A program made the position numbers and the translations under genes. This document shows positions 1-64,000 of a stretch of 64,000 nt of DNA, in pieces (position 1 is the first letter of the stretch; each line of letters starts with the position of its first letter). The stretch comes from Methylorubrum populi (lineage in GTDB: Bacteria > Pseudomonadota > Alphaproteobacteria > Rhizobiales > Beijerinckiaceae). A model generated the notes under the pieces. It did not search any database. It had not been told where the DNA came from and saw only the letters and a list, made by a program, of their open reading frames with translations. The DNA lies in NCBI GenBank assembly GCA_020741775.1, contig DYYG01000063.1, forward strand, positions 24,429 to 88,428, in the 5' to 3' direction.

Positions 1-1
1 C

Positions 2-430
2 CAGAACATCGACTTCCTCGGCACCGTCAACGGCAAGCTCGGCTACGCCTTCGACCGGTTCCTCGTGTACGGCACCGGCGGTCTCGCCTTCGGCTATGTC
101 GGCTACGGCGCCGACTTCTACAACCCGAACGCCACCGTCCTCCAGTATACCGGCGGCGCCCGCAAGATCTTCGAGACCGGCTACAACTACGGTGGCGGTA
201 TCGAGTACGCGATCCCGGCTGACAGCTTCCTGAGCACCTTCGCCTTCGGCAAGTGGCTCGGCATCAAGTCGGACGTGACGATCAAGGCCGAGTACATCCG
301 CTACGATCTCGGCAACCGCAACATCTTCGTCGGCCCGGTCTCGACCGTTCCCGGCTCCTACACCTCGCGCTTCAGCACCGAGGGCAGCCTCATCCGCGCC
401 GGCTTCAACTACAAGTTCAGCGGCCTCTGA
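2..430 (+). CDS. Omp25/RopB-family outer membrane beta-barrel protein, 5' end outside window
   Basis: Frame open from base 2: GTVNGKLGYAFDRFLVYGTGGLAFG...KAEYIRYDLG...RAGFNYKF, typical of Omp25/RopB porins. Confidence 0.85.
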   Translation, partial: QNIDFLGTVNGKLGYAFDRFLVYGTGGLAFGYVGYGADFYNPNATVLQYTGGARKIFETGYNYGGGIEYAIPADSFLSTFAFGKWLGIKSDVTIKAEYIRYDLGNRNIFVGPVSTVPGSYTSRFSTEGSLIRAGFNYKFSGL

Positions 431-452
431 GACGGTTCACCGTTCGAGACGT

Positions 453-487
453 AACGAGAGAGCGCCCTTCGGGGCGCTCTTTTCGTT
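453..487. terminator. Intrinsic terminator, probably bidirectional
   Basis: Stem agagcgccc (459-467) / gggcgctct (472-480), TTCG loop, T-run after and purine-rich run before, between convergent genes. Confidence 0.8.
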
Positions 488-715
488 TGTGAGATCCGGT
501 TTGGGCAATCTCATCCTGTCTTCGTAGCAGTCCTCATCGAGGCACTGCGACAGCAGCCTCGAAGTACCCCACGACTCTTCTCGCGCCGGACGAATAGCGT
601 GGGATGGATCGTTCCGGAGTGCTTCGAGGCTCGCTGCGCGAGTGCCGAGCATGAGGAGCAAGGGTATTTGCGGGAGAGCGGAGGCACTCCGCCTCTCAGC
701 TCCTCGTGACGAGGG

Positions 716-1192
716 TCAGGGGCCGCCCGCCAGGGGCTGGCCGGGATCGGAGAGCTGAATCGTCCAGTTCCGCTGCTGACCGGTATCGACCTCGATGAAC
801 CCGTTGCGGTCGAAGCCACGGGCGAGGCAATCCTCGACACCGCGGATGGTGAAGGCCGTGTCGCGGGTACACATCATCGCGCGCCCGCTCCACTCGCCGC
901 CGCGCGTATAGTCGACTGCATAGACATAGTAGAACTGCGCCGCCAGCGAGCCCCGCAGCAGGGTTTCGCAATTGCGGGGCTTCAGGTCCCACCAGCCCTC
1001 CGTCACCCAGCCCTGAGCGTCACGGTAGCCGAGTGTCACGCCGACCTTGCTGGCGGTCTGGTTGCACAGGCGCAGGTCGGCCAGAGCGGGGAAGGGGAGG
1101 AGGGTGAGCGCCGCCCCGAGGCAGAGCCGCCGGAGGATCCGGCGGCGGGAGCGGGCCTCAGCCCACGAGAATGACGCGACAATCGTTGACAT
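716..1192 (-). CDS. DUF1036-family secreted protein; start uncertain
   Basis: Signal-like segment then DLRLCNQTASKVGVTLGY...GWVTEGWW...C...FYYVYAVD...MCTRD...C..RGF; overlaps the 3' end of glycerate kinase. Confidence 0.8.
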   Translation of the reverse strand: MSTIVASFSWAEARSRRRILRRLCLGAALTLLPFPALADLRLCNQTASKVGVTLGYRDAQGWVTEGWWDLKPRNCETLLRGSLAAQFYYVYAVDYTRGGEWSGRAMMCTRDTAFTIRGVEDCLARGFDRNGFIEVDTGQQRNWTIQLSDPGQPLAGGP

Positions 1193-2471
1193 TGGTCCGA
1201 GTGGGGCCCGGCTGAACGAGATCGCCGATGGTGGCGAAGAATCGCGTCGAATCGTTGTCCGTCAGCATCGCCTGCGGGTCGAGCCCGGCAGCGCGGGCGC
1301 GGGCCAGGGTGGTCGCATCGACGAGACCGCCCGCCGGGTCGGTCGCGGCGCCGCGACCGCCATCGGTGCCATCGGTGTCGGCGGCGATGCCGGCGATGCC
1401 TTCGGCGCCGTCGAGCGCGATGGCAAGCGCCAGCGCATATTCCTGGTTCGGCCCGCCGTCACCCTCGCCGCGGATGGTGACGGTGAGTTCGCCGCCGGAA
1501 ATCAAGGCGATCCGCTTACCCTCCCGCTTCGCGTCGAGGGCGAGCCGAGCATGCTCGGCGGCAACTTCGCGAGCCTCACCTTCGAGGTCCGAGCCCAGCA
1601 TCACCGGCTCATAGCCGGCGCGGCGGGCCGCTTCGGCCGCGGCCTCGAGGGCGTCGATGGGTCGGGCGATGATGCGATACTCGGCCCGGGCGAAGGCCGG
1701 ATCGCCCGCCTTCGGCGTTTCATTGGCAGGGTCGTTCAGCAGCGCCAGGGCCGAATCGGGCAAGGCGATACCCCGGCGCTCGCAGATCGCGCGGGCATCG
1801 GCGAGGGTTGAAGGATCCGGCACGGTTGGGCCGGAGGCGATCACCGAGGGATCGTCATGCGGCACGTCGGAGATCGCCAGCGTCAGGATCGACTTGGCGT
1901 TGCGCGCCGCGACGGCGAGCCGGCCGCCCTTGATGCGCGACAGGTGCTTGCGAACGGCGTTGATTTCGTTGATCGGCGCGCCGGAGCGCAGCAGCGCCTT
2001 GGTGATGGCCTGCTTCTCGGAAAGGGTGAGAGTGCCGGCGGGCGCGATCCAGTTGGCCGATCCGCCGCCGGAGAGCAGGACCAGCACCTCATCCTCGGGG
2101 CCGGCACTGGCGGCGAGGGCGAGAGCCTCCTTCGTCGCCTCGATGCCGGCGGCGTCCGGAACCGGATGTCCCGCCTCCACCATGCGGATGCCGGGGGCGT
2201 CCTCGCCGTAGCCGTGGCGCGCGACGGCGAGGCCAACGATCCGGTCCTCCGGCACGCCGTGCTCCTGGCGGTAGAATCGGCTGGCGACGGCGGCCATGCT
2301 GCCACCCGCCTTGCCGGCACCGAGGATGATCAGGCGGCCCTGCGTCGGCGCCGGCAGATGGCCGACGAGGCACTTGCGCGGATGGGCGGCGGCGATCGCC
2401 TCGTCGAGGATCGTCGAGAGAAGGGCGCGACGCTCGGCCTGGGCCGGATCGGTCGAGACAGGGGCGGTCAT
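1158..2471 (-). CDS. gckA: Class II glycerate kinase (TtuD/MOFRL type), probable serine-cycle glycerate 2-kinase
   Basis: GAGKAG, LLSGGGSA, RKHLSRIKGGRLA, ISDVP.DD...IASGPT, SGGELTV, GGPNQE, DTDGTDG, TNVND motifs. Start trimmed to MTAPVS at 2471. Confidence 0.85.
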   Translation of the reverse strand: MTAPVSTDPAQAERRALLSTILDEAIAAAHPRKCLVGHLPAPTQGRLIILGAGKAGGSMAAVASRFYRQEHGVPEDRIVGLAVARHGYGEDAPGIRMVEAGHPVPDAAGIEATKEALALAASAGPEDEVLVLLSGGGSANWIAPAGTLTLSEKQAITKALLRSGAPINEINAVRKHLSRIKGGRLAVAARNAKSILTLAISDVPHDDPSVIASGPTVPDPSTLADARAICERRGIALPDSALALLNDPANETPKAGDPAFARAEYRIIARPIDALEAAAEAARRAGYEPVMLGSDLEGEAREVAAEHARLALDAKREGKRIALISGGELTVTIRGEGDGGPNQEYALALAIALDGAEGIAGIAADTDGTDGGRGAATDPAGGLVDATTLARARAAGLDPQAMLTDNDSTRFFATIGDLVQPGPTRTNVNDCRVILVG

Positions 2472-2665
2472 GAGCGTCCTCGCACGGTTCTTGTTTGAGC
2501 CTGTGCTTGCCCGAGCCCCGCCGCATCGGCAAGCCTTCGCCGTTTCACAAAACTTTCGTCCACCACAGCAATCTTTTTGACCCCAGCCCGTCCGCTCCGC
2601 ATGCCGAGCCTGCTCTGACGGGCAAAGCCTTTCCGATCTCGCCGTGCCGGCCCAGATAAGGCGCC

Positions 2666-3439
2666 ATGCTGTCCATCGAACCCGAGAATCAGACCCTTCC
2701 CGAACATCCCGTGGAGCGCATCGCCGGGGACCCGTCCCGCGGCCTCCTGCTGATCTGCGAGCACGCCTCGAACGCCGTGCCGGAGGATCTCGGCCGGCTC
2801 GGCGTGCCGGAGGCGGAATTCTCACGACACATCGCTTACGATATCGGCGCTGCCCCGGTCACGCGCCGGCTCGCCGCGCTGCTCGGCGTGCCGGCGGTGC
2901 TGACACAATTCTCGCGGCTCATCATCGACCCGAACCGAGGACGGCTCGACCCGACTCTGGTGATGCGGCTGTCGGACGGTGCCATCGTGCCCGGCAATGC
3001 CCGCATCGATGCGGCCGGGATCGCCGAGCGGATTCGCCGCTTCTATGTCCCCTTCGACAGAGCGGTGGACGAAGCCGTCGCCCAGGCCGAGGCGGCGGCC
3101 GGGCCGCCGATGATCCTGACCATGCACAGCTTCACCCCGTTCTGGCGCACCATCGCCCGGCCCTGGCAGGTCGGCGTGCTCTATGACCGGGACGAACGCA
3201 TGAGCCACCCGATCATCGCCGCCCTGAAGGCGGATCCGGCCGGGCTGACGGTGGGAGACAACCAGCCCTATGGCGGCGGCCTGCCTGGCGACACGATCGA
3301 CCGCCACGCCACCGCACGCGGTCTGCCCAATGCCCTGATCGAAATCCGCCAGGATCTGATCGGCGGACCGGAAGGTCAGGAGGAATGGGCCCAGCGATTC
3401 GCGCGCATCCTGAGACCGATGCTGCGCGCCTCCGCTTGA
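2666..3439 (+). CDS. N-formylglutamate amidohydrolase family protein
   Basis: CEHASNAVP, HIAYDIGA, FSRLIIDPNR, MHSFTP, IEIRQDLI motifs. Confidence 0.88.
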   Translation: MLSIEPENQTLPEHPVERIAGDPSRGLLLICEHASNAVPEDLGRLGVPEAEFSRHIAYDIGAAPVTRRLAALLGVPAVLTQFSRLIIDPNRGRLDPTLVMRLSDGAIVPGNARIDAAGIAERIRRFYVPFDRAVDEAVAQAEAAAGPPMILTMHSFTPFWRTIARPWQVGVLYDRDERMSHPIIAALKADPAGLTVGDNQPYGGGLPGDTIDRHATARGLPNALIEIRQDLIGGPEGQEEWAQRFARILRPMLRASA

Positions 3440-3498
3440 CGGAGAGGGCAGGGGGACCGACCTCTGCGGAAACCCTTCCGAGCCTCAAGGACGACGCC

Positions 3499-3807
3499 AT
3501 GACCGAGATCGACCCCGCCACGCAGACCGAGCTGGAGGCGGCGGTGTTCCGTCGTCTGGTCTCGCATCTGCGTCACCGCACCGACGTGCAGAACATCGAT
3601 CTGATGAATCTCGCCGGCTTCTGCCGCAATTGCCTGTCGAACTGGCTGAAGGACGCGGCGGACGAGCGCGGACTCGACCTCAGCAAGGATCAGAGCCGCG
3701 AGCACGTCTACGGGATGCCTTACGAGGAATGGAAGCGGCAGCACCAGACCGAGGCGACGCCGGAGCAGCAGACCCGCTTCTCCGGCGCCCAGACCGGCGG
3801 CCACTGA
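3499..3807 (+). CDS. DUF1244-family protein
   Basis: ELEAAVFRRLV.HL..RTDVQNIDLMNLAGFCRNCL...VYGMPYEEWK; AAGGA RBS before ATG 3499. Confidence 0.88.
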   Translation: MTEIDPATQTELEAAVFRRLVSHLRHRTDVQNIDLMNLAGFCRNCLSNWLKDAADERGLDLSKDQSREHVYGMPYEEWKRQHQTEATPEQQTRFSGAQTGGH

Positions 3808-4028
3808 TCCTGTCTCCGGTTGATCAGACCGGAAGCAGGATCAGAGAAACCGCGCGGCGACTGAGCGAAGCCCAAATCCGCCATCCCGAAGGGATCAAAC
3901 TGATTTGGTATGACACCGGAGGGGTGCTGCATGCCATCAACGAGCGGGTAAGGTTGATGGCGTAACCCGGCAGGTATCCGGCGTGGGGCTTGCCGTCCCA
4001 CGTCTTCCCCGCACGAAGGAGCGCCGCC

Positions 4029-4295
4029 ATGGCTGCCTCGCCTGCCCCCGCCGTCGATCCGTCCTCGGTCGCCGCCGACCAGCTCAAGAGCATCATCGAG
4101 CGCATCGAGCGCCTCGAAGAGGAGAAGGCCGGCATCGCGGGCGACATCAAGGATGTCTATGCCGAAGCCAAGGCCAACGGCTTCGACGTGAAGGTGCTGC
4201 GCAAGATCATTTCTCTGCGCAAGCGCGACCACGATGAGCGCCAGGAAGAAGAGGCGATTCTCGAACTCTATCTGCAGGCGCTCGGCATGGCGTAG
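4029..4295 (+). CDS. gapR: GapR-like nucleoid-associated protein (DUF2312/UPF0335)
   Basis: [48 protein letters not shown]...EEEAILELY; AAGGAG RBS. Confidence 0.88.
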
Positions 4296-4464
4296 GGCGT
4301 CACGCCCGCGACGCGGCGCCAGTCTTCCGTAGAAAGACGACGCTCCAACAAAAGCTCCGCGTCTCGTCCTGACTGCGATGTCCGGGACGAGTGCCGGGGC
4401 CCTGAGAGAATCGCAGCAGCGGGGCTCCTTCGGGGTGCCCTCCGCTACGAGCACCCGCCCACCG

Positions 4465-5970
4465 TCAACGCGATCCGACCGGCATCTCCGTCGCGGATCC
4501 GGTGAAGCGCGAGGCGGAAAGAGCATCCGGCGCGGCTTGCGTCGAGAAATGACCCGCCGGAGCGGAAAGGGTCTGCAACGCCTCGGCGGGCGGCGCCTCG
4601 TCGGGGCGCGGGCGCGCCAGGGCGACACGGACCGGCACCGTCGCCGCAGCAGGCTCGGAGACGCCCTGAACCGCCGCGAAGAACAGGCCGCGCACCTGCT
4701 CGCGCGGATCGGCATCCGCCGGGATGAGGCGCATCTCGGCGGCGCGCGGCTCGGCCGGCTCCGCTGACGTCTCGGGATCGGCCTCCGCGACATGAGCCAT
4801 TCCGGCCAAGCCCTCTCCGTTGAGGGAGGCGAGCTGGATCGGGCGCTGCGGCGGCAGCGGAACGGTGAGGGCGGCTGCCACGACGGCAAGGTCGCCGGGT
4901 CGCTGGGGCGGCAGCGGCGCGACGACGCTCTGCTCGGCCTCGCCGGTCAACAGCTCCTTGGCCGAGGCACCGTCCCGGCGCAGACCACGGGCCCTCAGAG
5001 CTTCGGAGGCGTTCGGAGCGGCATAGGCCATCGTCTGAGCGGACCCGGTTCCATCGGTCGGGTCGGCACTCGCCAAGGCGATGCTCGGCTTGGCCCGCGC
5101 CTTCGACGGGGCCGGCGCATTGGCAAGAGCGGCCGGCGGCGCTTCCGTCGCGCCTCCACCGCCGAACAGCGAGGCGAAGAAGCCCTTCACGCCCGGCCCG
5201 TCATCGATCTCGTCGGCGCTGGCGATTGCCGTGTAGCCGAGCACCGTCCCGCCGCGGGCCAAAATCTCGGCCCGGGCCTCTTCATAGCGGGCGAGCGGCT
5301 TGCCATCGGCCGGCAGGTGGACCGTCTTGCCGTCCGGGAACAGGCGGGCGAGCTGATCGTGGGTCATGCGCGGCCAGGAGCGCACCGAGCCGACATCGAG
5401 ATGCACGAAGGGCGAGCCGGAGCGGGGATACCAGCCGACGCCGCCCCGCTGCATCCGCATGCCGATGGCGCGGATCTGGTCGATCGAGGCATCGGTCATG
5501 AAGAAATCCATGGCCTTGCCGCGCATGTGCTGGCTGGTTTCGGCCACGCCCGAGGAGCGGCGGCGCAGCATCCCGTTGGTTTTCGGGCTGCGATAGCCGC
5601 AGACGATGCGCAGCGGCTGCGTCGAGCCGGCGGAACGTTGCGCCTCCCACACCACGTCGAACAGGCGCGGGTCCATCTTCACCGACTCGTTCTCTCGCCA
5701 GTCGCGCAGGAGCCAGTTGAGCTGGTCGAGGGCGGCACGGTCGTAGCGCCCGTCACGCTTGAAGGTGACGGTCAGGCTCTCGCCCGTATGCTCGTGCACC
5801 ATGGACAGGGTGCGGGTGTCGCCATTGGCGACGGCGTCCTGGGTTTCGGCGGTGCCGGCCAATAAAATCAGAGCGGCGACGACACCGGCAACGGAGGCGA
5901 CAGGCTTCGTCCGTGGGTCGGACGGCGGCACGCGTTTCGAGGTCAGGCGGTCGCGGATCGTGCGCAGCAT
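4465..5970 (-). CDS. DUF882/YcbK (MepK-like) peptidase M15 protein with long low-complexity C-terminal extension
   Basis: LNWLLRDWR...MDPRLFD...CGYRSPKTN...S.HMRGKAMDF...GGVGWYP...FVHLDVG; downstream of a YcbB-like gene. Confidence 0.88.
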   Translation of the reverse strand: MLRTIRDRLTSKRVPPSDPRTKPVASVAGVVAALILLAGTAETQDAVANGDTRTLSMVHEHTGESLTVTFKRDGRYDRAALDQLNWLLRDWRENESVKMDPRLFDVVWEAQRSAGSTQPLRIVCGYRSPKTNGMLRRRSSGVAETSQHMRGKAMDFFMTDASIDQIRAIGMRMQRGGVGWYPRSGSPFVHLDVGSVRSWPRMTHDQLARLFPDGKTVHLPADGKPLARYEEARAEILARGGTVLGYTAIASADEIDDGPGVKGFFASLFGGGGATEAPPAALANAPAPSKARAKPSIALASADPTDGTGSAQTMAYAAPNASEALRARGLRRDGASAKELLTGEAEQSVVAPLPPQRPGDLAVVAAALTVPLPPQRPIQLASLNGEGLAGMAHVAEADPETSAEPAEPRAAEMRLIPADADPREQVRGLFFAAVQGVSEPAAATVPVRVALARPRPDEAPPAEALQTLSAPAGHFSTQAAPDALSASRFTGSATEMPVGSR

Positions 5971-6210
5971 GGTCCTACCCCTCGCGAGACGGCCCGACGT
6001 CGGCGACGTCGCGGCGGGCGCAAAGGGTTGGCCGAGGACCGGAAAGGGCGGGTCGTCGGGGCCCGTGCTGCTTGCCGTCTGTCAGGGACGGCTACGGTCC
6101 AACCGTGGCAAAAAAGTGCCTCGCAAGTGTTCGCCGGGAGCTTTGCCGCCGGCTATCCCAAAGGCAGTGTTGCTCTCGCTATCTATGCGGGAAAACGCGT
6201 GCGCGTAACC

Positions 6211-8187
6211 CTACCAGTAGCTGCGCGGCTGATACTCAACCGCCTCGGTGCCCCAGGGATTGCCGAACATGTCAGGCGCCCGGCGCGGCGCCGGCGCGCG
6301 CTCGCGGCGGACCGCCTCGCGGGTCGTCGCAGGACGGGAGGCTGGCCGTGTGGCCTCACGCTGCCCGCTCCGCTTCGCCGCCTCCGCCGCAGGACGTTTC
6401 GCACCGGTGGGCGCCCGCGCCACCGCCTCGGACCGGCTTGCGAGGCCGAGGGCGACCTTCATCGGGCCATCATAGCCGTAAAGGTCGGGAAGGGTGCGGT
6501 AGGAGCCGAGATCGTCCACCTCCGCCGTGAAGTAGGCGAGGTGAACCGGCAGCTTCTCCGGCAGGCGCAGGGTGCGCTCGCCCTTGCCGATCAGCTTCTT
6601 CAGGCGCTCTGCGGTCCAGTTCGGCAACACCGCGTCGGCGAAACGGAACGGATCGTCCACGCGGACGCAGCCATGGCTGAAGGCGCGGGCCGAGGCGGAG
6701 AACAGCGAACGGTTCGGGGTGTCGTGCAGATAGACCGCGTGCTGGTTCGGGAACATGAACTTGATGAAGCCGAGCGCATTCCGCTCGCCCGGCGGCTGGC
6801 GCAGGGAGATCGCATTGCCCCGCCGCACCACCTCGAAGCCGTTGGTGCGGCCGGAGGCCAGCATCTGCTTCAGAATTGAGGGCGGCACGTACCAGGACGG
6901 ATTGACGACCGCATATTCCATCAGTCCCGAAAAGATCGGGGTCGGGCTCGTCGGCTTGCCGACGATGACGCGGGTCTCGTCGCGCAGGGTGCCCCCGCGG
7001 AAAACCTTGAGCTTGTAGGCCGGCACGTTGACCAGAACGTAATCTGGGCCGAGATCGGCGGGCAGCCAGCGCCACCGCTCCATGTTGACGAGGAGGTCGG
7101 CTTCGCTCCCGCTCGGCTTCGGCAGGGCCGGGTCGGCCAGGGCCGCCACGGTGGCGCGGGTCAGGGTGCCGCTGGCGGGCAGGCCCCGGCTGCGCTGGAA
7201 GCCACGCACAGCCTCTGCCACCGCGCGGTCATAGGCCTCTGGCTGGCCCGGCGCGGTATCGAGCGTGCCGGCGGCGTGCGAGTCGAGGCCGAAGCGGCTC
7301 CGCAGCAACGGCACGCGGGCATCGCTCATGCCGAGCTTCAGCACCGGTCCCTCGGGCAGCTTCACGCTCGGCGTCCCCTGCGTGCGGCCGGCCCGCAGCG
7401 TCGCGAGGCGCTTCTTGAGGGCGAGATAGCCGGGCTGGCGCGGATTGTAGGATTGCAGCACGTCACCGGCCTGAGCGCCCGCCACGGCCAACCGTGTCAG
7501 CACCGTGTCGGCGGGGGGCAGGTCCAGGGTCGGGGTGATCAGTTTCGAGATCGCTGCGGGGTTGACGCGTCCGCCCCGTGCGTCGCGGGCGTAGAGGGCC
7601 AGCGCCGCCGAGAGCTTGAGGTCGGCCTCCGCGATTTCGGCGTCGGTATCGGGACGGCTGAGCTTGCCGATGGCCGGCACTGGATAGGCGTTCGGATCGA
7701 GCCCGTCCTCCCCGGCTTCGCGCAGGCGCGCGATGGCCGCGTTCGCCGCCGAGGTGAAGGCGCCGTTCTCGATCCAGACCGGTTTGAAGTCGCCGAGGGC
7801 GTAGAATGCTTGAATCGCCTCCCGATCCTTGCCCGACAGGCGCTGCAGCAGCGGTGCGGAATCGTTGAGGCGGGCATAGACCGCCGCCGATAACGGTGCA
7901 CTCGGTGCAATGCGCGCGGGGGGGGCTTCCGCCGCCGGTCCGGAGGGCGACGCCTCGGGAGCGGGTGGAGCAGGCTCCGCCGCCGTGTCGGGGGAGACCG
8001 CTTGCGGCTCCGTCGCATCGACGGCGGCGTTCCGGATCACCGATCCGGCGACCTCCTCAGCCCGAAGGGACGGCACTTGGCTGAAGGCGAGAAGCGCCGC
8101 CAGCGCAACGGACAGGGTCCGCGCGACGCCACCTCCGGCTCCCGATTCAGCGCGCATGGCGGCAACTCCCTCGATACGGCCGAGCAT
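6211..8187 (-). CDS. YcbB/LdtD-type L,D-transpeptidase with scaffold and peptidoglycan-binding domains
   Basis: NMERWRWLP, VNVPAY, VIVGKP..PTP, NPSWYVP, NALGFIKFMFPN.HAVYLHDTP, SHGCVRV. Start 8187 or 8157. Confidence 0.9.
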   Translation of the reverse strand: MLGRIEGVAAMRAESGAGGGVARTLSVALAALLAFSQVPSLRAEEVAGSVIRNAAVDATEPQAVSPDTAAEPAPPAPEASPSGPAAEAPPARIAPSAPLSAAVYARLNDSAPLLQRLSGKDREAIQAFYALGDFKPVWIENGAFTSAANAAIARLREAGEDGLDPNAYPVPAIGKLSRPDTDAEIAEADLKLSAALALYARDARGGRVNPAAISKLITPTLDLPPADTVLTRLAVAGAQAGDVLQSYNPRQPGYLALKKRLATLRAGRTQGTPSVKLPEGPVLKLGMSDARVPLLRSRFGLDSHAAGTLDTAPGQPEAYDRAVAEAVRGFQRSRGLPASGTLTRATVAALADPALPKPSGSEADLLVNMERWRWLPADLGPDYVLVNVPAYKLKVFRGGTLRDETRVIVGKPTSPTPIFSGLMEYAVVNPSWYVPPSILKQMLASGRTNGFEVVRRGNAISLRQPPGERNALGFIKFMFPNQHAVYLHDTPNRSLFSASARAFSHGCVRVDDPFRFADAVLPNWTAERLKKLIGKGERTLRLPEKLPVHLAYFTAEVDDLGSYRTLPDLYGYDGPMKVALGLASRSEAVARAPTGAKRPAAEAAKRSGQREATRPASRPATTREAVRRERAPAPRRAPDMFGNPWGTEAVEYQPRSYW

Positions 8188-8307
8188 GCCGCACCCTCGC
8201 TTAAAAATCATCGACGCAAGCACGACCGTGCGCAACCACACGGCCGCGACAAACGGCCAAGGTGAACGGTCAAGGCGAACGGCTGTAGCCGTCCGGCTGT
8301 TCCGGAC

Positions 8308-9798
8308 TCAGGCTGCGTCCTCGGAACGCTCCTCCTCGTCGAGGCCGAGCTCCTTGAGCTTGCGATAGAGGGTGGATCGGCCAATTCCGAGGCGGCGCGA
8401 CACCTCGGACATCCGGCCGCGGTAGAATTGCAGGGCGAAGCGGATCACCTCCGCCTCGATGGCCTCCATCGTCTTCATATCACCCGTGTCCTCGACGACG
8501 AGGGACATGGCATGCGGATCGCGCACTTCGACGCGGACGATCTCCCGCACCGGCTCGAGGCCACCCGCCGGCAGCGGCGCCTGCGCCGGCAGGGGCGGGA
8601 TGCGCACGTCGAAGCCCTCGACCTGGGCGGCGATCTGCGGAAATTCCGCCACCGTCAGCTCGTCGCCATCGGCGAGGACCACGGCGCGGAACAGCGCGTT
8701 CTCCAACTGGCGGACATTGCCGGGCCAGGGATAGCGGGAGAGCAACGCCATGGCCTCGGCTGTGATGCCGCGCAGGCGCTTGCCTTCCTCGGCCGCGAAG
8801 CGGGCGCAGAACGAGCGCACCAGATCCGGGATGTCCTCGCGGCGCGCCCGCAGGGGCGGCAGGGTCATGGGGAAGACGTTGAGACGGTAATAGAGGTCCT
8901 CGCGGAACTTGCCCTGCTTCACGAGGTCGAGCAGCGAGCGGTTGGTCGCCGAGATCAGGCGGATATCGACCCGGACGGCGCGCTTGCCGCCCACCGGATC
9001 GACCTCGCCCTCCTGCAGCGCCCGCAGGAGCTTCACCTGGGCGTCGAGGGGCAGTTCGCCGATCTCGTCGAGGAACAGGGTTCCGCCTGAGGCCTCGACG
9101 AACTTGCCGACATGCCGCTCGGTCGCGCCGGTGAACGCCCCCTTCTCATGACCGAACAGGGTGGATTCGACGAGGTTGTCGGGAATCGCCCCGCAATTCA
9201 CGGTGACGAACGGCTTGCCGCGCCGGTCGCCGGAACCCTGGATCGCCCGGGCCAGAACTTCCTTACCGACGCCCGATTCGCCTTCGATCAGGACGGGGAT
9301 GTTCGATTTGGCCGACCGCTCGGCGAGGCGGATCACCCGGTCCATGTCCGGGCTCTTCGAGGCGAGATCCTTGAAGCCGAGGGCGCCGGAGGCACGACGG
9401 CGCATGCGGCGCACCTCCTCCTCCAGTTGATCGACGCGCAAGGCGTTCTTGATCGAGACCTGAAGGCGCTCGGCGCCGGCCGGCTTGACCACGAAATCCA
9501 CGGCACCGGCGCGCATGGCGTTCACCACCGCGTCGATCGAACCGTTCGAGGTCTGGACGATGACCGGCGTGTCGATGCCGCCCTTGCGCATCTCCGCCAG
9601 CACCGCCAGCCCGTCCATGCCGCCGGGCATCACGAGGTCGAGCAGGACCACGTTGACGGTCTCGCCCGAGCGCAGGAGAGCGAGGCCGTCCTGACCGTTC
9701 TCCGCGACTTTCGCCTCAAAACCGAGGCGGCGCACCATCGCTTCGGCGAGCCGGCGCTGCACGGGATCGTCGTCGATGATGAGAACGGTGATCGACAT
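8308..9798 (-). CDS. tacA: NtrC-family sigma-54 response regulator, probable TacA orthologue
   Basis: Receiver (IIDDD, LLDLVMP), AAA+ (GESGVGKE, GAFTGA, LFLDEIGE), Fis HTH. The tacA name rests on recalled synteny with gapR/pepF and the upstream CtrA-like box. Confidence 0.7.
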   Translation of the reverse strand: MSITVLIIDDDPVQRRLAEAMVRRLGFEAKVAENGQDGLALLRSGETVNVVLLDLVMPGGMDGLAVLAEMRKGGIDTPVIVQTSNGSIDAVVNAMRAGAVDFVVKPAGAERLQVSIKNALRVDQLEEEVRRMRRRASGALGFKDLASKSPDMDRVIRLAERSAKSNIPVLIEGESGVGKEVLARAIQGSGDRRGKPFVTVNCGAIPDNLVESTLFGHEKGAFTGATERHVGKFVEASGGTLFLDEIGELPLDAQVKLLRALQEGEVDPVGGKRAVRVDIRLISATNRSLLDLVKQGKFREDLYYRLNVFPMTLPPLRARREDIPDLVRSFCARFAAEEGKRLRGITAEAMALLSRYPWPGNVRQLENALFRAVVLADGDELTVAEFPQIAAQVEGFDVRIPPLPAQAPLPAGGLEPVREIVRVEVRDPHAMSLVVEDTGDMKTMEAIEAEVIRFALQFYRGRMSEVSRRLGIGRSTLYRKLKELGLDEEERSEDAA

Positions 9799-9913
9799 GC
9801 GGGGTGCCTCGCTTTCGTTCGGCCCGGCCGCAAGCCGATGCGGTCCCTGCCGGGGCAGGAACGGCACATGGCGGCGGCTGTTTCGTTTCGAGGCATAGGG
9901 TCGCCCAAGAGCG

Positions 9914-9929
9914 TAAAGCGCTGCTTAAC
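9914..9929. promoter_or_regulatory. CtrA-like box upstream of the TacA-like gene
   Basis: TAAA-gcgctgc-TTAAC, one mismatch to TTAA-N7-TTAAC, about 115 bp upstream of the start. Confidence 0.5.
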
Positions 9930-10115
9930 GACGCGGCGAGATTTATCCGTTGGCGGCGTCCAAACAACCTTGCGGCTATTTTCCTGCACCGTTTCCACGC
10001 GCGGGATTGTGATGCTCGGTTGATCGTGACGCCGGACGCTCGATATCTGACCGTGGCCGCGCGGGATCTCTGACCGACGACGTTGCGGCCCGAAGCGTCG
10101 AGGACACCGCACATC

Positions 10116-11990
10116 ATGTCGAGCCGAGCCGTTTTTTCCGCCCTCTCCGCGGATGTCGCGAGGGGCGCCGATGAGCTTGCCGCCGTGCGCAATGCGGTTC
10201 AGGCGGCCGATCTCGGTGTGCTGCCCGAGTGGGATCTCACCGACCTTTATCCCGGCATGGATTCGGCGGCCTTCCGCGACGACCTCGCCAGGGCCGAGAC
10301 CGAGAGCCGGGCTTTCGCCGAGCGCTATGCCGGGCGCATCGCTGAGATCGCCGCAGGGCCGGACGCCTCGGCCGCACTCGGCGAGGCGGTGGAGGCCTTC
10401 GAGCGAATCGAGGATCTGATGGGCCGGCTGATGTCCTATGCCGGCCTCGTCTATTCCGGCGACACCACGGATGAGACCCGCGCCAAATTCTATGGCGACA
10501 CCCGCGAGCGCTTGACCACGGCCTCGGGCGATCTGCTGTTTTTCGGCCTCGAGCTGAATCGCGTCGAGGATGCCCTGCTCGACCGGGCGATGAGCGACGG
10601 GCCGCTCGCCCGTTACCGGCCGTGGATCGAGGATCTGCGCCGCGAGAAGCCGTACCAGCTCGATGACCGGACGGAGAAGCTGTTCCTCGACAAGTCGGTA
10701 ACGTCGAGCGCCGCCTGGGACCGGTTGTTCAACGAGACCATCGCCTCGCTCCGCTTCACCGTCCAGGGCGAGCGCCTGACGCTGGAGCCGACCCTCAACA
10801 AGCTGCAGGATCCGGACGGGGCTGTGCGCCAGGAGGCGGCGCTCGCGCTGGGCGAAACCCTGCGGGCGAATCTGCGCATCTTCACGCTGATCACCAACAC
10901 CCTGGCCAAGGACAAGGAGATCTCCGATCGCTGGCGCGGTTTCAAGGATGTGGCGGATGCCCGCCACCTCTCGAACCGGGTCGAGCCGGAGGTGGTGGCT
11001 GCCCTGGTGGATGCCGTGCGCGAGGCCTATCCGCGCCTGTCGCACCGCTATTATCGGCTGAAGGCGAAGTGGTTCGGTGTCGAGACGCTGCCCTACTGGG
11101 ACCGCAACGCGCCGCTGCCGAAGGTCGAGCAGCGCACGATTCCCTGGACGCAGGCGCGGGACACCGTGCTCGATGCCTACGCATCGTTCTCGCCCGACAT
11201 GGCCGGCATCGCCAAAAAGTTCTTCGACGGCAACTGGATCGACGCGCCGACCCGGCCCGGAAAGGCCCCCGGCGCCTTCGCGCACCCGACCGTGCCCTCG
11301 GCCCACCCCTATGTTCTGGTGAATTACCAGGGCAAGCCGCGGGACGTGATGACCCTGGCCCACGAGCTGGGACATGGCGTGCATCAGGTGCTCGCTGCCG
11401 GCAACGGCGCGCTGATGGCGCCGACTCCGCTCACCCTGGCCGAGACCGCCAGCGTGTTCGGCGAGATGCTGACCTTCCGCCGGCTGCTGGCAGGGACCAC
11501 CGATCCGGTCCAGCGCCGGGCGATGCTAGCGGCCAAGGTCGAGGACATGATCAACACGGTCGTGCGCCAGATCGCGTTCTACTCGTTCGAGCGGAAGGTC
11601 CATCTCGCCCGGGCCACGGGAGAGCTGACGGCCGAGCAGATCAACGAACTCTGGATGTCGGTGCAGTCGGAGAGCCTCGGCCCGGCCATCGCCCTCGACA
11701 AGGGCTACGAGCCGTTCTGGGCCTACATCCCCCACTTCATCCACTCACCCTTCTACGTCTACGCCTATGCCTTCGGCGATTGCCTCGTGAACTCGCTCTA
11801 CGGCGTCTATGCCCGGGCCGAACCCGGCTTCGTCGAGCGTTATTTCGCCCTGCTCTCCGCCGGCGGCTCGAAGCCCTACGGCGAATTGCTCAAGCCCTTC
11901 GGCCTCGACGCCAGCGACCCCGGCTTCTGGCAGATCGGCCTCGGCATGATCGAGGACATGATCGCCGAGCTGGAGGCGATGGAGGAGTAG
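10116..11990 (+). CDS. pepF: Oligoendopeptidase F (M3B)
   Basis: LPEWDLTDLY, GKAPGAFAH, TLAHELGHGVHQ (HExxH), LAETASVFGE, HFIHSPFYVYAYAFG. Confidence 0.93.
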   Translation: MSSRAVFSALSADVARGADELAAVRNAVQAADLGVLPEWDLTDLYPGMDSAAFRDDLARAETESRAFAERYAGRIAEIAAGPDASAALGEAVEAFERIEDLMGRLMSYAGLVYSGDTTDETRAKFYGDTRERLTTASGDLLFFGLELNRVEDALLDRAMSDGPLARYRPWIEDLRREKPYQLDDRTEKLFLDKSVTSSAAWDRLFNETIASLRFTVQGERLTLEPTLNKLQDPDGAVRQEAALALGETLRANLRIFTLITNTLAKDKEISDRWRGFKDVADARHLSNRVEPEVVAALVDAVREAYPRLSHRYYRLKAKWFGVETLPYWDRNAPLPKVEQRTIPWTQARDTVLDAYASFSPDMAGIAKKFFDGNWIDAPTRPGKAPGAFAHPTVPSAHPYVLVNYQGKPRDVMTLAHELGHGVHQVLAAGNGALMAPTPLTLAETASVFGEMLTFRRLLAGTTDPVQRRAMLAAKVEDMINTVVRQIAFYSFERKVHLARATGELTAEQINELWMSVQSESLGPAIALDKGYEPFWAYIPHFIHSPFYVYAYAFGDCLVNSLYGVYARAEPGFVERYFALLSAGGSKPYGELLKPFGLDASDPGFWQIGLGMIEDMIAELEAMEE

Positions 11991-11999
11991 CGGGTATCC

Positions 12000-12036
12000 C
12001 CGCTCCGCGTTGTTCTTTTTGTTCGGCGCGGAGCGG
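12000..12036. terminator. Hairpin just after pepF, possible terminator
   Basis: ccgctccgcg (12000-12009) / cgcggagcgg (12027-12036) with a T-rich 17-nt loop. Confidence 0.4.
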
Positions 12037-12500
12037 TGCCACGAAGCTTGAAGTCAAGAAAATCTGAAATTCGACGGGCGTCATTCTCCCAGAGGACCTT
12101 TCGCTGCGCCTCAATCTTCAGCCGGGCCAGTAGCTGCATGTTTCCGAAATCCGAGTGGGGGGGCGGCAGAGTCCTGACGATCCGGAGCTCGACCAAGCGA
12201 TGTCGATCGTGGAAGAGGTCAGAACCGGTCGCCAGAATCACTCTTCCGATTCGGAGAACCTCCAGGCCTGAAAGACGAGAATGCGCTCAGATCTGTCCTT
12301 GCGCGTTCGATCCAGCCTCGACCGACAGCGATCATTCCCCGTCTCACCGCCGGCGAGATCGACGAATCGCGTCTGACTCGCTGGATCCGTGACAATTGGC
12401 CGACGGCGTGTGAACCGCGGCGCGCCGTCCCAGCGCCCTGGGCGTCGGGGGTGCCGCCGCCTATCTCCGGCCGAGTCCACGGAAGAGTTGACCCGAGGCC

Positions 12501-13871
12501 ATGGCCGAGACCGATCGCGAAGCCAACCGCTTCACTGCCCGCGCGAGCCGCTATGCCAGCGTCGGCGCCAATGTCGGAGGGGTGGCCGCCCGGATGGCGG
12601 CGGCGCGCCTCTTCGGCGGCAAAGACGGGGCGGCCCCCTCGAACGCCGCCGCCCTGGCCCAGGCGCTCGGGGGCCTGAAGGGGCCGATCATGAAGGTGGC
12701 GCAGCTGCTCGCCACCGTTCCGGACCTGCTGCCGCCCGAATACGCCGCCGAATTGCAGAAGCTGCAGGCCGATGCGCCGCCGATGGGCGCCGCCTTCGTC
12801 AAGCGGCGGATGATGGTCGAACTCGGGGCCGACTGGCAGAGCCGCTTCCGTAGCTTCGATCTCAAGCCGGCCGCCGCTGCGTCCCTGGGGCAGGTTCACC
12901 GCGCCGAATCGCTCGACGGAACGCCGCTCGCCTGCAAGCTCCAATATCCCGACATGCAGTCGGCGGTGGAGGCGGACCTCAAGCAGCTTCAGGTCGCCTT
13001 CGCATTCCATCGCCGGATGAATTCCTGGCTCGATACCTCGGAGATCGCCAAGGAGATCGGCGCGCGTGTGCGCGAGGAACTCGATTACGGCCGCGAGGCC
13101 AAGCACGCCGCGCTCTACGGTGACGTGTTGAGAGACATCGACTCGGTGCGCGTGCCGAAGGTCTATCCCGATCTCTCGACGCGGCGTCTGCTGACCCTCG
13201 GCTGGCTCGACGGCGAGAAGATCCTGAACTTCGCTGACAGCCCGATCGAGGTACGCAACCGGATCGCGCAGGCGATGTTCCGGGCCTGGTGGCACCCCTT
13301 CAGCCGCGCCGCGGTGATCCACGGCGATCCGCACCTGGGCAACTACACGGTGTTCTCGGAAGGCGGTGAGGCGCAGGGCATCAACCTCCTCGATTACGGC
13401 TGCGTGCGCATCTTCCACCCGCGCTTCGTCGGCGGCGTGGTCGATCTCTATCGCGGCCTGCTGGAGGACGACCGCGACCGCGTTGTCCACGCCTACGAAG
13501 TGTGGGGATTCAAGAAGCTCGATCGCGAGACGATCGATATCCTCAATATCTGGGCGCGCTTCATCTACGGTCCGCTGCTCGAAGATCGCACCCGCACCGT
13601 CGCCGATGGAGTCGATCCGGGGGCCTATGGCCGGCGCGAGGCCTTTTCCGTGCATCAGGCGCTGAAGGAGCGCGGGCCGGTCACGGTCCCCCAGGAATTC
13701 GTGTTCATGGACCGGGCGGCGGTGGGCCTCGGTGCCGTCTTCCTGCACCTGCGTTCGGAGCTGAATTATCACCGCCTGTTCGAGGCGGAGATCGAGCGCT
13801 TCTCCCTCGAGACCCTGACCAAGCGCCAGGGAGACGCGCTGTCCGCGGTCGGTCTTCCCCTGCCGGAATGA
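12501..13871 (+). CDS. ABC1/AarF/UbiB-family atypical kinase
   Basis: LKGPIMKVAQ, AAASLGQVH, KLQYP, EELDY, HGDPHLGNY, LLDYGC. Confidence 0.92.
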   Translation: MAETDREANRFTARASRYASVGANVGGVAARMAAARLFGGKDGAAPSNAAALAQALGGLKGPIMKVAQLLATVPDLLPPEYAAELQKLQADAPPMGAAFVKRRMMVELGADWQSRFRSFDLKPAAAASLGQVHRAESLDGTPLACKLQYPDMQSAVEADLKQLQVAFAFHRRMNSWLDTSEIAKEIGARVREELDYGREAKHAALYGDVLRDIDSVRVPKVYPDLSTRRLLTLGWLDGEKILNFADSPIEVRNRIAQAMFRAWWHPFSRAAVIHGDPHLGNYTVFSEGGEAQGINLLDYGCVRIFHPRFVGGVVDLYRGLLEDDRDRVVHAYEVWGFKKLDRETIDILNIWARFIYGPLLEDRTRTVADGVDPGAYGRREAFSVHQALKERGPVTVPQEFVFMDRAAVGLGAVFLHLRSELNYHRLFEAEIERFSLETLTKRQGDALSAVGLPLPE

Positions 13872-13985
13872 CAAAAGCCGGCTCACAGCGTACCGTCCCA
13901 GCCGTCAAGCTGATTGCGAGTGGAGAGGCCTTGCGCTAAATCCGCGCGTGACAATCAAAACGATACTAGGGAACGGGCGCGCGCT

Positions 13986-14279
13986 ATGGCGGACACGAAG
14001 ACCCTCACCGGCCTGAACTACAGCCCGGCGATGGACGAGAAGACCCACGAGCAGACCTACCGGGGCTTCGTTCGCTTCGTCGAGATCGGCACCGTCACCG
14101 TTCTGTGCTGGGTGGTGGCCCTGGCCATCGGTGGCCTGCGCGAGGCCTGGATCACCGCCATCGTCGGCGTGCTCGTCTCCTGGGCGGCGGCGGCGGTGGG
14201 CGCGTTCGTGCCCGCCATCGGCTGGAAGGCCCAGGCTTTCGTGTTCGCGGCCCTCCTTCTGATCCTCGCCTTCGGCTGA
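13986..14279 (+). CDS. aa3-type cytochrome c oxidase subunit IV family protein
   Basis: AMDEKTHEQTYRGFVRF followed by hydrophobic helices; usual position upstream of pnt in Rhizobiales. Confidence 0.75.
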   Translation: MADTKTLTGLNYSPAMDEKTHEQTYRGFVRFVEIGTVTVLCWVVALAIGGLREAWITAIVGVLVSWAAAAVGAFVPAIGWKAQAFVFAALLLILAFG

Positions 14280-14391
14280 TGGATTGAATTTTGCAGGTCG
14301 GCCATCCTGGCCGACCTTTTCCAGATCTGAACTTCCAAGAAGGCTCGGATACCGGCACGCCGAAAGGCGGCTGTAAGAACGGGAGCAACTG

Positions 14392-15531
14392 ATGCGTATT
14401 GCCGTCTTAACGGAGACGGACCCGATAGAACCACGGGTCGCGGCCGTCCCCGAAACGGTCAAGAAATTCGTCGGCTTAGGCAGCGACGTGGTGGTCCAGG
14501 CGGGAGCCGGCACAAAGGCCGGCGTACCCGATGCCGAGTACGAAGCGGCGGGTGCCAAGATCGTCGGCAGCGCCGAAGAGGCGCTCTCCGGCGCCGACCT
14601 CGTCCTCAAGGTCCGCCGTCCCAATGCGGATGAGCTCACCAAGGTCCAGAAGGGCGCGGCGGTCGTCGCGATCATGGATCCCTACGGCCACGAAGCCGAA
14701 TTACAGGCAATGGCCGAGGCCGGCGTCTCCACCTTCGCCATGGAGCTGATGCCCCGCATCACCCGTGCCCAGGTGATGGACGTCCTCTCCTCTCAGGCCA
14801 ACCTTGCCGGCTACCGGGCCGTCGTCGACGGTGCCGCCGAGTACGGCCGCTCCCTGCCGATGATGATGACCGCCGCGGGCACCGTTCCGGCGGCCCGCAT
14901 CTTCATCATGGGCGTCGGCGTCGCCGGCCTCCAGGCCATTGCCACCGCCCGCCGCATGGGCGCGGTGGTGACCGCCACCGACGTGCGTCCCGCTACGAAG
15001 GAGCAGGTCGAGTCTCTGGGCGCCAAGTTCGTCGCCGTCGAGGACGACGAGTTCAAGCAGGCTGAGACGTCCGGCGGCTACGCCAAGGAAATGTCGGCCG
15101 AGTACCAGAAGAAGCAGGCTGACCTCGTCCGCGGCCACATCGCCAAGCAGGACATCGTCATCACCACGGCCCTGATTCCGGGCCGGCCGGCGCCGAAGCT
15201 CGTCTCCGAGGAGATGGTCGCTTCGATGAAGCCAGGTTCGGTCCTGGTCGACCTCGCGGTCGAGCGCGGCGGTAACGTCGCCGGCGCCAAGGCCGGTGAG
15301 ATCGTCACCGTCGGCAACGGGGTGAAGATCGTCGGCCACGTGAACGTGCCGGGCCGGCTCGCGGCCACCGCTTCGAGCCTCTACGCGCGCAACCTCTACG
15401 CCTTCATCGAGACGCTGATCGACAAGGAGACGAAGGCCCTCGCCGTCAACTGGGACGACGAGCTCGTCAAGGCCACCAACCTCACCCGCGACGGTCAGGT
15501 GGTCCACCCCAACTTTCAGCCCAAAGCCTGA
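14392..15531 (+). CDS. pntAA: NAD(P) transhydrogenase alpha subunit part 1
   Basis: EPRVAAVPETV, RAQVMDVLSSQANLAGYRAV, GVGVAGLQAIATARR, DIVITTALIPGRPAPKL. Confidence 0.96.
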   Translation: MRIAVLTETDPIEPRVAAVPETVKKFVGLGSDVVVQAGAGTKAGVPDAEYEAAGAKIVGSAEEALSGADLVLKVRRPNADELTKVQKGAAVVAIMDPYGHEAELQAMAEAGVSTFAMELMPRITRAQVMDVLSSQANLAGYRAVVDGAAEYGRSLPMMMTAAGTVPAARIFIMGVGVAGLQAIATARRMGAVVTATDVRPATKEQVESLGAKFVAVEDDEFKQAETSGGYAKEMSAEYQKKQADLVRGHIAKQDIVITTALIPGRPAPKLVSEEMVASMKPGSVLVDLAVERGGNVAGAKAGEIVTVGNGVKIVGHVNVPGRLAATASSLYARNLYAFIETLIDKETKALAVNWDDELVKATNLTRDGQVVHPNFQPKA

Positions 15532-15552
15532 TCGGTCGCGGAGGATCTCATC

Positions 15553-16002
15553 ATGCCAACCCTTCCGCCCGTCTCGCCTGCAGATCAGGCTCAGGCCGCT
15601 GCGGCCGCCGCGCGCGCTGCGGCCGACATCGCCCAGCAGAACGCCGCCCACGCGCAGTCGATCGCCGACGCGCTCGGCCACGGCGTCGCTGCGGCCACCC
15701 ATGGCGCGGTCGACCCGACCGTGTTCCGTCTCGCGATCTTCGTGCTCGCGATCTTCGTCGGCTACTATGTCGTCTGGTCGGTGACGCCCGCGCTGCACAC
15801 GCCGCTGATGTCCGTCACCAACGCGATCTCCTCCGTCATCATCGTCGGCGCGCTGCTCGCTGTCGGCGTGCCGCTGATCGAGAAGGGCACCGGCTGGGCC
15901 CGCTTCTTCGGCTTCATCGGTATCGTTCTCGCCTCCGTGAACATCTTCGGCGGCTTCCTCGTCACGCAGCGCATGCTCGGCATGTACAAGAAGAAGGTCT
16001 GA
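15553..16002 (+). CDS. pntAB: NAD(P) transhydrogenase alpha subunit part 2 (membrane)
   Basis: [37 protein letters not shown]. Confidence 0.95.
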
Positions 16003-16006
16003 GGCG

Positions 16007-17404
16007 ATGTCGGAAAACGTCTCATCCCTTCTCTACATCGTCTCCGGCGTCCTGTTCATCATGGCGCTGCGGGGGCTCTCGCACCCGACGACCGCTCGTC
16101 AGGGTAACCTCTACGGCATGGTGGGCATGGCGCTCGCCATCCTCACCACGCTCATCGGCCATCCGCCGGCCGGGCTCGGCGCCTGGCTCCTCGTCCTGCT
16201 CGGCCTCGCCATCGGCGGTGGTGCCGGCGCGGTGATCGCCAAGCGCGTGCCGATGACGGCGATGCCGCAGCTCGTCGCGGCCTTCCACTCGCTGGTCGGC
16301 CTCGCGGCGGTCGCGGTGGCGGCGGGCGCCCTCTACGCCCCGCAGGCCTTCGGCATCATCGAGAACGGCCACTTCCACAAGCAGTCGCTGTTCGAGATGG
16401 GTCTCGGTGTCGCCATCGGCGCGATCACCTTCACCGGCTCGGTCATCGCCTTCGCCAAGCTCGACGGGCGGATGTCGGGCAAGCCGATCATGCTGCCGCA
16501 GCGCCACCTCATCAACGGCCTGCTCGCCGCCGGGCTCGTGCTGCTGCTCGCTTTCTTCATCGGAACCGAGTCGAAGGTGCTGTTCTGGCTGATCGTGATC
16601 GCGTCGCTGGTGCTCGGCGGCCTGATCATCATCCCGATCGGCGGCGCCGACATGCCGGTGGTCGTGTCGATGCTCAACTCCTACTCGGGCTGGGCGGCGG
16701 CCGGCATCGGCTTCACCCTGGGCAACCTCGCGCTCATCATCACCGGCTCGCTGGTCGGCTCGTCCGGTGCGATCCTGTCTTACATCATGTGCCACGCGAT
16801 GAACCGCTCGTTCATCTCGGTGATCCTCGGCGGCTTCGGTGGCGACACCGCCGCCGCTGGAAGCGGCCAGGTCGAGACGCGCCCGGTCAAGCAGGGCTCG
16901 GCCGACGACGCGGCCTACATCATGAAGAATGCCGAGAAGGTCATCATCGTGCCGGGCTACGGCATGGCGGTTGCCCAGGCTCAGCATTCGCTTCGTGAAA
17001 TGGCCGACCTGCTGAAGAAGGAAGGCGTCGACGTGAAGTACGCCATCCATCCGGTGGCGGGCCGCATGCCGGGCCACATGAACGTGCTGCTGGCGGAAGC
17101 CAACGTGCCCTACGACGAAGTGTTCGAGCTGGAGGACATCAACGGCGAGTTCCCGCAGGCCGACGTGGCCTTCGTGATCGGCGCCAACGACGTCACCAAC
17201 CCGGCCGCCAAGACCGACAAGGCCTCGCCGATCTACGGCATGCCGATCCTCGACGTGGAGAAGGCCAAGACCGTGCTGTTCATCAAGCGCGGCATGGGCT
17301 CCGGCTATGCCGGCGTCGAGAACGAGGTGTTCTTCCGCGACAACACGATGATGCTGTTCGGAGACGCCAAGAAGGTCGTGGACTCGATCCTGAAGAACCT
17401 CTGA
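16007..17404 (+). CDS. pntB: NAD(P) transhydrogenase beta subunit
   Basis: MPQLVAAFHS, GGADMPVVVSMLNSYSGWAA, VPGYGMAVAQAQH, HPVAGRMPGHMNVLLAEA, GANDVTNPAA. Confidence 0.97.
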   Translation: MSENVSSLLYIVSGVLFIMALRGLSHPTTARQGNLYGMVGMALAILTTLIGHPPAGLGAWLLVLLGLAIGGGAGAVIAKRVPMTAMPQLVAAFHSLVGLAAVAVAAGALYAPQAFGIIENGHFHKQSLFEMGLGVAIGAITFTGSVIAFAKLDGRMSGKPIMLPQRHLINGLLAAGLVLLLAFFIGTESKVLFWLIVIASLVLGGLIIIPIGGADMPVVVSMLNSYSGWAAAGIGFTLGNLALIITGSLVGSSGAILSYIMCHAMNRSFISVILGGFGGDTAAAGSGQVETRPVKQGSADDAAYIMKNAEKVIIVPGYGMAVAQAQHSLREMADLLKKEGVDVKYAIHPVAGRMPGHMNVLLAEANVPYDEVFELEDINGEFPQADVAFVIGANDVTNPAAKTDKASPIYGMPILDVEKAKTVLFIKRGMGSGYAGVENEVFFRDNTMMLFGDAKKVVDSILKNL

Positions 17405-17429
17405 CGCAGCACGACCATCGGTCGTGGGG

Positions 17430-17468
17430 GCGGGGCGGGCGAGCAATCGTCCGCCCCGCTGTCGTTTA
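17430..17468 (+). terminator. Probable terminator after pntB
   Basis: gcggggcgggcga / tcgtccgccccgc stem with GCAA loop, followed by tgtcgttt. Confidence 0.55.
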
Positions 17469-17522
17469 AGGGGCGCAGTCATCGGGCGCGGAAGCGGCTA
17501 TGCTCCGCGCGTGTCCGTTGCC

Positions 17523-19346
17523 ATGCCACTCTCCTTGTCCCGCGAAACAGCCCTCGACGCGCCGCGTCCCTTTCTCGATGTCGGCGCCTCCGTGCTCGGG
17601 CGGCCCTGGCGCGAACGCTGCGGCGATCCTGGCCTCCAGGCGCTCGCGGTGACGATGACGCAGGCCTACGGTCTGCCCGACCTTCTCTCGCGCGTGCTGG
17701 TCGGGCGCGGCATCCGCCCGGCGGAGGCAGAAGCCTATCTCTCTCCGCGCCTGCGCGACCTGATGCCGGACCCGACCGTCCTGGTGGATATGGAGGCGGC
17801 GGTCGATCGCCTCGCCCATGCCGTGCGAAAGCGGGAGCAGGTGGCGATCTTCGGCGATTACGACGTGGACGGAGCGGCGAGCGCGGCGCTCCTCGCCGAA
17901 TACCTGCAGGCCCTCGGCGTGCCGGTACGGATCCATATCCCGGACCGGATCACCGAGGGCTATGGCCCGAATGTCGGTGCCGTGACGGCCCTGCGCGGGG
18001 AGGGAGCCAGCCTGCTCGTCTGTGTCGATTGCGGCACGGCCGGGCACGAGCCGCTGGCCGCCGCCGCAGCGCTGGGCTTCGACGTGATCGTGTTGGATCA
18101 CCACGGCGCGCCGGAGGCGCTTCCGCCCAACCGCGCCCTGGTCAACCCGAACCGGCTCGACGACCTGTCCGGTCTCGGCCATCTCTGTGCGGCGGGCGTT
18201 GTCTTCATGACCCTCGTCGCCCTCGCCCGGCGGCTACGGGAGGAGGGCGTCTTCGCAACGGGCGCCGAGCCGCGGCTGACCGATTGTCTCGACCTCGTGG
18301 CCCTGGCCACCGTCGCCGACGTGGTGCCGCTCGTCGGCCTCAACCGCGCCTTCGTCGTCCAGGGTCTTGCGGTGATGCGCGGGCGCGGACGTCCGGGCCT
18401 TGCCGCTCTCCTCGATGCGGCCGGTTTGAACGAACCGCCCGAGGCCTGGCATCTCGGCTTCCTCGTCGGCCCCCGCATCAATGCCGGCGGGCGGATCGGA
18501 GATGCCGGCCTCGGCGCTCGGCTCCTGACCACGTCCGACCCGTTGGATGCGCGGTGGATCGCCGAGGAACTCGACCGGCTCAACCGTGAGCGGCAGGCCA
18601 TCGAGGCGCAGGCGGTGGCCGAGGCGGAAGCCGAGATGGACGGGATCCTCGCCCGCGATCCCGACCGCTCCGTGCTGATGACCGCCTCCGCCGAATGGCA
18701 TCCGGGCATCGTCGGATTGATCGCCGCGCGCCTGAAGGAGCGCTTCGGCCGCCCCGCCTTTGCTTTTTCCCTCAAGGCCGATGGAAGCGCGGTCGGCTCC
18801 GGTCGGTCCGTCAGCGGTGCCGATCTCGGCGGCGCCGTGCGCGCCGCGGTGGAAGCGGGCTTGGCCGTGAAGGGCGGCGGCCACGCCATGGCCGCCGGCG
18901 TCACCCTTCCCCCCGGCGGCCTCGCCGCCTTCGAGGACAACCTGTCCCACGCCCTCGCCGAGTCGGTGGGCAGGGCCCGCGCAGCCGAGGCGCTGCTGAT
19001 CGACGGTACCGTCAGTGCCGGGGGGGCGACGGCGGAACTGGTGCGTCTGATCCAGCGCGCCGGCCCATTCGGACAGGGGGCGCCGGAACCCGTGATGGCC
19101 TTGCCGCGCCACCGCATTGCCGATGCCGGGATCGTCGGCAACGGCCATGTCCGGGTGCGGCTGGTGAGCGGTGACGGTCAGGCCATCGGCGGCATCGCTT
19201 TTCGCGCGGCGCAGGGGCCGCTCGGCGTGGCTCTGCTCGGCGGTATCGGCCGCAGCTTCCACGTCGCCGGCACCCTGTCCTGTGACCGCTGGCGCGGCGC
19301 GGAACGCGCCCAGATCCGGGTGTGTGATGTCGCGCCCTGTGGATAG
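17523..19346 (+). CDS. recJ: ssDNA-specific exonuclease RecJ
   Basis: FGDYDVDG, IPDRITEGYGP, VDCG, LDHH (DHH), LATVADVVPL, GPRINAGGR, GGGHAMAAG. Confidence 0.95.
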   Translation: MPLSLSRETALDAPRPFLDVGASVLGRPWRERCGDPGLQALAVTMTQAYGLPDLLSRVLVGRGIRPAEAEAYLSPRLRDLMPDPTVLVDMEAAVDRLAHAVRKREQVAIFGDYDVDGAASAALLAEYLQALGVPVRIHIPDRITEGYGPNVGAVTALRGEGASLLVCVDCGTAGHEPLAAAAALGFDVIVLDHHGAPEALPPNRALVNPNRLDDLSGLGHLCAAGVVFMTLVALARRLREEGVFATGAEPRLTDCLDLVALATVADVVPLVGLNRAFVVQGLAVMRGRGRPGLAALLDAAGLNEPPEAWHLGFLVGPRINAGGRIGDAGLGARLLTTSDPLDARWIAEELDRLNRERQAIEAQAVAEAEAEMDGILARDPDRSVLMTASAEWHPGIVGLIAARLKERFGRPAFAFSLKADGSAVGSGRSVSGADLGGAVRAAVEAGLAVKGGGHAMAAGVTLPPGGLAAFEDNLSHALAESVGRARAAEALLIDGTVSAGGATAELVRLIQRAGPFGQGAPEPVMALPRHRIADAGIVGNGHVRVRLVSGDGQAIGGIAFRAAQGPLGVALLGGIGRSFHVAGTLSCDRWRGAERAQIRVCDVAPCG

Positions 19347-19367
19347 GCGGCGAATGAAACGGATCGG

Positions 19368-19396
19368 TTGACACCCGGCCGCGCCCTCACCATAAG
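19368..19396 (+). promoter_or_regulatory. Sigma-70-type promoter of tRNA-Tyr
   Basis: TTGACA-17 bp-CATAAG, about 40 bp upstream of the tRNA. Confidence 0.7.
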
Positions 19397-19435
19397 GGCC
19401 TCGCCGGCCGCGGAGAAACGCGGCGCACCCGGTTT

Positions 19436-19519
19436 GGGGGAATGTCCCGAGCGGCAAAGGGGGCGGACTGTAAATCCGCTGCGTAAGCTTCGTAGGTTCG
19501 AGTCCTACTTCCCCCACCA
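19436..19519 (+). tRNA. tRNA-Tyr (GTA)
   Basis: Acceptor GGGGGAA/TTCCCCC, anticodon loop CTGTAAA, long variable arm, GGTTCGAGTCC T-arm, encoded CCA. Confidence 0.97.
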
Positions 19520-19856
19520 AACTGATCCCACATCTGATCTTGCTTGAGCCTTCGCTCGCGATCTTATGGTGACGAAAAGCCTGTAGAGCCAGCTTCGCTC
19601 GGCGATCTGACTCAGCTAGCCTGATGATGAGCGTTCATGGTCGAGTTCCGTGCTTCAGCACCGAACGCCATCAGGCGACGTCAGCGAACACATCGGTCTC
19701 CGCGCGCAGAGTGCGCATCATCTGGTCGTGAAATCGTGAGTTGAATCGCGACGTTTCCGATGGAATGGCGCTCGCGCAAGTGTCTCGATGCGGTTTGGCC
19801 GCCGCAAGAATCTAATCCTGTTCACACGCTGACAGCCGCGCTTGCCAAAATAACCT

Positions 19857-19874
19857 GGGTGAATTCGATCACCC
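19857..19874. promoter_or_regulatory. CRP-like palindrome upstream of the Crp/Fnr gene
   Basis: GGGTGA-attcga-TCACCC, perfect inverted repeat with the CRP spacing (TGTGA-N6-TCACA). Confidence 0.5.
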
Positions 19875-19916
19875 AAACCGGGCGCTAGGTTGCATCGACT
19901 CGGCCAAGGAAACCCA

Positions 19917-20651
19917 GTGCCCAACCCGCTCTCCCGAAAGCTGGAAAACTTCGTTCGCCTTTCTGCGGAGGAAAGGCAGGCTTTGGAGCGCATCGCTCAG
20001 CCGACACGAAGGCTGGGCGCCCGTGAAGACGTGATCCGTGACGGAGACCGGCCGCGCCATGTCAACGTCGTCCTGGAAGGCTGGGCCTGTCGCTACAAGC
20101 AACTTGAGGATGGGCGGCGCCAGGTCATCTCGATCTTCCTACCAGGCGATTTGTGTGATCCACATGTCTTCGTGCTGCGTAAGATGGATCATTCCCTCGG
20201 AACACTGACGCCGGTGGTCATCGCCGAGATCTCGGAAGCGGCGATACGGGACGTGGCACTTCAGTATCCGCGCATTGGCGAGGCGCTGTGGTGGGAAATG
20301 CTCGTCACGGCGGCGGTGCAGCGCGAATGGACGGTCAGCCTCGGCCAGCGGCTGGCGACGGAGCGGTTAGGGCACCTGTTCTGCGAACTGTTCCTGCGTC
20401 TGCGGGCCGTGGGCCTGACAAGCGACACGAGTTGCGAGTTTCCGATCACGCAGGCGGATCTCGGCGACGCGATGGGGTTGTCGACGGTCCACATCAACCG
20501 CACCCTCAAGGAGTTGCGGGCTTCGGGGCTAATCCGCCTGCGCGGCCGTCAGCTCACGATTCCGGATCTGCCGGCTTTGCAGGCCGCTTCGTTGTTCGAT
20601 CCATCCTATCTTCACTACGAGCGCGATCCATCCGCAATCGCCGACGATTGA
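19917..20651 (+). CDS. Crp/Fnr-family transcriptional regulator
   Basis: cNMP-binding-like domain (VVLEGWACRYKQLEDGRRQV...PGD) and HTH (ITQADLGDAMGLSTVHINRTL); GTG start after AAGGA. Confidence 0.9.
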   Translation: MPNPLSRKLENFVRLSAEERQALERIAQPTRRLGAREDVIRDGDRPRHVNVVLEGWACRYKQLEDGRRQVISIFLPGDLCDPHVFVLRKMDHSLGTLTPVVIAEISEAAIRDVALQYPRIGEALWWEMLVTAAVQREWTVSLGQRLATERLGHLFCELFLRLRAVGLTSDTSCEFPITQADLGDAMGLSTVHINRTLKELRASGLIRLRGRQLTIPDLPALQAASLFDPSYLHYERDPSAIADD

Positions 20652-20702
20652 TGTGCGGCCCAGCGCCGTTTCATCCTTTTGAGGTCAGCAAACGGCCAAG
20701 CC

Positions 20703-21407
20703 ATGAACCAGGATCCGCGGGACGCACGTATCGAAGAGCTCGAAGCCGAGAACCGGCGGCTGCGCCGTTTCCTGGATGAGAAGGGCTTGCCCGCCGAGCA
20801 GCGCCATCAGGTGCGCAATACGCTCGCCATGCTGCGGGCCATCATTCGCCGGTCCGCTGAGACAAGCGACTCCGTGGAGACCTATGCCGCCCATCTCGAC
20901 GGGCGGCTCGATGCGGTCGCCCGCGTCCTCAATGCCCTGATGCGCACCGTACCCGAAGGCGTCGGCCTGCATTCTCTCGTGGCCGATGAGTTGCTGGCCC
21001 ATCTGGCCCGCGAGGGTGAGCAGGTCGCCATCGAGGGGCCGAACCTGCGGCTGCGACCGGGGGCGGCAGAAGTCTTCGCCATGGCGATCCACGAACTGGC
21101 CGTGAACGCGGTCGAACACGGCGCTCTGACCGTTCCCCAGGGCCGGATCCAGGTCACCTGGAATGTCACCACGCCGACGAACTCGACCGGATCCCGCCCG
21201 CATCTGACCTTCACCTGGCTCGAGAAGGGCCTCGAGGGGCTTCCGGCGGATCCTCCGCATCGGGGTTTCGGGACGGAGGTACTCGAGCGCAGCCTGCGCT
21301 ACGAACTGAAGGCGGAGACCCGCTTGACCTTCGAGCCCGAAGGGCTGCGCTGCATCATCAGCCTGCCATTGCCGCCCCAGATCACCGTGGTGGAAGAGGA
21401 CGAGTAG
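20703..21407 (+). CDS. HWE-family histidine kinase without an obvious sensor domain
   Basis: H-box HQVRN, N-box HELAVNAVEHGAL, WLE motif, GFGTEVLE; only a short coiled coil precedes the H-box. Confidence 0.85.
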   Translation: MNQDPRDARIEELEAENRRLRRFLDEKGLPAEQRHQVRNTLAMLRAIIRRSAETSDSVETYAAHLDGRLDAVARVLNALMRTVPEGVGLHSLVADELLAHLAREGEQVAIEGPNLRLRPGAAEVFAMAIHELAVNAVEHGALTVPQGRIQVTWNVTTPTNSTGSRPHLTFTWLEKGLEGLPADPPHRGFGTEVLERSLRYELKAETRLTFEPEGLRCIISLPLPPQITVVEEDE

Positions 21408-21593
21408 ACCGATCCGGTGCAAGACGACCGGCCGGGACGCGTTGCGCCGAGCCGTTACCCGCTCACCATTTCTCGATCATCCGCGCTGAGAAGCGTGGCC
21501 GGGGTAGCCGCGCGGGATGGCGACGGGTAGTTAACATCTGGATGCTTTGCTGGAGGCATCGCCGCTCGACGGACAAGGGACCTCGCCGATCGA

Positions 21594-23579
21594 ATGCTCC
21601 TCCGGATGAACTGCCTGCTGCGTTCGCCGGCCTTCGGTGGCGTTATCCTAAGTGTCGTGGCCGTCACCGCCCTGCCGCAACCGGCATGGGCCTTCGACCT
21701 GTTCGGCCTGTTCGGCTCGGAGGAGGAGCCGCCGGCGCCGACCCCCACGGCCCTGCCTTATACCCTGCGCATCACCGGCACCGACGACTCGGATATCCTG
21801 AAAGCGCTTCAGGACACCTCGACGCTCTACCGCCTGCGCCAGGAGGCGCCGCCGGACGGGGAGGGGCTGGTGCGGCGGGCGGAGGCCGATCTGCGCCGCC
21901 TCACCGATGTGCTCTCGGGCTACGGCTATTACCAGGGCACCGTGACCGTTCGGATCGACGGCGTAGCCGTGACCGGGGAAGCATCACTCGCCGCCGCCGC
22001 CCGCGCGGCCGAAGGCTCTCGCAGCCGGGCCCTGGTCCCGGTGAAGATCGTGGTCGATCTCGGCCCCGCCTATACGCTGCGCACTGTGCGCGCCCTCGAT
22101 CCCCGCCAGCGCCCGTTCCCGGACGAGGTGCTGCCGGAACGCTTCATCCGCACTGACGACGATGTGCCGGCCCGCTCGGCCACGGTGCTGGCCCGCGAGG
22201 CCAAGATCGTCGATCGCCTGCGCGCCCTCGGCCACCCCTTTGCCAAGGTGGTGACGCGCGACCCCGTCGTGGATGACGCCGCCCATGTGATGGATGTGAC
22301 CTTCACCATCGATCCCGGGCCGAAAGCTGGGCTCGGTGAGGTGGCGGTAAAGGCGCCGGAGGGCATCGACCCGGCGGTGATCCGCTCCTTCATCTACACG
22401 GAGCCGGGCGATCCTTATTCGCCGAAGGCAGTCGCCGAGATCCGCCGCTCGGTGGCCCGGATCGAAGGGCTCGGTGCCGTGCGCGTGCGGGAGGGCGAGA
22501 GCCTCGATGCCGACGGCAACCTGCCGCTCTTCGTCGAGGTGAGCGAGCGTGAGCGCAACCTGATCGGCGTCTCGGCCCGCTACTCCACCGTCGATGGTCC
22601 GGGCGTGCGGGCCTACTACGCCAACCGCAACCTCTGGGGCGGCGGCGAGACCCTGCGGCTCGATGCCGACATCTACTATCTCGGCCTCGGCTACGATCCG
22701 TTCGCGACCCAGCGCAAGCTCGCCGGCATCGACACCACCGGTCTCGGCGGCCGTCTCGCCGCGACCTTCGTCAAGCCTGCCCTCGGCGGCACCCGCAACG
22801 ATCTGCTCGCCAATGCCTTCGTCACGCGGGAGGTGCAGCAGAGCTACTTCGTGGACGCGGCCGGTGCCTCGGTCGCCGTGCGCCACCGCTTCTCGGATAC
22901 CTTCTCGGCCCAGATCGGCATCGATGGGCAGGTCGGCCGCTCGAAGGATGCCATCGGCACGGTCGATTACCGGCTGATCGGCGTGCCGGTCTCGGTCACC
23001 TACGATTCCACCGACAGCCTGCTCGATCCCACCGAGGGTGTCCGGCTCATCGCCTCCGCCGCGCCCTATCCGAGCTTCCTCGGCTCGGATCCCGGCATCT
23101 TCGTCGCGAAGGCGCAGGGCTCGACCTATTACGCCCTCGACGACGAGGCGAAATACGTGCTGGCCGGGCGCCTCGGCTTCGGCTCGGTCTCGGGGGCGCG
23201 GCTCGACGAGATCCCCGACAATTTCCGGTTCTTCGCCGGCGGCGGTGGCTCGGTGCGCGGCTACGCCTTCCGGACCCTCGGCCCGCGCGGACCGTTCAAC
23301 CTGCCGATCGGCGGCCGCTCCCTGCTGGAAGCCTCGATCGAAGCCCGGATCAAGGTCACCGACACCATCGGCGTCGTGCCGTTCTTCGACGCGGGCACCG
23401 CCTTCGCCTCGTCGCTGCCGGATTTCGATGAGCGTATTCGCAAGGCAGCGGGCATCGGTGTCCGCTACTATACCGGCATCGGCCCGATCCGCGCCGATCT
23501 CGCCTTCCCCCTCGACCGGATCAAGGGGAATCGCGAGCTGCCGGTCGCCCTGTACATCAGTCTCGGACAGGCTTTCTGA
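21594..23579 (+). CDS. tamA: TamA (Omp85-family translocation and assembly module)
   Basis: POTRA-like N-terminus, FFAGGGGSVRGY loop, GIGVRYYTGIGPIRADLAFP, terminal YISLGQAF. Confidence 0.9.
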   Translation: MLLRMNCLLRSPAFGGVILSVVAVTALPQPAWAFDLFGLFGSEEEPPAPTPTALPYTLRITGTDDSDILKALQDTSTLYRLRQEAPPDGEGLVRRAEADLRRLTDVLSGYGYYQGTVTVRIDGVAVTGEASLAAAARAAEGSRSRALVPVKIVVDLGPAYTLRTVRALDPRQRPFPDEVLPERFIRTDDDVPARSATVLAREAKIVDRLRALGHPFAKVVTRDPVVDDAAHVMDVTFTIDPGPKAGLGEVAVKAPEGIDPAVIRSFIYTEPGDPYSPKAVAEIRRSVARIEGLGAVRVREGESLDADGNLPLFVEVSERERNLIGVSARYSTVDGPGVRAYYANRNLWGGGETLRLDADIYYLGLGYDPFATQRKLAGIDTTGLGGRLAATFVKPALGGTRNDLLANAFVTREVQQSYFVDAAGASVAVRHRFSDTFSAQIGIDGQVGRSKDAIGTVDYRLIGVPVSVTYDSTDSLLDPTEGVRLIASAAPYPSFLGSDPGIFVAKAQGSTYYALDDEAKYVLAGRLGFGSVSGARLDEIPDNFRFFAGGGGSVRGYAFRTLGPRGPFNLPIGGRSLLEASIEARIKVTDTIGVVPFFDAGTAFASSLPDFDERIRKAAGIGVRYYTGIGPIRADLAFPLDRIKGNRELPVALYISLGQAF

Positions 23580-26500
23580 ATGGGATTTCTTGTGGGGACG
23601 TTTTCTCGCCGCATCGGCGGGCGCGGTATCGGGGCGGCTTTGGCCCTGCTCGGCCTGCTCCTTGTGGCCGCCCTCGTTCCCACCGATCTCACCCGCGCGG
23701 CGGATGGCGAGAAGACGGTGCTCGGCGGCATCCTCTCGAAGGCGCTCTCGACGCCCTCGTCTCAAGTGTCCATCGGCGCCGTCGACGGGGCCCTGTCCTC
23801 CGATGCCACCATCCGCGATGTCGTCATCAGCGATTCCGAGGGGGCTTGGCTGAAGCTCGACCGGGCTCGCCTCGTCTGGCGGCGCCTCGCTCTGCTCTCC
23901 GGCCGGCTCGAGGTCGATACCCTCGAGATCGGACGCCTCGAAGTCCTGCGTCGCCCCGTTCCCGGCCCGACACCGGCCGAAGCCGAACCCGATGGCCGCC
24001 TGCTGCCCGAACTGCCGGTGAAGGTGGAGATCAAGGGCTTTCAGCTGGCCGAGCTGATCCTCGGTGAGAGCGTTGCCGGCCAGCCGGCCCGGCTCGCGGC
24101 GGATGGGAAGGTCAAGCTCGGCAATCCCTCCGAGGGGCTCGATCTCAGCGTGGATGCCCGCCGCCTCGATGCGGCCGGCCGCTTCATCGCCCAACTCCTG
24201 TTCGTGCCCAAGGGTGAGCGGCTGGATCTGAAGGCGAATCTCGTCGAACCGGCGGGGGGCCTGCTCTCGAAGGCCGCCAATCTTCCCGGAACGCCGCCGA
24301 TCGATTTCAACCTCGACGGTCACGGCACCCTCGATTCTTTCAACGCCAAGCTCGATTTCGACGCCGGTCCCGAAATCGGCGCGAGAGGCGGCGCCCGGCT
24401 CTCGCGCATCGGCACAGACCGGCGCCTGAGCCTCGATCTCACCTCGCGGATCGAAGGCCTCGTGCCGGGGCCGGCCGCGGCGGTCTTCTCCGGTGAAACC
24501 AAGCTCGAGGGTGGTCTGGCCTTCGCCGATGGTGGCGGGTTCCGGATCGACCGGCTCGATCTCACCTCCCGCACCGCGCGGCTCGGCATCGGCGGTACCC
24601 TGACCGCCGACCGGGTGGCGGATTTCAGCATTGTCGCCCGCGCCGTTCCGACCGAGGGCGGCGTCACCAAAGCAGCCGAAGCGGAGCTGCAGAACTTGGT
24701 CTTCGACGGCAGCCTGAAGGGGCCGCTCTCTGCGCCGCGGGTGAAGGGTAACCTCAAGGCGGCCGGCCTTCGCACGCGAGGATCGGCCCTGGAGCGGGTC
24801 GAGGCCGCGCTGAACGTCGAGCCGACCGGCGCCGATCCGAAAACGCAACGCTTCTCCGTTACCGCCGACGCGGTGTTGGAAGGTCTGCACCTCGCCGATC
24901 CGGCCCTGCGCCGGGCCCTCGGCAGCCGGGCCAAGCTCACCCTGCGCGCCGCCGCCGGTTCGGACGGCGTGCTCGATGTCAGCACCCTGGTTCTCGATGC
25001 CGACACCGCCCGCGTCTCCTATGCCGGGCAGCTCGGCCAAAACACCCTGACCGGGACCGTCGAGGCCGCCCTGACCGATATCGGCGCGTTCTCGGGGGTT
25101 GCCGGCCGTAATCTGGCCGGGCGCCTCGATGCCAAGGCAGCTCTGAGCGGCGACCCGGCCCGCAAGGCGCTCTCCGCCGATCTCGACTTGCGCGGCGGCG
25201 GTCTCGTCCTCGGTGAGGTGGTGGCCGACCGCCTCGTCGGCCGCTCCCCGACCCTCACCGGGCGCGTCTTCCAGACTTACGACGGCTACGGCTTCGACCG
25301 CCTGCGCTTCGACGGCGCCGAGATGTTCGCGACGATCCAGGGCAAGGCCGACGCCCGGATCGCCGATGTGGCCGCCCGCATCGATCTGAAGACCCTGTCC
25401 GCCCTCGACGAGCGGCTGCTCGGACCGGCAAGCGTCGATGCGCGGCTGACCGGTTCCCTGGTCAAGCCGGCGCTGACCGCCGCTCTGCGCGCACCGGATG
25501 TCAGCGCCAATGGGCGGCCGATCCGCGACCTTCGCCTCGACGCCGCTTTCGGCGATCTGCGCGGCGCCCTCGACGGCACGCTGCATCTGAGCGGTGACAT
25601 CGCCGGCAAGCCGCTCAAGGCCGAAGCCGCCGTCAGCCGGCCGACGCGGACGGATTACGCCCTAGACCGCATGACCTTTGCCCTCGGCTCTGTTCTGGCA
25701 GAGGGCCGCGCCCAGATCGATGCGGACAGCCTGCTCGGAGACGGCACTTTGACGATCCGGGCCGGCGACCTCGCGGACCTGTCGCCGCTGGCTCTCGCCC
25801 CGATGGCCGGCCGGCTCGACGCGGCCGTGACGCTCTCCCGCGCCGCCGGGAAGCAGGACGCGGCGATCCGCGCCACCGGCGCCAGCCTGCGCTACGGCAG
25901 CTTCGGCTTGGCCAAGCTCGATGCCGACCTCACCGGGCGGGATCTGCGGGCGCATCCGGTCATCGACGGCCATGCCGCCATCGACCGGGTGATCGCCGCC
26001 GGACAGACCGTCGATACGGTGCGGCTGTCGGCTTCGGGAAATGCGGCGGCGAGCGACATCACCCTGACGGCCCAGGCGCGCGGCTTCGCCCTCGACGGCG
26101 CGGCGCGGCTGATTCCGGCCGAACGCACCCGGATCGAGATCGCCCGGTTCTCGGCCCAGCGCGGCGGAGACCGGCTGGCACTGGCCGGGCCGGCCGCGAT
26201 CACCCTCGACGATGGTGCGGCCGTGATCGAGAATCTCGTCGTCGCCGCCGGTTCCGGCCGGATCAGCGTGCAGGGCAGGGCGGGCTCGGTCCTCGATCTC
26301 AAGCTCGGCATCCGCGCCCTGCCTCTGGCCCTCGCCCGGATCGCCAGCCCGAGCCTTGCGCTCTCCGGCACGCTGGAGGGGGAGGCCGACATTCATGGCC
26401 CTGCCGCCCGGCCAGAGGGGCGCTATGCCCTGTCGGTCGCCAGCTTAGTGACGCCGGAAACCCGCAAGGCCGGGCTGCCGCCGATCACCGCGCGGGCGAG

Positions 26501-27938
26501 CGGCACGCTCTCGGAGGGGCAGGCCGGGATCGACGGGCGCGTCTCCGCCGGACGCGGCGCCGACGTGACGGTGACGGGTTCGGTGCCGGTCGAGGCCGGT
26601 GGCGCGCTCAGTCTGCGTGCTCGGGGCAGCCTCGATGCGGCCCTGGCCAATTCGATGCTGAGCACGACGGGGCAGCGGGCCACCGGCCGGGTGGCGCTCG
26701 ATGCCGGCGTGACCGGCACCCTGGCGGCCCCGAAGGTGGAGGGCACGGCGACCCTTTCAGGTGGCAGCTTCAGCGACCCTCTCAACGGCATCCGTCTCAC
26801 CGACATCCAGGGCCGCGTCACCGGGCGCGGCGAGACCATCGTGATCGAGCGGCTGACTGCCGCGACCCGCAACGGCGGACGCCTCGCCGTTGACGGAAAG
26901 GTGGCGGTCGAGCCAACCTCGGGTTTCCCCGGCTCCTTGCGTATCACCGCCGACCGGGCCGAGCTGGTGTCGAGCCCGTTGATGACGGCGGTGTCGAGCC
27001 TCAACCTCGCCCTGTCGGGTCCGCTCGCCCGCACGCCGAAGATCAGCGGCCGGGTCGATGTCGTCTCCATCGACGTGTCGGTGCCCGACCGCCTGCCCGC
27101 GACGGTGCAGCCCCTGCCGGGCATTCGCCGGGTCAATGAGACACCGGAGGTGCGCGCGCGTCTCGCCAAGCGGGCCGAGCGGAAGGCCCAGATCGCGGCG
27201 GTGAGCCGCCGGAAGAAGGCGGCCCCGCCCTTCGATGCCAGCCTCGATCTGATCGTCAGTGCCCCGAGCCGCATCTTCGTGCGCGGGCGCGGCATCGATG
27301 CGGAACTCGGCGGCGAGCTGCACATCACCGGCACCTCCCGCGACCCGCGGGCCAACGGCGATTTCTCCATGCGCCGGGGCGTGTTCGCCCTGGGCGGCCA
27401 GCGCCTCGACTTCACCCGGGGCCGGGTGTTCTTCGCGGGCGACCTCGCTCAGCCCGACCTCGATTTCGCCGCCGAGACCAAGGCCGCCGACGTGACCGCC
27501 CGCGTCAACGTCACGGGCTCGGCCGCGCAGCCGGAATTCGTGCTCTCGTCGGATCCGAGCCTGCCGCAGGACGAGATCCTGTCCCGCATCCTGTTCAAGA
27601 AGGCGGCGGCGGGGCTCTCGCCTTTCCAGGCGCTGCAATTGGCGCAGGCGGTCGCTCAGCTCTCCGGCGGTGCCGGCGGTCCGGACGTGTTCGAAGCGGC
27701 CCGCAAGGGACTCGGACTCGACAGCCTCGACGTCTCGACCGGAGCGAGCGGCGGCCCGGCGGTCGGCGCCTCGCGCTACATCAACGACCGGATCAGCGTC
27801 GGCGTGAAGGCCGGCGCCAAGCCCGCCGACACCGCCGCGACCATCAATTACGATGTGACCCGCCGGATCAAGCTCAACGGCGAGGCCGGCAGCGACGGCC
27901 GCACCTCGGTCGGCGTCGGCGCGGAATGGGAGTGGTAG
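23580..27938 (+). CDS. tamB: TamB (DUF490/AsmA-like)
   Basis: N-terminal membrane anchor, long beta-rich body, C-terminal RIFVRGRGIDAELGG...SDPSLPQDEILSRILF...VGVGAEWEW; abuts tamA. Confidence 0.9.
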   Translation: MGFLVGTFSRRIGGRGIGAALALLGLLLVAALVPTDLTRAADGEKTVLGGILSKALSTPSSQVSIGAVDGALSSDATIRDVVISDSEGAWLKLDRARLVWRRLALLSGRLEVDTLEIGRLEVLRRPVPGPTPAEAEPDGRLLPELPVKVEIKGFQLAELILGESVAGQPARLAADGKVKLGNPSEGLDLSVDARRLDAAGRFIAQLLFVPKGERLDLKANLVEPAGGLLSKAANLPGTPPIDFNLDGHGTLDSFNAKLDFDAGPEIGARGGARLSRIGTDRRLSLDLTSRIEGLVPGPAAAVFSGETKLEGGLAFADGGGFRIDRLDLTSRTARLGIGGTLTADRVADFSIVARAVPTEGGVTKAAEAELQNLVFDGSLKGPLSAPRVKGNLKAAGLRTRGSALERVEAALNVEPTGADPKTQRFSVTADAVLEGLHLADPALRRALGSRAKLTLRAAAGSDGVLDVSTLVLDADTARVSYAGQLGQNTLTGTVEAALTDIGAFSGVAGRNLAGRLDAKAALSGDPARKALSADLDLRGGGLVLGEVVADRLVGRSPTLTGRVFQTYDGYGFDRLRFDGAEMFATIQGKADARIADVAARIDLKTLSALDERLLGPASVDARLTGSLVKPALTAALRAPDVSANGRPIRDLRLDAAFGDLRGALDGTLHLSGDIAGKPLKAEAAVSRPTRTDYALDRMTFALGSVLAEGRAQIDADSLLGDGTLTIRAGDLADLSPLALAPMAGRLDAAVTLSRAAGKQDAAIRATGASLRYGSFGLAKLDADLTGRDLRAHPVIDGHAAIDRVIAAGQTVDTVRLSASGNAAASDITLTAQARGFALDGAARLIPAERTRIEIARFSAQRGGDRLALAGPAAITLDDGAAVIENLVVAAGSGRISVQGRAGSVLDLKLGIRALPLALARIASPSLALSGTLEGEADIHGPAARPEGRYALSVASLVTPETRKAGLPPITARASGTLSEGQAGIDGRVSAGRGADVTVTGSVPVEAGGALSLRARGSLDAALANSMLSTTGQRATGRVALDAGVTGTLAAPKVEGTATLSGGSFSDPLNGIRLTDIQGRVTGRGETIVIERLTAATRNGGRLAVDGKVAVEPTSGFPGSLRITADRAELVSSPLMTAVSSLNLALSGPLARTPKISGRVDVVSIDVSVPDRLPATVQPLPGIRRVNETPEVRARLAKRAERKAQIAAVSRRKKAAPPFDASLDLIVSAPSRIFVRGRGIDAELGGELHITGTSRDPRANGDFSMRRGVFALGGQRLDFTRGRVFFAGDLAQPDLDFAAETKAADVTARVNVTGSAAQPEFVLSSDPSLPQDEILSRILFKKAAAGLSPFQALQLAQAVAQLSGGAGGPDVFEAARKGLGLDSLDVSTGASGGPAVGASRYINDRISVGVKAGAKPADTAATINYDVTRRIKLNGEAGSDGRTSVGVGAEWEW

Positions 27939-28016
27939 GGCGTCGGCCCGGCCTTTACCGGGACGACGCTCTCAGCGGTGGGCGCTCGATCTGTCGGGCG
28001 CCCGGCACACATCGTC

Positions 28017-28505
28017 CTACGGCTCCTTGAAGCCGTATTCCGGCACGCCGTCGTCGTTGCCGTAATACTTGTAGGGCAGGAACTTGCCGGACATGGCCAG
28101 CTTCACCCGGTCGCCCTTGTTGTTGGCCTCGCGCTCCATGGTCATGTTGAAGTCGATGGCCGACATGATGCCATCGCCGAACTCCTCCTGGATCAGCTCC
28201 TTCCAGGTGGTGCCGTAGACCATCACCAGCTCGTAGAAGCGGTAGATCAGCGGATCGGTCGGCGGCATCTGCGGGATCGAGCCGCGATAGGGCGCCTCGT
28301 TCAGCATCCGCTCCTCGGCCTGGCTCAGGCCGAACAGCGCGGCGGCCTTGGCGGCCTGCGCCTTCGGAAGCTTCATCTGCCCCATGCAGGCGGCGGTGAT
28401 CAGGATCGGCGAGATCCCGCCGATCTCGTCCTGGATGAATTTCCAGGTCCAGCCCTTCTCGCGCTTGATGTCGAGTAGCTTCTCGGTGAGGTCTTCGCGC
28501 TTCAT
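28017..28505 (-). CDS. cynS: Cyanase (cyanate hydratase)
   Basis: PTDPLIYRFYELVMVYG, EEFGDGIMSAIDF, GKFLPY; AGGAG RBS. Confidence 0.95.
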   Translation of the reverse strand: MKREDLTEKLLDIKREKGWTWKFIQDEIGGISPILITAACMGQMKLPKAQAAKAAALFGLSQAEERMLNEAPYRGSIPQMPPTDPLIYRFYELVMVYGTTWKELIQEEFGDGIMSAIDFNMTMEREANNKGDRVKLAMSGKFLPYKYYGNDDGVPEYGFKEP

Positions 28506-28669
28506 GCTGTTCTCCTGTCGCTGGACGACGAGCCGGCTTCGGATGAGCCGTCCGGATGCCGGGGGCGTGGCAACCGGACGGCCGGATCGTCCGCAGATCG
28601 GGACGGATCCTCGGGGCTCGCAGCGGAGAAGCGCACGCGCCTCGCCACGATGCCGCCGGCTAGCGTTGC

Positions 28670-28684
28670 GCAAGCGCTGTGCCA
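28670..28684 (-). promoter_or_regulatory. Sigma-54 -24/-12 promoter facing cynS
   Basis: Minus strand TGGCAC-AGCGC-TTGC, an exact match to TGGCAC-N5-TTGC. Confidence 0.85.
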
Positions 28685-28743
28685 TTGGCATCGTAGATCA
28701 AAAAGCAATCTAGATCAGCAATTTAGAGAAACGGTGCTTTGCT

Positions 28744-28793
28744 ACGAGATCTCGTCTATGACGATATATCGTAGAATGAGTGCGAGATCTCGT
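28744..28793. promoter_or_regulatory. Three 12-bp palindromes, probable enhancer (UAS) for the adjacent activator
   Basis: ACGAGATCTCGT (28744-55), ACGATATATCGT (28761-72), GCGAGATCTCGT (28782-93). Confidence 0.65.
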
Positions 28794-30687
28794 CGTGTCC
28801 GTTTCCGCTTCTGCGTCACTCCCGTCAGATTACGGTAGGGTTTTTGAGGAGACTCACGAAGCCATGCTCGTGATCGAGCCGCTCGCCGACCGTGTCGCCG
28901 ATGCGAATACCGCCGCCGCCCGTCTTCTCGGCCGGTCCCGTGCCGATCTCTGCGCGATGGCGGTCAGTGCGCTGCACCCGGAGCAGCGCGCCGCCCTGAT
29001 CGTGTTTACGGAGGGCGTGCTCGCGCAGGGACGATGGTGGACCCAGGGCCTGACGCCGAGCCATGGCGGCGGGGCTGCGCTGCGGCTCGAATACGTCGCC
29101 TCCCGGCTGTCGGGTGAGCCGACCCGCCTTCTCTTGACGCTGTTCGACCTCGACGAGCGCGAGCGCCGCCGGATCGACCGCGAGGCGGAGGAGCATATGC
29201 GGGCGGGTCTGCCGGAATGGCAGCGGATGGAGCGGATCTTTCGCGATATCGAGCGGGAGAACCGGCTGATCCTGCGAGCGGCCGGGGAGGGGATCTATGG
29301 CGTCAACGCCGAGGGGATCACGACATTCCTCAACCCGGCGGCGGAGCGGATGCTGGGATGGGACGCCGCCGATCTCGTCGGCAAAGACATGCACGCCACC
29401 GTCCACCATACCCATCCCGGCGGAGCGCATTACCCGCATCAGGATTGCCCGATCTACGCCGCCTTCCGCGACGGGGCGGTGCATCAGGTCGATGGCGAGG
29501 TGTTCTGGCGACGGGACGGTACCTGCTTTCCCGTCGAATACACCTCGACCCCGATCCGCGAGCGCGGCCGGTTGCTCGGCGCGGTGATCGTCTTCCGCGA
29601 CGTCAGCCAGCGCCGCGAATCCGAGGAGCGGCTGAGGTCGGCACTGGCCGAGGTCGATTCCCTGCGCGAGCGCCTGGAGCAGGAGAATGCCTATCTGAAG
29701 GAGGAGATCCGGGCCGAGAGCCATCACCAGGGCATCATCGGTCGCAGCCCCGCCATCGAGGCCTTGCGCCGCCAGATCGATCTGGTCGCCGGCACCGACG
29801 CCACCGTCCTCGTCACGGGCGAATCGGGCACCGGCAAGGAGCTGATTGCCCGGGCAATCCATGAGGCCAGCCGGCGGCATGACCGGCCGCTGATCCGGGT
29901 CAATTGCGCGGCCATCCCCCGCGAGCTGTTCGAGAGCGAGTTCTTCGGCCATGCCAAGGGCGCGTTCACCGGGGCCCTGCGCGACCGCATCGGGCGATTC
30001 GAGCTGGCCGAGGGCGGGACGCTTTTCCTTGATGAGGTCGGGGAGATTCCCCTCGATCTTCAGGGCAAATTGCTGCGGGTGCTGCAGGAGCGCCAATTCG
30101 AGCGCGTCGGCGAGGAGCGGACCCGCTCGGTCGATGTCCGGCTGATCGCCGCGACCAACCGCGACCTCAAGGAGGAGGTGCGGCGCGGGCGCTTCCGCGA
30201 GGACCTCTATTTTCGGCTCAACGTGTTCCCTATCGCCTCGGCGCCTTTGCGGGAGCGCCGCGAGGACGTGCCGCTCATCGCCCAGCACGTTCTGAAGAGC
30301 GCCGCCCGGCGCCTCAACCGGACGGATCTGCGCTTGACGGAAGCCGATGCGCGGCGCCTCGCCCGCTACGATTGGCCGGGCAATGTGCGCGAGTTGGAGA
30401 ACGTGATCGAACGTGCCACGATCCTGGCCGAGCGCGGGCGCCTCCGTTTCGATCTGCCGGAGTCGCGCTCAGCCGCCCCCCTCCCGGCTTCGGCGGAGCA
30501 GCCGACGGAAGCCGGCTGCCCGCTCAGCGAGGAGGAGCGCCGCCGCCGCGCCCGCGCGGAGATCGAAGAGGCGCTCCGTCTCGGCGGGGGCAAAGTGTTC
30601 GGGCCGGGCGGTGCCGCTGAGTTGCTGGGTCTCAAGCCAACGACCTTGCGATCCCGTATGAGGGCGCTCGGTATCCTGCGCCCCTGA
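28780..30687 (+). CDS. PAS-PAS sigma-54-dependent activator with Fis HTH; start uncertain
   Basis: Two PAS-like domains, [33 protein letters not shown]-terminal [17 protein letters not shown]; no receiver domain. Confidence 0.92.
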
Positions 30688-30874
30688 GAAAAGGGAAGGA
30701 ACCCGCTTCATCACCGCGTCAACAACCGTCCCTGACGGCTGGGACCGGCCCTTCGCATGGCTGTCATTCCCGTCTGCTTGGGTCTTCTCCATCCTCTCCC
30801 GGACTGCACCCTCGTGCCGTGATGGGGATCACCCCGCGCGAACACCTTGTGCGAGCCGCAGCCGAGTAGACCCG

Positions 30875-32395
30875 TTGAGACTGAGGACGAACACGGATTC
30901 GTGGGAGGGATGCCGCCGGACAAGGCGCGGCAGGATCCTCACCGCTCTGCTGCTGGGATGGCTGCCGATCCTGGCGGCGACCCATGCCTCGGCTCAGGCG
31001 CAGCGCCCGCTGCCGCTGGCCCTTCCGCTCTCGGGCGCGGGCGGCGACCCTCAGACGGCGATCGCGCAATCGCGCACGTCGGATCAAGTCTCCGTCACCA
31101 ACCAAGGCTCGATCCAGGAGGCGCTCGGACCCTACGGCGACCCGTTCGGCCTGCGCGCCTTCCTGGCCGCGCGGGGCATCACCTATGTCCTCACCTATAT
31201 CGGTGAGGGCTTGTCGAACGTGTCGGGCGGGCTGCGGCGCGGGGCGACCTATGGCGGTCGCCTCGACACGTCCCTCGACATCGATCTCGACACGCTGATG
31301 GGCTGGCGCGGCGCGCGCTTTCACACCGACTTCTTCCAGATCCACGGCCACGGGCTTTCGGCGCGGTACGTCAACAACCTGACTACGGTCACCGGCATCG
31401 AGGCCTTGCCCTCGACGCGGCTGTTCGAGCTGTGGATCGAGCAGCGCCTGTTCGACGACACGCTCTCGGTGAAACTCGGGCAGATCTCGGCCGATACCGA
31501 GTTCGCCATCGCCCAGTCTGCGGTGGTGTTCATGAATGCCGGTTTCGGCTGGCCCAATGTCGGCGCCGTCGTCATGCCGAGCGGCGGGCCGATCTATCCG
31601 CTGGCGACACCCGCCATCCGCCTGAAATACGAGCCGACGCCCGAACTCTCCTTCCAGGGCGGCCTGTTCAACGGCGACCCGGCGGGCAAACCGGCTCCGG
31701 GCGACGAGACCGACCCACAGCAGCGCAACCGCACCGGCACCGCTTTCCGCCTCAACGATCCGGCCCTGCTGCTCGGTGAGGTGTCCTATGCCTATCCGGC
31801 CCTTCCTGGCACGGAGCAGCTGCCCGGCACCGCGACCCTGGGCGGCTGGTATCATTTCGGCCGCTTCGAGAGCCCGCGCCTCGACAGCGTGCAGGGGCGC
31901 CTGCTGGCGGACCCGGAAGCCAGCGGCATTTCCCGCCGGTTTCGCGGCAATGCCGGGATCTACGCCATCCTCGACCAGACGCTCTACCGGGAGCCGGGCA
32001 CGGCCAGCCAGGGCGCCTCGGCCTTCCTGCGCTTCTCCGCCGTGCCGAGCGACCGCAACCTGATCGACCTCTATGTCGATACCGGCTTGGCCTATCGGGG
32101 TCTGTTTCCCGGCCGGCCGAACGACACGCTGGGCCTCGGCATGATCCATTCCCGCATCAGCCCGGAAGCGCGGGCCTTCGACCGGGAATCGCTGCTCTAC
32201 GGCTCCGGGACACGCCTGCTGCGGAGCAGCGAGACGGTATTCGAGGCGACCTATCAGGCGGAAATGGTGCCGGGTCTGACCCTGCAGCCCGACCTGCAAT
32301 ATGTCATGCGACCCGGTGGCGGTCTTGTCGATCAGCGCGGCCGGCGGCTGCGGAACGCCACGGTGCTCGGGCTACGCGCGACGATCAATTATTGA
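30875..32395 (+). CDS. OprB-family carbohydrate-selective porin
   Basis: RLFELWIEQ, KLGQISADTEF, YPLATPAIR, ETVFEATYQA, LQPDLQYVMRPGG, terminal LRATINY. Confidence 0.9.
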   Translation: MRLRTNTDSWEGCRRTRRGRILTALLLGWLPILAATHASAQAQRPLPLALPLSGAGGDPQTAIAQSRTSDQVSVTNQGSIQEALGPYGDPFGLRAFLAARGITYVLTYIGEGLSNVSGGLRRGATYGGRLDTSLDIDLDTLMGWRGARFHTDFFQIHGHGLSARYVNNLTTVTGIEALPSTRLFELWIEQRLFDDTLSVKLGQISADTEFAIAQSAVVFMNAGFGWPNVGAVVMPSGGPIYPLATPAIRLKYEPTPELSFQGGLFNGDPAGKPAPGDETDPQQRNRTGTAFRLNDPALLLGEVSYAYPALPGTEQLPGTATLGGWYHFGRFESPRLDSVQGRLLADPEASGISRRFRGNAGIYAILDQTLYREPGTASQGASAFLRFSAVPSDRNLIDLYVDTGLAYRGLFPGRPNDTLGLGMIHSRISPEARAFDRESLLYGSGTRLLRSSETVFEATYQAEMVPGLTLQPDLQYVMRPGGGLVDQRGRRLRNATVLGLRATINY

Positions 32396-32408
32396 CGGGA
32401 CCGCACCG

Positions 32409-33458
32409 TCACGGTCGAGGAGGCTCCGGATCGAAGGGGCGGAACGCGACATCGGCGGAACGGTCATCGTCGAGCGTCTTCAGGAAAGCGAGCAGATCCG
32501 CCTTTTCCTGCGGGCTGAGGTTGAGCGGACGGATGTCACGGGATCGGCTCGGCCGCTCGATGCCGCCGCGATCATAAAGGTCGATCACCGCGTCCAGGGT
32601 CGCCAGCGATCCGTCATGCATATAGGGCGCACGCCCCGAGACATTGCGCAGGGTCGGCGTTTTGAAGGCGTAGCGCAGGGCGGTCGATGTCGGGAAGAAG
32701 CGGGCTCGGCCGATATCGTTGCCCTTGGCGACGCCGATGTCGTGGAACGAACCGTCGGTGAAGGCCCAGCTCGAATGGCAGGCCGCGCAATGTGCCTTGC
32801 CGGTGAACAGGTCGAATCCGCGTTTGGCGCTGGCATCGACCGCCTGAGGATCGCCCTCGACCCACCGGTCGAACGGCGCCTTGCCCGAAACGATCAGGCG
32901 CTGGAAGGTGGCCAAAGCCTGATCGACACGCTCCTGCGTGACGGGCGGGCCGCCATGAGGAAAGGCCTTCGTGAAAGCCGCGACATAGGCAGGATCCGCG
33001 GAGAGCCGCCGGACCATCTCCTCCGGCGGCATATTCATGTTGCTTGGCGAAGTCAGTGGCGTGCGGGCGACCACTTCGAGGCCGCGGAACTTGCCGTCCC
33101 AGCCATAGATCCCGTCGATCCAGGCGGCGTTGATGAGCGTCGGCGTCCGGAAATCCATCGAGCCGCCATCGTTGCGGGGCGCCTTCGGATTCGCATCGGT
33201 CCAGTCCTGGCCGGGGATATGGCAGGTGGCGCAGGTCCGCTCGCCGTCACGGGAGAGGATGGGATCGAAAAACAGAGAACGGCCGAGTTCCGCTTTCGCG
33301 GCTCGATACGGGTTCTCCTTCGGGAACGGAATCGCGTCAGGTCGCCGAAACTCGGCGAGCTTGGACGCAAGGTCCGGCTTGCCGGTTGTGGCGACCGCCC
33401 AACTTTCCAGTGAGATCGTCAGGAGGGTCGCTATGACCCCCACGTTTATCCGAGCCAT
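32409..33458 (-). CDS. Di-haem cytochrome c peroxidase/MauG-superfamily protein
   Basis: LFFDPILS..., CATCH (76-80), GWDGK, CAACH (224-228), FKTPTLRNV...PYMHDG; N-terminal signal-like segment. Confidence 0.92.
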   Translation of the reverse strand: MARINVGVIATLLTISLESWAVATTGKPDLASKLAEFRRPDAIPFPKENPYRAAKAELGRSLFFDPILSRDGERTCATCHIPGQDWTDANPKAPRNDGGSMDFRTPTLINAAWIDGIYGWDGKFRGLEVVARTPLTSPSNMNMPPEEMVRRLSADPAYVAAFTKAFPHGGPPVTQERVDQALATFQRLIVSGKAPFDRWVEGDPQAVDASAKRGFDLFTGKAHCAACHSSWAFTDGSFHDIGVAKGNDIGRARFFPTSTALRYAFKTPTLRNVSGRAPYMHDGSLATLDAVIDLYDRGGIERPSRSRDIRPLNLSPQEKADLLAFLKTLDDDRSADVAFRPFDPEPPRP

Positions 33459-33525
33459 TCCAACCTCGATCGCGCAGAGATTGGGGGCTTTGCGTGAATT
33501 TTTCGTAAACCCAGGCTATTTGGAA

Positions 33526-33894
33526 CTACTTCACCGATACGAGGAGCTTCATCTTCGGGTGAATGCCACAAAGAATCGTGAATTGACCCGGTTGCGGAAA
33601 GGATACAACGGTCTTGCTGCCCGGCCCTTGCTCCCCCGTGTCGAAGCTGAATTGGGGGCTGTCCAGATAGGCATGGTGAACGAGTTCGCCATCGTCGTTC
33701 ACGATCTCGATCGCCTCACCCGTCCGCAGGGCGACCGCCCCCGGAGCGAAGGCCCGGCCCTTCTGCGTCACCCTGTGGGACGCTGCGGTGCCTGCCAGGG
33801 CAAGCGCCGCCCCGGACGTGGCAAGTGAGAGGAGAAGCAGGGCGGCGCCCGCGCGCCTCGGCGTGGCCGCACCTCTCAGGCGCACGTCTGACAT
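33526..33894 (-). CDS. Secreted amicyanin/plastocyanin-like cupredoxin
   Basis: Signal peptide; type-1 Cu ligand set His73/74 plus C109-x2-H112-x2-M115 (CGIHPKM). Confidence 0.85.
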   Translation of the reverse strand: MSDVRLRGAATPRRAGAALLLLSLATSGAALALAGTAASHRVTQKGRAFAPGAVALRTGEAIEIVNDDGELVHHAYLDSPQFSFDTGEQGPGSKTVVSFPQPGQFTILCGIHPKMKLLVSVK

Positions 33895-34287
33895 CGAATC
33901 TTCCCCGCTTCTCTCAGAGCATCGTCCATGATCCTCGGATCACGAAGATGGCTCTCGCTGCTTGATCGTGCTGCATCTTCTCTCGCGGAACCGACGACCA
34001 CTTCCGCGGACAATGCTCCAGAGCATGGTCCCGAAAGGTGGTTGCCGGCCTTCGGAACAAGACGATGCGAAGACAACAGTCTGACGCATCGTCTCCGATC
34101 TCTTTCCACCAGACGACGCATCAAGGGCACCGCTACGCGCCCGGAGAGATCAGTTAAGCTTCCGTCAGGTTGCGTTCGCATTAACGCCAAGCCGTAAAAA
34201 GACACAATTCCGTCGGGCGCTTGCGGCAGAACAAATTACCTTAACGATTGTCGGTCAGGCTCGCTCCGCGAAGCAGATGGAAGCCTG

Positions 34288-37137
34288 ATGCGTTTTTCTC
34301 GCCCTCCGAACGGCTTTCTACCCTTCCGTGGCGCTCTCGATGCTTTCGTGCGCAGCGGGCACACCATTCGTGGGCGGATCTTTCTTGCCTTCGTGATGCT
34401 GAGCACCATCACGGCGCTGCTCGGCGGCTATGCCGCCTTCGGCATCATGACGACGGGTGCGCTGGTCGACAAAACCTACGATCGCTCCCTGATGTCGATC
34501 AATTACGCGCGCGCCGCCGCGGCCGATCTCGCCTCGCTTCAGGCGACGGTGGCCCGTGCCCGGCTCGCGGGCGAAGAGGAGGAGCGGCAGAGGCTGGAGA
34601 AGCGGATCGAGGCGCTGACGCAATCCTTCGAGGAGGATCTTGAGATCGCGGTGGATCGCGCCCAGTCGGATCGTGCGGCTCGGGAAGCGGCCGCGGCCAA
34701 GGATGCCGTCTCCCACTGGCTCGCCGCCCGCCGGGAATTTGGCCCCGACCGCCAGACGCTGGATGTCTGGCAGGCGCTCGACGCCCATGCGGCCGTGGCC
34801 GAGCAGCACATCGACCTGTTCATCAATTTTACCGCCGGTGACGGCTTCTCCTACAAGCAGACCGCCCGCGCCGTCGTCGCCCGCGACGTGTGGCTCAGCA
34901 TTGCCGCGACCCTGATCGCCATCCTGCTCTCCGGCATCGTCGCCCTGCTGCTGTCGCGGCAGATCGTGCGTCCGGTGGCCGATGCCTCGACGGTCGCGAG
35001 CCGCATCGCCGCCGGCGAACTCGATGTCACGGTGCCGGAAGGGGGCGACGACGAGTTCGGGGTGCTGCTGCGCGCCATGGCGAGAATGCGCGACAACATC
35101 GCCGCGATGATGCGGGAGGAGGTGTCGCAGCGTCGCTCGGCTCAAGGGTTGCTCGCCGACGCGGTTCAGGGCTCCACGGAAGCCATCGTCGTCGTCGATG
35201 CCGCGGGGCGGATCGTGCTCGCCAACGAGCGGGCGGCGGCAGCGCTCGGATTCAAGGCCACGGAGGCCGGGCGTCACCACCTCGCGGAAGCGACCGGTTC
35301 GGCCGTCGCCGATTCCCTGCTCGCCATGCCGGGCACGGGCGTCGCCACCGCCGAGACGCGTTCCGCCGACGGACGCTGGCTGCGCATCAGCCGCAGCCCG
35401 ACGCGCGACGGCGGTTTCGTCGCGGTCTGCACCGATGTGTCCCTTCTCAAGGAGCAGGAGGATCAGCTCAAGCGCGGCAATTCCCAGCTGGATGCGGCGC
35501 TCAGCAACATGCTGCAGGGGCTGTGCCTCTACGATGCCGAGGGCGGCCTGCTCGTCTCCAATCGCCGCTTCGCTGACATGCTCGGTATCGACGCTGCGTC
35601 CCTGCGGCCTGGGATGAGCCTGCGCGACATTGCCGGACTCGTCGAGGCCGCGTCCGGTGACGACGGCCGGGCGTTCAATCTGTTGATGGAGCAGCAGGCT
35701 CTGCTTCAACGCGGATCGAGCGGCTCGCTGTGCTGCCCGATCCGGACCGATTGCATCGTTTCCGTCAGGCAGCAGCCGACCGCCGAGGGCGGCTGGATCG
35801 CGACCTATGAGGATGTCACCCTGCGCTACGAGGCGGAGGCGCGCATCATCACCATGGCGCGTCGCGACACGTTGACGGGCTTGGCCAACCGGATGGTGTT
35901 CGGCGAACGCCTGGAGGAGGCCTCGGCCCATCTCGGCGAGGGTGTCGGGTTTGCCACGCTCTGCCTCGACCTCGACCGCTTCAAGGAGGTCAACGACACC
36001 CTCGGTCATCCGGTCGGCGACAACCTTCTGCGCAGCGTCGCGGACAGGCTCCAGGGCTGCCTGCGGGACACCGATCTCGTGGCCAGGCTCGGCGGCGACG
36101 AGTTCGCCATCGTCCAGTCTGGCCCGCAGGTCCGCGCCGATGCCATCGTCCTGGCCAAGCGCCTGATCGCCGCCTTCCAGAGCCCGTTTCTGCTGGACGG
36201 ACACATCGTGACGGTGGGGCTCAGCATCGGCATCTCCCTCGCCCCCGAGCACGGCACCAGCCCGGAAAAGCTGCTCAAGAGCGCCGACCTCGCCCTCTAC
36301 CGCGCCAAGGCCAACGGGCGCGGCGGCTGGTGCTTCTTCGACGAGGAGATGGACCTGGAACTGCGTAAGCGTCGGGCCCTGGAGAGCGATCTCAAGCAAG
36401 CGGTGCGGAACGACGAATTCGAGCTGGTCTTCCAGCCGATCGTCAAGCTCGACCGCCAGCGCATCGCCTGCTGCGAAGCCTTGCTGCGCTGGCGGCACCC
36501 CGTCCGCGGATATGTCTCCCCGGCGGAGTTCGTCCCGCTCGCGGAGGAAACCGGCCTCATCGGCGAGATCGGCGAATGGGTGCTGCACCGGGCCTGCGCC
36601 GAGGCGGCGACGTGGCCGTCCGGAATCGGTGTCGCCGTGAATGTCTCACCGGCACAGTTCAAGAACGCCGCCGTCGTCCGTGCGGTGAAGGCCGCCCTGG
36701 CCGCGAGCGGCCTTCCGTCGAACCGCCTAGAATTGGAAATCACCGAATCCGTCTTGCTGACCGACAACATGGCGACCCTGGCCACCCTCCATACCCTGAA
36801 GCGCATCGGGGTGCGGGTGGCGATGGACGATTTCGGCACGGGCTTCTCGTCCCTAAGCTATTTGCAGAGCTTTCCCTTCGACAAGATCAAGATCGACCAG
36901 TCCTTCGTCCGCAACCTGGAGCTGACCGGCAATGCCCGGCTGATCGTTCGTTCCGTGATCGGGCTTGGACGCAGCCTCGGCATCACCACAACGGCGGAGG
37001 GCATCGAGACCGAGGCGCAGCTCGAACAGCTCCGCCTCGAAGGCTGCGAGGAAGGGCAGGGCTATCTGTTCAGCCGCCCGGTGCCCTCCGCCCGCATCCG
37101 CGAACTGGTCGCGACCCTGGGCCGGAACGCCGCCTGA
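34288..37137 (+). CDS. Membrane-anchored sensor-HAMP-PAS-PAS-GGDEF-EAL protein
   Basis: Two TM segments, HAMP, PAS-like repeats, DTLTGLANR, RLGGDEF, CEALLRW, DDFGTGFSSL, KIKIDQSF, TAEGIET. Confidence 0.93.
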   Translation: MRFSRPPNGFLPFRGALDAFVRSGHTIRGRIFLAFVMLSTITALLGGYAAFGIMTTGALVDKTYDRSLMSINYARAAAADLASLQATVARARLAGEEEERQRLEKRIEALTQSFEEDLEIAVDRAQSDRAAREAAAAKDAVSHWLAARREFGPDRQTLDVWQALDAHAAVAEQHIDLFINFTAGDGFSYKQTARAVVARDVWLSIAATLIAILLSGIVALLLSRQIVRPVADASTVASRIAAGELDVTVPEGGDDEFGVLLRAMARMRDNIAAMMREEVSQRRSAQGLLADAVQGSTEAIVVVDAAGRIVLANERAAAALGFKATEAGRHHLAEATGSAVADSLLAMPGTGVATAETRSADGRWLRISRSPTRDGGFVAVCTDVSLLKEQEDQLKRGNSQLDAALSNMLQGLCLYDAEGGLLVSNRRFADMLGIDAASLRPGMSLRDIAGLVEAASGDDGRAFNLLMEQQALLQRGSSGSLCCPIRTDCIVSVRQQPTAEGGWIATYEDVTLRYEAEARIITMARRDTLTGLANRMVFGERLEEASAHLGEGVGFATLCLDLDRFKEVNDTLGHPVGDNLLRSVADRLQGCLRDTDLVARLGGDEFAIVQSGPQVRADAIVLAKRLIAAFQSPFLLDGHIVTVGLSIGISLAPEHGTSPEKLLKSADLALYRAKANGRGGWCFFDEEMDLELRKRRALESDLKQAVRNDEFELVFQPIVKLDRQRIACCEALLRWRHPVRGYVSPAEFVPLAEETGLIGEIGEWVLHRACAEAATWPSGIGVAVNVSPAQFKNAAVVRAVKAALAASGLPSNRLELEITESVLLTDNMATLATLHTLKRIGVRVAMDDFGTGFSSLSYLQSFPFDKIKIDQSFVRNLELTGNARLIVRSVIGLGRSLGITTTAEGIETEAQLEQLRLEGCEEGQGYLFSRPVPSARIRELVATLGRNAA

Positions 37138-37406
37138 GACAGGGAAAGGACTCTTAAAGCCGGCGGGCACGGGAACGACCGCGCGGGGCTAACGACGCCG
37201 GCATCCCGATTTTTATCAAAATTGAAGTTATGCATTGTGCTATATCAGCACAACATATGATTAGGCTAACTTGCCGCAAGTTTCCTCTGAACAAACCTGG
37301 GTTCAGGCGATTTCCCAGGCATCGCAGCGAAGGCACAGCCCGGCCGGAAGACCTGGCTATGCACAGCCATGGGGTTTGTGCTTCGCGCAGCCGAGGAATC
37401 GAGCCA

Positions 37407-38264
37407 ATGTATTATCACGACAAGCGTCTTCAATATCCCGTGCGCGTCGATAGCCCGGATCCGGTTTACGCCCGCATGTTGCAGCAGGCGATCGGCGGCA
37501 TCGAGGGTGAGATCCGCGTGTGTATGCAGTACTTCTTCCAGGCCTGGGGCAACCGCGCGCCGAATACGAAGTATCGGGACATGCTCCTGCACACGGCCAC
37601 GGAGGAACTCGGCCATATCGAGATGCTCGCGACCGCGGTGGCGATGAATTTGGAGAACGCGCCGACCAAGGTTCAGGAAGCGGGCGCCGCCGATGCCATC
37701 GTCGGCGCCGTGATGGGCGGTGAGAATCCGCGCCATATCGCCGAGGGCATGCTGCACAAGCACCTGCTCTCGACCGGCATGGCCGCGTTCCCCGGCAATT
37801 CCGATGGCGTGCCGTTCGACATGAACCACATCTATGCCAGCGGCAACATCGCGGCGGACATGTACTGCAACGTCGCCGCCGAAGCGACCGGCCGGACGCT
37901 GGCGGTTCGCCTGTCCAACGCGACCAACGACCCCGGGATGAAGGACATGTGGAGCTTCCTCATCGCCCGCGACACGATGCACCAGCAGCAATGGCTCGCG
38001 GTGGTCGAGGAGCTTGGCGGGGTCGAGGGGGCGCTGCCGATTCCGAACAGCTTCCCGCAATCGGAAGAAAACCAGAAGTTCAACTACAGCTTCTTCGCCA
38101 CGAATCGCGATGGCACCCCGCCGCCGGACGGCCGCTGGACCACCGGACCATCCATCGACGGCAAGGGCACCTTCAGCGTCTTCCAGAACGAGCCCATGGG
38201 TCAGGAGCCGGTGCTCGGCCCGGCGCGGCCCGATAGCGGCGCCGAGAGCCAGCAGATCGGCTGA
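37407..38264 (+). CDS. Manganese catalase family protein
   Basis: MYYHDKRLQYPVRVD.PDP, GGIEGE, EELGHIEM, LIARDTMHQQQW. Confidence 0.92.
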   Translation: MYYHDKRLQYPVRVDSPDPVYARMLQQAIGGIEGEIRVCMQYFFQAWGNRAPNTKYRDMLLHTATEELGHIEMLATAVAMNLENAPTKVQEAGAADAIVGAVMGGENPRHIAEGMLHKHLLSTGMAAFPGNSDGVPFDMNHIYASGNIAADMYCNVAAEATGRTLAVRLSNATNDPGMKDMWSFLIARDTMHQQQWLAVVEELGGVEGALPIPNSFPQSEENQKFNYSFFATNRDGTPPPDGRWTTGPSIDGKGTFSVFQNEPMGQEPVLGPARPDSGAESQQIG

Positions 38265-38346
38265 TTCGAGTCGCGTCCGGCCGGTTTTCTAGCCGGACGC
38301 GTCGTCCATTCTCTTCCGGCACCCGTCGCATCAGGAGACGCCGACG

Positions 38347-38856
38347 ATGACGCTCGATACGCGCGAGATCTACGTCACCGCCCTTAAGAACACACATGCT
38401 CTGGAAATGCAGGCCCTGCAGATCATGGAGCGTCAAGTCGAGCGGCTGACCCGCTACCCTGAAATGGAAGAGGCGCTGCGCCGACACATTCAGGAGACCC
38501 ACGGCCAGCGCACCCGTCTGGAAGAGGCGCTGCAATCCCTCGGAGACAGTCCCTCGACCCTGAAAGAGGGCTTTCTCGGCTTCGTCGGAAACATGATGGC
38601 GCTGGGTCACACGCCGGCGCAGGACGAGATCCTGAAGAACACCTACGCCAACCATGCCTTCGAGAATTTCGAGATCGCTGCCTATGAATCCCTCCTGACC
38701 ATCGGCGAGGCGGCCGGGCACGGCGGAAGCCTGACCGGGTTCCGGCAGTCGTTGCAGGAAGAGGAGGCGATGGCACGCCGGGTACGGGATCTGATCGGCC
38801 TGACGACCAGGCGCTATGTCGATCTCTCGGTAGCGGGCGAGAAGGCCGACCGCTGA
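38347..38856 (+). CDS. DUF892 ferritin-like protein (YciE/YciF type)
   Basis: LKNTHALEMQA...HIQETHGQ..RLE...DEILKN...FENFEIAAYESL...EEEAMA; paired with Mn catalase. Confidence 0.9.
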   Translation: MTLDTREIYVTALKNTHALEMQALQIMERQVERLTRYPEMEEALRRHIQETHGQRTRLEEALQSLGDSPSTLKEGFLGFVGNMMALGHTPAQDEILKNTYANHAFENFEIAAYESLLTIGEAAGHGGSLTGFRQSLQEEEAMARRVRDLIGLTTRRYVDLSVAGEKADR

Positions 38857-38885
38857 TGCGGAGGAGGCCGAGGCCCAAGACAGGA

Positions 38886-38928
38886 GATCGCGCATCGGAT
38901 CGGAATGGCTCCGACCCGATACGCGATC
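38886..38928 (-). terminator. 19-bp hairpin between convergent genes
   Basis: gatcgcgcatcggatcgga-atggc-tccgacccgatacgcgatc; both mismatches become G-U pairs on the minus strand. Confidence 0.5.
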
Positions 38929-38986
38929 CCGTTTCAGGGGCACCGGCTCGACTGAGACAAGCCGGTGCCCGTTCAGGCGTGGAGCC

Positions 38987-39997
38987 TCAGGCGGCAAGCC
39001 AATCGAGCGTATCGGCGGCTTCCCAGGCGCAGGGAGCGCTGAGCGAGCCAGCGAACACGGCATCGAGGCGCAGACGCTCGGTCTCGACCACCGAACCCTC
39101 CACCGCGACCGGGCGGCAGCGGCCGTTCCAGCCCGCCGGCACGAAGTCCGGGTTGTGCAGGGCATGATCCGAGGCTTCGGCGAAGAAGGCGCGGTCGCCG
39201 CCATCGATGTAGCTCTCGGCCGGCAGGCCCTCGGCCAGCAGGATGTCGTGGGCATCGAGCTCGACGTGCCAGTAGGTGACGGTGGCGCGCGGCTCGCGGG
39301 TGATGGAGGTGCCGTTGATCAGGCACATCACCGGCACGAGCACGCCGCCCTCGTTGTCGGCATCGGCGCCGACCAGCACCGGGTGACCGGGCGAGAGGAA
39401 CAGGTCACGGGCCGGCAGGCCGTGGCCGAAGGCGCCGGCGCGAACATGGACCGGCTGCTGGTGGAAGGGGAGCGAGCCGGCTTCCGCCGTGATCTCGCGG
39501 TGTCCGATCCAGGTGATGGGCCGCAGGGCGCCGGAGGCGGTAACGGCGAAGTCGCCGACCCGCAGATCCTCGACCGCCACCTCGCCGCGCTCGGTGCGGA
39601 TCTGGGTGCCGGTCACGAAGCAGACGATGTTCGGGCTGTCGGGCGCCTCGCCGCGGGTGACGGGCTGAAGCACGCCCAGCAGCGGCAGGGTACCGCCCTT
39701 CGTCACAGCGATGCCCGCAGGCGTGTTCAACCCAACCGGCGTCAGGGAGAAGTAATAGGTTGGTTCGCCACCGCCCGTCGGAACGGAAAAGCCTTCATAG
39801 GTCGCCGTCGTGGTGATCGGCGCCGTACCCAGGACGGTGACGGTCGCGGCAACCTGATCGCCCGGATTGGTGACGTTACCGGTGATCGTCGCCGTGGTCA
39901 GGAGGGAAGTAAGACTTGTGCCGGTGAAGCCGTTTGCGCCAACAACGCCGGTCGCAGCTTGGCCAGCGGTGAAATCGGTCGCGAAAGTCTCAGCCAT
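38987..39997 (-). CDS. Hint-domain (bacterial intein-like, B-type) protein
   Basis: CFVTGTQIRTERGEVAVEDLRVGD...WIG...DLFLSPGH...LING...YWHVELDAHDILLAEGLPAESY after a 125-aa Thr/Gly-rich N-terminal segment. Confidence 0.9.
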   Translation of the reverse strand: MAETFATDFTAGQAATGVVGANGFTGTSLTSLLTTATITGNVTNPGDQVAATVTVLGTAPITTTATYEGFSVPTGGGEPTYYFSLTPVGLNTPAGIAVTKGGTLPLLGVLQPVTRGEAPDSPNIVCFVTGTQIRTERGEVAVEDLRVGDFAVTASGALRPITWIGHREITAEAGSLPFHQQPVHVRAGAFGHGLPARDLFLSPGHPVLVGADADNEGGVLVPVMCLINGTSITREPRATVTYWHVELDAHDILLAEGLPAESYIDGGDRAFFAEASDHALHNPDFVPAGWNGRCRPVAVEGSVVETERLRLDAVFAGSLSAPCAWEAADTLDWLAA

Positions 39998-40420
39998 TTG
40001 TGCCCCGCATTCATGTTTGTGCAGGGCATTGATCGGATAATGGACCAGCTTGGACCAGTCGCCGAAAAAGAAAGGAGCTTCCCAAAAGTAGTATCGGCTT
40101 TCACGAAGGTATTTTGCAGAAACATATTATGATTTGTTATTGATGGGCATCGATCGCAGAGGCCGCTCGGGCGAATCGGCACCGGGCTCGCCGAGGAGAG
40201 CGCCACTCGGCCCCAAACGCGCCTCTTCCGGCCGGAAGCCGTGACGGCGATGAACTGGCCGCTTCGATCAAGCAGGCATGTCATCCACGAATGGGGAATC
40301 GGGGATCCGCGCGGAACGATGACCCCGGATCGGAAGGTTCGTCAGCCGGCAATTCGTGGGGATCCCAAAAGTTGCCGTCGCATCGTCTGACGGTTCCCCG
40401 CTCCATTCGGCTGCCAGCAA

Positions 40421-40463
40421 GCTAAAAACGAAACCGGAGCCCGAGCGAACGCCCGGACTCCGG
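40421..40463 (-). terminator. Intrinsic terminator after tRNA-His
   Basis: Minus-strand hairpin ccggagtccgggcg / cgctcgggctccgg followed by ttttcgttttt. Confidence 0.75.
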
Positions 40464-40480
40464 CTCATCATCGAATGGGA

Positions 40481-40557
40481 TGGTACCACCGCCCCGGCTC
40501 GAACGGGGGACCCCTAGATCCACAATCTAGTGCTCTAACCAACTGAGCTACGGCGGC
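40481..40557 (-). tRNA. tRNA-His (GTG)
   Basis: GCCGCCGTAGCTCAGTTGGTTAGAGC, anticodon loop TTGTGGA, T-arm TTCGAGC, A73 discriminator, encoded CCA. Confidence 0.96.
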
Positions 40558-40701
40558 ACGTGAGGGGGGCATATCCCGTGGCTCGCGGCATTTCAAGCGT
40601 CTTGATGAGGCGACTGTGGATCGCGCCCGCTTTCCAGGAATGGTAGAGCGCGGGCATCCGGTCGAACGGCTTGAGATCTCGTCCATTTTCCTGCGAGCGC
40701 G

Positions 40702-42546
40702 ATGAATCCGTCTCCGTCCCCATCCGCCAGAGGCCCGTGGGTTCAGGTGCCGTTGCGGCTGAGGGCATGGGTCCGGGCAAGTGAGTTGGCCCTCGTGCTG
40801 CTCGCCGCCGTGACCGGTTGCCTCGGCGGCTTGGCCGTTGCGGGTATGAGCGGGGCGACACAGATCCTGCGGGAGGTTCTCTATCGGCTGCCCTCCGGTC
40901 AGCGGTTGAGCGGCCTGACTGCCCTTCCATCCGGGGGGCTGATGGGCCTGTCCTTCCTTGCCCCGGCCCTCGGCGGAGCCGTGCTCGGCCTGCTGCTCCT
41001 CGCCTCGACGCGGGGCCGGGGCAGGGGGCGGCGGGGCGTGGTGGATCCGATCGAGGCCAACGCGTTGCATGGGGGGCGGATGTCCCTCCGTGGCTCCTTC
41101 GACGTGGCGGCTCAGAATGTCGTCTCGAACGGGAGCGGCGCCTCGGTCGGGCTGGAGGCCGGCTATACCCAGATCGCGGCGGGGCTCGCCTCGCGGCTCG
41201 GCATCGCCTTCGAGATGCGGCGCTCCGATCTGCGGACGCTGGTCGGCTGCGGCTCTGCGGCAGCCATCGCCGCCGCCTTCGGCTCGCCGCTGACAGGGGC
41301 CTTCTACGCCTTCGAACTCATCATCGGCACCTACACCATCGCCACGCTCGCTCCCGTCGTCGTCGCGGCCCTCTGCGGCAGTCTGGTCGCGCGGGCGCTC
41401 GCCCCGCAACCGGCCCTCGTCGATGTCGGTGCCCTGGCCCTCGCCCGGAACGGACCGGTCGGAGCGGAAGACACGCTGCCATGCCTGGTTCTGGGCCTCG
41501 CCTGCGCCGGCTTCGCCGTCCTGCTCATGCGCGGGGTGACGCTGGTCGAGCAGGGCTTCCGCGCCTCGCGCCTGCCGGCGCCGGTTCGTCCCGTCCTCGG
41601 AGGGTTGTGCGTCGGCGGCCTCGCTCTGATGACGACACCTCAGATTCTCTCGGCCGGTCATGGCGCCTTGCACCTCCATCTGGCGCCGGAATCGGCGATG
41701 GGGCTCCTCGCCCTGGCCGGTCTCATCGCCGCCAAGGCGGTGGCCTCGGCCGTATCGATCGGTTCGGGCTTTCGCGGCGGGCTGTTCTTCGCCTCGCTGT
41801 TTCTCGGCGCCCTGGTCGGACGCCTGTTCGCCGGCCTCTCGCCGCTGGTCTGGCCCGGCTTCGACAGCTTCGGTCTGGCCCCGGTCGGCTACGCCGTGAT
41901 CGGCATGAGCGCCTTCGCGGCCGCCATCGTCGGCGGCCCGCTCACCATGACCTTCCTCGCCCTGGAGATGACCGGCAGCTTCCCGGTGACCGCCCTGGTG
42001 CTCGCCTCGGTGATCGCCTCCTCGCTGACGGTGCGGAAGACCTTCGGCTATTCCTTCGCCACATGGCGCTTTCATCTGCGCGGCGAGAGCATCCGCAGCG
42101 CCCACGATGTCGGCTGGATGCGGAACCTGACCGTGGGGCGGATGATGCGTAAGGACATCCGCCCGGTCCCGCTCGACACGCCGATGGCGACGTTCCTCCG
42201 CGCCCATCCCCTCGGCTCCCCCTCCCGCGTAGTCGCGGTCGACGAGCAGGGTCGTTATGCCGGGATCATCTTGGTGCCCGATGCTCATGCCCGCGCCGTC
42301 GAACAGGGCGACGGGCCGGCGCAACTGGCCGATATCGTCCGCCATGCCGATGCGTTTCTCCTGGCGGATATGAGCGTCAAGCAAGCGGCGAAGGCGTTTG
42401 ACGAGGCGGAGAGTGAGGCGCTTGCCGTGCTCGATGGCGCGGACAGCCGACGGGTCATCGGACTTCTTACCGAGAGCCACACGCTCAAGCGCTACAGCGA
42501 CGAACTCGACCGTCAGCGCCGCGCCATGCTCGGTGAGGCGGCGTGA
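40702..42546 (+). CDS. ClC-family chloride channel/transporter with C-terminal CBS pair
   Basis: SGASVGLEAG, AAAFGSPLTGAFYAFE, SGFRGGLFF, many TM helices, CBS-like tail. Confidence 0.88.
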   Translation: MNPSPSPSARGPWVQVPLRLRAWVRASELALVLLAAVTGCLGGLAVAGMSGATQILREVLYRLPSGQRLSGLTALPSGGLMGLSFLAPALGGAVLGLLLLASTRGRGRGRRGVVDPIEANALHGGRMSLRGSFDVAAQNVVSNGSGASVGLEAGYTQIAAGLASRLGIAFEMRRSDLRTLVGCGSAAAIAAAFGSPLTGAFYAFELIIGTYTIATLAPVVVAALCGSLVARALAPQPALVDVGALALARNGPVGAEDTLPCLVLGLACAGFAVLLMRGVTLVEQGFRASRLPAPVRPVLGGLCVGGLALMTTPQILSAGHGALHLHLAPESAMGLLALAGLIAAKAVASAVSIGSGFRGGLFFASLFLGALVGRLFAGLSPLVWPGFDSFGLAPVGYAVIGMSAFAAAIVGGPLTMTFLALEMTGSFPVTALVLASVIASSLTVRKTFGYSFATWRFHLRGESIRSAHDVGWMRNLTVGRMMRKDIRPVPLDTPMATFLRAHPLGSPSRVVAVDEQGRYAGIILVPDAHARAVEQGDGPAQLADIVRHADAFLLADMSVKQAAKAFDEAESEALAVLDGADSRRVIGLLTESHTLKRYSDELDRQRRAMLGEAA

Positions 42547-42569
42547 CGCCGGCCGTGTTATGGCGGCGC

Positions 42570-43064
42570 ATGACCCTGCGCGCCTTCCTCGCCGGCCTGT
42601 CGCTGTCCCTGGCCCTCTGCGCCCCCGCTCGAGCGGATTCCTGCGACGGGCTCACCGTGCGGCTGATCCGGGGCACGGGCGTCGCCCTCGCTGGACGGAG
42701 CGGACAGACCGTGGTGTTCCGTGCCGTCGATGCCGACCGGATGAGCCTCGACTGCGCCGAACCCCGGCGGCTCCTGTTCCGCTCGGACCGGCGGGAGCCG
42801 CCGCGCACCTTCTTCGTCCTGATCGGCCTCGCGGCGAAGACACTCACCGGTGCCTCGGCCGAAGCCGTCGAAGCCCTCGCCCTGCGCCTGCACCAGGACA
42901 GCCTGCTCACCGGCGAGCCGCAACTCGGCCGCAGCGGCGGGGCGATCCTGCGCTGCGACCCCGGAGACCGGCCCGACGGCATTGGTGTCGGCAGCCTCTG
43001 CCGCCTCGCGGCGGACAGGCCGCCCCGCGCCCGCGGCCTTTCGCACCGCGTGGGGAGAGGCTAG
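42570..43064 (+). CDS. Hypothetical secreted protein
   Basis: Signal peptide ending in APARA, four Cys in the mature part, fills the gap between ClC and kdsA. Confidence 0.6.
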   Translation: MTLRAFLAGLSLSLALCAPARADSCDGLTVRLIRGTGVALAGRSGQTVVFRAVDADRMSLDCAEPRRLLFRSDRREPPRTFFVLIGLAAKTLTGASAEAVEALALRLHQDSLLTGEPQLGRSGGAILRCDPGDRPDGIGVGSLCRLAADRPPRARGLSHRVGRG

Positions 43065-43073
43065 AGCCGTCGC

Positions 43074-43922
43074 ATGTCCGAGACTGCACAGCCCCACGGT
43101 TCCGTCGTCCGCGTCGGCGACGTCGCCTTCGCCAACCATCTGCCGCTGGCGCTGATCGCCGGCCCCTGCCAGCTCGAAGGGCGCAACCATGCCCTGGAGG
43201 TTGCCGCCGCTCTCAAGGAGATGGCGGCCAGGCTCGGCATCGGGCTCGTGTTCAAATCGTCCTTCGATAAGGCCAACCGCACCTCTGGGCGGACGGCCCG
43301 TGGCGTCGGGCTCGACGAGGCCTTGCCGGTCTTCGCCGAGATCAGGGAGAGCCTTGGCCTTCCCGTGCTCACGGACGTGCACGAGGCCGGGCAATGCGCT
43401 CGGGCGGCGGAAGCCGTCGATGTGCTTCAGATCCCGGCCTTCCTCTGCCGACAGACCGATCTGCTGCTCGCGGCGGCGGCGACGGGCCGGGCGGTCAACG
43501 TCAAGAAGGGGCAGTTCCTCGCCCCCTGGGACATGGCCCATGTCGCCGCCAAGGTGACGGAGGCCGGCAATCCGAACGTCATCGTCACTGAACGCGGCGC
43601 CTCCTTCGGCTACAACACCCTGGTCTCCGACATGCGTGCTCTGCCGATCATGGCACGGGCCACACAGGGCGCACCGGTCGTGTTCGACGCAACCCATTCC
43701 GTTCAGCAGCCGGGCGGGCAGGGCGCGACCTCTGGCGGCCAGCGGGAATTCGTCCCGGTGCTCGCCCGCGCCGCGGTCGCGGTGGGAGTGGCCGGCGTCT
43801 TCATCGAAACCCATCCCGATCCCGACCGCGCACCGTCGGACGGACCGAACATGGTGGCTTTGGCCGACCTGCCTGCTTTGGTCGAGACGCTGATGGCCTT
43901 CGACCGTATCGCCAAGGTCTGA
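43074..43922 (+). CDS. kdsA: KDO8P synthase
   Basis: IAGPCQLE, KSSFDKANRTS, QIPAFLCRQTD, NVKKGQF, ERGASFGY, DATHSVQQPG, ETHPDPDRAPSDG. Confidence 0.97.
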   Translation: MSETAQPHGSVVRVGDVAFANHLPLALIAGPCQLEGRNHALEVAAALKEMAARLGIGLVFKSSFDKANRTSGRTARGVGLDEALPVFAEIRESLGLPVLTDVHEAGQCARAAEAVDVLQIPAFLCRQTDLLLAAAATGRAVNVKKGQFLAPWDMAHVAAKVTEAGNPNVIVTERGASFGYNTLVSDMRALPIMARATQGAPVVFDATHSVQQPGGQGATSGGQREFVPVLARAAVAVGVAGVFIETHPDPDRAPSDGPNMVALADLPALVETLMAFDRIAKV

Positions 43923-44036
43923 CCGGATCTGCCCGGCTGCGGTTTCAGCTGTCGTTCAGCCGGTGAAGCCTATCGACGTTCCCAGACGAGTTGAGGGGAC
44001 ACACGGATCAAGGGTTGGCCGCAATCCCGCTTCTTC

Positions 44037-44061
44037 GGAACATTCGGCCAAGCTCAGTGTT
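44037..44061 (+). promoter_or_regulatory. EcfG-like general-stress promoter
   Basis: GGAAC-N16-TGTT, 36 bp upstream of ATG 44098. Confidence 0.55.
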
Positions 44062-44097
44062 TTCCCGTCAAGACATTCCTCGACTGGAAAGGACGCT

Positions 44098-44397
44098 ATG
44101 CGCAAGCTCGCCCTCGTGACGGCCGCTCTGATCTCCGTCGGTACGTTGACCGCTACCTCCGCCGATGCGCGCCCCTATGGCCGCGGCTACGGCCACCATC
44201 ATGGCCATTATCATGGCGGCTACGGCCCCCGGGCCTATTACGGCGGTCGCCGCCGTGGCATCGGCACGGGCGCGGCCGTGGGCCTCGGCATCGCCGGCTT
44301 GGCGGCCGGAGCGATCGCCGCCGGTGCGGCGCGGGACGCCTATGCCCGGGATTCCTATTACGGCCGCCCGGCCTACGGCTACGATTACGGCTACTGA
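44098..44397 (+). CDS. Small secreted Gly/His/Tyr-rich protein with glycine-zipper-like segment
   Basis: AAAGGA RBS, signal peptide ending in ADA, GYGHHHGHYHGGYG, GAAVGLGIAGLAAGAIAAG, terminator after it. Confidence 0.8.
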   Translation: MRKLALVTAALISVGTLTATSADARPYGRGYGHHHGHYHGGYGPRAYYGGRRRGIGTGAAVGLGIAGLAAGAIAAGAARDAYARDSYYGRPAYGYDYGY

Positions 44398-44417
44398 GGC
44401 ATTGCTCAGACGAACGG

Positions 44418-44450
44418 AGGGCGGCCGGAGAGATCCGGCCGCCCTTTTTT
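44418..44450 (+). terminator. Intrinsic terminator
   Basis: agggcggccgga / tccggccgccct stem, then a T-run. Confidence 0.85.
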
Positions 44451-44474
44451 GATGTCACAATCGTCGAAGCAAAC

Positions 44475-44936
44475 TCAGCCGCGGCCCCGATAGGGTGCCA
44501 CGCCCTGATCCGGCAGCCAGACCGCCTTCGGCGGCTCGCCCGTCTGCCAGAAGACATCGATCGGAATACCACCGCGCGGATACCAATATCCGCCGATGCG
44601 CAGCCAGCGCGGCTCCAGAACCTGCACCAGGCGTCGGCCGATGCCCACGGTGCAATCTTCGTGGAAGGCTCCGTGGTTGCGGAAGGCGCCGAGATAGAGT
44701 TTGAGCGACTTCGACTCGACCAGCCAGCGATCCGGCACGTAGTCGATGACGAGCGTTGCGAAGTCCGGTTGTCCTGTCACTGGACAGAGGGAGGTGAATT
44801 CCGGCGCGGTAAAACGGGCGAGGTAATCGGTGTCCGCATGCGGATTTGGTACCCGGTCGAGTTCGGCGGCTTCCGGCGAAACGGGCAGCGGCGTCTGGCG
44901 GCCGAGTTGCTTGGCGTGATGTTCGATTGAATCCAT
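44475..44936 (-). CDS. queF: preQ1 synthase (7-cyano-7-deazaguanine reductase)
   Basis: [46 protein letters not shown]. Confidence 0.96.
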
Positions 44937-45123
44937 GGCAGGCCTATACGCCCTGTCATCGCCGACGCCTATTGTCGTGGGCGAATGTCAGGGCGTCGAC
45001 TGAGCCGGCCGGCTTCGCCGCCCGTGGACCGGCCAGAAAACCGGCGCACAACAAAATTAGTGGAATCCACGTGCCTTGCGAGGGGGGCCGGGAGCTTGCC
45101 CCCTGTCAAAGGTTGGCAGATAA

Positions 45124-46500
<1,377 letters not shown>

Positions 46501-46520
46501 TCGGCGGCATTTACGGAACG

Positions 46521-46563
46521 AGGGGCGCGGGGAGTCGACAGGGCTCGCCACGCCCCTTTTTTT
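46521..46563 (+). terminator. Terminator after eno
   Basis: aggggcg...cgcccct outer stem followed by a T-run. Confidence 0.7.
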
Positions 46564-46637
46564 GCGGTCCGGGTGTTGGCACTCGGGCTCTCCTGGAAAC
46601 GCTTTCTTCACCCTGATCGGGCGATCCTGGCGCCGCC

Positions 46638-46949
46638 ATGGTTATTCGCCGCCGCGTCCGCGCCATCGTCGTCCCCGCCGTCCTGTGGACGGTCTCCGCG
46701 CTCGTGGTGGGCTACTTCGTGCATCAGGCGGAAAGCGGCAATCGCGGCCTGGAAGCCAAGCGGGCTCTCAAGATCGAGGCCTACGGCCTCACTCAGGAAC
46801 TCAACGCCGCCAAGGCGGAGCGTGCGACCTGGGAGCATCGTGTCTCCCTGCTGCGCAGCGAGCAGATCGACCGCGATCTTCTGGAAGAACGGGCCCGTGT
46901 GGTGCTCGGCCGTGTTCATCCCAACGACGTCGTCATCATCAATCCATAG
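46638..46949 (+). CDS. ftsB: FtsB/DivIC septum-formation initiator family protein
   Basis: Single TM, coiled coil, IDRDLLEERARVVLGRVHPND; follows eno. Confidence 0.8.
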   Translation: MVIRRRVRAIVVPAVLWTVSALVVGYFVHQAESGNRGLEAKRALKIEAYGLTQELNAAKAERATWEHRVSLLRSEQIDRDLLEERARVVLGRVHPNDVVIINP

Positions 46950-47127
46950 TTTTTTTAGTGCCGGCTAGATTGTTCAAAAATAGCGTTTGAACAGCCGTGC
47001 TTTAATCATGCCCCCGAATCGACAAGCGTCGCGGTGACAGGACTTGGTCGCTGTCAGTCCACCCCTCGATTTCCGTAAGTCGCTGTCCTAGAACCCCGCG
47101 CAACAGCGAGCTTTCTGGAGGACGCCG

Positions 47128-48177
47128 ATGGGTGCGGGGATCGAGGCGGGGAAACCCGCGACGGACACGGACGCGCCGCAGCACCGGCCTGCCCCGAACA
47201 TTCCCCAATTCACCCGGGACGAGGATCTCCACGCCTACCGCGAGATGCTCCTCATCCGCCGCTTCGAGGAAAAGGCCGGCCAGCTCTACGGTATGGGTCT
47301 GATCGGCGGCTTCTGTCACTTGTACATTGGTCAGGAAGCGGTCGTCGTCGGCATGCAGATGGCCGGCGAGGACGGGGATCAGAACATCACCGGCTACCGC
47401 GACCACGGCCACATGCTCGCCTGCGGCATGGACGCCAAAGGCGTGATGGCCGAGCTGACCGGGCGCCGCGGCGGCTATTCCCGCGGCAAGGGCGGCTCGA
47501 TGCACATGTTCAGCCGCGAGAAGCAGTTCTTCGGCGGCCACGGCATCGTCGGCGCGCAGGTCGCGCTCGGCACCGGCCTCGCCTTCGCCGACGCCTACCT
47601 CAAGAACGGCAAGGTCAGCTTCACCTATATGGGTGACGGCGCGGCCAACCAGGGCCAGGTCTACGAGAGCTTCAACATGGCGGCTCTGTGGAAGCTGCCC
47701 GTCGTCTACGTCGTCGAGAACAACCGCTACGCCATGGGCACCTCGGTTGCCCGCGCCTCGGCCCAGACGGATTTCTCCAAGCGCGGCCTCTCCTTCGGCA
47801 TCCCCGGCGAGCAGGTCGACGGCATGGACGTGCGCACGGTGCGCGAGGCCGCTGCCCGCGCCATCCAGCACGCCCGCTCGGGGGAGGGGCCCTACATCCT
47901 CGAGATGCAGACCTATCGCTATCGCGGCCACTCGATGTCCGATCCGGCCAAGTACCGGTCGAAGGACGAGGTCTCGAAGATGCGCGACGAGCACGACCCC
48001 ATCGAGATGGTGCGCAAGCGCCTGATCGAAGCGCACGGCGTGCCGGAGGCCGACCTGAAGGGCATCGATGCCAAGGTCCGCGAGATCGTCAACGAATCCG
48101 CCGATTTCGCCACCCACGACGCCGAGCCCGATCCGTCGGAGCTTTGGACCGACATTCTTCTCGAAGCCCGCGCCTGA
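47128..48177 (+). CDS. pdhA: Pyruvate dehydrogenase E1 alpha
   Basis: [34 protein letters not shown] (ThDP motif), [12 protein letters not shown]. Confidence 0.97.
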
Positions 48178-48220
48178 GGCGCCCGACCGTCGACGCACCC
48201 GGATCGATAGAGCAGCGCAA

Positions 48221-49669
48221 ATGGCGACCGACATTCTGATGCCCGCCCTCTCTCCGACCATGGAAGAGGGGAAGCTCGCCAAATGGCTCAAGAAGGAGGG
48301 CGACGCGGTCAAGGCCGGCGACGTGCTGGCCGAGATCGAGACCGACAAGGCGACCATGGAAGTCGAGGCGATCGACGAAGGCGTGCTGGCTAAGATTCTC
48401 GTGCCGGACGGCACCGAGAACGTGGCCGTCAACACGCCCATCGCCATCATCGCCGAAGAGGGCGAGGACGTCTCGGCCGCGGCCGCGAGTGGCGGCAAGG
48501 GCAAGCCCAACGGCGCCGATGGCGGCGCTTCGGCCCCCACGCCCGACATGGACGCCGAGGGCATGACGGAAAAGCCGTCCGCCACGGCCAAGAGCGGTGA
48601 GGATGCTCCGAAGGCTCCGGCGGCGCCGGCCGTCATCACCAACAAGGCGCCCGCCCCGGTGATGGAGGAGTTCCCGGCCGATTCGCCGATGGTGACCACG
48701 ACTGTGCGCGAGGCCCTGCGCGATGCCATGGCCGAGGAAATGCGCAAGGACGACAAGGTCTTCGTGATGGGCGAGGAAGTCGCCGAGTATCAGGGCGCCT
48801 ACAAGATCACGCAGGGACTGCTTCAGGAATTCGGCGCCCGCCGCGTGGTCGATACCCCAATCACCGAACACGGCTTCGCCGGTATCGGCGTTGGCGCGGC
48901 CTTCATGGGCCTCAAGCCCATCGTCGAGTTCATGACCTTCAACTTCGCCATGCAGGCGATCGACCACATCATCAACTCGGCGGCCAAGACCCTCTATATG
49001 TCCGGCGGCCAGCTCGGATGCCCGATCGTGTTCCGCGGGCCCAACGGCGCCGCCGCCCGCGTCGGCGCCCAGCACAGCCACGATTACGCTGCGTGGTACT
49101 CCAACGTCCCCGGCCTCAAGGTGATCGCGCCCTACACGGCCTCCGACGCCAAGGGCCTGCTCAAGGCGGCGATCCGCGATCCCAACCCGGTCATCTTCCT
49201 CGAGAACGAGATCCTCTACGGCCAGTCCTTCCCAGTGCCGCAGATCGAGGATCTGGTGCTGCCGATCGGCAAGGCCCGCATCCACCGCCCCGGCACGGAT
49301 GTCACTCTCGTCTCCTTCTCCATCGGCATGACCTACGCCCTCAAGGCGGCCCAGATTCTGGCCGAGCAGGGCATCGAGGCGGAGGTGATCGACCTGCGCA
49401 CGATCCGACCGATGGACAGCGCCACGGTAGTGGAGTCGGTCAAGAAGACCGGCCGCTGCGTCTGCGTCGAGGAAGGCTTCCCGCAATCAGGCGTCGGCGC
49501 CGAGATCGTCGCCCGCCTGATGGTCGATGCCTTCGACTATCTCGATGCTCCGGTGCTGCGGGTGACCGGTAAGGACGTGCCGATGCCCTACGCCGCGAAC
49601 TTGGAGAAGCTGGCTCTGCCGAGCGTGGCGGAAGTCGTCGAAGCCGCCAAGAGCGTCTGCTACAAGTAA
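48221..49669 (+). CDS. pdhB: Pyruvate dehydrogenase E1 beta with N-terminal lipoyl domain
   Basis: [10 protein letters not shown] lipoyl motif, [33 protein letters not shown]. Confidence 0.97.
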
Positions 49670-49948
49670 ATGTCTCAAGAATTCGAAGAACTCGACATCC
49701 CGCCCGACGCCCTGGAACAGGGCGGGATCGAGATTGTGCGCGCCTCCATCGTCGATGGTGCCGTGAGTGTCGCGCTCCGGCGTGCCTTCGACGATCCGGC
49801 GACCTGGGGCCGCCTGCTCATCGATCTCGCGCGCCAGGCTGCCCGCGCCTACGCCTTGGAGACGGATACTTCGGAGGAGGAAGCCTTCGAGCGCATCCGC
49901 GCCGGGTGGGAGGCCGAAAGCCTCGACCCTAACAACGTCCTCAACTGA
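49670..49948 (+). CDS. DUF5076-like small protein
   Basis: PPDA...G.EIVRASIVDG.VSVAL..AFDDPATWGRLLIDLARQAARAY; starts immediately after the pdhB stop. Confidence 0.7.
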   Translation: MSQEFEELDIPPDALEQGGIEIVRASIVDGAVSVALRRAFDDPATWGRLLIDLARQAARAYALETDTSEEEAFERIRAGWEAESLDPNNVLN

Positions 49949-49980
49949 CCCCTTCTTGAAGGCCGCTCGGGAACGACACG

Positions 49981-51402
49981 ATGCCGATCAACGTCCTGAT
50001 GCCCGCCCTTTCGCCGACGATGGAGAAGGGCAACCTCGCCAAGTGGCTCAAAAAAGAGGGCGAAGCGATCAAGTCCGGCGACGTGATCGCCGAGATCGAG
50101 ACCGACAAGGCGACCATGGAGGTCGAGGCGGTCGATGAGGGCGTGCTGGCCAAGATCCTGGTGGCCGAGGGCACGGCGGACGTGCCGGTCAACGAGCTGA
50201 TCGCGTTGATCGCGGAAGAGGGCGAGGATCCGGCGAGCGTCCAGGCGCAGAAGGCCGGCGGCGAGGCGAAGACCGCCCCCGTCGAGCCCAAGGGCACGCC
50301 CGATCAGAACGCCGCGCCGGATGGCAGCCACGCCTCTTACGCCCGGGTCGATCAGGCGCCGGAAGGGGCCAAGCCGAACGGGACGACACCAGCCGCCGCC
50401 TCCGAAGCCGGAGGCCGTGTCTTCGCCTCGCCGCTCGCCCGCCGCATCGCCAAGCAGGAGGGGCTCGATCTCTCCGCCGTGAAGGGCTCGGGCCCGCATG
50501 GCCGGGTGATCCAGCGCGACGTGCAGGATGCGCTGGCCAACGGGACGGGCAAGGGGACGGCCAAGGGAGCGGAAAAGGCTGCCGCCGCGCCGGCTCCGGC
50601 GGAGAAGCCGGCCGCCGCGCCGGCGCCGAAGGCCGCTTCGGCGGGCGGAGCACCGGCCGGCCTCAGCCTGGAACAGGTCAAGGGCTTCTACGAGAAGGGT
50701 GCCTACGAGGAGGTCTCCCTCGACGGCATGCGCAAGACCATCGCCAAGCGCCTCACCGAGGCGATGCAGGTCGCCCCGCACTTCTACCTCACCGTCGATT
50801 GCGAACTCGATGCGCTGATGAAGCTGCGCGAGACGCTGAATGCCGCCGCCGGCAAGGACAAGGACGGCAAGCCGCTGTTCAAGCTCTCGGTCAACGACTT
50901 CGTCATCAAGGCGATGGGCCTCGCCCTGACCCGGGTGCCGGCAGCCAATGCCGTCTGGGCGGAGGACCGGATCCTGCGCTTCAAGCATGCCGAGGTCGGT
51001 GTGGCGGTGGCCATCGACGGCGGCCTGTTCACTCCCGTCATCCGCCGGGCCGACGAGAAGACGCTCTCCACCATCTCCAACGAGATGAAGGACTTCGCCG
51101 GCCGGGCGCGGGCCAAGAAGCTGAAGCCGGAAGAATACCAGGGCGGCGTCACCTCGGTGTCGAATCTCGGCATGTTCGGCATCAAGCACTTCACCGCCGT
51201 GATCAACCCGCCGCAATCGACCATCCTCGCGGTCGGCGCCGGCGAGAAGCGGATCGTCGTCCGGGACGGGCAGCCGGCGGTGGCGCAGGTGATGACCTGC
51301 ACCCTCTCCTGCGATCACCGCGTCCTCGACGGCGCCCTCGGCGCCGAGCTGATCGCGGCCTTCAAGGGGCTGATCGAGAACCCGATGGGGATGCTGGTTT
51401 AA
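49981..51402 (+). CDS. pdhC: Dihydrolipoamide acetyltransferase (PDH E2)
   Basis: Lipoyl ETDKA, ASPLARRIA E3-binding domain, LSCDHRVLDGA. Confidence 0.96.
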   Translation: MPINVLMPALSPTMEKGNLAKWLKKEGEAIKSGDVIAEIETDKATMEVEAVDEGVLAKILVAEGTADVPVNELIALIAEEGEDPASVQAQKAGGEAKTAPVEPKGTPDQNAAPDGSHASYARVDQAPEGAKPNGTTPAAASEAGGRVFASPLARRIAKQEGLDLSAVKGSGPHGRVIQRDVQDALANGTGKGTAKGAEKAAAAPAPAEKPAAAPAPKAASAGGAPAGLSLEQVKGFYEKGAYEEVSLDGMRKTIAKRLTEAMQVAPHFYLTVDCELDALMKLRETLNAAAGKDKDGKPLFKLSVNDFVIKAMGLALTRVPAANAVWAEDRILRFKHAEVGVAVAIDGGLFTPVIRRADEKTLSTISNEMKDFAGRARAKKLKPEEYQGGVTSVSNLGMFGIKHFTAVINPPQSTILAVGAGEKRIVVRDGQPAVAQVMTCTLSCDHRVLDGALGAELIAAFKGLIENPMGMLV

Positions 51403-51431
51403 GCGTCGTGGCCGAGAGCCCGGAGAGCTGA

Positions 51432-52871
51432 ATGTCCGAAACCTACGACATCCTCATCATCGGCGCCGGACCTGGCGGCTACGTCACCGCGATCCGCGCG
51501 GCGCAGCTCGGGTTCAAGACGGCGGTGGTCGATCGCGAGCATCTCGGCGGCATCTGCCTCAATTGGGGCTGCATCCCGACCAAGGCGCTGCTGCGCTCCG
51601 CCGAGATCTACCACTACATGCAGCACGCCGCCGATTACGGGCTCTCCGCCAAGGAGGTCAGCTTCGACGCGGCGGCCATCGTCAAGCGCTCTCGGGGCGT
51701 CTCGGGCCGGCTCAACGGCGGCGTCGGCATGCTGCTCAAGAAGAACAAGGTCGACGTGATCTGGGGCGAGGCCACGATCGATGCGGCTGCCAAGGGCAAC
51801 GAGCCCGGCAAGGTGACGGTCAAGGAGACCAAGCGGGCCGAGGCGCCGAAGGGCGCCAAGGGCGCGGGCACCTATCAGGCCAAGCACATCGTCGTCGCTA
51901 CCGGCGCCCGGCCGCGGGTGCTGCCTGGCATCGAGCCCGACAAGAAGCTGATCTGGACCTATTACGAGGCCATGGTCCCCGAGGCGATGCCCAAGAGCCT
52001 GCTGGTGATGGGCTCGGGGGCGATCGGCATCGAGTTCGCCTCGTTCTACCGCACCATGGGCGCCGAGGTGACGGTGATCGAGTTGCTGCCGCAGATCTTG
52101 CCCGTCGAGGATGCGGAGATCGCCGGCCTCGCCCGCAAGCGTTTCGAGAAGCAGGGCATCAAGATCCTCACCGGCGCCAAGGTGACGAAGGTCGAGAAGG
52201 GCGCCGACTCCGTCACCGCCACGGTGGAGGACGACAAGGGCAAGACGCAGACCTTCACCGCCGAGAAGCTGATCTCCGCCGTCGGCGTCGTCGGCAATAT
52301 CGAGAATCTGGGCCTCGAAAAGCTCGGGGTCGCGATCGAGCGCGGCGTCGTCGTCAATGACGGGCTCGGCCGCACCAACGTGCCCGGCATCTACGCCATC
52401 GGCGACGTGGCCGGGCCGCCGATGCTCGCCCACAAGGCCGAGCACGAGGGCGTGATCTGCGTCGAGACCATCAAGGGGCTGCACACCCACCCGATGGACA
52501 AGGGCAAGATCCCCGGCTGCACCTATTGCCACCCGCAGATCGCCAGCGTCGGTCTGACCGAGGCGAAGGCGAAGGATCTCGGCTTCTCGATCAAGGTCGG
52601 CCGCTTCCCCTTCGCGGGCAACGGCAAGGCGATCGCACTGGGCGAGCCGGACGGCCTCATCAAGACGATCTTCGATGCCAAGACCGGCCAATTGCTCGGC
52701 GCCCACATGATCGGCGCGGAGGTGACCGAGCTGATCCAGGGCTATGTCGTCGCCATGAACCTAGAGACGACCGAGGAAGAGCTGATGCACACGGTCTTCC
52801 CGCATCCGACGCTCTCCGAGATGATGCACGAGAGCGTGCTGGATGCTTACGGCCGAGTGATCCACACCTAA
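51432..52871 (+). CDS. lpdA: Dihydrolipoamide dehydrogenase
   Basis: GAGPGGY, GGICLNWGCIPTK, GSGAIGIEFA, MLAHKAEHEG, HPTLSE. Confidence 0.97.
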   Translation: MSETYDILIIGAGPGGYVTAIRAAQLGFKTAVVDREHLGGICLNWGCIPTKALLRSAEIYHYMQHAADYGLSAKEVSFDAAAIVKRSRGVSGRLNGGVGMLLKKNKVDVIWGEATIDAAAKGNEPGKVTVKETKRAEAPKGAKGAGTYQAKHIVVATGARPRVLPGIEPDKKLIWTYYEAMVPEAMPKSLLVMGSGAIGIEFASFYRTMGAEVTVIELLPQILPVEDAEIAGLARKRFEKQGIKILTGAKVTKVEKGADSVTATVEDDKGKTQTFTAEKLISAVGVVGNIENLGLEKLGVAIERGVVVNDGLGRTNVPGIYAIGDVAGPPMLAHKAEHEGVICVETIKGLHTHPMDKGKIPGCTYCHPQIASVGLTEAKAKDLGFSIKVGRFPFAGNGKAIALGEPDGLIKTIFDAKTGQLLGAHMIGAEVTELIQGYVVAMNLETTEEELMHTVFPHPTLSEMMHESVLDAYGRVIHT

Positions 52872-52933
52872 TCGCGTCAAAAGAAAAACGGAAAAACCCG
52901 ACAAGATACCATCAGGTCGGATAGGATTTCAGC

Positions 52934-52970
52934 GCATCGTCCTGAGACGTACGATCAGGACGATGCTTTT
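52934..52970 (+). terminator. Terminator of the pdh operon
   Basis: gcatcgtcctga / tcaggacgatgc 12-bp stem followed by tttt. Confidence 0.8.
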
Positions 52971-53341
52971 CTTTGTCCCAGCACCTTGCCGACAACGGGG
53001 CTGGACTGCAGATAGTCCTAGATCGTCTGACAGGCCGCTTCAATCAGAGCAGCGCCATGTCGGACATTAGCCAAAGCCTGGTGAGGATGGGTGCTCGGAG
53101 CGGAGAGAACGCCTCCACCTAACCTGACGCGATCAGGCCCAACGCTCTGACCCGGGTGGCGCGTCCAGGCCCCCTCTGCGGCGTTGCGCGGGCCGGCCAT
53201 CATTGCCCAGAACTTCGCGGGGCATGATGTCTCCGCAGAGGTAGCACGACCGCCGCAGCGATGTGCTGTGGTTGAATGTTTTATATACGTGGCTGTGAAA
53301 GGTCCGGCGCTCGTCCGCTCTGGACGCAGGGCCCCACCGTC

Positions 53342-53494
53342 ATGATCTTTCGAGCTCTGCTGCTGCTCACCGGGCTATCCGGCCTGTATGTCGCGCTCTC
53401 CAGCCTGCATGTGCATCTCTACGTCACTTGGCTGATGCTCTTCATCGTCGCCGGTCCCCTGAGCTACCTGATCTTCCGTGAGGAAGCCGAGTAA
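53342..53494 (+). CDS. Possible 50-aa two-helix membrane protein
   Basis: MIFRALLLLTGLSGLYVALSSLHVHLYVTWLMLFIVAGPLSYLIFREEAE; no clear RBS. Confidence 0.45.
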   Translation: MIFRALLLLTGLSGLYVALSSLHVHLYVTWLMLFIVAGPLSYLIFREEAE

Positions 53495-53728
53495 CCCAGC
53501 CGCTTCCGGCAATGGCTGAGGCTGCAGATGTGAGAACGGTGGGGGAGGGGCTGGCCTCTCAGCCCAAGTCACATCGATGCAGCGCAGGCTGTGTTCGAGC
53601 CGTGCCCGACCGCGTTGCAATCGGGCACGGCTCTAGGCCCTTGTTGTGACGCTCTTTCTACCGCCGAACCGGTGTCCACTTCGGCGGAAAGCGCTCTAGC
53701 CTGCACTGCATCGGGTTCGGCCGTGGTC

Positions 53729-54241
53729 TCAGCGAGGACCGCCGCCGCGACGCATCGCGATCTCTTGGCCTTCCTGATTGACCGCACCGGACGGCGGGTT
53801 CCGCTCGTTGGGAACCGGGTTCATCCCCTCGTGGGCCGTGCGAGAGGCCGGGCGATCAGCGGCGGGGTCACCTGCGGCGCGCTTCAGGGCGAGGGCCCGC
53901 CGGGCGCCGGACACCGTCCGGCCGCGGGCATCGGCGGTCCGGCGGCGTTCATGCTCCTTGCTGACCCGCTTCACGGCGGCGGCGAGCAGGGCGGCTTTCT
54001 CGCGGGTGCCGCTGTTGTCGCTGGCCGGGCTCGATCCGGAGGGGGCGGCCTTGCCACGCACCTCCCGGCGCTGCCGGCGAGAGACGTCGCGGGCGCGGTC
54101 GCGGCGCTCGCGCAGCAGGCGGATCAACTCCGGCAGGGCCTTGGCGTCTTCCCGGTCGAGTTCAGGATGATGCGATCGCTTCACCAGCTCGGTCTCGCCG
54201 GCGTCCAGAAGCCGCTGCTCGCGGCGTCGCGATACGGACAT
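53729..54241 (-). CDS. Arg-rich basic hypothetical protein
   Basis: GGGAG RBS, helical LIRLLRERRDRARD...LLAAAVKRVSKE core, EcfG-like motif upstream. Confidence 0.7.
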   Translation of the reverse strand: MSVSRRREQRLLDAGETELVKRSHHPELDREDAKALPELIRLLRERRDRARDVSRRQRREVRGKAAPSGSSPASDNSGTREKAALLAAAVKRVSKEHERRRTADARGRTVSGARRALALKRAAGDPAADRPASRTAHEGMNPVPNERNPPSGAVNQEGQEIAMRRGGGPR

Positions 54242-54340
54242 GATCTCTCCCGTGACAGTCTCGGTGCAGGTGTGAGGCAGCCCGAGGGACGGTCGCGCCG
54301 AATGGACGCGCCGCCGTTCCGACAGACCGCCTCAAGGGCC

Positions 54341-54365
54341 AACGACTGTGGACCGGGATCGTTGC
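54341..54365 (-). promoter_or_regulatory. EcfG-like promoter
   Basis: Minus strand GCAAC-N16-CGTT, intergenic, 100 bp upstream of ATG 54241. Confidence 0.55.
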
Positions 54366-54392
54366 CTGCTTCGGAGCAGACCCGCAGTTGCT

Positions 54393-55103
54393 CTACGGGC
54401 TCGTCAATCGGCGCGCCGACCTGATGCCGGGTAAGGCCATCAACGCCAGCAGACCCGCGGCAACGAGCAACAGGGTATTGCCGAGCAGGCGCCATGCCAC
54501 CACGCCAACCACACCGCCGGCGAGGAAGGCGGCGACCGTCACTCCGTAAAGCTGCATCTTACCCGCATCCGGCCCCGGATGAACGCCGCCGCGCCGTGCC
54601 AGCAGATGGGCAAGCCCGATCCCAAGATCGGTCACCATGCCGGTCACATGGGTGGTCCGCACACGGGCATCGGTGATCTGCGTCACGGTCGCATTCTGCA
54701 GGCCGAGCAGGAAGCTGAGGCCCAGAACGAGAATCGCGCCATGTATGGCCGGCGGCAGCCAGGCTCCCAGCAGGCCCAGGCCGGCCAGCAGAACCGCCTC
54801 CGCGAGCACGCTGTAGGCGTAGATGCCGCGCAGCCGGCGATGGCGGCCGGCGCTGATGAGCAGGGTCGCGCACAGAGCACCGGCCATGAACGTGAACACC
54901 AGCGCCAGGGCCTGGATGGCCAGAGCCAGTTCGCCGAGGCCGAGATGATCGGCCAGCGCCGAGACATTCCCGGTCATGTTCGAAGAGAAACTGCCGAAGG
55001 CGCAGAAGCCGGCGGCATTCAAGGCGCCCGCAATTCCCGCGAAAGACCATGCGAGGCGCCGGTCGATGCGCAGGCTGCGGGTGTGACCTTCGTGAACGAG
55101 CAT
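54393..55103 (-). CDS. YoaK/DUF1275-family membrane protein
   Basis: LAWSFAGIAGALNAAGF...FSSNMTGN...GLQNA...RVRTTHVTGMVTDLG. Confidence 0.9.
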   Translation of the reverse strand: MLVHEGHTRSLRIDRRLAWSFAGIAGALNAAGFCAFGSFSSNMTGNVSALADHLGLGELALAIQALALVFTFMAGALCATLLISAGRHRRLRGIYAYSVLAEAVLLAGLGLLGAWLPPAIHGAILVLGLSFLLGLQNATVTQITDARVRTTHVTGMVTDLGIGLAHLLARRGGVHPGPDAGKMQLYGVTVAAFLAGGVVGVVAWRLLGNTLLLVAAGLLALMALPGIRSARRLTSP

Positions 55104-55325
55104 CGGTGTGAGATATCGTCGGCCGTGGGGAGGGACGCGTTGCGGCCATTCTACATGCCGCGCGCCCGATGCCATCGCCCGCCCTTACCTCATGTGTGTC
55201 GACGATGGCTCGAGGACGCGTGACGCGTCGCCCATCCTGTCACCGCTCCTTCTCAATCAGGTGGCGCTTCTGAGAGCCGGGTTCGTGCTGGCCGCCATCC
55301 CCAAGCATGGTGGGGCGCGCCGTCT

Positions 55326-55350
55326 GCAACCGTCGCCCCGTGCCGACGTT
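55326..55350 (+). promoter_or_regulatory. EcfG-like promoter
   Basis: GCAAC-N16-CGTT, 46 bp upstream of ATG 55397. Confidence 0.6.
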
Positions 55351-55396
55351 TGCCCTTCATCCAGGCCATCCGCGTTCGCGAAGGAAGACACAGGCT

Positions 55397-55891
55397 ATGA
55401 CGCGTCCGGTACGAACGGCCCTCACGAGCCTCCTCGCCATCGCGGCAGCCTTCGCCTCCGGGTCTGTCTCGGCGCAGAGCGTAGCCGGCACCGGCCTTCC
55501 CTCCGGCTTCACTGCGCCTGGTCTCCCCTTCAACACCACAACGAGTGTGGCGACCGTCGCCAGCCCGAACCCGGTCATGGCCATCGCCAATCCCGGCGGG
55601 CTCAGCTTCGGCGGCTCCTCGGGCGTGCCCGGCATCGGATCCCCTGCGCTGACGTCTTCGACCTCGGGCAATGCGGGCGGGCTGCGTCTCGGTGGCGGCA
55701 CCGCCATCGGTGCAGGGGCCGGGGTCGCCTCGGCCGGAACCCTCGCGCAGCGACAGTTCAATGATGTGACTGGCGGCACGGGCGGCGGGGGAGGGGGCGC
55801 CCCGGCCGGAGCCGGCATCTCCGGTGCGGGCCTGTCTCGCAGCCCGACGGACGCCTATTTCGACCCGCTCGCCGGCTCCGGCCTGCGCTGA
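55397..55891 (+). CDS. Secreted Gly/Ser/Ala-rich low-complexity protein
   Basis: Signal peptide ending in VSA; mature part Gly/Ser/Thr/Ala-rich, ending in DAYFDPLAGSGLR. Confidence 0.65.
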   Translation: MTRPVRTALTSLLAIAAAFASGSVSAQSVAGTGLPSGFTAPGLPFNTTTSVATVASPNPVMAIANPGGLSFGGSSGVPGIGSPALTSSTSGNAGGLRLGGGTAIGAGAGVASAGTLAQRQFNDVTGGTGGGGGGAPAGAGISGAGLSRSPTDAYFDPLAGSGLR

Positions 55892-55944
55892 AACCGCCCC
55901 GCGCGCCGGCATGGCCGGATGTCCACAGGCTCGACCGAAGCCGG

Positions 55945-55959
55945 TAAGGTCTCGTTAAC
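55945..55959. promoter_or_regulatory. CtrA-type box
   Basis: TAA-ggtctcg-TTAAC, matching the rhizobial TAA-N7-TTAAC form. Confidence 0.6.
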
Positions 55960-56008
55960 CATTTCGGTATGTTCTATCTTCGTTCTCATGCCGAGTCGGA
56001 GAGAGACC

Positions 56009-56317
56009 ATGCGCAAGCCTCAAGCCTCGTTCCAGACGACTGAGCGGAATCGAGGCTCGCTCCCGCCCTCCGCGGCATCCCAGGTTTCGTCCGCTTCCGC
56101 ATCAGCCGCAGGTTCGCCTCATGATGGTTCGGTGTCCTGCCCGGTGGAGGATATCGCCCAGGCCTATCTGCTCAGCACGCAGGGTGATGCCGGGATCGCC
56201 CTGCGTTGTGCCATCACCGATGCACTTTCAGACCTGATGGAAGCGGAGCGCCGGGCTCGCGAGAACAGCCGCCTCATCTCGCGCGGCTTCATCCGCAGCC
56301 TTTCACCGCACGGGTAA
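56009..56317 (+). CDS. Small hypothetical protein
   Basis: GGAGAG RBS; Ser-rich N-terminus then helical VEDIAQAYLLSTQGDAGIALRCAITDALSDLMEAERR...ISRGFIR. Confidence 0.65.
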   Translation: MRKPQASFQTTERNRGSLPPSAASQVSSASASAAGSPHDGSVSCPVEDIAQAYLLSTQGDAGIALRCAITDALSDLMEAERRARENSRLISRGFIRSLSPHG

Positions 56318-56398
56318 GGACCGCTCTCGTCAGAGGCGGTGCTTGAAGCGTGGCGCGGCAGGAGCATTTTCTCCTTCGCCCCAGCCGGAATCGCTCCC

Positions 56399-56977
56399 AT
56401 GCGCCTGTGCCTGTCCCTCCTCGCCACGTGTCTCGTTCTGGCAGCCGCGCCGCTACCGGCGCGGGCCGACCTTCTCATCGCCGTCGACAAGGACGCCCAA
56501 CGCATGAGCGTCGCGGTCGATGGGCAGGTCCGCTACACGTGGCCAGTCTCGACCGGAGTCGCCGGACACGATACGCCGAACGGCAGCTATCGCCCGTTCC
56601 GGATGGAGAAGACCCATTTCTCCCGGGAATGGGACAATGCGCCGATGCCGCACGCGATCTTCTTCACCCAGGTCGGCCACGCGATCCACGGTACCACCCA
56701 TACCCGGCGGCTCGGTCATGCCGCCTCGCATGGCTGCGTCCGCCTCTCGCAGCGCAATGCCGCGACGCTGTTCACCCTGGTGAAGCAGCAGACCATGGCG
56801 AGGACGCGGGTGGTGGTCGAGGGCAGCGGCGAGGCCGGTGAGGGCGTCGTCGCCGTACGCTCGCGGGGCCGGGCCTGGGACGAGCAGGAATTCTACGACG
56901 CGCCGCCCCGGCGCCGGTATCGCGACAGGTTCGACGGCGAGTACGGGTCCGGAATCGGCTACGGCGATCTGTATTGA
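56399..56977 (+). CDS. ErfK/YbiS/YcfS/YnhG-family L,D-transpeptidase
   Basis: Signal peptide, WPVSTG, TPNGSY, MPHAIFF...HAIHG...ASHGCVRL. Confidence 0.92.
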   Translation: MRLCLSLLATCLVLAAAPLPARADLLIAVDKDAQRMSVAVDGQVRYTWPVSTGVAGHDTPNGSYRPFRMEKTHFSREWDNAPMPHAIFFTQVGHAIHGTTHTRRLGHAASHGCVRLSQRNAATLFTLVKQQTMARTRVVVEGSGEAGEGVVAVRSRGRAWDEQEFYDAPPRRRYRDRFDGEYGSGIGYGDLY

Positions 56978-57040
56978 CGGTCGGATCGCCTCACGAAACG
57001 CCCGGCTGCGGCGGCGCGGCGGGCGTCTCCGGAGAGACGA

Positions 57041-58387
57041 TCAATTCGACGCCGTGCCGCCGCTCACCCGCCAGACCGCGTTGCCGACATCGTCGGTGAC
57101 CAGCAGCGCGCCGCCCTTGTCGATGGCGAGGCCGACCGGCCGTCCCTGCGCCTTCTCATCCTGGTTGAGGAAGCCGGTGAGGGCATCACGGGGAACGCCG
57201 ACAGGCTTTCCCTCGGCGAACGGCACGTAGATCACCTTGTAGCCGCTCTTCGGACGGCGGTTCCACGAGCCGTGCTGGGCGACGAACAGCCCGCTCTTCC
57301 AGGCCTCCGGCAGACTCGACGCCATCGAGAAGGCGATACCGAGGGAGGCCGTATGGGTGCCGACCGCGTAATCCGGCGCGATGGCCGTCGCCACCTTCTC
57401 CGGCTGCGGCGGCTTCACCCGCGCGTCGACATGCTGGCCCCAATAGCTCCACGGCCAGCCGTAGAACGCGCCTTCCGTCACATGGGTGATGTAATCCGGC
57501 ACGAGATCGCTACCGATCTCGTCGCGCTCATTCACTGCCGTCCAGAGCGCACCGCTCACCGGCTCGAAGGCGAGGCCGTTGGGATTGCGCAGGCCGGTGG
57601 CGAATTCCCGCATCGCCTTGCTGGCGATATCGTATTCCCAGATCGCGGCGCGGCCCTTCTCGATGTCGAGGCCATTCTCGCCGACATTGCTGTTCGAGCC
57701 GACCGTGATGAACAGCTTGCGGCCGTCCAGGCTGGCGATGACGTTCTTGGTCCAGTGGTGGTTGATGCCGGCGGGAAGGTCCACGACCTTCTCCGGGCGC
57801 GCCGTGATCTCTGTCTGCCCCTCCGTGTAGGGCACGCGCACCAGCGCGTCGGCATTGGCCACGTAGAGGTCGGAGCCGACCAACGCCATGCCGAAGGGGG
57901 AGGTGAGGCCCTTCAGAAAGACGTGGCGCTCCTCCGCCACGCCATCGCCGTCCCTGTCGCGCAGGAGCACGATGCGATTGGCGCTCTCGCCGCCGGCACC
58001 GGCGAGGCCCTTCACCTTGTCGGCGACCCAGTCGGTGATGCCGGTCGAGGTGTCACCGGATTTCGGCGCTTGGCTCTCCGCGACCAGAACGTCGCCGTTA
58101 GGCAGGACGATGGGCCAGCGCGGATGGTCGAGCCCGGTGGCGAAGGCGGTGACCGTCAGCCCCTCCGCCGCCCGCGGCATCGCTCCCGCCGGCCAGCGCG
58201 CCACGCGGGCGATGTTGACGGTCGGCATCAGCGTCGGATTCGGCGGCGGCAGGGTCGGGCTCGCGCCGCTGCTCTGCGCGATGTCGAGCGCGGCGGATTC
58301 GGGATAGACGACGAAGCGCAGGAAGGCCGCGCCTCCCACGAGCACGACGGCGAGGGCGGCGCGGCCCAGCTTGGAAGACCTGCGCAT
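57041..58387 (-). CDS. PQQ-dependent sugar (L-sorbosone) dehydrogenase family beta-propeller
   Basis: [57 protein letters not shown]; GAGG RBS before 58387. Confidence 0.9.
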
Positions 58388-58413
58388 CGGCATCCTCATC
58401 TCGAACGGGCGGA

Positions 58414-58647
58414 TCAAGCGGCCGGGGCGGCGACGGCCTGAGCGGCGCTCTCCTCGGCACCGGGATGGCGGCGCGACGAGTAGTAGAGGCCGATGGCGTT
58501 CCAGAACGCGTCCCGCTGCTCATGCGTGAACCGGAGCAAAGCCGTCTCAAGCGCGGCGCGGCCGGCCGCGGCGGCCTCCGCGCGCATCCGCTCGTCGAAG
58601 GCGTCGGAAGGCTCCGCGCTCGGCTTCGCAAGAGACTGATCCGACAT
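58414..58647 (-). CDS. 77-aa hypothetical protein
   Basis: [10 protein letters not shown]...[26 protein letters not shown]..., lying between an EcfG-like motif and the dehydrogenase. Confidence 0.6.
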
Positions 58648-58683
58648 GCGCTGGCACTCCGCTCGCAAGGCCCCAGCGACAGC

Positions 58684-58708
58684 AACGCCCAAGCTCCCTT
58701 TCCGTTCA
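58684..58708 (-). promoter_or_regulatory. EcfG-like promoter
   Basis: Minus strand TGAAC-N16-CGTT, 37 bp upstream of ATG 58647. Confidence 0.5.
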
Positions 58709-58856
58709 ACGCCGCCGTCGCGGAGCCGCTTGGCGGGCGCGTGTGCGAAAAGACACACCGCACCAGATTCGAGACCGAGGCTTAACAGTTCCTTTGCTCC
58801 TGTGGTCCGAATGGTCCAGCTTGGCCATCCAGCGTCGTCAGCCTTCAGGAGCCTGC

Positions 58857-59594
58857 ATGCGAGCCGACCGGACTTTTCGCCTTTTCTGTCTCTTCGGACT
58901 GGCGCTGGCCGGTTCGGGCCTCGGCGGATGCGGATTGTTCCGGCCTCAGACGGAGTTGACCACCGGCTCGATCGCGACGCCCGCCAAAGTCGTGCAGGCA
59001 CCGACCGCCGCCGACAAGGAATGCCTCGCCCGGGCGATGTATTTCGAGTCGAACCGCACTGACGAAGAGGGCCTTCTCGCCGTCGGCACGGTGGTGATGA
59101 ACCGCCTCGATGCGCCCGCTTATCCGGGCCGGATCTGCGAGGTGGTCGGCCAGAAGCGGCAATTCGCCACCGGCGTGCTGACCAAGCCGGTGCGGGAGCA
59201 GGACCGGCCGCGGCTCGAAAAGGTCGCCGACGCGCTTCTGTCGGGCCAACGCCATGAGGGGGTCGGCCCGGCCCTGCACTTCCACACCGCCGGCTACAGC
59301 TTCCCCTACAAGAACATGCACTACGTGGCCGCGGCGGGCGGCAACGTGTTCTACGAGAAGAGCGATCGTGAAGGGTATCTGCCGGCGGTGCAGCCGCGCG
59401 CGGTGGTGCAGACGGCCTCCGGCCGGCTGATGCCGCTTCAGGTCGTCGCCGCCAATACCGGCATGATCGGCCTGCCGCTGACGGGCCGCGTCCAGCCGAC
59501 GCTGACGGCCGAATACACCGCGCCGACCGCGCCGGACCTGCGGATCCCCGGCCCGGCCCGCTACGCCTCGGCCCCCGGCCGCGACCAGCGCTGA
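58857..59594 (+). CDS. SleB-family cell wall hydrolase, probable lipoprotein
   Basis: AGGAG RBS, lipobox LGGC, CLARAMYFES, AVGTVVMNR..P.YP..ICEVV.QKRQF, GGNVFY. Confidence 0.88.
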   Translation: MRADRTFRLFCLFGLALAGSGLGGCGLFRPQTELTTGSIATPAKVVQAPTAADKECLARAMYFESNRTDEEGLLAVGTVVMNRLDAPAYPGRICEVVGQKRQFATGVLTKPVREQDRPRLEKVADALLSGQRHEGVGPALHFHTAGYSFPYKNMHYVAAAGGNVFYEKSDREGYLPAVQPRAVVQTASGRLMPLQVVAANTGMIGLPLTGRVQPTLTAEYTAPTAPDLRIPGPARYASAPGRDQR

Positions 59595-59723
59595 TCCGCG
59601 CGGGGCGAGTTACGGCCGGGGCGGGTTGTCGCCCCCGGCCTATGCGCAGACGGCCCAAGGCCTTAAGTCAGGGACGGGTCGGGCTTCCCCTCCGGCTTTC
59701 CCGGTGTCGAACTGCGCAGTCTC

Positions 59724-60731
59724 ATGGCCGTCGTCCTCGATCTCCTGAACAACGACACCCGGCCGAATCAGGCTGCGCCCGCGCGACCGCGCCACCCCGA
59801 GAAGGCGCATCGCCCCGATACGGCGATTCAGCGCAAACCGGACTGGATCCGGGTGAAGGCACCGGGCTCGAAGCTGTGGGCGGAGACGAAGGACATCGTC
59901 CGCGCCAACAAGCTGGTCACCGTCTGCGAAGAGGCCGGCTGCCCGAATATCGGCGAGTGCTGGGAGAAGCGCCACGCCACCTTCATGATCATGGGGGACA
60001 CCTGCACCCGCGCCTGCTCGTTCTGCAACGTGCGCACCGGGCTGCCGCAGGGCCTCGATGACGCCGAGCCGGAGAAGGTGGCCGACGCGGTGGCCAAGCT
60101 CGGCCTGCATCACGTCGTCGTGACCTCGGTGGACCGCGACGACCTCAAGGATGGCGGCGCCGAGCATTTCTCGCGCACCATCGCCGCGATCCGCCGGGCG
60201 AGCCCCGGCACCACCGTCGAGATCCTGACGCCCGATTTCCTGCGCAAGCCCGGCGCCCTCGAAATTGTGGTGGCGGCCAAGCCCGACGTGTTCAACCACA
60301 ATCTCGAAACCGTACCGGGCAAGTACGTGACCGTGCGGCCGGGCGCGCGCTACTTCCATTCCGTGCGCCTGCTGCAGCGGGTCAAGGAACTCGATCCGAC
60401 GATCTTCACCAAGTCCGGTATCATGGTCGGGCTGGGCGAGGAGCGGAACGAGGTCGTGCAACTCATGGACGACCTGCGCTCCGCGGAGGTCGACTTCCTG
60501 ACCATCGGCCAATATCTGCAACCGACCCGCAAGCATCATGAGGTCGTGCGCTTCGTGCCGCCGGACGAGTTCAAGGCCTACGAGACGACGGCCTATGCCA
60601 AGGGCTTCCTGCTGGTCTCGGCGACGCCGCTGACCCGCTCGTCGCACCATGCCGGCGAGGATTTCGCACGGCTCAAAGCCGCACGACTCGCCAAGCTCGG
60701 CCCCCTCTCGCTCGCCGCCGCCAACGCCTGA
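59724..60731 (+). CDS. lipA: Lipoyl synthase
   Basis: [20 protein letters not shown] (radical SAM), [21 protein letters not shown]. Confidence 0.97.
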
Positions 60732-60737
60732 GTCCGC

Positions 60738-61196
60738 ATGCCATCCTTCCGCATCACGAGGAAAGTGCGCCATACGGCGACGCAGATGTACGACCTCGTG
60801 GCCGACATCGAGCGGTATCCCGAATTCCTGCCGCTCTGCGAGTCGCTGCGCGTGCTGCGCGATGTCGAGGGGCCGAACGGGACGAAGATCCGGGTCGCCG
60901 AGATGGGCGTCGGCTACAAGGCGATCCGCGAACGCTTCACCACTCGCGTGACTCTCGACCGCGACAACCGCAAGATCACCGCCGAGTACATCGACGGTCC
61001 GTTCCGGCATTTGGAAAATCGTTGGTCCTTCCGCGAGGCGGCGGATGGCGGCTGCGAAGTCGATTTCTTCATCACCTACGAGTTCAAGAGCCGCACCCTC
61101 GGCCTGTTGATGGGCTCGATGTTCGACCGCGCTTTCCGCAAATTCACCGACGCCTTCGAGGGGCGCGCAACGGCGATATACGGCGCACCGGCCTGA
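60738..61196 (+). CDS. ratA: RatA/PasT (Coq10/START-fold) protein
   Basis: QMYDLVADIERYPEFLPLC, GPFRHLENRWSF, FTDAFEGRA; follows lipA. Confidence 0.88.
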   Translation: MPSFRITRKVRHTATQMYDLVADIERYPEFLPLCESLRVLRDVEGPNGTKIRVAEMGVGYKAIRERFTTRVTLDRDNRKITAEYIDGPFRHLENRWSFREAADGGCEVDFFITYEFKSRTLGLLMGSMFDRAFRKFTDAFEGRATAIYGAPA

Positions 61197-61697
61197 CCGA
61201 TCGCACCTGGACCGGCGGGACATCTCTCGCTTGCCGGCTGCTTCTCGTCGGTCCACCGCTCGGCGTTGACCGGGCGGATCTCCTGCCACGCTCGATTGAC
61301 GGTCGAACGATCCCCATCTCCGCAGCCGCTGGCTGCCGCATTGTGATCCGTCGCCACTCATGACGAGCCCGCGATCATACGAGCGGGAATGGTGAGACGG
61401 ATCTTCCTACCTGCCGTCGCCGCCCCTCCGCGGGCAACACATCAGCTTACGCCCTGTCATTGAGCAATTTCGATCTTCTTGGCTTACGGCAAATACCGGC
61501 GCACGACGCGTAAAACAAAATTTTTGTGTAGATAGAATATTCTGGAAATAATCTGATACAAACCGATGGATCAGGAGGGTGCAACCTTCGTTCCAACGAG
61601 TTTGATCTTTGCGTTCCGATGCGATCCGTAGCATGCCACCCACTCCGCTGAGGCTTGGCATAGGACACGCTTTTCGAGCGGCAGCAGAAACAGGGCG

Positions 61698-62318
61698 ATG
61701 CCGCACGGGCCGAGGGTTGGTGGGTTGGACGCACGAAATCTGACATGGCAGGCGCTGCAGCCCCGGGAGCGACGCTGGGAACGCATGGGACAACGGCCCG
61801 CGATTGCGTGGCTGACTGGCCTGTCCGGAGCCGGTAAATCGACTGTTGCCAACGCGGTGGATCATGCACTGACGGAGGCCCGTCGCAGCAGCATGGTCCT
61901 CGACGGCGACAATCTTCGGCAGGGTCTGAACCGCGATCTCGGCTTTTCCGCAGAGGATCGGGTCGAGAACATTCGTCGCGCAGCGGAAGCTGCCCGGCTG
62001 ATGGCGGAGGCTGGGCTCGTCGTGATCGTGTCCTTGATCTCGCCCTACCGCGCCGAGCGCCGCGCCGCACGGGCGATTGCCGGGGACATTCCCTTCCTCG
62101 AAGTCTTCATCGATACGCCCTTGTCGGTCTGCGAGGCCCGCGATCCGAAAGGGCTGTATGACCGCGCACGGGCCGGCAAAATCCCCGATTTCACCGGCAT
62201 TTCGGCTCCTTATGAAGTGCCGACCGCGCCCGACTTCACCTTGCCGACATGGGATCGCGGCGTGCACGAAACGGCCGAACCGCTCATTCAAGCCTTGCTA
62301 GACTTAAGCGCAGTCTGA
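61698..62318 (+). CDS. cysC: Stand-alone adenylyl-sulfate kinase
   Basis: WLTGLSGAGKST, LDGDNLRQGLNRDLGFS.EDR.ENIRR, SLISPY, RDPKGLY, FTGISAPYEVP. Confidence 0.92.
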   Translation: MPHGPRVGGLDARNLTWQALQPRERRWERMGQRPAIAWLTGLSGAGKSTVANAVDHALTEARRSSMVLDGDNLRQGLNRDLGFSAEDRVENIRRAAEAARLMAEAGLVVIVSLISPYRAERRAARAIAGDIPFLEVFIDTPLSVCEARDPKGLYDRARAGKIPDFTGISAPYEVPTAPDFTLPTWDRGVHETAEPLIQALLDLSAV

Positions 62319-62832
62319 CTGGATTTCGGCAGACGGCATCGCGCTGGCTTCTGACGGCACCAGCATGACAACAGCCAGATCAGACCGGATCGCCCCGGAT
62401 CGGTGTCTTTCGGTTCTTGTTGAGGCGCATTGTTCGCGCATCGCACGCCCCGTCGCTGACGAGCGCATTACGCCAATCCGGACCTCATCGCGTCTCGCGT
62501 CCGGCTTTGCTCCGAACAGGCGGGACGACCCTCGGCAGTCGTCCCTCCGAGCGATGACGGATCCGCTGGATCCTGCCTCGTGCATGCCGCGAAGACGGTC
62601 AGCCCCGCGACGCTGTCTGCCTCGTCGTCGGTTTTCATCCATCACCATTCCGAAAATCCTGCGGTCTGGTGCCATGCCGCACAAATCGGAATTGTCGTCA
62701 GGATTAAATCACAAGTATATATGCGTGATAAAACGCACTTTGAAAGTAAAACAACAGCGACTACTCTAATCCTGCGACGAATAAAAAAGAGAAAAAAGCT
62801 CGCGTCTGAGGGATTAAGAGAGGAAAGTCGAT

Positions 62833-63138
62833 ATGACCCGGATTATCACGATCGGTTTCCTGGCAGCGGCGGTGGCGTTTCCTATCGCGGCTCAGGCAGA
62901 CGGTGGCCTCGGCAGCCGGCAGCAGGCGGGCGGCGCCTTCATGAGCAGCTACGTGGACGACCCCTACCATGACCCGCGCTCGCTCCACTCGCAGCGCAAC
63001 GGGACGGGACAGATCCTCGGCGCGCCGATGCTCAGCGAGAATGCCGGGGCGAAAATGAGCCCGGCCCGTTCGGCCCTGCGCCAGGGCGCGGTCGGGTCGC
63101 GGTGGTCCGCGGGTCAGGCGCCGCGCCGGGCGCGCTAA
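62833..63138 (+). CDS. Small secreted hypothetical protein
   Basis: AGAGGA RBS, signal peptide ending in AQA, SSYVDDPYHDPRS motif. Confidence 0.65.
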   Translation: MTRIITIGFLAAAVAFPIAAQADGGLGSRQQAGGAFMSSYVDDPYHDPRSLHSQRNGTGQILGAPMLSENAGAKMSPARSALRQGAVGSRWSAGQAPRRAR

Positions 63139-63824
63139 GTCGTCGTCACGAGGGCAGCCATGTCTGCTCGCGAAACGACGGCGAACACAAGCGTCACGCA
63201 CCGTCTCGACAGCCGACCTTTGGCTTGTCTGAAAAGGTCGATGAAGAACAAGGAACTAGCGCGTCCGATTGCTTGATCGATGCGCTAGTTCCGTACGGGG
63301 GCGGCGCGCCGGGACACGCGCCGCCGGATACGCCGCGCTGATCGGCCCTCGGCCCATCGTCGAACGGGCGTATCCGACACCATCGTGCAGGCCGACATCT
63401 CGCTGCGCCAGCGGCGGCGACATGGATGGGCCATGCCCCATCGACTTGGCGACCGGCAGGCGGAGCCTCGTCTGCTCACACGTTCAACATCTACCCCTGT
63501 CGGCGCGCCGGCTCACGCGCGGCAACGGACAGCGAGGCCTGTCGTGAACGGCACCGCCCAGGATCTGTCGAAGCGCGCGGGAACCTTTCCCCTGGGCGAG
63601 GGCCGATCGACGACGGAGTGCCGTTCCGCGCGCATCCGCAGCCCGAGGCTCGCATCAGCCTTCGCGCCGGGGCTCTCACGTCGTTCGAAACCATCACCTC
63701 ATCCGGCCCAGGCAATCGCGTCGCGGGCCGCCCTCATGATCCCGTCGCGCTGGCGCCGGGCGCAGGGGCGGCCGTGCCGGAGATCGCCAGCCTCCACGCT
63801 GTCGCTGCGGAGTAGCATCTTGCC

Positions 63825-64000
63825 ATGTCCTCCATTTTCACCCGGCTGATCCCGCCGACCCTCGGCCGGGATCTCCCGGCCTCCTTCGTCGTCTTCCTCG
63901 TGGCGATGCCGCTCTGCATGGGCATCGCCATCGCCTCAGGAGTGCCCGCCGAGCGCGGCCTCATCACCGGAGTGATCGGCGGCATCGTCGTCGGTTTCCT
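63825..64000 (+). CDS. SulP-family anion permease, 3' end outside window
   Basis: [44 protein letters not shown]. Confidence 0.9.

Follow-up and report, generated by a model that had tools for sequence, protein, structure and literature searches.

A reduced, probably CynF-type cyn cluster in Methylorubrum populi, with cynS under probable control of sigma-54 and a divergently encoded PAS-PAS activator

The cyanase gene of Escherichia coli is controlled by CynR, a LysR-type sigma-70 activator, and belongs to the cynTSX operon, which includes the carbonic anhydrase gene cynT and cynX, whereas the cyanobacterial cynABDS genes depend on NtcA, a CRP-family regulator acting at sigma-70-type promoters, without sigma-54 or an AAA+ activator. 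Both of these regulators were listed in the initial annotation of the locus described here, which omitted a third, CynF of Pseudomonas pseudoalcaligenes (oleovorans) CECT5344, a sigma-54-dependent Fis-type activator encoded divergently from cynABDS (PMC6627978). A knock-out of cynF in Pseudomonas displays neither cyanase activity nor growth on cyanate, and the Pseudomonas cyn system is cyanate-inducible and ammonium-repressed, the repression being credited by the authors to Ntr control (PMC6627978). The intergenic region between cynF and cynA of Pseudomonas harbors ACGATATCTCGT, 11 nt, ACGAAATCTCGT, 5 nt and ACGAGATT(T)TCGT, followed by the sigma-54 site (PMC6627978, Figure S1). Sigma-54 promoters before cyanate lyase genes were also reported, in a computational study, to be enriched in Alpha- and Gammaproteobacteria (PMC12316311), and cynS is down in rpoN mutants of Bradyrhizobium (PMC13207237).

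The window, which is the whole stretch of 64,000 nucleotides of Methylorubrum populi DNA analysed here, contains a cyanase gene on the minus strand and a divergently transcribed activator gene, with the features listed in Table 1. Orthology and phylogenetic footprinting, on which the model is based, indicate with a probability of about 0.88 that the window holds a CynF-type cyn cluster in reduced form, in which CynF and sigma-54 would drive cynS.

Table 1. Positions of the genes, domains and regulatory features of the cynS-cynF locus in the window.
Feature	Position	Strand	Basis
cynS, cyanase (162 codons + stop)	28017-28505	minus	Pfam Cyanate_lyase and CYNS_N
Predicted 5' leader of cynS, ~153 nt	28506-28658	minus	length taken from promoter position
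GC-rich leader hairpin GCCGUCCGGUUGCC...GGCAUCCGGACGGC, without U-tract	28546-28583	minus	fold
Sigma-54 promoter TGGCAC-N5-TTGC, TGGCACAGCGCTTGC	28670-28684	minus	pattern match and conserved position
AT-rich spacer between boxes and promoter, ~41% GC in a 67% GC window	28685-28743		composition
Box 3, nearest the promoter, ACGAGATCTCGT, putative site of CynF binding	28744-28755		alignment of loci
Box 2, ACGATATATCGT	28761-28772		alignment of loci
Box 1, cynF-proximal, GCGAGATCTCGT	28782-28793		overlaps cynF start region
cynF orthologue, sigma-54 enhancer-binding protein, 635 aa	28780-30687	plus	orthology and Pfam domains
PAS1, residues 19-123	28834-29148	plus	AlphaFold pLDDT ~95; weak Pfam PAS; tandem-PAS Foldseek matches
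PAS2, residues 168-274	29281-29601	plus	Pfam PAS 64.9 bits; AlphaFold model
AAA+ sigma-54 interaction domain	29734-30234	plus	Pfam Sigma54_activat 247 bits
Fis-type HTH	30595-30675	plus	HTH_8 E = 1e-3, below cut-off

The cyanase assignment was well supported, as the Cyanate_lyase domain (the TIGR00673 / PF02560 cyanase test) scored 121.7 bits against a Pfam cut-off of 25, the R-x-x-E and GIMSAIDF serine motifs were found in the encoded CynS, and a close cynS orthologue passes the NCBIfam cyanase model. The mechanically called open reading frame extends to 28691; the start was nevertheless set at the ATG at 28505, because every orthologue begins with MKREDLTEKL. The gene is present as a single copy in the genome, and it was detected in all 36 congeners (36/36) with identities of 87–96%. 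The open reading frames and Pfam matches between 23.5 and 34 kb disclosed no cynT, cynX or LysR gene within 5 kb on either side of cynS, in agreement with the initial annotation, which had described cynS as standing alone, and the neighbouring genes encode a TamB-like protein and an OprB porin. The locus resembles the CynR/cynTSX system of E. coli in having a divergently encoded regulator of the cyanase gene and predicted cyanate-responsive control, but differs from it in lacking the LysR regulator, cynT and cynX.

The activator gene may start at the GTG at 28780 or at the in-frame GTG at 28795. Its product had been described as a receiver-less PAS-PAS-AAA+(GAFTGA)-HTH protein, and this architecture was confirmed by the Pfam domains, which include no receiver domain, together with two PAS folds in an AlphaFold model built on 61 orthologues. 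The solid Pfam PAS match spans residues 161-280, with the first PAS and HTH_8 matched only below the Pfam cut-off, and AAA_lid_14 was matched as well. The protein carries the features of an enhancer-binding protein, namely the Sigma54_activat domain, the GAFTGA loop (residues 394-399 by alignment, corresponding to 29959-29976) and a C-terminal Fis-type HTH with a weak Pfam score, the last of which is nearly identical to the HTH of Pseudomonas CynF and of the sister activators that share its boxes.

The orthology of this protein to CynF was assessed through Pseudomonas sediminis (L067), whose activator is identical over its first 35 residues to the published N-terminus of CECT5344 CynF. The window's activator displays 58% identity to the P. 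sediminis CynF over 618 of its 635 residues, both PAS domains included, and 52% identity to Pseudomonas CynF in the sensor region alone. The two proteins are reciprocal best matches, with 729 bits against 280 for the next among the 19 sigma-54 activators of the Pseudomonas genome, and only one protein with a CynF-type sensor exists in the window's genome. By sequence comparison, the window's activator is therefore an orthologue of CynF. The likeness to cynFABDS of CECT5344 extends to the layout of the locus, where an orthologous PAS-PAS-AAA+-HTH activator without receiver is divergent from a cyn structural gene, a sigma-54 promoter faces that structural gene, and three boxes lie between regulator and promoter. 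The two differ in that no cynABD genes stand between promoter and cynS in the window, in the spacing of box 1 and box 2 (9 nt in the window, 11 in Pseudomonas), in the -24 element (consensus TGGCAC in the window, TGGTAC in Pseudomonas), and in the predicted leader of about 153 nt of the window.

The promoter TGGCACAGCGCTTGC, which had been noticed as a perfect TGGCAC-N5-TTGC facing cynS and was recovered as such, is the sole perfect match in the window, where 0.08 were expected, and one of six in the 4.7-Mb genome, in which rpoN was also found. Taken alone, such a match is weak evidence for a sigma-54 promoter; it becomes strong because the site holds the same position in the orthologous loci. 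Upstream of it, the three boxes are ACGA-N4-TCGT palindromes that form the single three-box site of the window's genome, and in the aligned Methylobacterium loci they are 9–10 and 5 nt apart, with the promoter 58–59 nt past the third. Three ACGA-N4-TCGT boxes are likewise the predicted upstream activating sequences common to the window and the cynF-cynA region of Pseudomonas. Since box 1 overlaps the start region of cynF, autoregulation is likely, and CynF probably limits its own expression. No match to the IHF consensus within one mismatch was found in the AT-rich spacer.

The distribution of this arrangement was surveyed by a three-box scan covering one genome per prokaryotic species, which returned at least 120 loci. 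An activator with a CynF-like sensor (34–85% identity) lies beside the boxes in at least 90 of them. For the 76 listed loci in which the first downstream gene could be read, this gene is cynA in at least 60 and cynS in at least 11 (71/76 together), and among the matches listed a sigma-54 site occurs 46–71 nt after box 3 in 68 of the 95 cyn-linked loci. The taxa among the matches listed include Methylobacterium, Bradyrhizobium, Afipia, Bosea, Azospirillum and Thalassospira, as well as Marinobacter, Halomonadaceae, Cellvibrio and Pseudomonas. At no fewer than 16 of the at least 120 three-box loci, the encoded activator is of the GAF or GAF-PAS type, with an HTH close to identical to that of CynF. 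The GAF-type loci belong to Acidobacteria, Planctomycetes, Verrucomicrobia and others, and their boxes and sigma-54 promoter precede a CMD/AhpD-like gene. These activators share with CynF the C-terminal HTH, the three-box array and the sigma-54 promoter, but their GAF-based sensor is not homologous to the PAS pair of CynF, and their target is a carboxymuconolactone-decarboxylase-family gene instead of cyn genes. The three boxes hence mark an HTH subfamily and not CynF alone, because GAF-type activators share them.

The synteny of cynS with the activator, a point raised in the initial annotation, was seen in Methylobacterium relatives, in outgroup families and in further taxa. In eight genomes, that of the window among them, the activator orthologue and cynS diverge directly from each other, and in 12 other congeners and two further families of the order the orthologue lies about 3.4 kb from cynS. 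In one such locus (L037), cynF and cynS are separated by genes for a substrate-binding protein (NMT1_2), a permease of the NtrB type (225 bits, over the equivalog cut-off) and an ATPase of the NtrCD type, and these three correspond to cynABD. The arrangement with cynF divergent from cynABDS prevails in most Methylobacterium relatives and in the outgroups, and the comparison of gene orders shows it to be the ancestral one; since cynFABDS is found in the outgroups and in most taxa, the direct pairing of cynF and cynS in the window is derived. This minimal pairing recurs in separate lineages, represented among the matches listed by Methylobacterium sp. NEAU K, Skermanella aerolata, Cellvibrio mixtus and Alteromonadaceae MAGs. 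The NtcA-dependent cyanobacterial genes, in which cyanase is likewise tied to an NrtA-like ABC transporter and to nitrogen status, are arranged in the same order as the ancestral cynABDS.

The transporter genes of the window's genome were located on another contig (C46, 18922-22090), where the encoded proteins share 78%, 90% and 88% identity with CynA, CynB and CynD of a congener, and a second close copy of cynABD is absent from the genomes that retain cynFABDS. Maximum-likelihood analysis places the C46 CynA inside the Methylobacteriaceae CynA clade with support of 100/100, on a long branch of 0.31 against a median of 0.07. Because of this nesting, the C46 transporter is taken to be a relocated orthologue and not a foreign paralogue. 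Simple loss of cynABD was considered and is ruled out in the window's genome by these C46 orthologues, but it holds for several close relatives, in which cynF is divergent from cynS and no cynABD exists at all. The C46 cynABD genes stand behind a different sigma-54 promoter, TGGCGC-N5-TTGC, and a CGACATTGTCG palindrome pair, which also occurs upstream of a perfect sigma-54 promoter beside a GAF-type activator. The cluster of that GAF-type activator was observed to hold OsmC, a rubredoxin-reductase fusion, a metallo-beta-lactamase-fold protein and TauE. As the transporter genes have left the cluster, CynF appears to control cynS alone in the window's genome, and with cynABD elsewhere the role of cynS could be the detoxification of internal cyanate rather than assimilation.

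The leader of cynS was searched for traces of the departed genes, and no remnants of cynA or cynD were found in its 153 nt by blastn-short and by translation against cynABD loci. The fold of the whole leader is not exceptional (z = -1.9), no terminator-like site was found in it, and the leader was on both counts rejected as an attenuator. The Rfam search of 27500-31500 for known RNA elements returned only a chance-level match (E = 0.82). Hairpins resembling the one in the cynS leader were observed in L003, L010 and L013 and in cynD-cynS spacers.

In the model assembled from these features, an oligomer of CynF would bind the three ACGA-N4-TCGT palindromes (28744-28793), and a cyanate-related signal would enter through its tandem PAS sensor. 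CynF would then contact the sigma-54 holoenzyme across the AT-rich spacer of about 60 nt and, by ATP hydrolysis, open the promoter at 28670-28684, so that transcription of cynS would begin at the predicted start near 28658 on the minus strand. CynF may at the same time curb its own expression through the boxes that abut or overlap the cynF start. Induction by cyanate and repression by ammonium are taken over from Pseudomonas, where CynF is essential, and would apply here by analogy.

Another possibility is that the cynS promoter is fired mainly by NtrC or some other distant activator, with the PAS-PAS protein being accessory or regulating something else, which is considered improbable for the window. 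Methylobacterium species without cynF keep TGGCA[CT]-N5-TTGC 67–103 nt before cynS, and since these congeners retain a sigma-54 promoter, another activator, possibly NtrC, can drive cynS in the genus; several of them share a different upstream motif, GGTGCAnnGAAAnCACGCT, and the ammonium repression in Pseudomonas, put down to Ntr control by its authors, points the same way (PMC6627978). The window's promoter, however, is preceded at a fixed and conserved distance by the boxes that accompany CynF in at least 90 loci, the intergenic region here showed no GGTGCA motif of the kind found in the cynF-less species, and in Pseudomonas a cynF mutant lacks cyanase whatever the nitrogen source (PMC6627978). 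Control of cynS by sigma-54 and the adjacent PAS-PAS activator instead of CynR, as originally suggested, therefore gains support from the conserved boxes and promoter and from the orthology to CynF.

The further suggestion that this would be an uncharacterised route, with a PAS sensor of a new kind in the place of CynR, has become highly improbable. It could draw on the lack of CynR, cynT and cynX nearby and on NCBIfam, which has no dedicated model for the activator and places all matches under the equivalog cut-offs; but it is contradicted by the orthology (58% identity, reciprocal best match) to a CynF that is genetically known in Pseudomonas (PMC6627978), and the cynF arrangement is widespread and already present in the literature (PMC6627978, PMC13207237, PMC12316311). 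A chance promoter match with cynS transcribed from an unrecognised sigma-70 promoter is the least credible explanation, for although 8 of 100 shuffles of the window contained at least one perfect match, the promoter position is conserved in the orthologous loci and no sigma-70-like site was found in 27900-28900. The reading of the window as a CynF-type cluster driven by sigma-54 is accordingly retained, and its cynS switch is an ordinary member of the known and widespread sigma-54/CynF system.

The sensor of CynF exhibits differential conservation, with PAS2 being its most conserved part, and H205, H209, G215 and C223-P224-I225 of PAS2 are invariant across the 61 orthologues. These residues surround a long E-F loop that shows lower confidence in the AlphaFold model, and the His/His/Cys set is compatible with a cofactor or metal site. 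Comparison of PAS2 by sequence with solved structures gave weak matches to PA0861 and FixL (E = 1e-7 to 1e-5), and the best Foldseek matches were generic tandem-PAS proteins, such as DosP, FixL, LOV-PAS, PpsR and NifL; a cofactor of PAS2 was identified by neither search. Direct binding of cyanate or thiocyanate by the PAS domains, as the initial annotation proposed, may occur, the findings speaking neither for nor against it. It is conceivable, if rather doubtful, that a cofactor or metal centre in PAS2 (H205/H209/C223) lets CynF sense cyanate directly, and that its HTH and three-box module has been combined anew, in other phyla, with GAF sensors that serve an AhpD-like stress regulon. If true, cyanate sensing by PAS2 would bring a small pseudohalide anion among the PAS ligands as a new class, and H205, H209 and C223 are candidate sensor residues for mutagenesis.

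The findings in the window leave the understanding of cyanate regulation unchanged; what they add to it is modest, namely the prediction of the operator, the relocation of the transporter and the conserved His/His/Cys set. A description of a three-box CynF operator was not found in the publications consulted, and what is gained is a predicted CynF operator whose distance from the promoter is fixed and which is conserved from Pseudomonas to Methylobacterium, together with evidence for the cynF-cynS pairing as a recurrent derivative of cynFABDS. The name CynF can be given to the activator and to its numerous orthologues in Alpha- and Gammaproteobacteria, and the window's cynS can be placed in the sigma-54 regulon.

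In the second PAS domain of CynF, the PAS-PAS sigma-54 activator of cyanase, the residues H205, H209, G215 and C223-P224-I225 showed no variation across 61 orthologues and ring a loop of lower model confidence, and this segment is a candidate for binding a cofactor or a metal. Sigma-54 activators carrying GAF or GAF-PAS domains form a sister group that has its HTH in common with CynF. These activators, found in Acidobacteria, Planctomycetes, Verrucomicrobia and Desulfosarcina, have a CMD/AhpD-like gene as their target, and their loci also exhibit three ACGA-N4-TCGT boxes and a sigma-54 promoter, accounting for 16 of the 120 loci listed among the matches (at least 120) of the three-box scan, such as L053, L078, L095, L105 and L111.

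The TGGCA[CT]-N5-TTGC promoter was retained 67-103 nt upstream of cynS in Methylobacterium genomes without cynF (loci L039-L047), and in several cynF-less cynS loci it is preceded by the motif GGTGCAnnGAAAnCACGCT, possibly an NtrC-type site. The cynS leader of the window harbors a strong GC-rich hairpin that lacks a U-tract; comparable hairpins were observed upstream of cynS in relatives, some of them within the cynD-cynS spacer. More than one cynS copy was detected in two relatives: a close relative carries a partial second copy (residues 77-162, 85% identity; G034:C1:2892776-2893033) shortly 3' of its resident cynS, and a second relative carries two full-length, widely separated copies, one of them at G031:C1:4874495-4874980.

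Features located in the window and on contig C46 of the same genome
Feature	Location	Strand
GC-rich hairpin, cynS leader	window 28546-28583	minus
Conserved CynF residues 205-225	window 29392-29454	
cynABD orthologues	L169:7922-11090 = contig C46:18922-22090	
Upstream elements	contig C46, about 13745-13860 and 18800-18900	

The cynABD transporter orthologues of this genome now lie outside the cyn cluster, where they are preceded by TGGCGC-N5-TTGC and CGACATTGTCG palindromes, and the relocated CynA occupies a long branch within the Methylobacterium clade. The same palindromes occur on contig C46 upstream of a perfect sigma-54 promoter, whose neighbors encode a GAF-type activator, OsmC, a rubredoxin-reductase fusion, an MBL-fold protein and TauE. 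The cyanate transporter may have been rewired into a sulfur-related sigma-54 regulon.

Follow-up and report, generated by a model that had tools for sequence, protein, structure and literature searches.

To our knowledge, the MauG-type di-haem enzymes described so far either modify proteins by oxidation (MauG, MbnH) or are orphans (BthA). Haem proteins also control GGDEF-EAL enzymes, as in the H-NOX/HaCE, NosP and DosP systems. In literature searches, no described module joining a MauG-like protein, a cupredoxin and a receptor was found. The window analyzed here, a stretch of 64,000 nucleotides from Methylorubrum populi, holds a di-haem protein gene and a cupredoxin gene divergent from a sensor-HAMP-PAS-GGDEF-EAL gene; the three ORFs and their coordinates agreed with a preliminary description of this DNA (Table 1).

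Among the closest described systems, the MauG/MauL pair of the mauFBEDACJGLMN clusters shares with this locus the di-haem fold and branch, two CxxCH motifs, the inter-haem Trp, the Tyr ligand, the Trp of a "CHxxW" motif, and a partner that is a small cupredoxin-type protein with His, Cys and His ligands. MauG differs in having the distal Gln and Glu where the window protein has Val and Asn, the proteins encoded at the mauL position in lacking the axial Met that the window cupredoxin keeps, and the gene context in consisting of dehydrogenase genes instead of a c-di-GMP enzyme and a novel membrane protein. The MbnH-MbnP pair (6e1c) is similar in that its MauG-like di-haem protein is Tyr-ligated and has a copper protein of the periplasm as partner, but MbnH falls in another clade and keeps both Gln and Glu. 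Canonical di-haem peroxidases (MacA/CcpA, NeCCP), which have cupredoxin donors, share the fold, both haem motifs, the Trp and, in the distal loop, Pro and Met, but carry a Met ligand and catalytic Glu/Gln where the window protein has Tyr and neither. The likeness to H-NOX/HaCE, NosP and DosP, in which a haem protein controls a GGDEF-EAL enzyme, is an analogy of concept only: the window haem protein is a separately encoded, periplasmic c-type di-haem protein of the MauG lineage, its module includes copper and membrane proteins, and it is unrelated in sequence to those systems.

Table 1. Features of the analyzed locus (positions refer to the window).
Feature	Position	Strand	Remarks
Di-haem c protein gene	32409..33458	-	349 aa; ORF list and Pfam
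Small cupredoxin gene	33526..33894	-	122 aa; secreted
Spacer between cupredoxin and sensor genes	33895..34287	.	393 bp; divergent, common promoter region
Insertion in spacer	33913..34122	.	210 bp; two short dispersed repeats
Conserved GTTAA/TTAAC box	34153-34157
Conserved GTTAA/TTAAC box	34169-34185	-	GTTAATGCGAACGCAAC
Conserved GTTAA/TTAAC box	34241-34245
Sensor-HAMP-PAS-GGDEF-EAL gene	34288..37137	+	949 aa
Mn catalase and DUF892 genes	37230-38856		next to the module (Pfam)

Residues and phylogenetic placement of the di-haem protein

The di-haem protein, periplasmic and with a signal peptide, belonged to the bCcP/MauG superfamily (PF03150; CCP_MauG, 158.8 bits vs. a gathering cut-off of 25.6), with its haem motifs CATCH and CAACH at residues 76-80 and 224-228. 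MauG-type proteins are defined by Tyr-His ligation, with Glu as the acid-base catalyst (PMC6405878, PMC11892367). In the HMMER alignment (query 263-305 vs. MauG 262-304), Y295 corresponded to Y294 of Paracoccus MauG, as numbered from the coordinates of the HMMER stretch and the titles of PDB entries, and it paired with the ligand Met of a peroxidase from Nitrosomonas (NeCCP, one of the reference sequences that, with those of MbnH, MacA and PpCCP, were rebuilt out of printed alignments). Tyr, not Met, is therefore the predicted axial ligand of the six-coordinate E haem. In the MAFFT columns, W120 was the inter-haem Trp (MauG W93), inside a conserved WDG motif, P134 and M141 were the distal-loop Pro and Met, and V130 and N140 stood in place of the Gln (MauG Q103) and Glu (MauG E113) found at these positions in MauG, MbnH and the peroxidases. 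The distal pocket was remodelled, with Gly119, Lys123, Phe124, Val130 and Asn140 instead of (F/M)WDGRA...Q...E. All of these haem-motif, Trp, distal-loop, Tyr, Val and Asn assignments had been made by eye in the preliminary description and were borne out, and proper alignment with HMMER and MAFFT restored neither the Glu/Gln nor the Met ligation. The substrate-facing Trp (W199) was absent, as had also been claimed, with Ala at -2 from the second CxxCH; its absence lost its value as a distinguishing mark, because true alphaproteobacterial MauGs also carry Ala there. A Trp three residues past the second CxxCH was common to the di-haem protein and true MauGs.

Family profiles and phylogeny placed the protein outside the named families. 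On TIGR03791 (MauG proper, TTQ biosynthesis) it scored 334.8, below the equivalog cut-off of 443.85, while true MauGs scored 438-456; on TIGR04039 (MbnH) it scored 192 against a cut-off of 362.85. In the tree it fell, inside the Tyr-ligated branch, in a separate monophyletic clade (99% SH-aLRT), the true-MauG clade (98% support) did not include it, MbnH grouped in a different clade (98%), and the canonical peroxidases split off with 100% support. Among the module-linked homologues of its clade (one per species), the Tyr was kept in 68/68 and Gln and Glu were both absent in 68/68. The window contained neither mauA nor mauB, as previously noted, and MauA (TIGR02659) had zero matches in the whole 100%-complete genome, the same profile giving a match in 3/3 mau genomes used as positive control. 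Assignment to MauG proper was consequently rejected on profile score, clade and absence of MauA, assignment to the MbnH family on score and clade, and assignment to the canonical bCcPs because Tyr295 and Asn140 were found instead of a His-Met E haem and the catalytic Glu. The earlier statement, which set the protein apart from both standard peroxidases and TTQ-maturation enzymes, stands on these grounds.

The best PDB sequence matches were peroxidases (147 bits), with MbnH (6e1c) at 132 bits. Foldseek searches with the AlphaFold model, which was of mediocre confidence (pLDDT 73), gave TM values of 0.6-0.7 to MacA, MbnH and MauG; MbnH was the second-best match (TM 0.71), and MauG, MbnH and peroxidases were inseparable with this model.

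The cupredoxin, the sensor and their divergent promoter region

The small protein is a predicted type-1 (blue) cupredoxin, with a copper ligand set of His73, Cys109, His112 and Met115 and a C-x2-H-x2-M loop. It scored 23.2 bits on Cupredoxin_1 (Pfam), below the 27-bit cut-off, and its PDB matches were cupredoxin domains and plastocyanins. H73, C109 and H112 were invariant in the family alignments, M115 was invariant outside mau clusters, and the full set was invariant in the narrow alignment A3; of the ligands first proposed, these four were upheld, while H74 was variable. The family, represented in at least 586 species genomes, was homologous to the protein encoded right after mauG (hhalign 97.5%, E 5.5e-12), whose gene lies between mauG and NapG/NapH-like genes, as verified on plasmid pLVM1, and for which the name MauL is taken from the published gene order. 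Proteins at this position kept the His, Cys and His ligands without the axial Met. Given this homology, MauG and cupredoxin are an old pairing.

In the sensor, Pfam recognized 4HB_MCP_1, HAMP, PAS, PAS_7, GGDEF (156.7 bits) and EAL (250.6 bits) domains, the last five arranged behind a transmembrane segment (about residues 31-50), a periplasmic four-helix bundle and a second transmembrane segment (about 200-222). The motifs of both output domains were intact (RxxD at 593, GGDEF at 602, EAL at 730, DDFGTG at 847). The periplasmic domain presented no obvious cofactor or metal site, so that it is gene context that points to a contact between cupredoxin and sensor.

The spacer between the two genes had been described as a divergent region of about 390 bp. 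The length was correct, yet it is due solely to a repeat insertion of 210 bp: in relatives the spacer measures about 185 bp, the insertion was missing from 12 close relatives, and its repeats occurred at about 40 other genome sites. The insertion separates the conserved GTTAA/TTAAC boxes from the cupredoxin start codon. Many other species carry, at the equivalent place, a full TTAA-N7-TTAA box, present in 38/79 divergent promoters vs. 0.1 expected. This is the consensus of CtrA, a motility and cell-cycle regulator, and its occurrence here fits a signalling or motility regulon. Searches for sigma-54 promoters found none in the divergent region, the sole good site being upstream of the cyanase gene, and a sigma-70 scan yielded no sites; an EcfG-type reading (GGAAC-N16-17-CGTT) of the conserved CGTTAA boxes failed across relatives when compared by eye.

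Conservation of the module

Loci were collected with alignment A3, which returned 80 loci biased towards the EAL-linked clade; within this set, the cupredoxin gene was divergent from the same sensor-HAMP-PAS-GGDEF-EAL gene in 58/58 species loci with full flanks, the di-haem gene was present in 52 of them, the gene for a 345-residue membrane protein in 49, and all four together in 47. These loci spanned Methylobacteriaceae, Beijerinckiaceae, Xanthobacteraceae and Acetobacteraceae, and when 401 genomes were sampled evenly across the order, the di-haem and cupredoxin genes were adjacent in 14 genomes from 7 families. The usual full module comprised four or five genes, encoding the di-haem protein, a small ORF with two transmembrane segments, the His-rich membrane protein, the cupredoxin and the sensor enzyme. 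In other clades HAMP-MCP receptors, some of them fusions of cytochrome b561 and MCP, came after the di-haem/cupredoxin pair, and these sister clades keep Gln and Glu. Some such receptors shared the periplasmic domain of the window sensor (23-31% identity), so the output domain appears to have been swapped with the input retained. The arrangement foreseen in the preliminary description was accordingly recovered as regards strong co-conservation of cupredoxin, di-haem and GGDEF-EAL genes across families and MCP sensors as alternative partners, and had to be abandoned for OprB, found in only 5/58 loci. OprB, the sigma-54 regulator, cyanase, Mn catalase and DUF892 were all rejected as module members, because they were adjacent within Methylorubrum only.

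These counts bear on an ordinary periplasmic peroxide defence, in which the protein would be a cytochrome c peroxidase, the cupredoxin its electron donor and the c-di-GMP gene a mere or co-regulated neighbour. Azurin or pseudoazurin are the donors of canonical peroxidases, the di-haem gene is the sole PF03150 gene of the genome, genes for Mn catalase and DUF892 adjoin the module, and peroxidases are the top PDB sequence matches. We nevertheless consider this reading improbable: the Met ligand has given way to Tyr, neither Glu nor Gln is present, Mn catalase was adjacent in 7/58 loci against 58/58 for the sensor gene, and poor peroxidase activity is reported for MauG-type proteins (PMC11892367).

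Invariant in the 345-aa membrane protein were the A-x-A / HVKWF junction, with His at the mature N-terminus, and 4-5 His residues. It matched no Pfam family, and Foldseek found no structural relative of its model (best E 0.07). The invariant residues, together with the type-1 copper protein and a di-haem protein related to MbnH (192 bits), could suggest copper sensing or handling, with the apo or holo state of the cupredoxin reporting periplasmic copper to the sensor, the membrane protein, with its N-terminal His, binding or moving copper, and the di-haem protein assisting, like MbnH in copper acquisition. We regard this as improbable. With no structural relative of the membrane protein, a copper role would be a guess; the tblastn probes used, which sampled the flanks unsystematically, found no copper-efflux, chaperone or regulator genes, and the promoters are marked by CtrA-type boxes, not copper-regulator sites.

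Proposed function of the module

A maturation system would be closest to known MauG biology: the di-haem protein would oxidatively modify the cupredoxin or the sensor's periplasmic domain (e.g. by forming a copper ligand or a group derived from Trp or Tyr), as MauG does on pre-methylamine dehydrogenase or MbnH on MbnP, and this would be needed for the partner to function. Identity to true MauGs encoded beside mauA is 46-50%, Tyr295, Trp120 and the Trp after the second CxxCH are shared with them, the cupredoxin is homologous to the mauL-position protein, and MbnH-MbnP is a precedent for a MauG-like enzyme modifying a copper protein (PMC11892367). The absence of distal Glu and Gln in all 68 linked di-haem genes makes this unlikely, and signalling accounts more readily than a substrate role for the interchangeable receptors (4HB, b561, MCP, GGDEF-EAL). 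Of the two options offered in the preliminary description, gene context favours a sensor or redox relay, and that of a high-valent haem modifier loses ground, since the Glu on which MauG depends for bis-Fe(IV) is gone from the clade. A substitute residue could allow such chemistry despite the loss of Gln and Glu, and gene adjacency could reflect co-regulation instead of physical signalling.

Gene content, residues, phylogeny and co-conservation were observed; how electrons flow, what the signal is and which proteins make contact is what we infer. That the module feeds c-di-GMP signalling with a periplasmic input, sensing redox state or a ligand, has, in our judgement, about an even chance of being right. 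The three window genes would represent, at this locus, a conserved module for signalling at the envelope, whose di-haem protein derives from the MauG lineage and retains the inter-haem Trp and the predicted His-Tyr electron-transfer haem. At the five-coordinate haem, the peroxide-activating Gln and Glu have been exchanged for Val and Asn, plus a Phe, and the protein would no longer act as a peroxidase or a bis-Fe(IV) protein oxidant, having become a haem protein responsive to redox state or small ligands. It may swap electrons with the blue-copper protein and probably also with the operon's membrane protein, and the four-helix bundle of the sensor may read the redox or occupancy state of the cupredoxin and set c-di-GMP synthesis and breakdown. 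In sister lineages with Gln and Glu, the same pair would feed chemoreceptors.

More tentatively, and with the odds somewhat against it, the module could represent a new class of periplasmic sensor, in which a MauG-derived, gas- or redox-responsive di-haem protein that gave up peroxide activation reaches four-helix-bundle receptors by way of a MauL-type blue-copper protein and a novel-fold membrane protein, the receptors acting on c-di-GMP here and on chemotaxis in sister clades, so that lifestyle is steered by the periplasmic balance of oxidants and electrons. A large, well-defined clade has kept the Tyr-ligated haem pair, lost the residues for its chemistry and become tied to a copper protein and signal transducers. 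If it is a sensor, it would provide a new input route for c-di-GMP and chemotaxis and a physiological role for the unexplained MauL-type proteins; the module occurs in many soil alphaproteobacteria and points to an undescribed route from periplasmic redox state to lifestyle signalling. In the M. populi genome the membrane-protein gene was unlinked, on another contig, and, with the repeat insertion in the cupredoxin promoter, the local copy of the module could be partly decoupled.

The di-haem protein and its haem pocket

The reading frames of the di-haem protein, the cupredoxin and the membrane sensor agreed in coordinates and strand with the preliminary description, and Pfam confirmed the domains assigned to the first and the last of them. 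The sensor gene is divergent from the cupredoxin gene, with 393 bp between them, and its GGDEF, EAL and DDFGTG motifs were all intact in the sequence. The genome (4.7 Mb, 100% complete) is Methylorubrum-like, and the closest named homologue, at 84% identity, comes from M. zatmanii.

Features of the window and of the compared loci (L numbers)
Feature	Position	Strand	Remarks
Cyanase gene	28017-28691	-	
Sigma-54 promoter	28669-28684	-	TGGCACAGCGCTTGCG, near-perfect
PAS/sigma-54 activator gene	28780-30687	+	
Di-haem protein, 349 aa	32409-33458	-	Pfam CCP_MauG and cytochrome c domain
Cupredoxin, secreted, 122 aa	33526-33894	-	Pfam Cupredoxin_1, sub-threshold
210-bp insertion	33913-34122		
Membrane sensor, 949 aa	34288-37137	+	Pfam 4HB_MCP_1, HAMP, PAS, PAS_7, GGDEF, EAL
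Mn catalase and DUF892 (YciE-like) genes	37230-38856	+	
Hint-domain protein	38987-39997	-	Hint_2, 155.9 bits
Membrane protein, window's genome	L107:9927-11063	-	contig other than the window's
Two-TM small ORF, window's genome	L107:11280-11468	+	divergent from membrane protein
Membrane protein, compared locus	L082:7334-8371		
Apparently decayed module, genome G041	L020:8937-12422		another family
b561 chemoreceptor	L015:7228-9420	-	
b561 chemoreceptor	L019:7272-9743	-	

In the HMMER alignment, residues 263-305 of the di-haem protein were matched to 262-304 of Paracoccus MauG, so that Tyr295 corresponds to MauG Tyr294; the same alignment column holds the Met ligand in the Nitrosomonas peroxidase. 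A MAFFT alignment of the window protein with three true MauGs (from mau clusters), MbnH and three peroxidases placed Trp120 as the inter-haem Trp and Pro134/Met141 opposite MauG Pro107/Met114, with Val130 in the Gln103 column and Asn140 in the Glu113 column. These assignments had all been proposed previously and were upheld by the two alignments; the same positions are studied residues, as indicated by PDB entry titles for MauG variants Q103N, E113Q, P107V, W199F and Y294H. The missing W199, also put forward as a distinguishing feature, proved not to be diagnostic, because true alphaproteobacterial MauGs likewise carry Ala there in the MAFFT alignment; a Trp three residues past the second CxxCH is common to them and the window protein.

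On the MauG equivalog model the protein scored 334.8 bits (cut-off 443.85), and MauGs adjoining a verified MauA scored 438-456. No MauA was detected in the complete genome by a search that matched in all three mau-cluster genomes used as positive control, and the di-haem gene is the sole PF03150 gene present. Hence the protein can be classed neither as MauG proper nor as a peroxidase with Met ligation, in keeping, given also the Tyr at the Met-ligand position, with the initial proposal that it is neither a standard peroxidase nor a TTQ-maturation enzyme.

The IQ-TREE phylogeny (86 sequences, comprising loci members, references and representatives of an exhaustive HMMER search) separated the peroxidases from the Tyr group with 100% support. 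MbnH and the true MauGs each formed a separate clade (98% support for either), and the window protein fell within a third, of 14 members (99%). In all 14 clade members Val takes the place of Gln, and Glu is replaced by Asn, Leu, Val or Ile; the clade also has the motif GWDG(K/H)F, as against (F/M)WDGRA in the other sequences. Among 68 homologues from different species linked to the same cupredoxin type, Gln and Glu were each found in none and Tyr in every one. An atypical pocket is thus a stably maintained feature of this clade rather than the decay of a single gene.

The cupredoxin and its gene neighbourhood

Family alignments showed His73, Cys109 and His112 of the cupredoxin to be invariant, as is Met115 except in mau clusters, and the C-x2-H-x2-M loop has the spacing of that of amicyanin. 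The family is homologous to a protein of 110-126 aa encoded directly 3' of true mauG (hhalign 97.5%, E 5.5e-12). On the annotated plasmid pLVM1 the homologous ORF sits between mauG and NapG/NapH-like genes, the mauL position in the published order mauFBEDACJGLMN.

Among 401 genomes sampled evenly across the order, there were 14, from seven families, in which the top-scoring cupredoxin match adjoined a di-haem homologue. When GTDB species genomes were scanned with a pattern, at least 586 loci with a cupredoxin relative were obtained. Neighbours were counted at those 58 of the best 80 loci, a set leaning to the EAL-linked clade, that have at least 5 kb on either side. A divergent GGDEF-EAL sensor homologue was present at all 58, a di-haem gene at 52, a membrane protein of about 345 aa at 49, and all of these together with the cupredoxin at 47. 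Thus, of the arrangement originally proposed (cupredoxin, di-haem protein, EAL/MCP sensor and OprB), the first three components are co-conserved, but OprB, like the sigma-54 regulator, occurred at five of the 58 loci, in Methylorubrum only. Usually the di-haem gene, a small ORF on the opposite strand and the membrane-protein gene, in this order, converge on the cupredoxin gene, which is in turn divergent from the sensor gene. In the window's genome the membrane-protein and small-ORF genes lie on a separate contig.

The membrane protein (345-378 aa) has a signal peptide ending in A-x-A, followed by an invariant HVKWF at the mature N-terminus, and four to five invariant His residues. Its AlphaFold model was confident (pLDDT 85.9, pTM 0.84); neither a structural relative in the PDB, searched with this model, nor a Pfam family was found. 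The accompanying divergent ORF encodes 53-62 aa with two TM segments.

At L020 the di-haem gene is retained, and the membrane-protein and GGDEF-EAL homologues appear only in fragmentary form beside transposase-like ORFs; the module there seems to have decayed. Mn catalase and DUF892 genes, which adjoin the sensor gene in the window, were found near the cupredoxin at seven of the 58 loci, all in the Methylorubrum group.

Promoter region and proposed signal output

In relatives, conserved GTTAA/TTAAC boxes lie within the spacer between the cupredoxin and sensor genes, which is about 185 bp long there. Of 79 divergent promoters (L027-L106), 38 have a complete TTAA-N7-TTAA box, the CtrA consensus, against 0.1 expected from shuffling; this suggests that CtrA, a cell-cycle and motility regulator, controls the module in many species. 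The window's own box is a degenerate form. Its spacer also carries the 210-bp insertion, absent from 12 close relatives, which is made up of two short dispersed repeats (one of about 105 bp, the other of about 55-80 bp) with some 40 other copies in the genome at 76-90% identity; the cupredoxin start codon lies 19 bp downstream.

In sister modules, a di-haem protein that keeps Gln and Glu is followed by a cupredoxin and then by a HAMP-MCP chemoreceptor. Two such chemoreceptors begin with a cytochrome b561 domain at the N-terminus, and one of them has a C-terminal PilZ domain as well; their genes, in members of the order with low GC content, come directly after those for the cupredoxin and a MauG-like di-haem protein of the Gln/Glu type. 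The periplasmic domain of the window sensor also occurs in some MCPs; such retention of input with exchange of output is what characterizes a sensory module. The best-supported reading, to which we give roughly even chances and whose every mechanistic step we infer, is that the module would sense redox state or a ligand in the periplasm and relay this to c-di-GMP signalling. Of the alternatives, a maturation system in the style of MauG or MbnH is considered unlikely, and copper sensing or handling and plain peroxide defence are rated as still less probable. No published description of the module was found in the literature searched.

Elsewhere in the window, the cyanase gene is preceded by the sigma-54 promoter, which faces the PAS/sigma-54 activator gene transcribed divergently from it, so the two genes probably form a pair that responds to cyanate and has no connection with the module. 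The Hint-domain protein, of a kind common in Alphaproteobacteria, is likewise unrelated to it.
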